DNA of 64,000 nucleotides from Cystobasidiomycetes sp. EMM_F5 (Eukaryota), in NCBI GenBank assembly GCA_051047955.1, contig JBPGPT010000035.1, positions 1-64,000 of the forward strand, read 5' to 3'. A program made the position numbers and the translations under genes. Numbering within the stretch: position 1 is the stretch's first letter; each line of letters begins with the position of its first letter. Below the pieces are notes generated by a model. That model was not told the DNA's origin. It saw only the letters and a program-made list of their open reading frames with translations, and did no database searches. This document shows, piece by piece, positions 1 through 64,000 of this stretch.

Positions 1-620
1 TAGAATGAGTAATCAGAGGAGAGCGAGATGAGGGATGGCGATTAACAAGCAAGCATGAGCAGTGAGAAAAGAGGGAAGAATGAGAATGAGTGAGGGCATC
101 GCAACAAGGGAGAAGAAAGCGAAAAAGGAGAGGTAAACGAATATGAATCAGCTGCAATTCCTCTGAGCGGACTTTGGGATATATACCACCTACCGTGAAT
201 CTGACCTGCCGATTGTATTTCGTTGTTGTGGAAGCCTGCGGATCGATTGTGTCAGAGGGTGTGTCCGCTCCGCCTTGATGCTACCACCCACCACACTCTG
301 GACACCTAAACGACATTATAATGACCTCTTTGAAGAAGGGGATGAGTGTGAGGAGGAGTCTTGTCTGGCCCTGCACAATATCCTTTCAATTAGGATATGG
401 CTACACCCTCTTCATTCATCACAAATCCACTCGCATTCTCACCGCACTGCATGCACAGCGACTCGATTACCTCTACTGGGTGGTCCTCTGTGCCGTAGTG
501 CTGCTGCTGCGAGTCTGAATTATCATTGTCGATGTTGTCGTCGCTGTCACCGTCTGGCATGGCATCGGCAGCCTGCGCCATCTCCCCGATGGGTCTGAAT
601 GCGTTGGTGGATGAGGACAT
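1..620 (-). CDS. ZPR1: Zinc finger protein ZPR1, 5' part (continues beyond window start)
   Basis: Spliced exons read [56 protein letters not shown], the ZPR1 N-terminal C4 zinc finger. Intron 1 (371-434) has a GC donor (GCGAGT). Confidence 0.93.
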
Positions 621-1098
621 GGTGGGCGGTATGGAGTGATTGGGTGTTTGTACGAGATGGGTTGGGTTGAATTGGAGAGGGTTAGAAGGAGTCTAATGAC
701 GAGTAATTGAAGAAGAGGAAGAAGATTATCATTATCATTACTTCGAATGCTAATGGCTCCTTCTAATAAACACTAATCCCTCTCTAATCCACTCTAATGG
801 TCACTCCAATCTCCCATTACAATGCTCGTCACTCACCCCACCGGTTCCCATGCCCTGTGCACTCCTTTACAATAACGATTACATTCTTGCAGGCGGTCTC
901 TGACTTACGCTCACTCGTTTACTCACTTTAACAAGTCTCTCGACTGGCTCGACGGACGCACACTCGTTCAATCAATCAATCTCTGTATCCCTCGTCACCC
1001 TCGACGACCTGAGCGCAGGGTATTACAACAACGCTGTGGACGGAGTACACTCATTATCATCAACAGCACTCTACACGATATACGTAAACTCGGTCAAC

Positions 1099-3635
1099 AT
1101 GCACCACACTCACCGCAGACATACCCACAACACGGCGAGGGCACTGGCAGTCGTCAAGGACAACGATGACAACGACACGCTCTTCGTCCCAGGACCGAGG
1201 TTGGATGGGCCAGGTGGAGATGCTGCGAACAGCACGAGCAGAGTGTCCATCTCACTCACTGCCACTGCCACTCTGGCAGCAGCGAGTGCGAGTGCCATTC
1301 CGACTAGTCCCTTCAATGGACTGGCGAGGTGTGCACAGGGCTGCGTCGACGATGCGTACGGGAGTGTTTGCGAGACTCTGGTGGGCAGTCACTGCTCACC
1401 TCGCCATTCTCTCACTGACGCACCCGTCTCTGCAGACCTGCTACTGTCGACTCAACGCTAGACTACGCATATCTGCAGAGTGCGTGCAGAGCAAATGTCC
1501 AGACGCTCAAGTAGGCGCTTTCCTGGATCAGGTGGCACAGGTGGGCTTGACTGTCTCTTGTAGCGCATCCTGTATCCTAACTATACTCTTTGACGCAGAA
1601 CTGCAGCAATGCAGCTGCAGACAGTCTGCTGTCGGATCTATTAACAGCGACCAGCTCCTCCTCTTCGTCGTCTTCATCCTCCTCCACTCGTTCGACTTCA
1701 TCCACAACTACAAGCACTACGACTTCCTCCACCACCACCTCCACCTCCACCTCATCCACTTCCCTCTCCTCCTCAACCACACGCCCCACTTCAGCACTCA
1801 CAGCACCAACAACCCTCATGACCGTCGCCGCGCCTCCGCTCGTCGGGCCAATCGACTCGTCTTCCTCTCCCTCGTCAAACAAGAATTCATCCACCGGCCT
1901 CTCAAAAGGGACAGTCATCGGTCTCTCGGTAGCGGGTGCAATTGTACTCGTGTTTGCTCTGTTGTGCGTGTACATGACGCGACGCAGACTGGCGGGAAGG
2001 AACAGTGCAGCAAAGCAGTGGCTCAGGAGGTCGGGTGCGGGTGATGCGGGAGAGTATGTCGATACGAGGAGTGGGTCGCAGGAGGAGTTGCAGAAAAAGG
2101 GAATGAGCGAGGCGAACGGAGTGGAGGCGAAGGCGCCGCCGAATGGAGTGGAAACGATGACGCCGCCTCGTGTACCGACAGAGCCGAACAGGGAGATGAG
2201 AATGATGATGCAGAGAGAGTACACTCAACCACACTCTTACTCTCACGCGACATATCCTGCAATGGGAAATCTGCGGTATGGCAATGCGGCATATCCTACG
2301 ATGGGAAGTGTCGGGCGGGGAGATCCGTATACTTTTGATGCCGCTGGTACGGCACCGCTGGGCACGAATGGATGGAGGCCCGACAGTACAGTGAGCGCCA
2401 ACAACGTAGCCGGCGTGGGCATGAGCGAATGGAGACCCGTCAGTATAGTAAGCGCTAACAATGTAGCGGGCGTAGGCACTCGTTTCTCTTCGCAACCGCC
2501 TCTTCCAGCTTCATCTCGCGCGTCGACGACACCACACGCATCGCTTGGATATCCTCGTCATCAGACTGGAGGGAATGGATTGGACAACGCACAGTATCCT
2601 ATCGACCCTTTTGCAGATACGAGAGGGTCTGTCGAAGTAGGATCCCCAGTTGATCCGTTTACACTGGCACAGATGCAAATGGGAACGACGCCGCATCATG
2701 TTGGACACGCTCGAGGAAGTGGAACTGTGGCTGGTCAGAATGGACAGTCGCCATTCCTTTCCCCGAAAATGATAAATAAGGGTATCCCTTCCTCAGTGCA
2801 CAGAGGCTTGGAATATGAGGAAGGAACTGCGCTGGGTCACGCTCGTGCGGAAATAACCACTCCCGCCGTCGTTTCTGGTTCGACATCTGGTTTGACGACG
2901 TATCCTGACGGCTCTTTTAGCGATTATACTTCTGTACCCATAACGGGCGACTCGAGCTTCTCCAGACAACAAGATCAGTCTTCCTCTCCTGTGCATGCCT
3001 CCGGGCCTTCCTCTCCGGCCGTCGCGCCGCCAACTCGCGGTGCATCACTCACACTGTCTGCCCTCTCACTGCCGGGTGACACGTCAACGCCAACTGGCTC
3101 CATCTTTCCGCTGTCTCCAGATGCATACAAAACATCCTCACAAATCTCGCCATTGCCTACGCATGCCAGCAGTCCCACTTCACCACGTTCGACGAATGGA
3201 TTGAAGAAATTGCATCTGCCAGATAAAGTCCGATCGAATTCAGTATCGAGCAACGTCTCGCAATCTCCCATTCTCTCGTCTGCCTTTGATAATAGTATGC
3301 ACCTTGCGCCCTTTTTGGAAGAAAGTGAACACTTTCCAACGACGGCACGAAATTCGAATGTCTATCCGAGTACGCCAGAGAAGGACAAGCGCATGTCGGT
3401 GATGAGACAACAGCGCGAGACGAGAGCGCTCAGTCCACGATCTGTTCCATTGCCACTGAGTGTGCACGGCAGTATCTCGTCCATCAAGGAGGTGAAAGAT
3501 GGGAATAGAAATGGTGTGGAGACGACGAGGCAGGGATTGGGGTTGAGCAGGAGCGATAGTACAGCTACACTGGGGCTGCCGTATCTGAGGGATCCAGAGA
3601 TGGTCAAGACTGTGCCGAGAATGCCTGGTCTGTAG
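1099..3635 (+). CDS. Single-pass cell-surface protein: CFEM-like Cys domain, Ser/Thr stalk, TM helix, long disordered cytoplasmic tail
   Basis: CAQGC...C|TCYC...ECVQSKC...C spacing over two introns, poly-S/T tract, TM GTVIGLSVAGAIVLVFALLCVYM followed by RRR. Start codon uncertain. Confidence 0.65.
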
Positions 3636-4382
3636 GTGTGGGGCGTTGGAGGAGAATGGGCGGGGAATGAAAGGAAGTCAAATGCAGTGCAGTGCTGTGC
3701 CAGTGCGGAGCGGGAATATGACGTGGGAGTCGTCAAAAACACGCAAAAGGTAATCTAGACGGGTTGTAAAAAGGGACGGTTGTCGCATGTTGTAAACCTG
3801 CAGACAGCAACCCAAATTGGACTACTTTATCGCTGTCCTGTCCACACTGCTGACGCGACAGTGACAGCTGTCCAATCTATCGTCTCCCCTTTGTTGTCGC
3901 GTCGCCACCTACGCGACTGATATTGAGAATACGAGAAGAGCAATATCAACGGCCCGTGCGATCAAGGGCATTTACGGCGATTGCGAGGGTTGCTAATGCG
4001 CTCTTAATGTCGCCAACAGATTGTTAAAGGCACATTAATACTGTCCACTTTCATTACAATTCACTGCAAGCCGCCTCGTTGACGCTGTCAGCTCGACAGG
4101 CCGCTCGACTTTGGGCAAGTTGATCTGCCGTCACACGCCACTACTCCAACGACAGCTAGTCGGGCGTACGTTTGGGTCCACAAAAGCTGCGCGCAAATGG
4201 ACAAAGTCGAGCCAAAGCGGAGACGGGCACGAGGCAGGAAAGACCTTCGCTCCTTCTTGGGTTTCTTCTGCATCACTCGTTCCGAAGCTGCGACAAACGT
4301 CGTCCCAATGGCTTACTCCCGCTTTGATGCTAGGTAAGAAGCGTGCGCATGACTGCTCTTCCTTGTAGCTGATTCGTTTGCC

Positions 4383-6557
4383 ATGGCTAGCTCCAGTCCG
4401 CCCTTGAAGATTCCGACCAACCATGTTGCAGATAACCGTCATCTCTTCGAAGCAATCTTCCCCCTGCACACATCTATCAAAGGAATCTTGCACTCCTCCA
4501 CCTTCTTCTCCATTCCATGTGCACCCTCGAAATCGCCTATCCAGAATCCACGGAGATGCCTGCTCCACCTCTCCCTCGTATTCAAGCCCGGTCCTGATGC
4601 CTTCCTAGGAGACCTGAATATGCGCCTCAATTTCTCTGTCACCGAAGGTGGACCTGTTGCAGTACTCGGCTGTCGTATGCTAGATCTTGAGCAGGATACC
4701 GTCTTTTTTAAACAATTTTCGCAAACTTGGCAGCGGAGATCGACGGATCCACTCAATTCACGATGGCATCGAGAAGGTTTTGAACAGCTATTTTCACATC
4801 AGTCTGATGCCAATCAAGTATTTCAACACCTCAGTTCAAAGGAATGCAGAGTGTATGGCACTCGTTTCTGGACGGAGAGTATTACGAGAGATTCGTTATT
4901 TCTCAGAGGTAGTGGTCCTCTTGGCAAAAATCCCGGCATCCTCCATACCGTACCTCTCTGCGTAATGCTCGAATATCCACCTCATTCAACTTCTCAGCTC
5001 GTCGCTTCCGTGTCCATAAGCGCTGTCCTCCAGCGGAACAAGACGGACGCAGAGTACGCCGAGGATGAGTTGCTGTATGGCATCACAGAGCGATTCGAGG
5101 ATCTGGAGTCGTTTGCAACCGTTATGCTATCCGTACCGCTTGCAAACGAGCCGGCTGTTCCTCTCACACCAATCCCTCTCTCTTCGCGTCCGCTGTGTGA
5201 TATACTTCACAAAAGAGCAAAAGTGGTGCGAAGCCCACCAGTCAGCCCATTGTTGGCGCCGAAAGCGAGGCAGCCTGTTTTGCCGCTGCTGTCGCTGACA
5301 CTGCCTGAAGGGTCGCCCGACCCGCAGGCAGCGGGGATCCGACGACCCTCCACCGCCCGTGAGCGCAAGTTTGGAGGACGCCCACTGAAGTATGTGCATC
5401 GAGACGTAGGTATGTCCTTCTTTCGCGCTCGCCACAAAGCGTGGGAAAAGGCTCGCGGAGGTGCATCAGCGTCGCAGGTCGACAAGGGCAAGGGTAGGGC
5501 TCCGCAAGACGGCTCCTGTGAACCGGCAGCGCACAATATCGCTCAGGATCAGCCGGCATATCCTCCTCTACGCGACCCAGCAATACGTGTCAAGCCTCCC
5601 GTCAGTGGGAGGACTCTCCTCAGGCCGCTGTCGAGCAGTCACATGGCTGCCCCATTTGTCGCTCGTCGAGCTACCCCGAAAGAGCCGTCAAATGCAAAGG
5701 TTGTACAGCCTTCAGAGTTAGCCAACGTCGCAAGCGGACCAAAGCCGTCAGGAGTGCCCAGTGTGGCAAGCAGACCTCAGACTCCAGAAGCAGTCGGAGT
5801 CGCGAGCAATACTCAGCCTCCGAGGATAATCAGCGCCACAAGTAAACCACAGGCTGCAGAGACAGTAAATGCTGCACTCTTCCTACAGCCTTCAGCACCA
5901 AGTGGTGTAACTGTTCCGGAGCGCAGGCTGCGTAGAACAAAAGCGCAGACGTTGCCATCCACTTCACCTGTCAGCGGAAATCAACCAAAGGATGAAGCTC
6001 AGCAGGTCGTGACTCGGCAGGTCGAGGCTGCACCTGAGGCAGAGCAGGTGCCGAGGCCCGCCTCTACTTTTCAGCCATCGGATCTGATCAGCGAAAGCGG
6101 TACAAACTCCAGCAACGGGCGCCTGGCGTATGCAGGCGCCAGGGCGCTACTGTCACAGATGATGCAAGACGGAGCGATTAGACAAGCAATGTTGGAGCGA
6201 GGCCCCGACAGGGTTCTCACGAGGATGTTTCGACGAATGTGTACTTCAGATGTCATGGAATTTTTCGAGACCGACTGGGTCATCTTCGAAGAGGTCTTGA
6301 AATCACAAATACGCAAGATGCAGGTGGCACCTACGATAGGCCAGACTCCTAGCTTGATCTATCTGCGAGATTTTATCGGACATAAGCGGTCTGCGGATCA
6401 ATTGGCAGAGCTCTCCATTGCTTCCTCGGACCTGACGCCGCCTCGCGGACCTGGCCGTCGAGTGAATATTGAGCGAGCGCCCGAAGCTGGTCCGTCTACG
6501 CACAGTGGGCGACAGAGGCGACAGTCACCACATGCGAATTTGGGCGCTGAAGGATGA
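4383..6557 (+). CDS. Hypothetical protein (724 aa ORF)
   Basis: Long uninterrupted ORF with a globular-looking N-terminus and a Pro/Ala/Ser-rich middle. No recognised family. Confidence 0.7.
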   Translation: MASSSPPLKIPTNHVADNRHLFEAIFPLHTSIKGILHSSTFFSIPCAPSKSPIQNPRRCLLHLSLVFKPGPDAFLGDLNMRLNFSVTEGGPVAVLGCRMLDLEQDTVFFKQFSQTWQRRSTDPLNSRWHREGFEQLFSHQSDANQVFQHLSSKECRVYGTRFWTESITRDSLFLRGSGPLGKNPGILHTVPLCVMLEYPPHSTSQLVASVSISAVLQRNKTDAEYAEDELLYGITERFEDLESFATVMLSVPLANEPAVPLTPIPLSSRPLCDILHKRAKVVRSPPVSPLLAPKARQPVLPLLSLTLPEGSPDPQAAGIRRPSTARERKFGGRPLKYVHRDVGMSFFRARHKAWEKARGGASASQVDKGKGRAPQDGSCEPAAHNIAQDQPAYPPLRDPAIRVKPPVSGRTLLRPLSSSHMAAPFVARRATPKEPSNAKVVQPSELANVASGPKPSGVPSVASRPQTPEAVGVASNTQPPRIISATSKPQAAETVNAALFLQPSAPSGVTVPERRLRRTKAQTLPSTSPVSGNQPKDEAQQVVTRQVEAAPEAEQVPRPASTFQPSDLISESGTNSSNGRLAYAGARALLSQMMQDGAIRQAMLERGPDRVLTRMFRRMCTSDVMEFFETDWVIFEEVLKSQIRKMQVAPTIGQTPSLIYLRDFIGHKRSADQLAELSIASSDLTPPRGPGRRVNIERAPEAGPSTHSGRQRRQSPHANLGAEG

Positions 6558-6625
6558 CGAAGCCTGGACAGACCAAGATAGCGCTGGCAGGTACCATCAT
6601 TTGAATATCGAGGGTTTGACATAAC

Positions 6626-7483
6626 CTAGGTCGAGGGACCCTCTACAGCTTGGGTACGGCGCGAGTTCTGTACGCGGACTAGCAGCCAGTTGACTGCTTC
6701 CGCGATGCCATCGCTGTGAGAGTAATAAACGATTATGCTTGTCAGATCCTGTGGAATAATGTACACAAAGACAATGTATGCAGAAATCAACCAACCCTTT
6801 CAAGGCCGAGATTGGCATCACGGCTGCTTCGGAAACATTCATCTTGTCGACGTGCTTGTTGAAGCGTTCCTTGATCGACTCGATGTGCAATGCCTTCGGA
6901 TCGTCTTGCTTGTTGGCAAGGACGAGAGTGGGAAGGCCTTCTATCCTTCGGTCGCCTACGATTTCGTCAAATACGATCCACGTATCGTCCATCCGGGTAG
7001 TATCGGTGCTATCGACCACGAAGCATACAGCACTGCACTCTGCATAGTACTTTGGCCATAGCGCTCTCAGTTCGCGTTGACCACCGAGATCCCAAAATTG
7101 CAGAATGCAGGAGGATAGGGTGATGCGCCCGACTGCGGTCATACTTTCAGGAGGAGTGGTAGTAAAAGGCCATGCTACCCACTGTTTTGGCCTATAGTAG
7201 GATGGATCTTTTCCGGAGGCAGACCTGGAGTGTCATTGTATTGCGATTTGACCTTTTCTAAGAATGTCTGTCGTGGACTTCAGCCTATGAATACGGACGT
7301 AACTTGTTAGCGGACTGACGGTCTTTCCGGCTGCATCCAGACCAAGTATCACAATCGAAAACTGCGGGAATGTAACCATCTCGCGCGTCAATATAGACAA
7401 CGCGCATTCATCGTCAGATTTCAGCTAGGCACCTCATCCTTTCGGGTCAGCTCGGTATACAGTCCAGACAGGAGATGCCACAT
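6626..7483 (-). CDS. ARL3: ARF-like GTPase Arl3/ARFRP1
   Basis: MWHLLSGLY N-terminus, GLDAAGKT P-loop, PTIGQN, WDLGGQRELRALWPKYYAEC, LANKQD; multi-exon. Confidence 0.93.
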
Positions 7484-7654
7484 GACGGCATATCAGAGCA
7501 TGGTCAGCAGTGGTTGGCAGGTGTTTAAACTGCGCCAGAATATATTGTCCACTTATGAAATGATGATCGAATAATCCTGGATCATTGCCAACTGTCGCTC
7601 AGCTCTGCAGGTTGCTTCCTCGCCAACCCATTCGCTTGCTAGCTGTTCAAAACC

Positions 7655-9465
7655 ATGTCTGATGTCCCGCCAGATGAAGGCGCTGGCCAGCCTGTACCAG
7701 AACCAGTCATGTCTGGTGACCCTCTGCCGGCGGTGATGATTCCAAAGCAGGCCGCACACTACGCTGCACAGCGGCATGGACTCGCAGAAATACCCATCGG
7801 ATCCGTAGCTGGAAACACGCAAGAGTCGAGAGACGAGATTATGCGAGAAGCCGAAGAACTCGCAGCAGCAACAGCCAAAAATCAAGAAAACGACAACAAC
7901 GACGACGACGACGAAGCTATGGATGCTGATGATGATCTCTTTGGGTGCGGGACACAAAATCATGTTGATGGCATTTTTGGCTAACTTGCACTTAATGTGT
8001 ACTCAGTGATGCAGCAGATGCTGAAGTCGAAGAGACGGCAGCCGAAGAAGCGGTCCACGCGCAGACTCAGGAAGAGAGCGCAGAGCCTCGTGCAGGAACG
8101 GCAGAGCTCTCGGAAGCAGAGATGGAAAGGCGGCGACGACTCGAGTATGAAGAAGAAGGAGAACCCAAAGATGGAGCAGTGATGCAGCAAGAAACGACAT
8201 TTGCAGCAGTAACGTTTGCAAATCTGCCCATGGCAAGTGATACCGAAAAGGTAAGCAAGTGTTGAAGCTTCACTGCATAACCGTACTGAGATATCTCGTT
8301 TGGTGATGCTCACTTCAATCTACAGCTATGGCATGCACGAGTGAGACGAGCTGGTACTTTTATCTTGGTGTAGATAACTGACATACTATTCTCGTAGCTC
8401 CCAAATTTCCTTCACCTTGAAAGCGGCAGTTATTCCCCTTCAACCTATAATCCATCGAACGAACCAACATCAGTTCCCGTGGAAAACACAATTCGATGGC
8501 GCTGGCATCCGCAAAGACCCATGGAACGGCAGAGCAATGCTCGCATGATTCGCTGGAGCGATGGCTCAATGTCTATGCAAGTTGGTGACGAGCTGTTTGA
8601 TGTTGCTACGGACCGAGCTGTGAACAGTGGCAAGAGCGTAGCTCCGGCTGGACCAGGAGCTGTTGCCAACGGAGGCCAGCATGCGGCAGATGCTACGACG
8701 TTCCTAGTGGCGCAGCACGCATACGTTGGACTACTCGAGTCCCAAGCTGCAGTGACCGGCAACATGACATTCCGCCTGACCTCGCTCGCCTCCCAGTCAC
8801 ACCGTAAACTGGCTTCAGCATTATCAGCAAAGACGGCAGCATCAGGCAAGAGCAAAACGGTCATGGTCATGGCTGGTGAAGGCGAAGGTCAAAAGCCAGC
8901 TGCCGGTCGCAAGGCGACTCGCCGCAAAGGCATCAAGAGAGAAGGAGGTGCTGCAAGTGCCAGAGGCAGAAAAGCAGGTCGTCGCAGTGTACGAAGTACG
9001 AGACTGGACGACTTTTCCGACGAAGATGATTTCGAAGATTCTGCCGGTCTCGCTGGAGATGATGCGGATGGTATGGACTCACGCGCAGCGGCTGCGGAGA
9101 GGAAGAAGGCAAGATTACGAGAGCAAGCCGATATGGACGGCTTTATTGCTTCGGAGGACAGCGACGAGGATGAAGATGCAGATTCAGATGAGGGTGGAGG
9201 TCGTAGCAGTAGGCGAAAAGACCGAGCTGCGAGGGAAGAGGAGGAAGCAGAAGATGACGACTTGGACGCTTTGGAAGCGCAAGCGCAGCGTGCCGCAAAA
9301 GCTGACAGAGTACGCAAGAAGGGCAAAACTGGATCTGGTACTTCTGCAAGCGGGCCGACTCCGCAAAGGGCGCCACCTAAAGAAATCGATTCAGACGATC
9401 TCGATGCAGATGATGCAGAAGTGTTTACGAGAAAGAAGCTTGTAGTCGAAAGTGACGAGGATTGA
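7655..9465 (+). CDS. LEO1: Paf1 complex subunit Leo1
   Basis: ENTIRWRW...QSNARMIRWSDGSMSMQVGDELFDV Leo1 domain flanked by acidic disordered regions; several introns. Confidence 0.92.
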
Positions 9466-9962
9466 GCATGTTGTTCAGCGGACAGTACAGAGTACAACAC
9501 GAGCTAGACATGGCTTGACCCGATGACACTATCCATGACTTCAGTGCACGAACTTCTGCACCAGTTCCGAAGTCCTTGGAGGACGGTCCTTGACTTTAGC
9601 GTCTACCTAGCCTTCAAGTGTCGCACAACCTGCCATCATATCGATGGTCCTGCCGGAAACCGAAAAACCCGATTGTCGTCGGCTGATAGACTGCGCCGTC
9701 ACAGCTGACGAGACTGGGTAACGAGTAGGCTGAGCATTGTGGACGTATTACCAGGCGGCTGTTCGTCCGGCGGGTCGTGCATCCTACGCCATAGTCTCCG
9801 CCTTGGCTCCCTCAATCTCGATACACGCACGGCGGCTTGATTCTGCCATACGATTAGAGTCGGGCCTTAGGCGCTGCAGGGGTTCGTTGTCAACGCGACT
9901 ATCCGGCTCTGACCGGTGCGAGCAGGCTCTTGGTGCAAACATGGCAGGATTATGCGTCGAGC

Positions 9963-10909
9963 CTATTTGTTGCCAGCCAACGCCTGCTCCCTTTGCATCA
10001 CGTCCCTATTCAGCTTGATGAGTAAGACTGTTCTCCTTGGATGTTGATCGGACGGCACTAGATGTGCTGTAACGCGTGATGGCTTTTGATGACAATCAGA
10101 AAGGCCCGCCAGCCGAGCGTGCTATGCTACTCACAAAACCTAAACCGTCCATCACAGCTTCCACCACCCCCGCCAGTAGTGCATTGGTATTGAGCTGCGC
10201 CATATCTTTCGGCACCTGAATCCCTCTATCCAGCACCGGCTCATCGTCACCAATCATGTATTCATCGTCCGCTTCAGTCGATTTTTCAAGTGATGAAGCT
10301 GGCCTCCCGAATAGATACTTGAACAATGTCGTGTGTACGTAGTGCAAGACAGGTAGTAGCCGCGTATGTCGCGTAGGCCCAGCATTCGCTCTAGACGTGG
10401 ACGGCGGCAGGGATTCTCGCAATGGCAGTAGCTCGACGAGGCGTACCCCAACTCTGTAGCCAATGAGGGAAAGTCTTGTGATAGAAAAGGGGACCTTAGC
10501 GTGTCGTCAGAAAGTCAAACAATACGTTGCCCGCTCACCTCGCTTCAAAATCGCTAATGCTGTTTATACGTTTTTGCGTATATGTGACAATCTCGCTGAA
10601 CAGGAACGCCCAGGCTCCGTATGCGACTTCGGCTCCACGGGTCTTGCCTAGATTCCTATCTACGATATTGACTGGTTGTTGGCTGGTAATTGCTGATGAG
10701 CCAGACACGGTTGACATGCGCTTTGAGAGGGAGGAGAAGGCGGAAGAGGACGATGAAGCCGCAGCGGCATTGGAGAGGTTGGATGGTGCATTTGTTGCTG
10801 ACGGCGAGGGTGACGATGTGCTGTAACGCGATATTCCGGCAGAGGCCGCCAGATTTGGATTTGACCCAATGACTCCACTGTGATTGTAGAATGACGATGG
10901 ATTGGCCAT
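9963..10909 (-). CDS. TRS31: TRAPP subunit Trs31/TRAPPC5
   Basis: AWAFLFSEIVTYTQKRINSISDFEAR, VHTTLFKYLFGRPASSLEKS, EYMIGDDEP, AGVVEAVMDGLGF|PSRVTAH. Confidence 0.92.
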
Positions 10910-11043
10910 CCTTTCAGTATGGCTCTATCGTATTGGTTATCAGATAAAATGTCAAGATTGTCCAAAGTCCAAGCATATTGTTGATCAGATTGACCAGCTT
11001 TGCGCGATTCAAAGGCAATTACCTTTACGCTCACTCCAACACC

Positions 11044-12227
11044 ATGGCAGCTCGAGTGCCCCAGCTGGCCTCGTCGACGGGTCCCAGCGTCGGAGCTGGC
11101 TCTGTCGCTTCTCGAGGCTCGACTTCAGTAGTCACCCCGGCAGTCCTGGCGCTCTCAGACTCGAGTGTTGCCCAATTCGACGCTCACCTGCTCGACTACC
11201 TCAACATCGAAGTGCGCAGGACTTGTACAAAGCATCGCTCGCGAAACTGACAGATCCGGGCGTCATTTACCTCGTCATTCGCAGATGCTCCAGATAATCA
11301 TCGATTCAGCAGCCCACGCGCAAGAGAGACAGAATCAACGACGAGCAATGATTGAGCAAGAGTTTAAGCAACTGCAGTATGAACTTGCCCCAGTCTCGCT
11401 TTCAACTCCTGGTCCTGGAGATGCTGCAAACGGACAAAGCCGACGAGATTCACAGATACAACCCGTAGACGCTCTGTCGCAACAAGCAGAAGAAGGGCTC
11501 AGAACCCGAATGGAGGCTATAGGATTTCGTTTGGGATGCGCATTGGCAGAAAGGTTGGTAGAGTAAGCCCGAGCGAGAAGCATTGCAGGCTGAATACATT
11601 TGGCAATAAGATTGGCTAGAGAACGCGCACCAATACAAAAAGTTGCACCGCCTGCGCCTGCTACTGGAGCTCCAATGGGAGGGGTCATAGGCGCGCCGCT
11701 AGACAGCTTAGAAGCGGTCAAATTCTTATGCAAAGAGTGTGTAGAATACCCAGCATACGAAGTAGATATCCTGACGTTTTGCGCTGACAGAGTATGGGCC
11801 AATCTGTATGACAAGCAGATTGACAATCTGCGTACAAATCATCGCGGAGTTTTCGTCTTGACCGATAATGCCTTCAAGCCAATTGTCAGATTATCCACGT
11901 TCAATACGCATGATTTGGCCATGCGAGATGCGGCAATGCGTAAGACTCGGCAGGTAAAGTAGACATATGTCATACGTCACTGCCACGCTATTGCAGCCTC
12001 TCCTAATCATTCTTGGCCCGACAGATGCTATACCTTCCCTGCGGCATCATCAGAGGCGCCATGTCAATACTAGGCATAGTCGCAAGCGTAACTGTAGAAT
12101 GCAGCGGCGGAGCTCAATGTGAGTCATGACGGGAATACCAGCGATATGTTCAGCTAATTGTTGCTCGGTGCTAGGCATATTTACTATAAAAACGACACTA
12201 CTGCCAGCAGCGCCAAAAGTCGGCTAG
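11044..12227 (+). CDS. TRS33: TRAPP subunit Trs33/TRAPPC6
   Basis: RMEAIGFRLGCALAERL, LEAVKFLCKE|VWANLYDKQIDNLRTNHRGVFVLTDN, FPCGIIRGAM. Confidence 0.92.
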
Positions 12228-12875
12228 TCTTATCAACGCGTACATGGTATCTGGCACAAAGAACGTGGTACGTGCCGCAAAAGCCGCCATTAGCGCACAC
12301 ACAAGGCCGCTTCGGTCATAACCCACAGACGGCTTTGTACCAGTGGCCAAGAGCCAAATCTCGGCTTCTCATCATGGGCATTCTTCACTATATACGAAGC
12401 CTTCATACACAAGCCGGCCGACAAAAATTCTGGAACAAGCATTCTGTCTCCACAAATTTGGCAGAGGTACTTCGCAGGTCCCATGGATGGCCACGCGGAG
12501 GTACGCAGTCTAGGTTATTTGAGTGAAGCCAGAGCAAGGTATGGCACATGGCCCTTGGCTGTCATACCGCTAATCGAAAGAAGGGCAACACACCTCAACG
12601 CGCTTGGGTTTGTTATAGCGCGCCGTGCGAATGCAGGGAGGCCGGGATGCAAACGGGATGGCATACCGAAAGAATCGTCGTGTTGTAATAGCTCTACACA
12701 AGCTATCACGTCATATAGTGCTATAGAAAACGCACATTGTGTGCTTCGCTGTCGTGATCGAATTATTGCTATGCTGAAGCCCGCCTTCTTGACAAGTGAC
12801 CAGTATCAGCACGCGCATTATTTGAACGCTAGGCCTGCCATCCACACCTCGCAAACTGCGTAATATCCTGCCAAA

Positions 12876-13337
12876 ATGATGCCTCGAGCGGGAAAACAGT
12901 CCATGTCTGAGCTCAAGGTGAGCGGAAAGCGGGCTCGTGCAGGACCGGATTGAGAATGTCGAGTGGAATGCGACGAGATGCTGATGGAGTGTCGAATGCA
13001 ACGTGGTGTAGCTGCGAAGACTTACCGAACATAATCAGAGACTCAAGGAGGATCTCGATAGACCGAGGGTCCGAGTTTCAGAGGCCGCAAAGTCGTGAGT
13101 CTGGGTTTCCGTCCACAACAGCGACACGACTGAGTGAATTACGTGCATCAGACTCATAAGCTACTGCACAAATACGCGAGATTATTTAGTTGGCATGCCG
13201 TGTCCTTGATGTCTGGATTGTGTCTAATCACGGTCTCTTCGCAGGTGCCGTCGTTATGGGGTCAAGTCGATAAAGCAGCGGACCCTTACGCTCCGCAAGC
13301 TGGTACAAACGGCGGCGGATGCTGCAACGTGATGTAG
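12876..13337 (+). CDS. Heterotrimeric G-protein gamma subunit (Ste18/Gpg-like)
   Basis: Four exons join to MMPRAGKQSMSELK|LRRLTEHNQRLKEDLDRPRVRVSEAAKS|LISYCTNTRDYL|VPSLWGQVDKAADPYAPQAGTNGGGCCNVM, ending in a CCaaX motif. Confidence 0.95.
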
Positions 13338-13757
13338 CGCGTCTTTTGCGCCGCCCAAAATTGCATTCGCACCCGCACCCGCACCCCTCGTTTCCTCTGG
13401 AGACACCATCTCGACCGTTCTCGTCAGGTCGTGGCGCCCTCTTTCGCTTTCGCATTATATACCCATACACCCGTAGCACAACTCTCATCCAGCTACCATC
13501 GCACGACACGACACGCAAGCTATTCGCAGTGCTCTTTGTATTTGTATCTACAGTTGCACGTACGCAGAAGGGAAGTATGGCAGTAAGGGGAAAAGAAGTA
13601 TGGGAAAGTCCGTACTTGGGCTCTCTAAAAGTACGGTAGATCTACCGTGTTGTCCTTCTGCTTGATGGACGTGCAAGGCTAGATATTTTGAGACAAATGT
13701 CTCGCGAACTACTCGACCCGGGAACCCGTTCTGAGTTGTACCCTATCTCCCGACGCA

Positions 13758-15571
13758 TCAGCCTCCTGAAGTACAGTAAAGCCTCCTATATCCATCCGTT
13801 TTGATTACCGGAATCGACGGCATTGCGGCTCATATCCACATCTCCTGCATTTGCCGATCTGCCGTACCAGATGCTGGCCCCTCCTAACCTGTCCAAGCCG
13901 AGATCTGGCTCGACATCTTCCAGATGCTTCTTGTAATTTTTACACAGCTCCATGAGCAATTTGAGGGTGTAGAGCGAGTCGTTACCTATTTCCGTGTCGG
14001 TTCAGTAAATGCTCCACTCGATTGTGAGAACAGCGTCACATTCACCTGCATTATGCAGAAACCTCGTATCTATACCAATGGTTCTACAAATGTTGCCAAG
14101 TTTTAGGGGAGGTGCTTTTTTGGGGTTGTTTGGTTTGTCAGACTTCCTTCCTTCTCTTGCTCGCTGCTTCTCGAGATCCTCTTCTATTGCCAAAAGATAG
14201 CTTCTCCACAGCCTCTGCGTGTCGAGAATGATCTTCTCGCCACGATCATACTTTTTATATACGAGCTGTCCATGCTCATTCATGATGGGCTTCAGGAGTC
14301 GTTCGGGAATGCGAGGCGCGTACTCGTCAAGATCGATATTCATAAGGCTGAAATACTGTCGCTCCGACTTGGCGTCATGAAATAGGAGGATGAAGGGTTG
14401 TTTGATATCTGACTTGTCGGGATTCTTGCTGAGCATGTCCATCCGGAAACGAAGGTACACGTTCACCTCGTCTTCGGACAAATACTTGGATTTGCCAAAC
14501 GCAAAAAGCTGCAGAAATTGCGTTTGCACACTGGTGGGAATCGGTACGAAAACAACGGCTCACATCTTTGGCGTCCGGACAGTATATCCCGTTTCGCTTG
14601 TCCAAATGATCGTTGACGACTAGACCACACATCAAGCTGCATTATGGACTATTCTTGCGCGTACGATGGATTACAAAAAGCTCACTGAGATGCTCTGCTC
14701 TGACTGTCGGTGGAATAGCATTACCGGCCCTCCATTGGACATGTGTCAGGCCGATTTCGATAATGTACTACCGCGACGAGCAATAAGCGCCAGTCGTCAG
14801 CTGGATTCCAACGCAGCACTTGTGTGTCTTGCTCGGCAAACTCAAAGATTCACTCACATCCTGTTGCTGATCCCATGCTTCACAGTCTACTGCCAGTATC
14901 GCACCGCCATACCTCGTAAACTCTGTAACGAGTTGATACGCCTCCCTCCATTCTTCCGACGTCAGAGGTGGTGCCTTTTTGCTAGACGATTTGATGTTTA
15001 TAATCGGATGAAAGTCGTCATCGTAGTCTGAGTCCTCGAGGGACGCTTCCCATGTATCTTTGGGACGAGTTGGTGCCGTTGAGGTGGATGTGGTAGCAGA
15101 GGTCGATGGGAGAGTAGAAGTGGAAGCGGTTGGAAATGTGTTTGACATGTATGAGGGGGTTGATTGCGGGACGGCATCGGCGGATGAGGACAGAATACGC
15201 GGTGCGGGTGCCATGTACGTCGTCGAGGAGGAAGCCCCATTACTATGTCCGTTACTACTTCCATTCCTGTTTCCATTGCTGTTGCCGTGTCCGTTATTCC
15301 AACCGCTGTTACTCGAGTTTCCACCCTTTTTTCCACCACCCTTCGAGACCCTCAGGCGCTGTCCACCTATGACTACACTATGTCCATTTGCTCGATATGC
15401 CTCGTCTGCGTGCTGCTCGACGACAAAAGTGACCATTCCCGACGAAGGGTTGTTTGGCATTGCAAAGCAGTTTTGTACAGCCCCATACTGCTCGAAGTAG
15501 GCCTTGATGGCTGCCCAGTCTGTGCTGCCATTGCACCCGGCTACGTGGAGCTGCCTGTCTTTTGTGCCCAT
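13758..15571 (-). CDS. RRM plus Gfd2/YDR514C-like DEDD (RNase H-fold) domain protein
   Basis: N-terminal RRM (YFEQYGAV...GMVTF), G/N/S-rich linker, AILAVDCEAW, LLFHD, LGNICRTIGI...LHNAG|NDSLYTL. 3' end approximate. Confidence 0.75.
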
Positions 15572-16016
15572 GTTTGTCTCTGGTTGTCAGTCTGGCAAGC
15601 CAGCTCGACAGTGCTCCATCGTCAATTGGAGAGTTAATGTTGGACAGAGCTGGATACACTGTCGCTGTAAGCAGCCATGTCTGGTTGTTGATAACGTTTA
15701 GAGTTGTTTGAATTGCTTCTAATCAGATTACGAGCAATTACAATCTCCTCCCAATCTGAATACAATAATCTCCTAATGCGATTAGTACCCGATTACTATT
15801 CCTTTCTAATGACTACTCCCTCCTCCTAATCCCCTCGGGCGATCGCTTCTCCACGACGTCATCGCCGCCACTTCGTCACGTCTCGGGACAGGCCAATTTG
15901 GGACGAGGCTCAAAGTGAAAAAGAAAACGAACGTCTGGCTTTGCTTTTGATTCTTCACATCCAGCTCATCGCATTCTGATTCACTGCACTAGCACTCACA
16001 ATATACACTCGCAGCC

Positions 16017-17359
16017 ATGGGTATCGTAGAGTGAGCTCGTCTCCCCCCGTCCCTCTCCAGCTTGAACCGAGGAGATCTGATGTCGTACTCGCCTGCAGCA
16101 ATGTAATGTCGGGACTCCGCGACAAGAAGGTCAGAGATGAACTATCGCACACCAACGCAAACAGAAACGAGTGGGTCTGGACTTTTTTCGAAGCTGTTGG
16201 ATGAGACTATAAGCTCACTTCATCGCAGAACCGGCCCGGAAGCTTTAGCGCTCGGCAAACCATCAGAGTACACCGTGGACGACAAGATCGGTGGAACGCA
16301 TACTCGCACTGTCCACGACCCAGTCGTGCACGAGACTGTCCTCCAACACGCTCACCATGAAGTCACCCCGATTGTCAACCGTGTCCGAGAGGAGACGGAG
16401 ATTCACCAGAGTAAGTGCAGTTCATGTCATGTTAGGTGGAGTGAGGCGAGGGATAGCGCGTGGACATTTTCGGAAGGCCACAAAACTCATTCCGATTTTC
16501 CCAATTGATTCGTGGCTACCCTCTTCCCCACTTCACACTGCATCAGCATAGCAGCCTTCGATATGTTATACTGACTCTGCCCTCCCCCGCAGAGATCCAG
16601 CCCGTTCTGCACCAACAAGAGCATCATACCCACCACCAACACGAAGCACCAGCGGTAACGCGTCACATTCAGGAGGATATTCCAGAAGAGCACGCTGCCC
16701 GATACCGCAGCCAGGGACTGCACGAGCACAAGCAGACCATTGGCGATCAGACTCACTCTACATCTGTCAACGCCCCGATTGTCAGAGAGCGTGTCAACAA
16801 GCATATTATTGAGGAGATTCACGTGAGTGGAGACGAGCAGTGCAAGCGGAGCGAGTGAAGCGCGCTTCGCTTGTCAAGTTTTCAATGTCCCATTCATCCG
16901 CTTACATGCCTGTCCTCACAGCCCATCATTCAAAGGCAGACTCAGCGCGTTGAGCACCACCACTCTACAGTAAGCAATCGACCAACCTTTTCTATGCTCG
17001 CTATCATACTTACTGTGATCTACAGCAAACCATCCACGAGACACACGTCAAGGCGCCACTTGTCCACTCAATGGTGACCAACGCCGCCATCAGCTTTGAG
17101 GAGTTTGCGGGCAAGCTGGAAGGTATCACGAAGGGTGCCATGTCTGGCAACCACTCTTCGACTGGTGCAACTACCGGTACCGGCGGAGTTACGTCTGGTT
17201 TGACCGGACACCATCATACTTCTTCGACCGGTGCTACGGGAACTGGTTTGACTGGCGGAAACCACATCCGCAATGGTGAGCTTGGCGTACCTCGTTACAA
17301 CAAAACAAAACTAACCGTATTATTTTTCAGAATCCGTTGGCTCAGCCAGCCGCATCTAA
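16017..17359 (+). CDS. His/Glu/Val-rich fungal protein with HETV/EIQPV motifs, many small exons
   Basis: HDPVVHETVLQHAHHEVTPIVNRVREETEIHQ, EIQPVLHQQEHHTHHQH, HIIEEIH|PIIQRQT; Gly/Thr-rich tail. Confidence 0.7.
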
Positions 17360-17694
17360 AAGAATTTGACTTTGCACTATCGCTCAAGTCGCTTCTTGCT
17401 TCAGTAAACCTCTTGACTGGCTGCCATTTCTCCGCAAGCTCTAAAATATCCATATAGCAGCAGTTGCGTGCACCTGCAGTCACACTCATAATTAACCATA
17501 CAGTGTAGACGTCGTATAATACATCAATGTTCAAGTCTTTCTCACTCTAGCCTAGCATGCATATAATACAATTCACAAACTTATCAGCTTTGGTGTTTTC
17601 GTGTCTTCACCTCGTAGCAATCGCGCTTCGACTCTGCCAAATTTGTGTCAACTGAGCACATACGCCGCAACGAGTACAGGAAACTCAGTACACA

Positions 17695-19874
17695 ATGTGA
17701 GTGCGCTGATGTAGACAGGGCGCGGCTGTTGAGCCTATCGCCAGACTCTTATTGCCTGAACTAGAGCTGAAAACTTGGGTTTGAAAACGCGGGCTGCACA
17801 GGGAATCACGACGCCTAAACTACAAGAATAAAGGGCAGTTTCGGCAGGACGAGCTCAAGAAGAAGCGCGAGGAGCAGCAGGTCGAGATTCGCAAACAGAA
17901 ACGGGAGGAATCTGTTGCAAAACGGAGGAATTTGGCGTCCACCGCGTCGGGAGGTGGTACTGCCAGTGGACTCGACAGTGACGATGAGGATGGTATCGCT
18001 GCACAGCTGGACAATCAGGTGCGCGAGATTACTCTGCGCGGTTAACGAGATTGACGAGACTGATTCCTATAATGCGTTTTTTTCGACGGTGCCTTGGGCC
18101 TATCGAATGTCTACACGGATACACAGCTACAAGAACAGCTACCTCAGATGGTCCAGGGTGTCTTCTCAGACTCGGTGGACGCCCAGCTCGACTGTACCAC
18201 AAAGTTCCGTAAACTGCTCTCGAAAGAACGCAACCCTCCCATCGAAAAGGTTATCGAATGCGGCGTCGTAAACCGTTTTGTCGAGTTCTTGAGGTCTCAG
18301 CACCCTATGATACAGGTGACGACTAATCCCTTCACGGTTGCAGCTGCATCTTGACTGACTCGGCCACCGTTCTCATTTCCTACGTCGAACGCTATAAAAC
18401 GCACAGTTCGAGGCGGCATGGGCATTGACAAATATCGCTTCTGGCACTTCGGAGCATACTCAAGTTGTCATTGAAGCCGGTGCAGTTCCCATCTTTATCG
18501 AACTGCTGTCATCTCCCGTTCTAGACGTAAAGGAACAGGCAGTCTGGGCACTCGGAAACATCGCAGGAGACTCTCCTAAATGGAGAGACTATGTACTCGA
18601 ACAGGGTGCGCTCAGACCGCTCTTAGCGCTGCTCAACGAGACGCACAAGATTCCGATGGTCAGAAATGCAACTTGGACCCTCTCCAATTTCTGCAGAGGC
18701 AAAAATCCGCAACCGAGCTGGGAGTTGGCGAGTTATGCTGTCTGAAATCTGTGAAGGTACTCTGACTGACCGTTCCTCTGTTCTGCTACAGATCTCCCCC
18801 GCTTTGACTATTCTCACAAAACTCGTCTACTCTCTGGACGATGAAGTTCTGATTGATGCCTGCTGGGCCATCTCATACCTATCAGATGGCTCGAATGACA
18901 AGATTCAAGCTGTCATCGAGTCTGGGGTGGTCAGGCGATTGGTAGATCTTCTCATGTGAGCACAGAATGGTACCGGAATGCTATACTAGCAGCAAGCTAA
19001 TGCGGTATTCGAACGCAGGCACAATTCGACTGCCGTACAGACGCCAGCACTGCGATCTGTCGGTAACATCGTAACGGGCGATGACGCGCAGACACAAGTA
19101 GTCATCTCATCCGGTGCTCTTCCAGCTCTTCTGTCCTTGCTATCTTCACCCAAGGAAGGTATTCGCAAAGAAGCGTGCTGGACAATCTCCAACGTCACTG
19201 CCGGGTCGCCTAATCAAATCCAATGCGTAATCGACGCAAACATCATTCCACCACTCATCAACATTTTGCAAAATGCAGACTTCAAGACGAAGAAGGAGGC
19301 GTGCTGGGCCATCTCGAATGCCACTTCTGGAGGTCTTCAAGAGCCTTCTCAGATTCGGTATCTCGTCTCACAGGGCTGCATTAAGCCGCTATGTGACCTG
19401 CTCAAGACGATGGACAACAAGATTATCCAAGTTGCCCTAGACGGACTCGAAAACATCCTCAAGGTCGGCGATGCAGACAAGGACGCGAACGGAGGTGTCA
19501 ACCAGTATGCTCAATTCGTCGAAGAAGCTGGTGGCATGGTCACGATTCACAACCTCCAACATCACGACAATCTCGAAATTTACAAGAAGTGCTTCTACAT
19601 TATGGACAAGTACGTTTTGCTCGGTGACGAAGTGGAGGAAGACAGTGTTTTCGGGGTGGCTGCTGATACTGGCGTATTTTAGATACTTTCCCGAGGACGA
19701 GGAGGCCGAAGTCGATACTGCCCAAGTCAACGAAGCTGGTGGCGTGAGTCCTTGATGATGATGTTGCAGTGCTCGACTTCTTTTCGGCTGAACGGTAACC
19801 CACCATGACAGTTTGCCTTCTCATCGGATATTCAAGCGCCAAATGGAGGCTTCAGCTTCGACATGCAACAATAA
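17695..19874 (+). CDS. SRP1: Importin alpha (karyopherin alpha)
   Basis: IBB domain (YKNKG...[16 protein letters not shown]) and ARM repeats ([40 protein letters not shown]). The start codon is split AT|G by intron 17697-17801. Confidence 0.97.
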
Positions 19875-20638
19875 GGTCCGCATTTTGACCAATCGATACC
19901 CATCTTCCCGCAATCTATTCCTGCACTGCTGCATGCTGTACCATGTCGCCGGCTAAATGTCGATAACTTCGACTGCTCAAGGCGAAGCGAGGCACGACAC
20001 AAATAAACATTCCTTGACAAGAGAGGCCTCTCTCTTTCCGAAGGAATTTTACCTGCCGGCAAACCGACCATACGCTCTGACGGAGCTCACAATCTACAGA
20101 CGTCGGACAAGCTCTCGATGCTTGACAAATACAGCGCAATTTCCCGTCGCATCATTACACTTCTGGTCCCGCCCTCATCAACATCACGACCTCTCACGAC
20201 CATGGATCCTTTCATCATCTACTTTCTCCTCCTTTGGCTTCCACTCGATCGGCGAGCACACACTCCCTTGGCTGATTGTCGGCTTCGTCGTGTCTGTACA
20301 CATTCAGTCTTAGTTTTTCTCTCGAAGCGTACGAACACTTCAGTTGTGATTGGGGCAAATGTAGAGTAAATCGCCTTTGCCATTCTTGTCGTATTGGGCC
20401 GATGTAATAAACCACCGATGGTTTCGTCTATCTCCAGACGGGCGACGCCTCGAGTTCTGCAAGGTAAGCATGGTAGTTTTTCTGTAAAGAAGGATGAACA
20501 GCAAACAGTAAGAATGGCAATGAAATAGTATGCCACAATTTACAAGCGACTGCGGGGCCTAATGAATCTTGCGTAATGTTACAACGACACCTCGGAAAAA
20601 CAACGCCGAGAAACATTAATACCTGCAACCACGACGGC

Positions 20639-22339
20639 TTAATCCCGCCGGCGCCGCTTGCTATACTCGTCGTGGTCGTCTCGCCGCCGAGGCGGACTCC
20701 GTGAACGCGATCTTGACCGCGAGCGTTGCCGAGACCGGCCGTACCCGTTGTCGCGATCCCCGTCATCTCGCCTATCGCGACTTTGCCAGCCTTTGTCTCC
20801 ACGGCGACTATCATCATGATCATTGCTGTTGCGATCTCTGCCAGGAGGCGAGCGAGATCGAGACCTTCGCCTAACCGGTCCGGCATTCGCGCCGCTCGGT
20901 CCTGCATTGAGCAACTGTGGACACTCTGCTTTGCGATGCGGTCCCCCGCAATTAAAGCAGCCATTTCCAGCTAGTGCCCCGCTCGCATAGGCATCGGCTC
21001 CTCCTCGAGCCCTACCGCCCGACAATCCAGCCAGATTCTTGCCGCCTACGCCCCAACCAGCATTCCGATCTGACGTGTCCTCCTTGGCTAGATGTGTATA
21101 CTTTGTTCGACCCATCTTGCCGAAATTCCGGACCTGCATAACTTCTGGCAGACTGGATGTATCGCGAGGACCAGAAGAGCCAGTTGCAGCTTGAAAGTCG
21201 TAGCGCTGTAGAATTTCCGAATCACCGTAGAAAGCGCCCTTATGATAGTATTTTTGTAGGAAGTTTGACGTTCCTCGATTGGCTGCCTTTTCGGCACGAA
21301 GCTTTGCTGCATGCTCCGTGTCCTCCTTGAGACGCAATGCCTCAGGGAGAGCTCTTCGCGCCTCAACTTCTTCACGTTCCTTTTCTCGACTGAATTCGCA
21401 AGCATTAGCAGAAGCCTCTCATTCGTAGAATGGTCACACTTACGCGTAATTTGCCTCGCGGTCTCGCTTGAGACGCATAAGCTCACGCAGTTTCCACGCT
21501 TCGAACTCTGCCTCTGGATCGAGACCGTCGGTATCATCGACATCTGGGAACTTCTCGCCAGCGTCTTTTGCAGCCAGTTCACGCTTGACGCTTTCGCCGA
21601 CCAAAGCAGAAGAGTGTTGACGACGCTTCTCTAGTTCAGCCTGACGCCGTAGCTCCGCCTCATCTGCGTCTTCTCCGTTTTCAGAAATGGCTATACTAGC
21701 AGTCGGCACCACTGTTTCCCGGTTGCGTCTGCAGAAGTGTAGTCAGAATCGGCTCATCCAGTAAACAGATGAGCTTGAATCATATTACGCACTTTGGAAC
21801 GAAGACAGGCTTGTACATCGGCTTGGGTTGTCCCCCCTCTGACTCCTCCTCTGATGAGGTCTCATCCTCGCTAGATTCCTAAGTAATAAAACTTGTCATT
21901 AACATGCGATGTGACTGAGTGACGAAATGTTCCATACCTGCTTGACTGTCGCTGATCGCGCAGATGGCCTTTGGTAAGTAGGCTTGCGGTCTTCTTCAGA
22001 CGACTCTTCCTCGGAGCTCTCCTCGGACTCTGTGGGAAGGAAAGCATTTAGATAGCTTCTCTTTCATTTATTTTTCTGCCTTGATAGATTACCTTGCTTC
22101 ACTGTACTTCTTGCAGGCAGATCTGGCTTTACATCTACTTTGATCTGTCGAGATGCTGCCGGCCTGCTTGTATCGATAATCTGAAAGCCGTCCGTCCTTC
22201 TCTGCTCTGGCACAATCTCTTGCTCGTCGTCTGAAGCGCTGTCATCGTCGTCGTTGTTTCCCTGGAATCCCTTTGGAGCCTGTCCGCGACGGTATCGATG
22301 GGCAGCCTTTGCTGGCCGCGCAATAACGGCAGGAGCCAT
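20639..22339 (-). CDS. MFAP1: Microfibrillar-associated protein 1 / Spp381-like splicing factor with zinc knuckle and RS tail
   Basis: KPVFVPK, DVDDTDGLDPEAEFEAWKLRELMRLKRDRE, FLQKYYHKGAFY, GKMGRTKYTHL; CFNCGGPHRKAEC. Confidence 0.92.
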
Positions 22340-22466
22340 TGCAAATTTGGCAATGTATTCCAGGCTATGTGCAGCTGCTATCTCTGCATGATTATCATTT
22401 GTTGCGCCATGATTGAGTGGAGCAAAGCAGCAATATGGTACTCAGGTCGAATGCCAGCTATTCTTC

Positions 22467-23525
22467 ATGACAACATGGTCCAACATGGACAGCGGCTCAG
22501 TCGGCAGCCAGCAGTATGCTCAGAATGCATTACCGCTGCAGGGTGGTCAGAATGGCCAGACATTTGATACTTTGGCAGGACAGGTCGATTCAGCCAGGCT
22601 AGCATTCAAGGTAGGATCTCGGTGTTCGATGGTACGTATAATTATCTGATATTGTCATGCAGGATAGTCTTTACCATCTTGCAATGCTCCTGCGCTTCCA
22701 CAGGGACGCTGAACAATTGGGAATCCAAAGCTACGCCGCCAGAGCTCCCAGAACACTGACAAGCAAGCTTGAGGAGTCCTTTCAGCGATATAACACTGTT
22801 TGTGACGGTATCGAAAATCAATTAGTAATGCATGCCTTCGTTTGCGACTTCCCGTATCATTTTACTGAAACATATCTCCGCAGATACAAGCTCGAGTTGC
22901 CATTCTCCACGACCTGGCAAAGTCGGATCCTCGCTTCCAGCTTGAATTACCGGCATCTGCGGTATCTAAAATATCTGGAACAGCAATCGCTGCCTCACCA
23001 AGCGTTTCCCTTTCTGCCATTCCAGAACCATCAGCTCAAAACGCCGCGTTTCTGCCAGAACAGCAGGATACGCTCAACGCAACCCAACAACCGCACGGAA
23101 TGCACACAGAAGCCTCTCTCACAATCATCACTCCGTTTGATCAAACAACGTCCACCTTGCTTGACGGCGATGACATGGAAGACTTGTTTGGTCCTCCTAC
23201 GGGAGCACCAACACAAAGCAGCAACTTTCCGACACCCGTCCCTGCGAATGCCGCTACTGCTCCGCCGCTGCCAGTGCAAGCCAGCTCTGCGAGTCAACAG
23301 TCTACCGGGGCTACCGGAACGTACGATGCTATCGACTTCCAAGCTTACGGAATCGATGATCCGGTTACTCTGAACGACTTTGATGACATGACATTTGGCG
23401 TGGCGTCTACAGACAATAACGATTTAAATCAAGATTTGGGCTTCCAAAACATGTCCACAGACGACTTCAACGCGTTGTTGGCTGGTCTCGGCGATCAAGG
23501 AGGCTCACAGCCATCGTGGATGTAG
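22467..23525 (+). CDS. Hypothetical protein, possibly Mediator tail subunit Med2/Med29-like
   Basis: Helical N-terminus with KLEESFQRYNTVCDGIENQL and an acidic D/F-rich C-terminus; two introns. The family call is tentative. Confidence 0.5.
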
Positions 23526-23670
23526 TCTTGCGTGGTTCATCATAATGTTGATGATACTCTCCTCCAAAGTTGGCGTGCAGGTTACTTCGGCAACCTCCGC
23601 CGCAGACACCGTTGGTATGCAAAAGAACTTTGGTGATTTCGACGCTGGTGCCAACACCGGCAAGTCACCT

Positions 23671-24336
23671 CTACATGCGCGACTTTGGAGGATCCGGCCC
23701 GAGTGCCAGTGTCATGCCAGGATCAGATTTCGCCATCGCTCGCTTGTAGGCATCCCTCTGACTGACTCGCTCCAGGTATGCAAGTATGTTCGGGTAGCCA
23801 GCCAAGCTGTACGGATTCCAGTAGCGTCCCGTTGTCAAAGTGTAGACGAGCATAGTATCGGCAGCCGTGAATTCCGGGCCAACTAGCCATTCGTTGTCCT
23901 TGAATCTCTCTTCAAGATGATGCAATGCCTGCAAGACCTTGTACTTCATGTACTTTATCATCGGATCCTTGATTTCCGAGTCGTCGGTTTTGAGCACTTT
24001 GGCGGCTCTGCCTACGGAAGGAAAGAAGGAGCCGCTCGTCCAGTGAAAGTAGTATACAAAATCGGCATAAAGAGGGTGGTCAGATCCTGGAAACATTCTC
24101 CCGCCGCCGTGCTTTTGACAGATGTACTGTGCGCATGCTCCGCTCTCCGCAAGTGTAATGCCGTCGTCCGTGATGACGGGCGCTGAGCCAGTCCAGTGCA
24201 GGGCTTTGTATTCTGGAGGCGCTAGAGCTGGGGCACGGTTGTACGTCTTGAGCTCGTAGGGAATCCCGAGCTCTTCGCAGAGCCAGACTGTGCGTTCTGA
24301 CTGCGAGCAGCCGAGGTGATGGACGGTGAGTCCCAT
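23671..24336 (-). CDS. Glutathione S-transferase (Gtt1-like), intronless
   Basis: MGLTVHHLGCSQSERTVWLCEELGIPYEL, APVITD...LAESGA, WLVGPEFTAAD. Confidence 0.92.
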   Translation of the reverse strand: MGLTVHHLGCSQSERTVWLCEELGIPYELKTYNRAPALAPPEYKALHWTGSAPVITDDGITLAESGACAQYICQKHGGGRMFPGSDHPLYADFVYYFHWTSGSFFPSVGRAAKVLKTDDSEIKDPMIKYMKYKVLQALHHLEERFKDNEWLVGPEFTAADTMLVYTLTTGRYWNPYSLAGYPNILAYLERVSQRDAYKRAMAKSDPGMTLALGPDPPKSRM

Positions 24337-24677
24337 CGTACTTTGCGAGCTTCTGATGGATGAGAATGTATTCCTGTACGTAGATTGCTCAAGAGACGCA
24401 GACTCGGATGGTCTGCAGCAGCTTCCGATGATATTATATATCGTTTGTCGCCGAGTCCGACAGCTAACCGCTACCTCCGCTGTCGTGGTCAGCAATACGC
24501 GCCAGCAACGTGGGCGTCGTTCAAATCTGTGAAGGTAAGCACAGCGTGCTATTGCATGTGATTGGTTTGTGCTAATTGTCGGTGTAGACGAGAAGTGCGA
24601 ACAGACACACGCGACTTTTATTGACGCCATCTTTCGGCATTGCGCTGATTACAACTAAGCTTGACTCATATCAAAGC

Positions 24678-25549
24678 ATGGCTGATCCTATCGATGACCT
24701 CCCTCCATCGTATTCTCAGGCGGAAGAGCAGCAGCCGCCTTCATTTGATAGAGCGATAAGCCATCGCTTGCCTCGACCTGAAATTCCAAAAGCTGCACCT
24801 TCTACGACAATATCCCTGCCCTTGTGAGAAGCATCTCGCTCGTTGGACGTTGGCATGCGCGCTCACCGCCGCAGCCTGCAGCTCGGTGAATGAGTCAAGT
24901 GCGGATATCAGAGGCTACTTTGTTGCCAATACTGCCAGTGCAGACTCGAAAGGCGGTCCTGATGTCAGCCTGGCAAACATCCACGGCAGTATAATATGCC
25001 AAATCTTCCTTCAATGCTCAGTGCCGAGACCCCTGGCCGTAAAAGCGGAGTGCAAGTACGGCCTCGTGCGATTAGCAGTCGCTGACCGGATTCCTGGACA
25101 AGCTATTTCTATAGAAGTCAGAGTGACGGCTGGAGACGGTAAGCGCGCGGTACTTGCAAACCCCTCGAAGATATGCTAACGGCAAAGGGCTTACCATCAT
25201 CCCCATGCAAGGTGACATACATCTGGCGGTGCCAAACGATTTTGACGGGACGCTTCTTGTCCACAATCTCAAGGGTCAGATCAACTTTCGGCTATTCATG
25301 ACGTTGGACGCGACTCAAGTCGATGTCCCCTCTTCAAACACTTCGAGGCTGGTCAAATACCGCATCAGGCCGCGAGCTGTGTACCGAGCTTTCGAAGGAA
25401 TGAAGGTTCCGCCCGTCTATGGCCCGCCGACAGACGATGGGAGGGACACCTGCGTGCTCTCAGCAAACAATGGAAAAATAACCATGGGCTACATTACAGA
25501 GTTTGTGGGACCGGATCTGACGCATAACGTCGGTTGTTGTATAACGTAG
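24678..25549 (+). CDS. Hypothetical protein, paralog A (PPSY motif, beta-rich domain, C-terminal CCIT)
   Basis: Three exons. MADPIDDLPPSYSQ...PPSFDRAISHRLPRP; homologous along its length to the adjacent gene. Confidence 0.75.
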
Positions 25550-25740
25550 GATAGATGAGATCCAAGGCAGTGTATATGATACGTAAGCAAAGTACCAACG
25601 TGAAGTTGTGTACAGCCTTACTGCATCCCACGTATATGTGTTTGCTCCGCATTTGCCCCACTAACAATAGTTTCGGCACCGTGGCACACCTTATCGTGGC
25701 GACAATCTGAGCGGGTTGCCAACGTCACGCTGCTTGGACC

Positions 25741-26588
25741 ATGACTAACCCGAGCGAAGACCTTCCCCCATCATACTCACAAGCTGATCAGGAGGATAAG
25801 CAGCCTCCTTCATTTGACAGTGCCATTAGCCATCGCTTACCGCGGCCAGAGATCCCGAAGGATGTCCCTACAACATCCGTCCACGCTCCCTTGTATGATG
25901 CGTACTAACGACAATTTAGACTGGTCTAATCTACCCTCCTCAGATCGTTAACCGAATCCAGCAAAGATATCAGATCATACTTTCTGGTCGATGTAGTAGA
26001 CATCAAAAGTGGACCAGATGTCAGCTTGAAAAACACACATGGTGCAATCATCTCGCAGATATTTCTCATAGGCTCAGTGCCTCGACGGGTCTCCATTGTT
26101 GCGGAGTCGAAATACGGACTGATACGCTTGGCCGTGGCCGACAGACTACCAGGACAAGGCATCGAAGTCGAAGTAGTAGCTGGAGCAGGTAAGGCTAAGG
26201 CTTAGCTGTGAACTTGGCGCAGCTCTGGACTCTGGCTGAGTGTCAGGCAGGCGATATCTTTCTTGCGGTCCCCAATGACTTCGATGGAACGATCGTTATG
26301 ACCAATTCAAGGAGCAAGATTGATTTCCGACCATTTATGGCGCTGGATGCTACAGAAGTCAAGGATACGAAGGCCGGTAGCTCCAAGTCTGTCAAATATC
26401 GCATACGACCGAGAGCCATCTTTCGGGCTTTTGGGGAACAGTTCTCTCCGCCTGCAGTATCGCCTGCGGATACAATTATGGATGAGTGCGGGATCACTGC
26501 ATCTCGTGGCAAGGTAGTGATGGGATACCATGCTGAGTTCGCTGGCCCGAATGACAATGGTTGGGATATTAGTTGCAGCGTGTCATGA
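25741..26588 (+). CDS. Hypothetical protein, paralog B (PPSY motif, C-terminal CSVS)
   Basis: Same exon structure and motifs as paralog A (LPPSYSQ, GPDVSLKN, AVPNDFDGT, KYRIRPRA). Confidence 0.75.
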
Positions 26589-26796
26589 TAAGTAGCAGCA
26601 AGCTGGACAGAAGGAAGTAACGCAGTAACATAATGGTTGGTGAGTTGGAGTCTTATGGAATGAACAGTGCCGTCTGGGGCATTAATTCGGGCAAGTTACA
26701 TAGTTGCTGTCTGTATTCGACTTCGCGCTTCAATATCAGTCGCGCTCGAGGTTGGCTTAGACCAAACATGCCTGAAGTCTGAGGCGAGCCTCCACA

Positions 26797-28122
26797 ATGG
26801 ACGGCTATGCGACACGAGCGCCGTCAACGGGTCCCATTCGCACTGGCAGCGTTGAAGCAGGGTCATCCAAGAACAAACGCCTCCCGCCATCGAGCGTAGT
26901 CCCATCGTTCTTTGCCGCGAGCAAGCCATACGACAGGGCACAAGACACGTCTACTTCCAAGCACTCTGGTGGTAGTAGTAGCGCTGGGAGTAGCAAAGCG
27001 TCCACGTCGAAACTCGTTGATCCAGCGCGGAGCAGTAAAGTACGCAAGACGTTAATGGCGAGACTATCGATCCAGTCTGAAACATCCATTCATTCACCTA
27101 TACAGCTCAAACAGACAGTTATTGACATTACGAAGAGCCTGAAGAGCGCCGATAATCCAATTGTACGTGCCGGTATCGGCAATGTATACCTCGAATCGCC
27201 CACTGACATCGATTCCCTCGACAGACACATTCCACTTCTTGTATGTCTTGGCTGCACTTCATGACTCACCAGCCCTGATCCATTATATGTACACTTAGAC
27301 TCGAGCGCGTTTCATTACGTTTCTTGTAGCTCTGGCCATCAGTCCAGTATGCACCTACCAGATCTGCACCGCGGCCGGACTTGAGGACTGAGCAAGTGTT
27401 TGACTATAGATGGCGGCTTCCATCGCACATCCATCAAGGCGCACACGCTTGACCGGAATTATAAGCTCAAGGCTCAAGCGGCCGCATGCCAATCTGACAT
27501 CTTCAAAGGCGTGAAATGCTAGTAAGTACCTACGTAGACAGCTTCGATGTATACTCTTACTCGACACTTAAATAGTATTAATGGCGTGACGACCCCGCTT
27601 ATTGGCAATCTTGATCTAATACGGATACTCCAGGAGAACGGAGCGGATGTCCGGTAAGCAGTGCTGTTTCTGTATTTATAATGCAAACGTCAACTGATAT
27701 GTGTAACAAAATGGACTGCAGCTACAACTTCTCCAAACGCTCTTGTACGCATATTATCTGCACATCCAACCTGAGCGCTTCGAAAACGCACAAAGAGCTG
27801 TCGAATCGATCCAGTACAAAGGTAGTCTCACCGCAATGGTTAGTCAAGTCGCAGTACCGGTAGCTTGTGAAGAAAAGGTGAACTGATCTCTTTGCCATAC
27901 AGGGTGTTGGACTGCGTATCAGAAGGGAAGAAACTGGCCGAGACAAAATACAAAGTTCTATCGGCATCGGAGACGCAGCATAGCGTGAAGGAGCAATTTG
28001 CGACAGCGCTTCAACCTTTGAAGCGATCGATGTCTGCCGACCCTACGTGTATCTCGGGTGATGCAAACGTCAGCCTGAATACGTCTGTAGACGACCCAAT
28101 CGTAATTAGCAGCAGTCAGTGA
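26797..28122 (+). CDS. BRCT-domain protein
   Basis: SDIFKGVKC|YING...LIRILQENG, CTHIICTSNLSASK, VVSPQW|VLDCVSEGKKLAETKY BRCT pattern. Confidence 0.75.
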
Positions 28123-28446
28123 AGCGATGCTGGGAGTAGGGGAGTAAGTCTGGGCTTTGCGGAGCAGTTGCTCATGTAGCCTTTGTGGAAGGATTGCTGT
28201 TGTTGGGATTATATGTAAGCAAGACTCATTTCCACTCTCGGGACGACGCCGGATTTGATACCCGTGCAACCAATCGACGTTGTCATGAAGTACCGCGTGT
28301 TATTGCCTGGCGCAGCTTAGCTGCTGTAACGGAAACGCCGGAATTAACTACATCCAGCGACCCATGCCAGGAGCAAGCCGAAGTCTGATAGTAACGACAA
28401 CGGGTAGTGTTGATGAGTTGTAGCAGTACAGATGTTTCCCCTTCCT

Positions 28447-29213
28447 CTACTGTGCGTGCTTGGCCTTGCCGGAACGAAGCTTGCGTCGGTAGAACTGTTG
28501 TGTGCGAAAACAGTTAGAACGATGGCATACAGCGCTGAAACGAGACCCTCACGTCTAGCTCCTCTCCCTCGAGGATATACCCATCGGCACGACCAGACTG
28601 TCCTGGTCTTGACGAGATGCAAGCCAACAGCCGACTGGAGTTGAATTGTCCTTCAAGGTTTGGGTCCAATTTGGCCGACTTTTTGCGCTCCTCCAGCGTG
28701 CGTACGACGTGCTTGGATTGCTTCTTCTCTTCGGTTGGTGCAGCAGCGTCCTTGGCGCCCTATACATCGACACAAGCAATACCATCAGCATTGGTGATTC
28801 CGATCTCGTTTCTGCGTTCGCGTCCAACGTACGCCTGCGCGCTTCCTGGTGACTGGCTGGCCGTAGTGGGTCTCGTACCACTGTCTGAAGGGGGTCGCGT
28901 CAATCTCGATGATTGATCCCTTCACGAGGGTGTTTGTTCGGACGAGCTCATTGTCTGACGAGTTGTAGACGACGCGGATGATGCGCGTCTTGCGGGTCGA
29001 GTGCTCTGATCCCCAGGCAAAGTTTCCGCTGTCGAGACGGAGTGCACGATGCTTCTCGTTTCCACCTCTTGTCCGCACAGTGTGGATGCGCTTTGCACCA
29101 ATCTTTGTCTTTGACGGCTGGCGACCCTTTTCAAACGACCGCTTCTTGCGGTACGGGATCGGGGCAGCACCAGAGGCGCTTCTCTTGTGCCGGCTGTCTC
29201 GTGAGATACCCAT
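28447..29213 (-). CDS. RPS8: 40S ribosomal protein S8 (eS8)
   Basis: [67 protein letters not shown]. Confidence 0.97.
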
Positions 29214-29750
29214 GTTGGCTGGTGACAATAATAAACCCTCTCTTGGGTTGCTGGCGGCAGACTTGGTTTGAGCTTCGGGCAATTTTCGATCGCGGAAGGC
29301 GGACCCTTGATTTTTCTGCAACGGGAAAGGCAAAGAGAGAGGAAATCTCCACCCAGTGTGTGTGTTGACGACGAAGTTGCTGAGGAGGAGTATCAAGTCA
29401 CTGACTAGTCTGGAATGAGCGCTGACGCTTGAAAGACCTGTGCTGACCTGGCTAAGTTACAAGTTACAAGCTACATGGCTAACGGCTAACAAGTACTGCA
29501 CAACTGCTTGCAATTGATGTATGGCACATCTGTCCTGCCATCTGTGCACTCTATAAAGATACGAGCCACGTTCGTCCCAGAAACTAACGTAATGTCCAAC
29601 CCCGCAACGGTCGCCCAAGCCGTGTGACCGTGTCCTGGTCTCTTGTCCAACTCTGAACCCCAGTCAGACACGTTTGCAAAGATCGAGAGGCAAGGCTATG
29701 AATCACACCCATCGCCGTTCTGCCATCTCAATCGTCGAGGACGTTTCAAA

Positions 29751-30962
29751 ATGCCCTTCTGCAGACTTCCCAAACCTGTGCAATATGCCGTCCTGGAGCA
29801 CCTCTCTACATCTGACCTATACAATCTCTCTTTGGTGTGCGCTCAGCTTCGGGCAGTAGCGCAGGCCGAACTGCACAGGCACGTAGCTCTAGGCCGTTCA
29901 GACGAAGGCAGACGGGTCACATTGGACGTACAAGGCCGTAAACCATCTCCAAAACCCTTCGAGCCATTCGATCGACGTTTCGAACAGTACCTGGACGATA
30001 AAATCTCGCTACTGGTCCGAACACTACGTGCCAGACCTGATCTAGCCGCTTGTGTACAGCACCTACAGCTGGGTGAACACTCAAGGCTGTCGCACCTTGA
30101 ACTCGACGACCTTGCAATTCTATTAAGACTGTGTACTCGTCTGTATACGCTCAAAATGTTTGAGATGGTCATATTCCCAGGCGACTACGAGGACATATCC
30201 TCAATGCGCGCTGCTTGCCGGCAAGTCGAAGCGTACATGAGTGACGACAATTGGACGCGCCTCATTCCCTCCACACGGCTGCAACATCTTCTGCTAAATG
30301 GAACAAATGCATGGATCACGTCTTACAGAGCCTTCCACCTGAAACCGTTCATCACTGATCATCTCTTGCTGCGAGATTTGGGAAAGTGGCCATCGAGTGA
30401 GAGCGTCGCGGAATTTTGCTCAGCTTTCAGACCGCCGAGGCGGCTGACCCTCGATCAATGTCAACTTTACGCCGCGGATCTATCAATCATTCTGAAATTT
30501 GGCAAAGATGTGCTGGTGGAGATTGCCATTTTTTTCGGCGAAGGCGACCCTTGGGAGGACACCAATACCACGTACGAGTCGGACAGAGCGGACATTCGTA
30601 ATCAAGGCATCCCTCGTCAAGCTTTTACTTGCATTCAGCGCCTGACAACCGATAATCTAGTCGCCTTGAATCAATATTTTGCCTTCCCCGAAGTAAAGAA
30701 TATCCATCTCTTCAATGCAGACTCGCTCACGCTTGACTTGGTCTTATCGTTGATATCTGGTTCAGACTGCTCTATGAAGAACATAGCAGGCATTGAGTTG
30801 ATAGGCGGACGCGGAGTCGACATGGCTACCGACAGGTTCATCACATCTTTACTGCTTTTGCAGAGACATTGCGCAGCAGACGGTATACAAATGCAGCCGC
30901 CGGCGGCTACGGTGGTCAAGCGGTGTCGTACCCTTCTGTCGGAGAAGCTGGCCGCGGAATAG
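29751..30962 (+). CDS. F-box protein with LRR-like C-terminus
   Basis: RLPKPVQYAVLEHLSTSDLYNLSLVCAQLRAVAQAELHRHV F-box; LVRTLRARPDLAACVQHL. Confidence 0.8.
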   Translation: MPFCRLPKPVQYAVLEHLSTSDLYNLSLVCAQLRAVAQAELHRHVALGRSDEGRRVTLDVQGRKPSPKPFEPFDRRFEQYLDDKISLLVRTLRARPDLAACVQHLQLGEHSRLSHLELDDLAILLRLCTRLYTLKMFEMVIFPGDYEDISSMRAACRQVEAYMSDDNWTRLIPSTRLQHLLLNGTNAWITSYRAFHLKPFITDHLLLRDLGKWPSSESVAEFCSAFRPPRRLTLDQCQLYAADLSIILKFGKDVLVEIAIFFGEGDPWEDTNTTYESDRADIRNQGIPRQAFTCIQRLTTDNLVALNQYFAFPEVKNIHLFNADSLTLDLVLSLISGSDCSMKNIAGIELIGGRGVDMATDRFITSLLLLQRHCAADGIQMQPPAATVVKRCRTLLSEKLAAE

Positions 30963-31107
30963 TATCGTCATCTGAGTAGCGTAGCAGTCGGTAGTGGAGA
31001 GATGCTATCCGGCAGGCGTGGTAGGCGTGGGACAACTCTTTGCTACATTGTATCACACTGAGAAACTTGTACATACTGCAGGGCTGCGCAGTCCGCATGC
31101 TTGGACA

Positions 31108-32300
31108 CTACCCGTGAGCGTGGACTTCGAGGATACCTTGCTCAGCCCGCTTTAAGAGATAGCGAGCGCTTCGCTGCGTCAGACGCCAGCACAGCTGCAG
31201 ACTTTTGACAAGCCCGACCATAATGAAAAGTACGACCAGAACGACCCCAAACTTGTTGAGCCTGCCACGCTCGTCGCGACTAGAACGCACGGTGCGGAAA
31301 AGTCCATTCCTGAGGGGATGCAGCGGCCTGTTCAAACCTTGTGTCAGCGTATAGCAATATGAATTGTAGAAGGGCCACCGACAGCCATGGCAAGGACATT
31401 ACCATCCAGAAGAAGCTGCCAATGCCAGTCATGGAAAATCCGAGCGACATGTGCGTCATCGTATCGCCAAGTCGGGTGAGGATACGCTTGCGTCTGGATT
31501 TAGATCGTTTCCCGATCATGCGGTATGATGACTCTGAACCACTCCCAGTGTAGCGTGCTTCAGTAACGTCTGATGTTGCATCACCATATTCGATACGTTT
31601 CGTTAATGGGTTGTTGGCTGCTGCTCGATGGGCTAGCTTTACAGCCTGCCCAACGGCCTCAAAAGACATGTAGTTACTGCTTAGCGGCCATGTATCGTAG
31701 ACATCGTATGATGGGTTCGGCCCATCGAAGAACAAGGTCGATATTATAGATCCGGGGGCTTGAGATCTTCGAATGAGCCAGTTGCCAATGTGTCCGTTAA
31801 CGTACACCAGAAACAGAAAGAAAGTCCCAGCCAAAGCCATCAGTGCATCTTGTCCTCATGTCAGCTGCAGTCACACGTGGAGGATTGCGCTCACATCGAT
31901 TTTCGGCCAACCCAGCTATCCGGGCGCGCTTCAGGCGATACTTGTACTTGCATTGGTCACATTGGAAGAAGGACGTGCTCCCTCTTGAAACGCTACGCCA
32001 GGTATTCAAGCATTGGACGTGTACTTTTGCCACTGATCCTCGGCACAGGCATGGCGATATCAAGCGCTGAAGGCAGGTTTCAGATGAGCCTCCTTGTCCA
32101 GTACTACTACTACTTACCCCCAAATCTTGTTCCTCAGCTCCTCCGAAACATATCCTGCAGACCGGTGCGTCCGAGCCACGTATCTCGTCATCCGACACCT
32201 CGACAGATTCTTGAGCACCGTCATCCGGCTTAACGTGATCTATGATTGGCTCGTCATTCGATTCCGTACCGTCAGGCTCCAAATCCTCCCAGTCGTCCAT
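31108..32300 (-). CDS. RING-CH (RINGv/MARCH-type) membrane E3 ubiquitin ligase
   Basis: CRICF...LISPCLCRGSVAKVHVQCLNTWR...CDQCKYKY plus several TM segments. Confidence 0.88.
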
Positions 32301-33046
32301 AGTCTCATCAATTGATACTGACAGAAGAGGGGTGGCACGGGATTGTAGACGAGTGGTTTCAAAGCAACTAATTCTGACAAGCTTTGATTTAAGTGGTTCT
32401 CCACGTCCTATACGATATTTCTGCTGAGATGTCTCTTGCTTTTCCAGCTCTAGCTCGCGAGCACACAATATATGCGCGGGGCTTTGGAAGATCTCGGCTT
32501 CTGCACGAGCAAAGGTATTGCCTTGGAACATCAACACCTGACTATCATCAGCTGTGCTTACTGAGTCCCGAATATCTTGGAAATTCGTAACCCGTTCTGC
32601 TCGTCAAGGGATTGTCTTTGCTGTTCCAGCCTACACACAGCACGACGACACAGACTAGACGGGTTTGGATCGGGCGTAGTATTCCTTGTTATGTGTAATA
32701 AAGCATTCGCAGAAGACATAACATGCAATGTTGTACGTAAAAAAGGGATTCTTTCGAACGCCTGGGGAATTTCTCCACAATTGACGCTCATCAACAAAAA
32801 AATTCTTAGCACGAAATGAAGTCGTTTAATAACCTGAGTTACCACCCAAAAGAAGTGTAACGTTACGAGCCCCATAATATCGGGCTCAGGATCTTAATTT
32901 CTAGATCCTCCCGGAATGCTTTGGGCCTTTCTCTCGAAGAATCTTTGAAAACTCGAGACAGGGTTGCAAACACGTATCTTCTGCAAGAGAAGACGTCAAA
33001 TCATGGATTCTAGTGTTTCGTGACGCAAAAGATCGGAATACTACGC

Positions 33047-33051
33047 AAAAA
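33047..33051 (-). terminator. Oligo-T (T5) candidate Pol III terminator for tRNA-Val
   Basis: First run of at least 4 T on the minus strand downstream of the tRNA 3' end. Confidence 0.4.
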
Positions 33052-33082
33052 CGTACGCACGTCCTTGGAGCACCAAGAGCAA

Positions 33083-33211
33083 TGACCAAGGAGGGTTTCG
33101 ATCCCGCGACATTTTGCGTGTAAAGCAAACACTCTCCCAACTGAGTTACTCCTAATTCGACGTTTTTATTAGGTAAAGTCACGCATTCAGCGAATTCCGA
33201 AACTCACGGCC
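33083..33211 (-). tRNA. tRNA-Val(TAC) interrupted by a 56-nt GT-AG intron in the acceptor stem (exon 1 33211-33208; exon 2 33151-33083)
   Basis: Spliced sequence GGCCGAG TA ACTC AGTTGGGA GAGT G TTTGC TTTACAC GCAAA ATGTC GCGGG ATCGAAA CCCTC CTTGGTC A is 73 nt. It has a 7-bp acceptor stem (2 G-U), a 4-bp D stem, a 5-bp anticodon stem, a T stem with one mismatch and discriminator A73. Confidence 0.85.
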
Positions 33212-33234
33212 AAATATTGCGGACCCAGACCTCA

Positions 33235-33248
33235 ATTTTAACATATAA
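33235..33248 (-). promoter_or_regulatory. TATA-like AT tract about 25-37 nt upstream of the tRNA-Val 5' end
   Basis: Minus strand TTATATGTTAAAAT, flanked by two copies of CGCAATATTT (33212-33221, 33254-33263). Confidence 0.4.
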
Positions 33249-34384
33249 CCGGAAAATATTGCGCGGCTGCAGACTAATCTTGAAATCACCTTCGGCCCAG
33301 AAGCCGGTTCGCTGAAAGCCCTCCTGCAGCATCGAAAAGTACCAATTTAGAGAAAGAAGTTGGCGTGCACATCAACTCTCTGAACAAATCTTGACCTGCA
33401 GTATATCATGATGAGTTGCCTTTTCAAGGTCCGGAAGGCATACTCGATGGATGGTACGCAGCGCCCACCTCTTTCTGAGTTCAGAAAACTGTCCAGTCAT
33501 CGAAAAACGCGATGGATACTCTAAAGCAGCCTATTGATGAATTCTTGACGTTTGCGGCTAGGTGCGCTCTCCGTCAAAAGATCATCACTGATATCGGTCC
33601 GATAAGCCGTGAGAACGAATGGCGTTGATTTGCACTATGCAATTTCCCCCTTCAGCTTTACCCCCATCCTCTCACACTTGTTATTAAGCTCTCTTCCGAT
33701 ACTTTGTGAAGCAAGATAATCTCATGCAGGTTGGTAGAGAACGCGACATCGTGGCTCGCTACTACCGTCACCGATCAAGATTGACACGCATGTCAGTTGG
33801 CAGCACTTTCTTGAACCTTCGAGATGTCAGCGTGATGAAGCGTGCAGTGTGTTTATCACACCGCAACGATAGTTGAGGTTAGCAACGACATCGAGTAGGA
33901 CAGCTTTTGATTACTTCATCACGGATTCTTCACGATCGCCGATTCGCGTCTAGTTTGCCAGAAAAATGGCACATTGGCAGCCGCGTGACCGTTCATCACT
34001 TCGCGTGCTCAGACGGATGAAGCTTTTGGCAATTTCCACACTCGACTTTTGCTGCCTAAGTACAGCAGATGCCGGATTAGCCATGCGCAGCAATCCACCT
34101 ACCAACTACATTTCTATTGGTTAACGCCTTCAGTACAGCCGCTCTACTATCTGTTGGACAGATGGTCAGCCGTACATCAAAGTGAGTCAGTTTGAAAAAC
34201 AGCAAGTCAGGAGTATTAAGCAGGGAAGTGGAATTCAGCGTGACGGGCTGGGCCCAGGGAAGGCGGAAAATAGAAAACACTGTCTCGATGGGTCAATGTC
34301 GTATCATACACTGTGACTAGTCTTTGTAGACACACAATGCAAATGCACTGACATAATAGACTGTAGCATCATACGTGCTCCCGT

Positions 34385-35461
34385 CTACAGATCTTTGGTC
34401 CTGTCCTCGGCTTCCTTCTTTGCCCTTGCGCCGGCTACTTGCTGTCTCTTCACCTTGGTATTGATATAAGTTCCCAAGACAAAGTTGATGAGAGAAAAGA
34501 ATGGCACCCAGATCTCGTTCATGAGGAATCTCTGAGCGAAGAAGACGGACAGCGGAGACACGACCCAGGTAGTCCGCATCAGGTTTGGCATCTGGCTGCG
34601 TACAAAGGCGATGATATCGCCAATGTGACGTTTTCCGCCAAGATACGAAAGGAAGGCAAGGTAGGCTTGAGAGTGCAGATTTCGTTAGTTTCAAGCTCAG
34701 TTTATGCTCAGACGAAAGGCTGACCTGCTCCCTGGATTGGTGCGACAGTCAAGTTGTTGACAACCAGGAGAAGAACTGCATCCCGCCAGCCATGTTAGCC
34801 AAACGTCGAAACGCTAGACTCAATCCCTTACGTCTGTCACGAGCACTCGTCTTGCCAGCAAAAGCCTTTTGCAGCGTTCCTACCAGGAAATGAGCGAGTG
34901 GAGCGCTGACCAAGAAGCCTGCAAAGCAAGCGGAGGTGTGAGTATAGTTGATAATGCCGCAACATGGGGCGTGAATGGATGAAATTCACCATAAGCAGAG
35001 AGCTTGAATGCGCGTTTGTTAGACTTGACAAAGTCGACCGGTGCAATACCGGTCTTTTGATAAGGCTGCGAGCGGGCCGACTCTGGGTCAACAGCCTCTC
35101 AAGGTTTCACGACTGTCACACTCACCTCAGGAGGAGCACCAGAGAGGGATCTGGCAATGTTTTCCTGTTGGGGTATCACAATCAGCTTGTGCCGACCGTA
35201 TCACATGTCGCTTCAGACTTACTCCAGCGAAATTGAGGAGAGCAGCAGTAACCCTTAAGACAGCCAGTCAGCGTTGCCGTCACTCCAGCAGGAGATAACT
35301 AACGCCTTGGTTAGGATTGGTCGTCGGATCAGGCTGCAAAGCGTGCTGAACATCAGCCATGCCGACTCATCAGTTGAGTCCCTTGGTTCGGCTTACACAT
35401 CCAGATACTTCTCGAGAAGCGGGTTGATCTGCTTGCGAGATGGGACGAGAGGCGTCGACAT
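34385..35461 (-). CDS. Mpv17/PMP22 family (peroxisomal membrane) protein
   Basis: LLEKYLDV|LIRRPILTKA N-terminal motif; TWVVSPLSVFFAQRFL...WVPFFSLINFVLGTYIN. Confidence 0.85.
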
Positions 35462-35682
35462 AATGTGCTTTGGCGATACTGCGAATCTGCTCGACTACGA
35501 CGCGTTGCTAAGAAGCCAATACTCACTTTGAGAGCCGGAAATGCTGGTACCCGAGAATCCGGCGAAACCACATTACCGAAAAATGAATTATTGATTAACA
35601 GTACTTCTGACAAGGTGGGGAGCTAACCTCACTTCTAGTATTCAAGCTTAAGTGTACATCTGCCGGCGCCATTAGCCGCAGC

Positions 35683-38611
35683 TCAAAGGTCAAACTGCAC
35701 ATCTATGAGACTGTCTGGCCTCCTAAATCCGAGCAGAGGATAGCCCGACATACTGATCCCACGGTACATACTCTCCAGGTGATGCTTTGCATCAGAAAGA
35801 TCCGGGAGTGATGACCCTAATTCCTTCAGTTGCCCGGTCCGGCGGTCCATGAAACGTAGAGGATGTCGAGTAACGATCCGGGACAATAACCTGACGTCAT
35901 CCAAATAGGCAGCCAGGCATGCCAAGTGCTCGTCGTACCGTGCGGCGAGAGCTAGAGACGGCGGTGCGCGAGATTGTTCTGCGCCATCTCGCGATCTGAG
36001 CAGAAAATCGCGGTGATGCGAGAGTACCAAATGTAGCCGAGGCAAGGCTTCTGCGATAGATGAGGGTATAGCAGATTTCATGGATGCTACAGACAGCAGC
36101 CGAGCAGTGTCAACAAGCAGCGATGGGTCGAAAGTGAGCGGATCGTAGCGAAAGTCCACTGCTTCCGCAGTGTGACGTATATCGTCGACCATGTCTCTGG
36201 ATGGGAAGGAGTAGCCCGTAGGAGTGCCTGGCGCCTGTGCTCTCCGCTTAGCTGGCGTATCCAGGGCATCAGGCAGGAATCGAGCAACAACAAGACCCAT
36301 TGACGCGGTCGAGGCAACATCGTCAGAGGTAAGGTAGGCGAGCAGCGCTAATTGCGCAGCATCTCGTGCAGTAGCTTCGGGATCAGCATTGTCCCAGTCT
36401 GTGCTCGTGCGCCATCGCATATTTTCCAGCGTCGATGATAGCAATTCAGCAGAAGTGCGCACGAATTTGTTTACGCGTTCGAGCGCAGACGGAACCTGCT
36501 CTTGGTATGCATTCCGCAGAGCGTCGAGATGACGCGTATCCCAGTTCCAAAATTGTCTCTGGTCGAAACCGCATCCACCGGGTTCAGAACAAAAAGTTTC
36601 TCGACGTATGACACGCTCATCCAGATCCTCGAGATATGCGATGATCCCTTTGGTGCGGCTTATGCGTCTTAAGTCGCTTGAGGCTGGCGTGCTGTCTTCC
36701 ATGGCTCGCTGACCAGAAAACAGACGATTTACCCAGCCTGCAGAAGCGTAGTCAATTGTGTCATTGCTAAGAGTCCCGTCGGTACCACCAGTATGGCTGA
36801 CGATGGACGCGTATAAGTCTTTTGTGATGTATATGTGATCATGACGTTCCCATGGCAGAGACTTTGAGTGAAGACCGCGATCGAAAGGTAGGGCACCCAG
36901 GCGCCATAACAACTCCAGCTTGCTGCGTCGTCCGTACCGCATGTCCGCTTGGTAGGACTCAGTTGAGTCCCATCGGAACCCTATCTGCGGTTCTTCCGGT
37001 GCGTCCGGCGTTGGCACATCCATTCTCATTGGGTCAATTTGCTCGTCGGGATCGTAAAGGGGCTGATTATCGGCCAACATGGCTGCGTTATCGACTATCC
37101 GTACCATCGGGATGGTCAAATAGTGTTTTGCTGTGGGTCCTTCGCCTTCCAGACTCATTCCTTGTAGCATGGCTGTAAGGGAGCTTGGGGTTAGGAAGCA
37201 ATTGCCATCGAGAGGGAGAATCCATCGAGCGTGCGGTAGAGAACGCCCATGATCTAGAGCAAAATTGCGACCGCCATTCTGAGGAAGATGCAATTAGGTA
37301 TTTCCCACATCGAAAACAGCTGCAACTCACATTGTTAATAGCATACAAATTCTTGTCGTGCATAGTATATTCGATGGCTCGCAAGCGAGTCATAGTGTCA
37401 TGTTTTACAGTTGAGACGCTAGGAGTCTTATTCTTTCCAGAAGGACTGTGACGGCCGGTGAGGTCTGCACGCGTATTGGCATCCGGTTGCAAACCGCCAA
37501 GACCCCATAGATTGCTCGTCTCCGTGACGCCGCCATCCCAGCGTAGACTCTGTTTTTCATATTCTTGCCATCGAAACGGTATTGTCAGAACGCGGCTGGT
37601 GGGTACGCGAAATTCTTCAAAGAGGTTTAGCAGTTCGTCCAGAGCAGACACGTCTGTAAGCCTGTTTAAGACATAGTACTTCTCCACACGAAGGGGATAG
37701 CTAGAAGTTGGGGAGGAAAGGAAAGAAAAGTCATCTTCGTGCTCGAGCATGAAGCGAAGGTTGCGTAATGATTGCCCTTTTTCATGTCGGGGCGGAAGAT
37801 CGTTGCCAATTATGCGATAAATGATGACGGAATTGCGATAAGGTTCTTCTAAAGTAGATATTTGGTTTGTATGAAGCGCTCGAAATGCCTTGCGTTGTAT
37901 TCGTGCTGTTGTGATATTAGGTAAAGGAGATATCCGGATGGCCGCAGCCGAGGAGGCGGTCTCCAGTGACGGTACGACGCAGTATGTGTATAGCGCGACG
38001 ATTGCAGTCGATATTGCAATGAAAGTGATCAGGAAGTAACGCAGACGGGACTGAGATTTCGTCTGCCATGTGTCCAAGTGGGACCAGTGGACTGAAACGG
38101 AACGTGTATGGCGGTGTCGTTTGCCAACGATAGTTGGACTGATGTGGGAATTGGCACAGTGCTCAAGTCCCTCGCTGCTGCCGTTCTGTGTCCGTACACT
38201 AGGTTGTCGAGCCCTCCGGGTCAACATAGACAATGGTTGTATGGGATTTGAGTCGACTGCAACTGCCACACAGCGGCTGCTGCTCGCTGAGGGTATCAGT
38301 TCCAAGGTGGGTCTTTGTGCGAGCTTTGCAGGCGAGCCATCTGATAGTGAGGAGATCACGCTGGATATAGAGCTGGATGACCGAGACAATGTGGAGAAGC
38401 TTTGCCGGAGATTGAGGGGAAGAGTGTGTCGTATTCTAGACTGATATTGCCGGTTGAGATTGTCATCATGCCTTCTGCGCCGAGGGGAAGGCGTCTCGGG
38501 CGAGAACAACTGATGTTGACGGCTACTCCGCTGGAACGGAGGTGTGGCAGGGGCGGAGCATGGACTGTGCGAGTTTGAAGAGGACGAGCTGGATTCGCTC
38601 GATGTGTGCAT
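35683..38611 (-). CDS. Type II membrane protein with putative glycosyltransferase-like luminal domain
   Basis: Disordered N-terminus, TM YFLITFIAISTAIVALYTYCVV, motifs YRIIGNDLPPRH, KNLYAINN|NGGRNFAL, WILPLDGNCFLT, EEPQIGFR, YGRRSKLELLWRLG. Confidence 0.65.
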
Positions 38612-39406
38612 AGTGAGAGTGGGATACGTAGCGACTGAGTGTAGTCTGTCGGGTGAGTGGGATACGATAAATATAGACTGATCACAGAATGCTGATGGTC
38701 GTTTGGGTTACGATGACTGCCAGAGTACCGTTGCTGCTGCCATGAGTTGGAGCGGGTGAGGGTCTTGACTAATACTAATGAGCTGACTTGTGTGTTTGGA
38801 TGGCGAGCCGTTGCAATTGCAAATTAAACGGTCCTGTCACCCGCCGCAGCCGTTGAAAGTCGATCGCCGTCGAGCAAGACGCGTAAACGAACGCGTCTAG
38901 TAGCTTTTAGAGATGGCACTGCTCTGACCATGCGAGTCATGGATCATTGCAATCCGCAAACGATGAGGCACCATTGATGATAGAGCTGCCTATGGTCCCG
39001 CAAGCTGATCTATAACACCTTGTTTACCGGCAGACGATGCAGCTGCTTGGCTTGTCGACAGCCAGATGGCGTACAAACACCGCCTATGCTTCTACAAAAC
39101 ACGTCTACAGTGCTTGTCTGGCCGTCATTGTCGTACAATTATGTAGCCAGATGTAGCCAGAACGCTTGGATATATAGCGCGTTTGATGAACTGAACGCGG
39201 ATTAACAGAGATCAAGCAGCGGCGCAACGGAAACGCTGTGATGTTAGTTGTCGTCTGTCTGTACACGATGATAGCGGCTTGTGCTATTTGCGCCGTATGC
39301 ATACTTTTGTCGACCTAGTATTGTACATCAGCACTGCGGTTGTTGCTCAATCGCTTCCAGGACATCACCAACAACGCCAACAATGCTGCGATAGTTCTGC
39401 CTCAGG

Positions 39407-41336
39407 ATGGTCACGGCTCCAGAGTGTCGAGCCATGCTCAGCGACACAGACCTGCTGACGGCCGATACGGATTTTGACATTGATGCTCCCCATACGCTCA
39501 GCAATCTGCAGCTCCTCCTGACACAGCTGCACCCTGATGCAAACGAAGAACGTCGTCTGGCAGCAGAGGTCATATTCTGGCGAAGGCAAGTCTGTAAACT
39601 ATTGCTGGTCAAACGCAAAAATGCCAACTTCAGATAACAGACGGCATCGATATCTAGCTGGCGTTGAAAACTATCTCGATTCAGAGTATGATGATTTGAA
39701 AGCCGTCGAGCAACGCAGAAGAGCTCTGTATGACCAGGAAGTCGCTCTGCAAACGCAGTCGGCAAACAATCTCAATGACGAAAGTGTCAAGCTCGTCTCC
39801 GCTAACGATGCGTTGGCGCATCCTCTGTCTGAAACTGCCGACGACATAGACGTGGATCAGCCACTTTCGAGTGACGATGTGCCAGAACGCCAAAATTTCT
39901 TTCCGCACGGACCTTCTTCAACCAGCCTACCCAGTGTTCTGGACAAGCCCCAAAGCGAAGATGTCGGGGAGACAGCGCCGTTTGCTGAGTCCGACAGCAG
40001 AATGGAAAGCACAACATCTCATTCGGTAGACGATTCCTACATGATTGTTGCTCATCCAGATCCACAAACGCCTGCCGACATTGACATTCGAAACGAGTCA
40101 ATACCTGCAGACCCTGAAGCCATACACTCTGTGGACGCATCTTACGAGGTTGAGGTAGATGACAATGATACCTTTGTCGCCGAGTCGGAGGATGAAATCA
40201 ATATACACGATCGTCCATATAAACGAAGACGAACTAGTAGCGGTTCAGCAAAGGACGTTCCCTCGCCTGATCGCAAGGCCATAATTACAGATTGTTCACC
40301 ATTGACGCACACCAATGACAGCTCACCTACCCTTCCTCCGCCGCTGTCAATAGAGCCTGCTCCTTTAGCACTGGAGCGCAATGACAGTAGCGGAAACGAT
40401 ATTTTGAAGGCTACAGAAAGTACATCGCAAGATGCATTAATGTCAGATCAAGTGGAAACTGTTCCAGAGACTCCGGGCCTTGGCAGCTCCCCTGTCTCCA
40501 TCGAACCTGTGGTCGATGCGACATTTACTCCTTCTACACCGTACGATGATCCCGCGGTTCCTAGCAGGGTTCCGGCCATCATACAAGAAGACTCACGCAC
40601 CAAGACAGAATCGAGAGGTGATGCATCGGGATCATTGGCGCCGGCTCTGGAGCCCGACACGGAGCTTGCAAGCGAGGTGACCGTAGATCCAGCAACGGAA
40701 GCCAACTCGGTGCCAGCAACGAGCGTTACTGCAATACTAGATGCAGGAATTCTAGATCAAGCTATGGAAGCTGACCCTACTGCACCATTGACCGTCAACA
40801 CCCATATGACCTCGTCAGACGCGGCTCCCGCAGTCGAGCATACGACCTTAGCATTGCAGCTCAACATTGCAGGACAAGCACCGACGGAGCCTAGATCAGA
40901 TCCTGTAGTCAAAAGCGGAGCCGCGAAGACGCAAACAGTACCGGCATCGACCAATCTTGCTCGACTACCGAGAGAAATGCTCGACGCGCTGATTTGTCTA
41001 TACGTTGGCGGTATTCCTCCGCATTTATCCGACGATGAGGTCAAATCGTGGTTTTACAGCAATCCTACCACGAGCATACCGCACCCAGTAGCCGTATGCC
41101 GCTCATCAGCAGCCCAAACTGCGCGGACGCACTATGCAAAGTGTTATTATCGGACACAGGAGGAAGCTCAGGCCGTCATCAGTTCTTCACGAATGCGTAC
41201 TATCGGCGATCCACCAGCCAGACTTAGTCTAGCTATAGTCAAACAGAAACCGGGCAAGCTAGTTCTGCATTGGAACGAGGTTGAGCCGTGGGCGGCGGAT
41301 CTGCTTTATTCAACAGTGACCGGGAAGGAGCAGTAG
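39407..41336 (+). CDS. Acidic disordered protein with C-terminal RRM-like domain
   Basis: Long ORF; CLYVGGIPPHLSDDEVKSWF resembles RNP2. First intron is probably GC-AG. Confidence 0.6.
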
Positions 41337-41503
41337 CTGGCGTGCATCACTTTAGTGATTGGCAGTCGTGCTGTCATCGTGATTTGCTGTTGTTGTTGCC
41401 AAACACGTCTCGAATTCTTCTGTTTATCGACGCGTCCGATCACTTTGCGCGTTGACTTTCAAGGCATCGAGCGTACTGCCTGTCTCAAACGTTTGACTTG
41501 ATA

Positions 41504-43752
41504 ATGGCTATATTGTCTATGGGTCATCCTCCATCACCACTCAGCCGGCCTCACAGCGGAGACTCGTCAAGTTCAAAAGGTCGCGACTCGCAGCCGAGGT
41601 CATCGAGCAAAGCAAATAAGGCTGGCAGTCATCACGCTGCCGGCCAAAATGGTCACAGAGAAACAAGTGCTGCTGCTCAGAAAGCTGCTGTGACCTGTCG
41701 TACGACGAGCGATGGCAGCGAGGATAAGGAGAATGGATTGATAGGCATGCCGTCAAACGCATCCACGCCTCGAAAAAGGCCTAGAGCTTCAGATATGCGG
41801 CTAGATACGAGAGCGAGTCTTTCTCCGCAGACGGAAAGAATAAATGCTGTCGAGAAAGCCCTATTGGATCACGCAGACAAGCCTCCGGCAAAGAAGCGTC
41901 GGAAAGTGACAGTACACGGTAGGCTGACAAGCCTTTCTCCATATTGCGGGCATGCTGACACAATCTGCACATCCAGTCGAGGTCGCTCTTCGTCCTGCGT
42001 CTCACAATCGAAGACCGCGCTTTGATAGTATTCGAATGGCAGTCGTCGAATTCATACACGAAAGCTTCGACTCACTCTTCACTGAATGCGAGATAGAGGA
42101 TCAAGACGAATGGCCGTTACTCATGAAGGAGTACATAGATCGTATAAGGATCGCCGAAGCCTGTACGACACTCGCAAAACTAATTGGAACAGTGGCTGAA
42201 ACTACGTGTTTGATCAGCGATACCTGCCGAGGTTGTGATCCTGGAAGACGCAAAGCTCAAGATACACATATATTGTCCGTCTCGCGCGTTCGTGATAGAC
42301 TCATTCACGGCCGCCCCTCCGGGCCAAGATTTAGAAGGTGGAGAACCTGGCGAAGACAGCGATGTCATGGCAGCAACGGTTGCACAACTGCCTAGCCTCG
42401 CACTGGAGGGCATATGGGACAACCTTGTATATGATGGCGATGTGAAGGCTAGGCTGCTGAATTACATCAACTCGACACAAGTCTTCAGTGATAAGCGGGT
42501 CGACTTCAATATCATCACCTGGAACAGGTACGAAACCGCTGAAGCCACACCGCTCATGGCTCTGACGAGATGTACAGAGTTGTCTTACTCCACGGTCCGC
42601 CGGGAACAGGCAAGACTTCGCTTTGTCGAGCACTAGCGCAAAAGTTGGCCATACGGATGACGGATAGGTGGGTGTGACTTACAGTATTGTCATTTAGTAC
42701 TGACAGCATCTCAGATATACGCACGGCAAGCTAGTCGAGATCAACTCGCATTCAATCATGAGCAAATGGTTTAGCGAGTCTGGCAAGCTTGTCCAGAGGC
42801 TCTTTACGCATGTACTGGAGCTCGTGGAAGACGAAAGCTGCTTTGTCGTTGTGCTCATTGACGAGGTCGAGAGTCTGACGTCAGCTCGGGCGGGCGCGAT
42901 GAGCGGGAAAGAACCTAGTGATGCTGTTCGAGTGAGCGCCTTTGCATAGCACCATCGCGAATTGCTACTGATTATTTGCGTGTTAGGTCGTCAACGCTCT
43001 CCTTACGCAGCTTGACAAACTCAAGAATAAGAAGAATGTGCTCGTCATGACCACGTCCAACCTGTCCGGAGCCATAGGTACAAATTATTTCTGTACGCGA
43101 CCGAATGCATCTGATCCATCTTCCAGATTCTGCCTTCATCGACCGTGCCGACATTAAGCAATACATTGGACTGCCTCCTGTGCAAGCTGTCTACTGGATA
43201 TTGTTGGGCTGCATACGAGAGCTGATGCGTAGCGGAGTCATTACGCAATCAGTAAGTTTCCTCTCTGCGAACGTACATGTGGCGTACTGACAGTATATTC
43301 GCAGCTTCTGCTCGATTGGAAGCCGCTTCAATCTCAGTTGTCTGGCTTTGGAACCGAGGACGCGAGAGATGGTCTAGCAAAGCAAAATAGCCAGCAACTG
43401 CTGCGACTCGCAGAAATCTGCCATGTGAGTCCGGCCCCAGCCAGACCCAACTAATTTGCAGACCTGATGTAGATATACACAGGGTCTGTCTGGACGTACT
43501 CTGCGAAGAATTCCCTTGCTCACTCACGCGCGATACTTTGCGAACGGACAAGGTCTTCTCCAAACAAACAGTCATTTCCATGCCGATTTCAATGGGGATG
43601 GGGCACATCCCGAGACAGACCTTATGGACGACAACGACTCTGATGACGGTCGAGGAGACGACGTCTCAGCGTGGTTACAAGCAATGCTGATTATAGCAAA
43701 GCAGGAGAAGGAGCAGCTGGAGAAAATTGAGCAAAATCAAATCGTACAGTAA
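41504..43752 (+). CDS. PCH2: Pachytene checkpoint AAA+ ATPase Pch2/TRIP13
   Basis: [74 protein letters not shown]. Confidence 0.95.
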
Positions 43753-43867
43753 ATTGTCCATTATTGCAACTTATGCACTTGTCGTTGCTATCTATATCGT
43801 AATTACACCAGGCGGATCCTGCCGTGTCGTGTGTACAAACGTCCATAGACATTATATAGCTGTCACA

Positions 43868-44527
43868 TCACAGCAGAGTGGCATACGCCAAGCTGCCTAA
43901 CGCAACCATCAAAGCGGATACATTAATGAAGAGCGTCCTGTGAGCTGCAGCAATGAACTGTTTACGCAAAAAGACCATTATCAGCTATACGTTCAATTCG
44001 GTACTGGGTTTAGCCTGCATACCGAATCATCGGGCGACTGAGCCACTCTGCCTCCTCCTGCGAGAGCTGGTCCAGGGGCTTGAGCGCTCTGTCCATCCAA
44101 TGCCGACACATCGAAATGTCAGTACTGTTTTCAGTGTCTGTTTGGTCAAGACCCTGTCACGCACCTGTGTACTAAATCCGCTTGCAAACGGCAACGTAGT
44201 CGGTGTGGTACTCGTTGATGTATGATTGCCAGATGCAGTAGAGTTACCACTCCGCGTAGCAGTGGAATTGCCAGACGTCGTCACATTTCCGCTAGTCCTT
44301 GAATCAGAACTGGACGTGGGGGCCGCACTGCCGCTGCTGGCACTACTGGTCGCGTTGCCGGAGGACGATGAAGATATCGTATTCGTATTCGATGTTGCTG
44401 ACGAAGGGGGAGTCGCGACTGGCTCTGCTCGACGAGCAAGCTGTGATGGAGCCGGATACGGGTTGGCCTGAACGGCCAGGGCCAAGGCCAGGACGCACAG
44501 AGCTAGAATGCGGACTAGTGGGAGCAT
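43868..44527 (-). CDS. Small secreted Ser/Thr-rich, probably GPI-anchored cell-wall protein
   Basis: Signal peptide MLPLVRILALCVLALALAVQA, SGNxT repeats, hydrophobic C-terminus LMVALGSLAYATLL. Confidence 0.7.
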
Positions 44528-44885
44528 TGAGTGGGCGGTGGTGTCCTCAAATGCCGTAGTGTTCAGTCAATTGCTGATAATCCGAACCAGGTCAGATTGT
44601 CGATGCCTAAAGTTTGGCGAGCGGTCCTCAGGCTGAGGCCCGGTCTGAGTGGGCAAACAAGCAACGCTGGACCTACGTAGTTGATCCAAACCAATATTGT
44701 AGGATGGAGCAGAGGCAAGCTGCGTTGTAGATTATATGCTGTCGGCGTCGTCGCGATGTTTGCATTCACTCGCCCAATTTACAGGTCTCAGGAACAGCAC
44801 CCACGTGGACTGTGCGCGAGACTCGAAGGCATCTTCTTCTGACCCTTCCCTCGAACTGCCATACTTACCTCAGAACTGATCAACC

Positions 44886-47039
44886 TTACACCCAACAGCT
44901 GCCAATACCGCCAATCACTCTAGCCCACCGCTTCAGCCGACCTTCCTCCTCGCGCAGCACCATCGGCAAGCTGCGCCGCTCATTTGGGCCAGAGCTTGCA
45001 GCCTCCAGCTGGCGAATGACCCTATCCTCCGCGTCACACCAAAACATGGTCCCCCGGACTCCTCCAGATCCCATCTCGGGAATGTGTACAAACCCATTGC
45101 TCCGCTCAAAATACCACTTGTTGACTGGATTGTCTGCCCGTGAACGCCATACGAGATCAGTTCCGAAACCGATACCCTCTTTTCCACCGTTCGGATTCAG
45201 AGCATCGAGCAAGCCCAGCCCAAAAGTTTCGTCGCGTAACGCTGTCCACAAAAAGTCAACAGTCCCGTCACCCTGGAGCGATGGCAAGACTGCAAATTTA
45301 TCGAGATAGCAGATAGGATGGGCGTCGGGATTCTCTGCATCCCTCTCGTGCGTTACGATGGCTGCGGCTTGGTAGTCTCGATCAGTACCTTCGCTTCCAG
45401 CGACTATGACAAAGTCCAGAGATCGCTCTAAACGGTTGTAATAGTCGTCGGCATTGAGCTGCTTTCGAAATGAAGCTTCCATGAGTTTTGTCAGTTGAGC
45501 TCGGTCAACCTGGCGCAAATCCCGAATAACTCGTATGGGCAAGCCTTGACGAAGAATCGTTGGTGTGTGGTGAGTCTGTCGTAACGGCAAAAGGGAATGA
45601 TGGAGGGAAGGGGAATGTGCTGGTTTGTTGGTGATGAGATTGGCAATGAGAGCCTTCGGTGATCGGTGCGAGACTATCACAGCTGAAGACTCCCGCGGTA
45701 GCTGCTGTAAGCACGATTGCAAGAGTTCTAAGTTCGCAAGCGATGTTGGGTGACTTTTATGCCAGATGAAGGTATCGTGAATGTACTGGTATTCCGATTG
45801 TAGGTTGATACTGAGGTGCGGATTGCCGCCACGGGCCGGTGACGGAATACCACCTTCCCGGTTGATGATCATCATCCGCAAGGGCGTCAAGTCTACATCG
45901 TCGACCTTCGTTGAGACTTGTGACGACTCAGATTTCACCGCTTCCTTGGCCAGCGACTCGACTAGTGCCTTGACGGCGTCATTGGCTGGAACGGCTACGG
46001 CAGACAGAGTCGCATCGAATGCTATCGGCGGAATGATAGGCATCTCTCCGCGAGATATAGCAGCTTTCAGGCTCCGTAGTGACTGTATCTCTATTAGCGG
46101 ATTGAAATCGGGATGCTCCTTTTGCGCAATATCCATGGCGTCAATATCACGCAATCGGAATAGACTGTTGACTATGGCACACGCTTTCCCGCCTATGCTC
46201 TCGATAGTCTGAGCAAGGTTGTTTGCGGCTTGGATGACCGCCTTGCGAGATTGTGTTGCTTCCGATCCCATGCGCGATGCGGTCGACCAATTCTCGTCGT
46301 CCACTACAATGATGCTCACCAGACCCAGTCGCTCGAGATATACGAGACCTTCTGCAATGCTACGAAGCTGGCGAGGCTCGAACGGTCCTTGAACCTTTAC
46401 TATTGCCGTGTGCTTTACGATGGGATTCAACAAAGACTCGACGAGTTGCTTCTTGTGAGCGACTTCTGGAGCTTGATCTTGTGCTGACGTTCTGTGAAGT
46501 TGGTTGATGCTTGAGACCGTATTTTGATCATCCACGAGACTCTGCTGGGTTGCTATTTGAGCGGCGTCGAGCAGCGGTTGCTTGGGCTGGGCTAGCCGCG
46601 ACTTTGGCTGGAATCTGTCTGCTCCGAATGCCTTGAGGTACGAACGCGAATCGCGCGCTGAGGGCTGAGCTCGCAGTATAGACAGTATGAATTCCTGCGC
46701 GAGATGATGTTAGACGATTGTGACGCAAATCCGATGCCGGTTCCCTACGCGGTCATCGTCCAATACTTCTGCGCTTGTGATTGCGCTCCTCATTGACGAA
46801 GGGCGAGACTGTGTGTACATATTAGCGGATGCCCAGATGTTCCCACGTTTATTTGATTAGCTGACTGAAACATTCGAAGATATCCAAGCCGCGCGAGTAT
46901 GCACGGATCCCGAGAAGCATCTCTGTAATAATCTCTTGGTCGGACATGCCCGCCCCAGCCTCGCTCGATATGCTACCGCTCGGCTGATCTGGACGATATT
47001 GTATGACTTGGTTGCCTGAAGATGCGGGACATGCTGCAT
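44886..47039 (-). CDS. ARG2: Mitochondrial amino-acid N-acetyltransferase (N-acetylglutamate synthase)
   Basis: Basic presequence, FILSILRAQPSARDSRSYL, IINREGGIPS, YLDKFAVLPSLQGDGTVDFLW, WRSRADNPVNKWYFERSNG. Confidence 0.92.
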
Positions 47040-47197
47040 TCGCTACAAACGGCGGGCGTAGCTCTTGTACGTGTTGGTTTTCGGGGTAATCAGGGCTGGC
47101 TGCAGGTTGGTCAGAGGCTAAAGACCAAGTCTTGAAGTTGAATGGCTGCTTTGCGGCTTGGATCCTGACAACTCGACACCCAAACCTGAATACAAAT

Positions 47198-48056
47198 ATG
47201 AAGACTGCCAGCATTATAATCGCGCTCGGCGCAGCACTCGTTCCGGCTGCTCTGGCAAGCCCAGCTGTCCCGCTGTTCCAGGATGCTCTCGACTGGACAG
47301 CCAGCGGGATATCGCACATCGGGGAGTCTCAGGACGGCGGTGTTGGCACGACATCCTCATGGACGTTTGTAGACTGCGGCGATGTGTCGGATGCTATCGA
47401 GATGTGAGTGAGAAATGCCTGGTTCTCTTGCCGCTTGGCTGATGCTCGGATGGGCTCGCAGCAAATCGCTGAGGGTGTACGTCAACGCCCAGCCAAAGTG
47501 GGACTGGAGTCATTCCGGCTGACACAGCACAACGACAGCGTCCCAGACCCTCCACAGCCAGGAAAGAAGATGACAATCTACGCTGATGGCACCGCAAAGC
47601 AGCGTATTGATGTAGGACTCGGCACTTGACTGCATCGACCGTGGTGTTGACATTTCGGACCGATGTATGACAGGAGGGCGCTTACGCCGACGTCGTAGTG
47701 AAGCTTGGGCTCATCAAGATTATTCAGAAGCGCTTCGATGTCTGCGAAGAGCTGTATGCTGGCATCCATATGTCAACGGTGGCAAACAGCTGATTATACT
47801 ACTTTCATTAGCCGGAACGCAAACGCAACTCTGCAATGCCCTATTGAGAAAGGTGACCATGCAATCATCCAGAGCGTAGACTTGCCCGCCGAGATCCCGC
47901 ACGGTAAGCGGCTACTTCCCCCAGCATGGCGCTCATAGCTGAATCGGGCTGCTTCAACCAGCCAAATTCGTTGTTAATGCTCAAGCATACACACAACCGC
48001 CAGCTAATCCTATGGCGTGTGCTACTATCATTATCAATTTCCTGCCAGGTCAATAA
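47198..48056 (+). CDS. NPC2: ML-domain lipid/sterol transfer protein (Npc2, PG/PI-TP)
   Basis: Signal peptide, WTFVDCG, VPDPPQPGKKMTI, GAYADVVVKLGLIKI...FDVCEE, LQCPIEKG, VDLPAEIP. Confidence 0.9.
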
Positions 48057-48372
48057 ATGCGATCTTCCATACCACGGAATATCGTAGATTCAATACTATT
48101 TCATCCTTTGTTTTGAACAATCTAGTAGCATATGCATGTGAGTTAGGCCGGCGTCAAGAGTGTTGGAATTTTAGCTGTCCTCAACAGCTGTACATGTATA
48201 ATGCACGATTGCGATTTCTCAAAATTCTCGGTCACAATCTATCAATGCCGACAATCGTCAAAAGCCGTCTGTTGAAGCTTTGTACACCTATTCACCCATT
48301 GATTGCTATTCGACACCACAAAACATTGAAATCATCGACTAACGCAAACAGCTTCGACCGCGATGTAGCGCT

Positions 48373-50389
48373 CTATGGCTTCCACCTGAATGCAGGGTGC
48401 TTCCAGTCAAGATCCTGAATCTCCTTGGTCGACAAACCAGCAAGTACCTGGTCGATATCAATCTTTTCACGTCTCTTGTTGTCAATCTTGAGCCAAAAGA
48501 GAAGTGCGATACTCGTAAGCAGGATGGTGGAGGAAGTGGCCAGGTTGAGACCGTTTCCGATGGGATAGTTGGGTGCATCAGTCGGCAGGAATGACCATGT
48601 AGAGATAAGACCCTGTAAAGCAAGTTGAGTCAGATCACCCTTACATTTCACTGTTACATATGTTGACACGTACGCCAATGTTGCCAGCCATAACTACCGT
48701 ACCAATACCAGCCGAACGAGCAGTATCGGACAGTGCGTTCGCAGAAGCTTGCGCATTGCCTAATGAGCTCGGAATTAGCCGTATGCACCTGAGAACTTTA
48801 CATAATCCACGTACAAAGTGCTCCGAATGGGAAAGCACCGGAAGCGATGAGGAATGTTGCTCCGAAGCGGACTTGGGGGTTCTTTGACGCGAGGAACATG
48901 ATGTATCCTGTCATCATCATCGGGACGGTCGCAATGTAGAACACAAGGCGACGGTTGAGCTTCCAAGTGAGGTATGGGATAAGAACTACGAAGAACGCGC
49001 CGCTGCAAGTTGGAAACATTAGCGAGGGAATCGAATTTTCCAGTGCATCCAAACGACTAACACTACGTAAGGCGGCACTGTTTGCAGCTGCTTCTCGATT
49101 GTTGTCTTGGTCGGGTAGATTGTAGCAATAATGGTGGGCAGGAAGAAGGCGAGACCTTGCACGGTAATATTGTTGAGCAAGAAGATGAACGATACAGCCA
49201 ATGTGTTTGGGTTGAAGATGCCACGTAAGATCTTTGGCTTGTCGAGAGTATCCAAGACTTCAGTTGCACCGACGTTCTCAGACTTGACACGGGCGATGGC
49301 GATGGCTCTCTCGTCTTCAGTGAGCCACTTGGCAGTTGCAGGTCTATCGGTAAGCGTAAAGTATCCAATAACGGACAGTCCCATCGTAATAATGCCCTCG
49401 ACCAAAAAGATCATTTGCCACGTGTGGACTGAACCGATTCCGTCAAGTTTCAAAATCCCAGATGCCAGCAGACCTCCGAACGCGCCGGCCAGAGGCGCCA
49501 TCACAATGTACAGAGCTAATCGGAAAACCAGCTCAGATTTTCTGTACCAACGCGACATACTATCGGGGAAAAGGTTTGAGTAACGAATTCGGCGGCGGGG
49601 CACGAGATGACTCACTAGTATGCAATGCCTGGCAACATGCCTGCCTCGAATATACCGAGCAAGAAACGCACAGCGGCGGCCTGACTGAAGGTGGAGACGA
49701 ACGCGGTGCACAGGGAAAGAAGGCCAAACATGAAGGAAATGAAGGGAATGTATTTGCCAGGTCCGAAGAACTTGCAAGCAAGATTTGAAGGAATTTCGAA
49801 GACAATCTATCATAGCTACAAAGTCAGCAAATGTTTTTTCTTGTTTCCAGAGCGGGGCGCTGATCTAGAGATGACATTACTCACGTAACTGATATAGAAG
49901 GCAGTCAAAAGAATGTTGTACTGGTAGCCGACCAGACCAAGGTCCTTCTCAAGACCAGCCAATCTCGCATTTCCAATGTTTGCTCGCTAAATAAACCAGC
50001 GGTCAGCATTTTTCGGTGTGAATTAGATAAGACTGTGCAGACTTACATCGATGAAGCAGAAGAGATACAGTATTGCGACAGTCGGTACGATATACAGATC
50101 AATCTTTAGACGGATACGTGCTTCCTCCTTTGGGTCGAAGTGTACGAGCGCGTGACCTGATTGGGCAGAGCGCGTCAGTGCGCCCGACTCGTACGTCGAG
50201 GCGCGCGTCTCAAAGCTCACCATACTGATCCGTAGCTGCAATACCGCGAGCTGCAGCTTCAGCAGCTGTCTCTTCGCGAATCTCCCCATGCTTGCTAGCA
50301 GTCGGGGCCATATGGTTGGCTTTCTCCATATCGTAAACCGGCGATTCAGAATTCCTGAAGCCGTTGCCATTCGCTGCGTGAGAATCCAT
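48373..50389 (-). CDS. MFS anion:cation symporter (Dal5/Tna1-like permease)
   Basis: KIDLYIVPTVAILYLFCFID|RANIGNARLAG, RFLLGIFEAGMLPG, WQMIFLVEGIIT, DLDWKHPAFRW. Confidence 0.92.
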
Positions 50390-51278
50390 GATTGCGAGTG
50401 ATTGGAAGCTTCGCTTGCGCGTGCAAAGTTTCACCAGCGAAAAGCAGAAGCAAGAGCAGGAGTCCCAAGTCAGAATTGCGCACTTTGGATTCTCTCGCCT
50501 TGGCCCGCCCGCCCCTCCGGCTACGACCACTTATCGGTGGCGGAAAGATTTGCACCCGAACTGACACCCCGGACGGGACCCCCGGCCTTTCTATTACGCG
50601 GTGAAGTGAAGCGAAGGCCCAGACATACGGAACTTCCGCGGACGGCCTTTTCAGCATTCTGGCAATGTCCGCAGCATTTCCTTTCGTTGCTGCAGCTAAT
50701 GTGCGTAAACGCTGTACCGGTGCTCGGCTCTTTCGCCTGTCAATACTGCGTCAACGTCGCTGAACATCTTCAGCTGTATCAGCAAAGCCCCCTCTGGAAG
50801 TGCTGCCCGTTCTATGCCTGTGGGACCAGCGGAGGTAGCAACGGGGATAGCATAAATGGGAAAAGCTTCAGCAGCGCGATTGATGATTGCTGCGGGCTTT
50901 ATCGCATTCCCAGATGTGCGGCATGTCCGTCAGTAGTCCGCACCGCAGCCGTAGCTGCGATGGTTGACATCGAGTACGCGTTCGTGGCGTCTCGCGTTGT
51001 TGATGTCAATAAAAAGCGGGCATTTGATGAGATGCGATGGGCTCAGTATTTGCTACAATATGGAGCTTTCAGAAAGACGCTCAGCTGTAGCCCAGTCAGC
51101 TGCATTAGATGAAGGCAATGCTGTGTATTGGCTTGTATGATTATTCAGGCACCGCGACATCACTTTCTGTCAATAGCCGGTCCTGCCAGCGGATAAGTTA
51201 GCGGAGGCTCACAGGTTGACGCAAGGAGCATACCATCTTCTCACCTGCGAACACCGTTTCCAGATCTGGTACCGTCAC

Positions 51279-52215
51279 ATGTCGAGCCGGTTTGACCAAG
51301 AAGCGGCACAATGGGATGTGGGCCACGATGACATGCGCTCGCTCAGCAGGATATTCACGACTGATACTGATATGATGACCTGACGCACTCTGTACCAGTC
51401 TAATCCAACGACCGTCAAGTCGTCTGACGCATTTTGCAAGTGCTTAGAGGAGCGCATCGAAGGGTTCCGACGGGGGAGACATTCGGGTCAGAATGGTCTA
51501 GAAATTGGTCAATACGTCTAACTGAGGCGCTACATGAACCATATTGACTGAAGTCTGGCTTCCGACAGGTTGCGGGACGGGCTTGTTATCCGTCCAGCTT
51601 GCACCTTTCCTGTCGCAATACTATGCTTTCGACCCAAGCGGGGGCATGCTCCAAGTGCTGCAGAGCAAGTTGGCAAGCTTGCCTCCGTCCTGCAAGCTGC
51701 ATCCTATCAAAGAGCTCTTGACAGATGCCAACACTCCTTCCCTGCATGGCAACAAGGTCCATTTTGTATTTTCCCATTTAACCCTACATCACATCGTATG
51801 CAGCCCCTTGCTATTAGGTGACCCGCTTCGTTACTGAATTGACACCTCTGAGGCAGCCCGAGGATTCTTTACAGCCAACCTACCAAGTCCTGTACGATGT
51901 ACTGGAAGAGGGTGGTCAAATCTTTCTATCAGACTTCGAATACAGCAACGAGAGCGAGCTCTTCCATCCGAAAGCCAATCATCACGATGTCGAACGGCAT
52001 GGCATCAAACGAAGCGACGTTCGCAAAGGCTTGGAGGGAGCTGGCTTTGTCGATGTTACAGTAGAGCACAGCTTCGACCTGCCCAAGGGATGTGAAGATG
52101 GGACTACTCGCACCTTTCCCTTCATCATCGTGAGTAGTAATCAAGTCGGAAGAAGCATTGCAGCTGAGACCAGATTCAGGCAAGCGGACGCAAATCAAAG
52201 CGAAGCGGCCTGTAG
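51279..52215 (+). CDS. Class I SAM-dependent methyltransferase
   Basis: MSSRFDQEAAQWD, GLEIG|CGTGLL motif I, FDPSGGML, SHLTLHHI, GGQIFLSDFE, VERHGI. Confidence 0.88.
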
Positions 52216-52800
52216 CTTTGCCGCATATGTGGATGGAATACCTCTACAGAGCGTTGAGCCTACGCAAGACGTTACGTTAGCCAACGGTCGGGATAGATCA
52301 ATGTATGACCGCCTCGTCAGTTACATAATCCTAATTTGCAACGGTCGTCCAGGTGAGACGAGCCCTTGCGACGAGGAAGTTGAAGCGATGCTTCGTCAAA
52401 CGGCAGAGTAGTCTCGATAGTTTCTAGAGGCTTTCGTAACCTAACCTATGTTGAGCTTTGCGTCCTTCTGATGCCATAGTCCAATGTTCATGTTTCATAT
52501 TGACGCCCCTGCACTGATTCTCGACGGTCGTTAGGCAAAGCTAAGCATTCCCCGGGCTGGCAAGCTTTGCAAATTGTGGAATCCGACTCTGTGTTGACCA
52601 TCTTCATTGATGCCTCTGCTCGGATATCATCGTCCACGGTCATTCTGCTGCCTATCTGCAACCAGACCTGACAACTAGCAGCGAGGCTACGGCGCAGGCA
52701 ATTCGCAAACTGAAACGCCTCGACAGCGCTGGCGGGACTGCAAGACGAGCACCACGTTCAGTCTCATTGTAATTGTCGACTGGCTGGCTGGACACAGACC

Positions 52801-54683
52801 ATGACGCCTCTTCTTGCGGCTGGATTGCTGCCAATCGGCGATAAGTTGGAGTTGCAATTGGCAAATCCCGATGAGCGATGTCTCCCTCCTTCACCAAACG
52901 ATGGCAACAATCTATGGTCGCACTTTCCATCACCATCTCCTCGCAGTGGACGGTCACCAACTGCAGTGCATCCAGACTTTGATCCAAGGAAACCTCCGGA
53001 GCTCCCATTGCCGCCTCTACCGAGCCCTGAGCAGAGCAGACAAGGACAGCGTAGACTGTTTGATGGAGGAGAATCTGTGAGGTTACGAGGAAACGGAGCA
53101 GCAATACCTGAACCGCAAGACTTCGGTATCGGTCTTGGCATCTCGAATCTCTCTGGCATCTCGACTCTCCCTGGTCGCTCTGTGCTCTCTGACGCTGCAA
53201 CCATCTCGACATGGCGGCCGACAAGACCAACATGCAGCCCATCAGTCGGGAGCTCCAATAGCGCATCTCCAGCTACAAACGTTTCTACGTTCAAACATGC
53301 AGAGAATGACTATCCCGCACTTACAGAATCCAACCTCCGCATACGACAATCGTCCTACGAGCGCGGAATACGATTATACTCTCCGACCATCCGTAACGAC
53401 TCGACGTCATCCCTTGCGGCCTTTCAAGAGATTGTCGCTTGTGCAAACGAGGCTGGCGCTGAGGAAAGTGAGGACGATGACAGTCTGCGGAGTCTGCGGG
53501 GAGAGTCATTGGGCATTCTCCGCAGACCTTTGTCATCACTCTCACAAGGATTGACAGTACCGTCGGCAAGGTCATCAATGTCTTTACTGACTGCGGAGCT
53601 TTGGCGACCCGGGTCATTCCAATCGCATGACGCCGAAACGTGCTCCTCCTATCGATTTTCATCACCGTCCCGCTATAGCTATGCAGACTTCGACGATGAT
53701 GAGACTCCTTCGTCGTCCGATGAGGAGTAAGTGATATGGAATTTCGCAGCGTGCCGGTACACTTTGAGCTAATCTGTAAATGTAATTACAGAGCCTTCGA
53801 TCTGTCCATGGACGTGCAGACTGCATGCAATTCGCCAATAATCGAAAGCTCCTCTGTAATGAGCTCGCAAGAAGCCCAGTCCGACGCGATCCGAAATCAT
53901 GCGGCCGACGACAATGGTGCTCAGACCCTATTGTACGAGCCTGCCCAAAGTGAGATCGACTCACCTCACTCGTGCTCATCGTACGGAATGTTCAGCGCGC
54001 GTACAGAAAGCTCGTCTACTTCGACTTCAGCTACCAGTCCCTGTCCGTCCTTGCACGATCCATCAGCGGAAGAGTGCGACTTGACAGCACTCACGTCATC
54101 TGTTGCAGCCCTTTCGCTTGCGGGGGTTGCACAGTCGCCAACACTAGACATGGACAAATCGCTACCAGACACTCCGATATCCGTTGATCTATCAATGCGC
54201 AGAACTAAGAAGGCACTCAAGCCGCTCTTTCTGCAATCAAGGTTGCCCGCTGCCATGCGTTCAAGTCAGGGCTTGATGAAGCCAAAAGGGACGCTGCCTG
54301 CGCTGCGACTCGGAAATACCCCACAACCGGATGATTCGAAGCATGTTCGTCACGAGAGCGAAGATCTAGATTCACCTACCCCCACCGCAGCGACCTTTTA
54401 CATTCCTCCGCTAGAAAAGCAAGCAGAACTGACAGAAGGGATCTCCACAGACAAGGTCAAATCTGCGACGCGCAAGTTTGGGTCTTTACTTTTTCGCAAC
54501 AAGTTGAGATCGGTGACATCCTCTCCGACGTTGCGTTCGGCCGAGCAGTTGGCAGAGAAACAGTCCCTGCGCCCTATCGAGCAGTACTTTTCACTGCGCG
54601 CAGTGGATGCCGGCAGGAGGAGGTCTGCTCTTCCTGTTCCTAGGAGTCTTGGTTCGCGGGTCAAGGTCAGTGCGCCTCCGTGA
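52801..54683 (+). CDS. Hypothetical Ser/Pro-rich disordered protein
   Basis: Two long same-strand ORFs joined by a GTAAGT...CAG intron near 53727-53791. Confidence 0.65.
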
Positions 54684-55782
54684 AGCACGAGTACAGGAGT
54701 AATGGACAGTATAAGCTGTTATATAGACGATTTGTAGATGTAGCGAAGCAGAATATAACTTATTAGCCCGACATTGTCGATAATGTCTTTGAACGAGGAT
54801 CGCCGCTGCACATACATCGGACAATGGACAAGACCGTTACAAGCCGTCCTTTCCTTTGCATCAACATCATGACTTTCCAATCTGTCCGTTCATGCATAGC
54901 GCAGCTCCGTCAAGCTGGACATCTTGTCCTCGATGACGGCCATGGGCTCCCCCATTTGGAGCCTGCATGTACCTGAAATGAACGGCAGGAATGTCAATAA
55001 AATGGAGAAGTGCGAGCAAAGAGCGATGCAACAACAACAATGCCGGAATGGCATGGCATGGGAGATCAAGGGACAGCCGGCGGAGTTGGAGTTCGAAAAG
55101 CCCTGTCAGAGCACAATTTCTACGATTCCGTGCCGCATCCACAGCCAGGGTCAGCACAACAATCCGGAGACTCTGCAGAGACAGCCTGAAATAATTAATA
55201 ATGCAGCCTTGAAACTTATCGCACGCATACAAGTCAGCGTTTATTTTCGGATGGATCTGACAAGCCACCTCCCTAATCGTCGGTCAACCTAAAGAGGCTG
55301 GTCTGCACTGAAAAAGCCGGCCGGCAAGCTTCAGATATTCTGGCTCTTGTTTGCGTCTGCTGTGTGCACTCTTCTTTCACTTCGACTCTTTGGTATCTTT
55401 CTCATTCACCACCTGGCACATTTGGACCAACAACCAAGACCCGGCATTCGCCCAACAGCAGCTCCATCACGCCCGACTAGCACAGGATCGCCCAACTCGG
55501 TCAAGGCTGTCATACGCCAGCATACTTCACACGGATTATCTCTCAGCACAGCTTCTACAGCCCTAGCTCGTTCACTGGCCACAGCCCCCGCGCTGTCTGT
55601 CGGGTATATTTAGCGCCTTTGCCCTGGGCCTTCAGAAATTGTCTCGCCCCACTGCTGCCCGACTCAACGGCGAGCAAAGCCCATAATCCACACCTTCATT
55701 TCGGACACTCTCACCCTGTTTTCTTCTTCCTCTTGCTGGCCCTTCTGGATTATTGTTATTTTCGCTCCTTTATCAGCCCGCC

Positions 55783-57017
55783 ATGAAGTTTAGCAACCGG
55801 AAGCACTCACCGGCGTCCCTTCCCGTTGCACTGGGACTGGCAGTCTCTGCTGTAGCGCCAGCCCTAGCGAGTCCATTATATTATGACGCTGCCTCGGCCT
55901 TTGTCTCGCAAATACAAGCTGCCGCCGCTGCTGCTGCCACTCCGACCGGCTCCTCATCACTCAGCGGGGGTCAAACAACAGGCGGAGCGTACTCTGCAGC
56001 TGTGTCACCTGCACAGATACAGAATGGAAACACCTCTAATGTAAGTCTGCCAGTCGGCTTGCATATCCGCTTACGCTCACAGAAGCTGATTTGTTTGCTC
56101 TTTTAATGTCACGTTCTTTCACCCCTCGATCAGTACCTTTACTATGTGAGTAGACTCTGCCGGTCATCCTTTGGAACCATACTGAAACCCGACTTCTCTT
56201 GTAGAACTGTGTCAATAAGGGACAATTCGCCTTGACATTCGACGATGGCCCTCAAGCGAATCACGCAAAGATTCGGGCGCTACTCGATAAGTACAATGCG
56301 AAGGGTACCTTTTTCGTCAATGGCTTCAATTGGTGCGTAAGATCCCATGAAGTGTCGAATATTGTCAATTCATTCGTGCTGTGCTTGACAGGGACTGTAT
56401 ATACAACCAAGACATTTCCGAATCATTGCAACAGTCTTACAGCGAGGGACACCAAGTTGCGAGCCACACATGGGGACATGACGATATTACAAAACTAACG
56501 ACAGCGCAACTCAATAATCAAATGCAATTGATCGAAGATGCCCTCATGAAAATCTTAGGGATGAAACCAGCCATGTTCCGACCGCCTTATGGCAATTTTA
56601 ACAATCAAGCGCTGGCTACCATTGCACAGCGCAATTATTCTGCAGTCATCATCTGGGATGGCATCTCCGGAGCCTCAACAGGTACCAGCGTTCAACAGTC
56701 TCTGTCGTGGTATCAAGGTAACGCTGCGTCGTATCCGAACCCGCATATCATCCTCAACCATGAGCAAGACAATGACGCCTTGGCGCAAATATACGAGCCA
56801 GTCTTGCAGATGCTTACGAAGGCTGGCTACAAGCTGGTGACCGTTGCGCAATGTCTGAACATGGCGCCGTATCAATCGACGAGCAAGCTCGGGACGCGTG
56901 ATGTGAGCCGCCGCCGTTATGTCGACCGGCCCGAGTGAGTTTTTGGCTGATATTTGTTTTTGTTTAAAGTCTTCATGGACGTGTGACGGAAAGCCTGCAC
57001 CAGGAGCACCGCAATGA
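55783..57017 (+). CDS. Secreted CE4 polysaccharide/chitin deacetylase, copy 1
   Basis: Signal peptide, TFDDGP, HTWGH, FRPPYG, IILNHE; 12-nt microexon 56134-56145. Confidence 0.92.
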
Positions 57018-57390
57018 TTTGATGGGAAGGGCGTCTCGTTATCGAATCCGGTTCTGCTGCTGCGTCGGACCAGTGAGAGGGTCGAGGCACTCATTAGCGA
57101 TTCTAGGCAGCACCACTTTAGATTGTCAGCCGTTCAATACACTATATTATTCAAGCGCTGATATAATCGTTGTAAAGAAGGCTGTAGTTTAGTCAGCTTC
57201 AATGGACACTATGGACACTCAGTATCTAGGAAAGGCTTACTTTAGACGATTGGAGACCAGGGTGACAGAGTGTGTCTCCAGCAAGGATTTTTCGTTCTTC
57301 TCGCAGTGTGACTCCAGACCCGACGAGAGTCTTGAAGGTATCTTCTGAACTGATCTTGGGTCTCTCGAATACTTCAGCCTGAAAAATACC

Positions 57391-57807
57391 TCAGCTTAGG
57401 CTGGAAGTGGACGAGCCTTGTTCACAACCGCTAGGAACGGATGCAAGGTGAAACGCAAGGACAAGAAGCAAGAAGCTGTTGCGAAATTTCTTTGCTTTCA
57501 GGGATTTCAGTTTGATCCGCTGCCAACAATCAACATCTGCGTCTGTCAGACAGCAGCCCTTGGCGTCCTTGTGCGTGTCAAGCTGGCCGACCTTCCGTCG
57601 CAACCGCGCATTCCTGCTGATCTCTGTTGTGATGATGTTGACGGTCCAGTTGTTTCAAAAGTCTTTCTCGATCGCTTTGTCATCATTCGCAAAAACCTTG
57701 GCACTTTCGAAACACGGAAAGCGTGGGGTAGTGAGCGTGATCGACTGTGCGGCGGGTCAAAGGCTGAGTGCAGCGAGCAGGGACAGGCAGGCAGGCAAGC
57801 AGCGCAT
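57391..57807 (-). pseudogene. Possible pseudogene of a small secreted Cys-containing protein
   Basis: MRCLPACLSLLAALSL*PAAQSITL... frame continues about 138 codons with two internal TGA. Confidence 0.35.
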
Positions 57808-58106
57808 TATTATCGGGGGCTGATGGCAGCAAGTTGCTCTTGTACGGACACCGAGGTTGACGATATACAACTCAAAACATCAACAAGCTAGCCAAAGGAG
57901 TGAGGGAAAAGCTTCATAGGTGAGCCGTTATTTCTCTGTAGGACAAGTCCGGCGTCTGTCAGACCAGCGATACGGATGACCAACAAATGTACTGACTGGG
58001 TTTCCTCTTGACCCGTTTCTTCCTCTTTCACAGCTATACGTTCACTGCTTCTTGTGCCATTACTTCGGTCGAAGTTCCGGCACTGCCTCGCTCCCTCTGC
58101 GCCGCT

Positions 58107-59353
58107 ATGAAGGTCAACTCGTTATCTTTCCAGGCCGCTGTGCTCGTCGGACTGTCTGCCAGCGCTGCAATTGCTTCGCCCCTATACTATGAAGCAGCTT
58201 CGGCCTTCGTATCAAAGATTGCAGCCGCACAAGCTGCCGTCGCTTCCGCTTCAACAGCGCCGTTACGAGTCGACATCGCAAAGATCCGAGCGGGAGACAA
58301 TTCAAATGTGAGTAGCCAACCATTCTTTCGTCCACTCTTGCAATGTTGTCGGCCATCGCCACCTCGCACAACGGACGCCTGTCATGATTTGCGTCAGGTC
58401 CCAACCGTTGAGTGGCCATGAGACCTGTCAACACTTGTTTGGGAAGAGCAGGCAGAGCTTTTGCTGACATTTGGCCTTGATTTCGCTCTCAGTTCCTTTA
58501 CTATGTGAGCTCGCTCGCACTTGAACAACTTATACACCGCGGCTCATGCGCCTCCACAGAATTGTCAAAACAAGGGCCAATTCGCAATCACTTTTGACGA
58601 TGGTCCGCAGTATAATCACGACGCTATCCGCAAGCTCCTAGACAAGTACAATGCAAAGGGGACTTTCTTTGTAAACGGCAATAATTGGTAAGTCTTGTTA
58701 TGCGTTAAAATCCGCCCTCGTCGTAGCTGATAAGTACGCAGGGCATGCATCTACGCGGATGGCATTTCAGAGGCTCTGCAAGGCTCATATCGAGCTGGAC
58801 ATCAGATTGCCAGTCACACGTGGAGTCATCCGGACATTGCAAAGCTCACTGCGGCGCAACTCAACACTCAATTAAATTGGCTAGAAGGAGCTCTCGGCAA
58901 GATTCTCGGTGTCAAGCCTGCAATGTTCCGACCGCCATTCGGTTCCTACAACAACGAAGCCTTGGCGACGATCGCTCAACGCAATTATTCTGCCGTCGTG
59001 ATGTGGAACGGCATCTCTGGCGCGTCTACTAGCACAAGCGTCTCGCAATCTCTGTCATGGTACAGCGGAAACGCCAAGTCGTACCCTGACCCGCATATTG
59101 TGCTTAATCATGAGCAGGATGGGGATGCCTTGACACAAATTTACGAGCCTGTCTTCAAGGAGTTAACGCAGGCTGGCTACAAGCTGGTCACAGTCGCGGA
59201 ATGCCTCAATCTGCCAGCTTACCAGTCCGTAGGCACACTCGGAACCCGAGACGTGAGCGTTTCTCGCTGTCTTACCATGCGAAAGCTTGCTGATCATTCG
59301 GATAGTCGTCCTGGACATGCAACGGCACGCCGGGCCCAGGTCAATATTCATGA
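58107..59353 (+). CDS. Secreted CE4 polysaccharide/chitin deacetylase, copy 2
   Basis: Signal peptide, TFDDGP, HTWSH, FRPPFG, IVLNHE; same intron positions and a 12-nt microexon 58493-58504. Confidence 0.92.
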
Positions 59354-60133
59354 GGCCTTCATTCACATCATACACCATACTACACGGACAATAACAATTC
59401 AGTTAACAACTTGCTAATTTAAGGGGGAAGGGCGATAGACACGACACGACACGGACACTTGTGGGACTCACGGACACTTTCGCTCAGTAGAAAGAGGCAG
59501 CTGCATCAGCTTTTAGTCGACAGCGTCATTCGTACTTCAGTTGTGGTTGTTATTTGTAGCAAAAGCATATTGCTGTTCATTTCAGTACGAAATCAACATC
59601 CTGCTTACGGCCGCGATCATACCTGAACAAGCTGAAAATACGACACGAAGTCGATGCACATTATTCTGTGCACGCATGTTGAGCATATCCCACGGTCGCG
59701 CAGGTTATCTCCTGGCTCGCAAGGTACCGAGCGTGGCTCGGAGAAATGTCGGAACGATGCCGATCGTCTTCAAGACCGTTAGCTGTGCTTTGACGCATGC
59801 GTTCCCCTCTCGCAAGCCGCGCGGTACCCTTCCAGCCTTGTGTGCAGCAGCGCATGGCCTTGTTTCCGTATCGTAATCCTAGCGTTAAAAAGCGGCCATT
59901 GCCCGGACGTTTCGAAATCCTTCTCTGATACCCGCACCAGTGCACTACCATAGATTATGTGCAGATTAATCTTACGAATGAGTGGCGATGCCCAACTTGA
60001 ATGAGGCCCTGAATTCATCATGGAAGCGTAACCCAAGCTAGGGTAAGCTCAGTCGAATCATACTGAGTACGCCTAATGTTTGCGATGCAAGGACTGAGGA
60101 AATTTAATTTTCAGGAACGCCCTTCAGCCAAGG

Positions 60134-61474
60134 ATGACCTCGAGCAGCAGAAGTGCAGCCATTGTCTCAAGCTCCGTGCAAACTTGGAGTATTATCACCG
60201 CCAGATCATCCTCATCCACGTCCTTTAAGGCTCAGGACCGCAGCAGCGGCGTATCCTCCTCTAGCATTGTCCTCAATGGCTCGTGGTCAGCGCCTTTTTC
60301 GTCACAGGCTTCCCTTCAGCCAATTTCGATTACAGAAACATTGTCGCCAAGCTCGCTGACGGCGACCACTTACTGGTCTCCGTCGGCCAGTAGTAAGTGG
60401 CTTGCTACAGGCAGCTCAGCACCCAGGAAATGGCAATCACGGTCGACGAATGTGCTCAGTAGTTCTCCAACGCCAATTTCGCCAACTCCGGTTCCTGGAA
60501 ATATCGATCCGCAGTACCCTGCGCTTCAGAGTCAGCCAGATGGCCTTCTCAGCAATACACCCGACTCGAATCTGGCACAGGCGGAGCCGGACTCCACAGC
60601 GGAGACTGGCATGCCACGTTCGAAGCTGACAGTGATTGTGGTCACGTCAGTCATAGCAGGACTCGTCATTATAGGATGTTTCGCTGCGGCCATACGTCTG
60701 CTGCGTCCGGTCAGCTCCAAAAGTCGGCAAGCTCGCCGTACCCGTACAGCGGGCAGTACCATAAGCAGCGAGAAAAAGACAACAGAAGATCAGCCCAACG
60801 ATTGCAAACCTCCGCTCGGGACATCAAACGCGACTCCATTCAACGTGGTCATTGATACAACTCCCGAGTGCCAAGTCCCCATCAATCCGCTGGCAATGCG
60901 ATCCATAGACAATTTCCGACCAAGCCTTCGGGTTGTCGGTGACACAGCATCAGCTGTACCGGCCGATGCCCATATAACTGCGACTCCGGTACCTGTAGTA
61001 AATTGGGAGGAAATTGTTGGGCAGCAGCCAGCACCGTCAGATTACCAAATGGGCTGGCAAGCACGAGAAATCATGCCCCCGCCTTCTATGCGCAGTAAAC
61101 GCAACTCGCAAGCTACGCCGCACTCCTCTGCTGCTTGTGCGAGTCAAGCAACGCTGCATACTATAGACTCGCAAACACAGATGCCTTATCCGTTCGAGCG
61201 CCCTGGATCAGCGACGTTCTCGTTCAGCGCGGCGATAGCGCAGCCGTCTGCAAGTGCTGGCCCGAGTAGGCGAAAATCCAATAATCGCCTGTCTGGTCCG
61301 GCAAGTGCGAATGCGCAGGAGAATGTAGCTGCTGTATGCGGTAACACACCTCTCGTGAGCAGTGTGTCGACCAGTGCTGCAGCCAGCCGGTGTCCGAGCC
61401 GTAATAGCACGGGTACGGATGCTGGAATATCGAATGGGTCAGGTAGGCGCAGTGTTATGGGAAGGGCACTATAA
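60134..61474 (+). CDS. Single-pass Ser/Thr-rich membrane protein (5' exons uncertain)
   Basis: S/T-rich region, TM LTVIVVTSVIAGLVIIGCFAAAI followed by a basic stretch and a disordered tail. Confidence 0.65.
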   Translation: MTSSSRSAAIVSSSVQTWSIITARSSSSTSFKAQDRSSGVSSSSIVLNGSWSAPFSSQASLQPISITETLSPSSLTATTYWSPSASSKWLATGSSAPRKWQSRSTNVLSSSPTPISPTPVPGNIDPQYPALQSQPDGLLSNTPDSNLAQAEPDSTAETGMPRSKLTVIVVTSVIAGLVIIGCFAAAIRLLRPVSSKSRQARRTRTAGSTISSEKKTTEDQPNDCKPPLGTSNATPFNVVIDTTPECQVPINPLAMRSIDNFRPSLRVVGDTASAVPADAHITATPVPVVNWEEIVGQQPAPSDYQMGWQAREIMPPPSMRSKRNSQATPHSSAACASQATLHTIDSQTQMPYPFERPGSATFSFSAAIAQPSASAGPSRRKSNNRLSGPASANAQENVAAVCGNTPLVSSVSTSAAASRCPSRNSTGTDAGISNGSGRRSVMGRAL

Positions 61475-61630
61475 CGCAGGCACGCACGCGAGGAGTCAGT
61501 AGTAGCATTAGAATTTCAAAGTATATAGAGGATTGATTATACTGTCGTCTAGTCAGAAGCGTATATCTTAGATACATAGTTGCGAGGCAGAAGATTGTGG
61601 GAAACGGAGGGATGCGTCAAGAGCTTTTGC

Positions 61631-63717
61631 TCAGAGTTTACTTTGCCTTGATGTATGACCGACGTCCGATACAGTGGCTTCCTCAACGAACGCGACCGTT
61701 TGAGAGTACTCGATGATTTCGCAATCGAGCTTGGCGTTACCAGTCTCATTGGTAATACAAGCGAAGTCTAGAGTCTTGTCCAGCGCAATAGCCGGATGAT
61801 GCCATATGTTTGGCCTGTAGGAAAAGCCTTGCGTGGAAGTGGCTACGAATGCTCTCAGAGTTGACCAGTCTGGCTTGCCGTCGGTCTTGCTAGGCAACGC
61901 AACAATGATAAGATACCTGCTAGGCCCGTCTGGTCCCGCTAAAGGCAAGAAAGCCTGAGTCGTGTATTCATGTCGTTCCAGGACATTAAGTGCGAATTTA
62001 GCTTTGGTCGATCCGCCAAGTTGCTGTGATGGGGTACATCGATAAACAGAAAAGTTGGCAGACTGTTGTACATTGCTGTTATTCGGTGGCGTGAGGGCGG
62101 AGATGGGAGACAGACGATTGTACTTGGTTGCGGATCCTTGATTTACAGATTGAATTTTGACTCCTTTGGGAACATGGTGCGGGTTCGGATAGCTTTGTAC
62201 TACGTAGCCGTATTGCGCAAACGCCTCTGCTGTCAATGGGAGTGCTGGAATGGTTGGTGCTGATGTAGATTGACTGCCGACTGTGCTGTTGGCGCCGCTA
62301 GCGGTAATTGCACCCAGGACTTGAAGATTGTCGGGCGTTAGCTGTGGTCTAGGAATGCGTGACGAAGGCTTGACACCGGTGACTGCACGCCTGCCGATCA
62401 ATCGCAGTCGCTTGACACCGCCATCAGGATACATCGTCATGCGAACATGGGTGACCGGAAACGATACATCCTCTAATTGGAGGCAATGCTGACGGTGCGG
62501 TCCTGTCTTTGTTCGCGATAGCAGGAGTGTCCATTTAGCGTGTTGCGGGGGAATTTCCTGTAAGCAGAGAACAGAAGTCAGCATTGCCATACTGTGTCTC
62601 GACATAGTCTACTCTTACTCCGTCATAATTTGTCGCATACAGGTCGACGCTTTCTGGAAAGTTACCCAAGAAATGCGCGGTATCAATCTCCGTCCAATCG
62701 AGATACGCTGGAGCACCACTGAGGAGATAACGTTAGCACCTGTGTGATCTACAGGTCCACGTCGCCGCCTTACAGTTTTACAATGACCCAGTCTTTGTGG
62801 CCCTTTACGCGACTTCTCTTAGTTTCCCAGCCATCGCCCATATCGAAACCTCGTCCGCTGAGGAGCAGATTAGCACCCACGCCGTAATGCTGGTCGGATA
62901 CGAAAACAACACGTCCACCGTTGAAGCTGTGTGCAAGATCTAGCGGAGTATTTGGGTCTTTTGGGAAGATGGGGATGACACTGCCGTACACTCTGAAGCG
63001 CGCAATGCCGCCGTCTGGGTGCATCATGAGCTTTACATGCGTGAATGGCGTCTTTTGGTGCCGAGGAGCCAGGGTGAAGAGGTGTCGTGAAGAAGGTCCG
63101 AGCGGTGAGATGGGGAGGATTTCTTGCCACTGCATACGGCAGCAGTGAGATGAGCACTATATTTCGATATAAGGGTTGAATGTAGTATGCTTACGCTTGG
63201 CGAGTCTGCTGTTGGGGTTTCCTCTGGTAGAAAGCATGCTGCCACACTGGCTGCCGGACCTTCGTTGCCGGAGAAGTGAGCTGTGTCGATATCTACTCCG
63301 TAAATGGTTCCAGATGGAGGTCCGAGTTTGATAATCACCCTGTGATCTGCCGTGTCAGCATTACTAGTCATTGATGAATACCAGGTTCAAGCGGAGTCCA
63401 CGGCTGATACACCAACTCTTGGCATCAGATGACGCACCAGTCATGATTTGGGTTGTGCCTTCTCGTCTCCCAACCATCAAATAGAGCACCGTTTGGCCCA
63501 AAGGTCCCTTTGCGCGACACTGCTGGCGCTGGTCGGAGGAGGTCTACCGCCGGACTGAAGAACTCGTCGGAGAATGAGACAATCTGTCCGCCCAGCGACG
63601 CGGAGGAGAGTTCTATCAAAGAAGTCATTACTCGTTCTGTCTGCAATATTCACGCTACTCACCGACGAGGCTCCCAAAGTGCGATTGAAATCCCGACAAC
63701 GGGACAGACTTTGCCAT
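61631..63717 (-). CDS. DAL2: Allantoicase fused to ureidoglycolate lyase domain
   Basis: Two allantoicase repeats (DGWETRRHN, IDTAHFSGNE, HPDGGIARFRVYG, DMGDGWETKRSR, YPDGGVKRLR), then LTAEAFAQYG, NQGSA, LERHEYTTQAF, QGFSYRPNIWHHP. Confidence 0.93.
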
Positions 63718-64000
63718 TGTTGTTTCAACAGACGTGTATGGTTACCTTGTTGCTCACTCTCAGAGTCTACTTGTCAATGCAAAGCCAACCCCATTTGCTC
63801 GCCATTTCCTTCATCAATTTCTTTGCATTCTCGGGCGAGTTGAAAGTCGCGAGCCGAAAGACATCACGTGACTCTGAAATGACAGCTGCGAAAGATTTGC
63901 CGACGGTGACGATGGAAGAGCACAACCTGCAGCGGGTACAGCAAATATGAAGGTGGGCATGCGGGAGTCTGCATGAGCGACACGGCATCGTCTGATTCGG

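Follow-up and report, generated by a model that had tools for sequence, protein, structure and literature searches.

The window analysed here, by which we mean the whole 64-kb stretch of DNA, carries genes of eukaryotic type (Leo1, F-box, RINGv, GST and N-acetylglutamate synthase, Arg2), and the candidate locus is the only feature in an interval of about 2 kb that is bounded by two minus-strand genes. One neighbour is an ORF of the Mpv17/PMP22 family (34385-34684, minus strand; Pfam-type domain match), and an ORF with a RINGv (RING-variant) domain match lies downstream of the locus on the same strand (31797-32603, minus strand). The RINGv ORF may itself have an upstream exon, joined to it via an intron-like segment at 32538-32638. 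Read on the minus strand, the locus begins with a proposed exon 1 of four bases, GGCC (33208..33211), which corresponds to tRNA positions 1-4 in the 5' strand of the acceptor stem. It is followed by a candidate spliceosomal-type intron of 56 nt (33152..33207, minus strand), whose signals can be read from the sequence: the donor GTGAGT at 33207-33202, the branch motif CTAAT at 33172-33168, with the branch A at 33169, 17 nt from the 3' end, and the acceptor TAG at 33154-33152. The proposed exon 2 (33083..33151, minus strand; 69 nt) starts GAGTAACTCAG and comprises tRNA positions 5-73, that is, the D-arm, the anticodon arm with the anticodon TAC at 33122-33120, the variable loop, the T-arm, the 3' acceptor strand CTTGGTC and, as its last base at 33083, the discriminator A73. 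On the same strand, a TATA motif (33244..33247) that precedes the first base of exon 1 by 36 to 33 nt may be an upstream promoter element, and a run of five T (T5; 33047..33051), 32 nt downstream of A73, may act as a Pol III terminator. Apart from this T5 run, the T runs near the locus are those at 33256-33253 and 33030-33027, and there are no others nearby. By eye, a trailer hairpin, CTTGG-TGCT-CCAAG (33062-33075, minus strand), can be seen between A73 and the T5 run; an alternative partner for the CCAAGG of this hairpin could be the CCTTGG that runs from the last bases of the T-stem into the 3' acceptor strand.

With the Rfam tRNA model (RF00005), a single match was obtained in the window, at 33089-33150 on the minus strand, at 37 bits, where the gathering score is 29, and with an E value of 3.7e-4 over the whole window, and no further tRNA-like sequence was found in the 64 kb, even at E values of up to 10. 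The match spans only positions 6-65 of the 71 positions of the model, which implies that the acceptor stem is absent from the contiguous DNA. In fact, the contiguous sequence TTAGGAG pairs with CTTGGTC at 3 of 7 positions, in agreement with the earlier note, which had described the stem as broken before splicing, and the minimum-free-energy structure given by RNAfold for the contiguous genomic 73-mer is not the cloverleaf. Once nucleotides 33207-33152 are removed, the cloverleaf becomes the minimum-free-energy structure of the RNA. The earlier note had suggested that tRNA finders be run on the unspliced and the spliced sequence, and had expected that standard finders would miss or truncate the gene. 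The comparison, made with ARAGORN, bears this out: no tRNA was called in the 64-kb window or in the unspliced locus with its flanks, the spliced sequence was called as a 73-nt tRNA-Val(tac), and the Rfam match is the truncated one given above. It had also been stated that removal of exactly this segment restores a 7-position acceptor stem and a 73-nt cloverleaf with A73. This stands, with the qualification that two of the seven restored pairs are G-U, which had gone unmentioned. The split tRNA-like anatomy, with an acceptor stem that is broken but repairable, is confirmed.

For comparison with introns of the same DNA, a first intron-finding heuristic proved too lax, since its 6,535 candidates were not enriched for donors, and a composite motif scan and an ORF-bridging scan took its place; a tblastn search with the window's own Arg2 protein matched a single exon and yielded no introns. 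The composite motif scan of both strands of the window gave 61 intron-like segments, of which 17, including the candidate, pass a filter requiring that two open frames of at least 40 codons be joined and that read-through meet a stop. In the 16 other segments, the median length is 60.5 nt (range 47-103) and the median distance from branch to acceptor is 17 nt; the donors include GTAAGT (5/16) and GTGAGT (4/16), the branch motifs are CTGAC (6/16), CTAAT (5/16) and CTGAT (5/16), and the acceptors are CAG (9/16) and TAG (7/16). The parameters of the candidate coincide with the mode of these 16 segments, which substantiates the earlier claim that its donor, branch, acceptor and length resemble those of local introns. 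One of them, the plus-strand segment 12119-12174, has identical parameters (56 nt, GTGAGT, CTAAT at 17 nt, TAG) and an unrelated interior. The candidate has the features of a U2-type GT-AG intron, namely a GTRNGT donor, a CTRAY branch motif 10-40 nt from the end, a YAG acceptor and a length in the local range, and its fold is nothing special (z = 0.61). A random 56-nt insertion would very rarely bear all three splice signals; consequently, if a tRNA gene was interrupted here by an insertion, that insertion would be an intron.

No repeat of the region 33000-33400 longer than 14 nt was found elsewhere in the window, so the candidate is not a copy of any repeat or introner seen here, and an origin as an introner or repeat was rejected for want of similar sequence elsewhere in the window. 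As regards a tRNA-derived repeat (SINE) or a duplicated fragment, the 64-kb window showed neither a repeat of this length nor a second tRNA-like match.

It may be asked how readily such an arrangement arises by chance. Every position on both strands of the window (127,680 in total) was taken as a mock exon-2 start. Bare repair of the stem by removal of a GT-AG segment is possible at 5,101 of them (4%), and at 22% of the positions already preceded by AG; taken alone it is uninformative. Requiring a GTRNGT donor and a YAG acceptor leaves 76 positions; if, in addition, a CTRAY branch must lie at 8-40 nt and the segment must measure 45-100 nt, 13 remain (about 1e-4), among them the candidate locus and real introns. 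A TATA motif at -40 to -25 is found at 3.3% of window positions, and for a T5 run no more than 40 nt away from such a 3' end the figure is 2.2%. In addition, GGCC followed by GTGAGT is the sole 4-mer in the 600 nt upstream that both pairs with the 3' strand and precedes GT. There being only one eligible donor in this interval, the solution is unique and was not chosen among several. Chance would yield such an arrangement far less often than it yields a mere GT-AG match.

These figures bear directly on the reading of the locus as a 5'-truncated tRNA remnant, either a pseudogene or an organelle or bacterial piece, beside which GGCC and the intron-like signals would have fallen fortuitously. Such a reading draws on the ease of bare GT-AG repair, on the fact that one pairing 4-mer with GT per 600 nt is about the chance expectation, and on the very many windows scanned, among which rare coincidences will surface; the imperfect T-arm, and a D-arm and body that resemble bacterial or organelle-type Val-TAC genes rather than nuclear Val genes of a non-fungal sample (described below), can be added to these. 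On the other hand, it has to accommodate a full feature set that occurs at only 13 of the 127,680 positions, together with a TATA motif at -36, and flanks that are not AT-rich, hold no other tRNA or organelle-like feature, which also counts against a possible organelle insert, and have no repeat copies in the window. On balance, we regard a fortuitous arrangement as unlikely, though it deserves serious consideration, and a genuine spliceosomal-type intron within a tRNA gene as probable from the sequence.

The body of the tRNA is atypical, a point that the earlier note overlooked in calling the cloverleaf exact. The D and anticodon stems are fully paired, and the conserved core is present (T8, A14, G18-G19, T33, a 7-nt anticodon loop, G53, T55, C56, A58 and C61); the T-stem, however, has one mismatch, C50-U64, and position 54 is A instead of T, which gives the T-loop ATCGAAA. 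This form of the loop is found in the eukaryotic initiator tRNA. With the C-U mismatch, A54 and a D-arm of bacterial or organelle type, the gene might be dead or might not serve in decoding.

The type of the D-arm was assessed in a metagenome scan with a 22-base pattern from the anticodon arm, which proved too general and returned at least 120 loci of bacterial, organellar, phage or protist Val-TAC type. Among the matches listed, 115 loci are complete, and all of these share the anticodon arm. A nuclear Val-type D-arm without an encoded CCA is present in 66 of the 115, and the D-arm type of the candidate, A[AG]CTCAG, in 26, of which 17 encode CCA. An encoded CCA is a trait of bacterial or organellar genes. 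Judged against this non-fungal sample, the candidate does not have a nuclear eukaryotic-type Val D-arm. Over positions 8-65, and among the non-fungal matches listed, it is identical at 53-54 of 58 positions to Val-TAC genes of bacterial, organelle or phage type, and at 44 of 58 at most to 67 Val-TAC genes of nuclear eukaryote type. The genes of bacterial or phage type at this level (53-54/58) include L121, from a Rickettsiales MAG, and the metagenome loci L025, L007, L013 and L014, which share with the candidate the unusual A10-T25 pair. A scan of prokaryote genomes with the exact 41-base pattern found one record, a normal tRNA-Val in the same Rickettsiales MAG. Since the metagenome sample is mostly aquatic and not fungal, and 22 of the 58 compared positions are fixed by the pattern, the comparison of tRNA bodies is to be read as a caution and not as a verdict.

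No related fungal locus was found among the metagenome matches listed (at least 120) or in the prokaryote genome scan. Among the matches listed, ARAGORN called 114 of 120 pattern sites. The six that it did not call comprise four at contig ends (L011, L051, L075 and L088), one aberrant site (L004) and one with two acceptor mismatches (L100), and none of the six shows a GT-AG split (by visual check in the case of L100). L100 is a Val-TAC gene of nuclear (eukaryote) type with a T-run terminator, in which the 5' and 3' acceptor strands are mismatched at two positions. Another metagenome Val-TAC gene, L084, has a D-arm of the AGCTCAG type, no encoded CCA and a T8 terminator, and is thus probably nuclear; the D-arm type of the candidate therefore occurs in at least one eukaryote-like Val-TAC gene.

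The position of the intron raises the matter of transcription. Both internal promoter boxes follow the intron, and this makes it less likely that the A box directs the start of the full precursor. In yeast Pol III genes, the A box, bound by TFIIIC, normally sets the start about 10-20 bp upstream of itself. A start directed in this manner would fall inside the intron, and exon 1 would be lost, which speaks against a working tRNA. A start set by the TATA motif would include exon 1, but exon 1 and the leader would together measure only about 10 nt, which is very short for a 5' exon and counts in the same direction. The T5 run, at 32 nt from the 3' end, also lies further away than is typical of fungal tRNA trailers. 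The 56-nt intron contains no T run of four or more, as a scan for such runs showed in keeping with the earlier note. The TATA motif, the T5 run and the T4-free intron would fit a TATA-assisted Pol III gene, and are weak evidence on their own.

Alternatively, the intron may be real and its host gene dead. An insertion would then have produced a young pseudogene that is not productively transcribed or spliced; one possible route is that an intron was reverse-spliced into the transcript of a tRNA gene, and that the product was reverse-transcribed and entered the genome by recombination. A precise insertion leaves a perfectly repairable gene whether or not the gene works, so the same anatomy and the same statistics are expected; the T-stem mismatch and A54 could represent early decay, and the intron moves the A and B boxes about 56 bp away from the upstream start region, which by the rules of Pol III initiation would disturb the start site. 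However, no damage is seen in any of the splice signals, in three of the four stems, or in A73, the TATA motif and the T5 run, which fits either selection or a very recent event, and fungal genes for U6, which is made by Pol III, are reported with up to four canonical introns (PMC5855946). We consider a dead gene unlikely.

The intron could also belong to a Pol II transcript, such as that of a small gene, a lncRNA or a long RINGv 5' UTR, with the tRNA-like sequence as a passenger in its second exon, either cut out by RNase P and RNase Z or inert. The segment does pass the ORF-bridging filter, with 54 open codons upstream, 46 in-frame codons downstream and a read-through stop inside, and the same strand carries the RINGv ORF further downstream. 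Against this, the joined ORFs have no Pfam match, and their scores (-0.012 and -0.155, where in-frame sequence averages 0.086 and off-frame sequence -0.146) give no sign of coding bias, although this is a weak test, real RINGv chunks scoring between -0.06 and 0.18. A passenger would, moreover, leave unexplained why the four bases before the donor supply, at the exact offset, the missing part of the acceptor stem, for which the odds are about 1 in 32. A Pol II transcript with a tRNA-like passenger is, in our view, quite unlikely, and the coding-gene reading was rejected for its lack of a Pfam match and of codon bias, the codon test being weak. Removal of the 56 nt joins two open frames in phase (33010-33371 of the window, minus strand), giving a possible ORF of 87 aa with an ATG near 33332; this joined ORF is probably due to chance.

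A further alternative is a tRNA-type intron at a non-canonical position, excised by the tRNA splicing endonuclease through a bulge-helix-bulge, as in archaea and a few algae. The fungal endonuclease measures from the mature domain to position 37/38, which counts against such an intron here. The non-canonical positions of archaeal tRNA introns include the acceptor stem. Introns at many positions of the tRNA, acceptor stems included, are known from archaea and Cyanidioschyzon, as treated in part in PMC4090602. The unspliced locus, however, shows no bulge-helix-bulge at the junctions in either the minimum-free-energy or the centroid fold, with z = -0.49 relative to shuffled sequences, and a full set of spliceosomal signals is present instead. 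An endonuclease-type intron thus appears highly improbable, and the bulge-helix-bulge reading was rejected on its position at 4/5 and not 37/38, on the absence of the motif from the folds and on the z value.

Based on the signals of the locus, the reading that we prefer, though only tentatively, is a gene of tRNA-Val(UAC) type in which a genuine U2-type intron of 56 nt separates nucleotides 4 and 5 of the 5' acceptor strand, and whose transcript would be spliced to give the tRNA. In such a gene, the precursor would begin upstream of GGCC, transcribed either by Pol III from a start about 30 nt after the TATA motif at -36 or by Pol II from further upstream. The spliceosome would then read GTGAGT, CTAAT and TAG and join GGCC to GAG. 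From established tRNA processing, the 7-bp acceptor stem would be expected to form only after this step, and RNase P and RNase Z would then trim the ends, before CCA is added. It is possible, though we hold this with still more reserve, that the maturation of a nuclear tRNA depends here on the spliceosome, with the intron leaving before RNase P and RNase Z processing and before charging, and that this is the first such case reported in a tRNA gene.

The lineage of the DNA and the introns known from other stable RNAs are relevant to this proposal. The Arg2 protein of the window is 62% identical to that of Cystobasidium minutum (Cystobasidiomycetes), and 46-49% identical to matches from Sporobolomyces, Rhodotorula and Microbotryum, which we take to be Microbotryomycetes; the comparison concerns one gene only. 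Rhodotorula hasegawae (now Erythrobasidium hasegawianum) belongs to the Cystobasidiomycetes, a class apparently shared with the window. Its U6 gene is reportedly one of those with multiple introns. In the reference list of PMC5855946, the species is named in titles reporting mRNA-type introns in the U2, U1 and U5 snRNA genes. According to the same source, U6 of S. pombe, a Pol III product, is a substrate of the spliceosome, spliceosomal introns in fungal rRNA genes are on record through a citation, and it is not clear what determines whether an intron enters a non-coding RNA (PMC5855946). Fungal U3 snoRNA genes have normal spliceosomal introns that are clustered in 5' stem regions and are mostly inferred computationally, as described in the sections available of PMC5832005. 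Taken together, snRNA introns in the same class and the introns of fungal U6 and U3 genes make it plausible that a further small stable RNA in this lineage should have acquired a spliceosomal intron. A tRNA-gene intron of the spliceosomal kind receives no mention in the accessible parts of PMC5855946 or PMC5832005, and a literature search of open-access papers, main text only, gave no report of one. In their available sections, a 2025 paper calls spliceosomal and tRNA introns completely unrelated (PMC12530127), and a 2023 review of tRNA mentions the spliceosome once, only in contrast to tRNA splicing (PMC10275265).

If the proposal is true, the locus would provide the first case of a spliceosomal intron in a tRNA, whereas other genes for stable RNAs are already known to have introns of mRNA type. 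It would cross the line between spliceosomal and tRNA introns, which these two sources treat as separate classes with unrelated machines (PMC10275265, PMC12530127). Intron gain in stable RNAs would then extend beyond the components of the spliceosome, which would bear on how introns spread, by reverse splicing or by other routes, and the class known for snRNA introns hints that intron gain into abundant small RNAs may be general in the lineage. It would also have to be explained how a precursor, whether made by Pol III or by Pol II, is recognised when its first exon measures 4 nt. In practical terms, counts of tRNA genes made with standard finders could be incomplete in intron-rich fungi. A search rule can be offered, in which truncated covariance-model matches in Cystobasidiomycetes and other genomes are tested for repair by GT-AG removal.

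The closest known systems are the snRNA introns of yeasts, in U6 of S. pombe and in U6, U2, U1 and U5 of R. hasegawae. Like these, the candidate is a short intron with GT, branch and AG in the gene of a small structured RNA that would be unable to fold or function before the spliceosome acts, and it comes from a fungal class apparently shared with R. hasegawae. Transcription by Pol III, a feature of the U6 host gene, may be a further likeness if the candidate locus is transcribed as predicted. Unlike the snRNA introns, the candidate has as its host a tRNA and not a component of the spliceosome, interrupts the mature RNA after only 4 nt, ahead of both internal promoter boxes, and is predicted to be spliced; the usual explanation of their origin, reverse splicing into an RNA at the catalytic centre, is not directly applicable to it. 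With the introns of fungal U3 snoRNA and rRNA genes it shares normal spliceosomal signals in the gene of a stable RNA, whereas U3 and rRNA are not tRNAs. In common with the SEN/TSEN introns of archaea, Cyanidioschyzon and nucleomorphs, it interrupts a tRNA gene in such a way that standard finders miss or truncate it. It differs from them in that it has no bulge-helix-bulge, is placed at position 4/5 and not 37/38, and carries the signals of the spliceosome.
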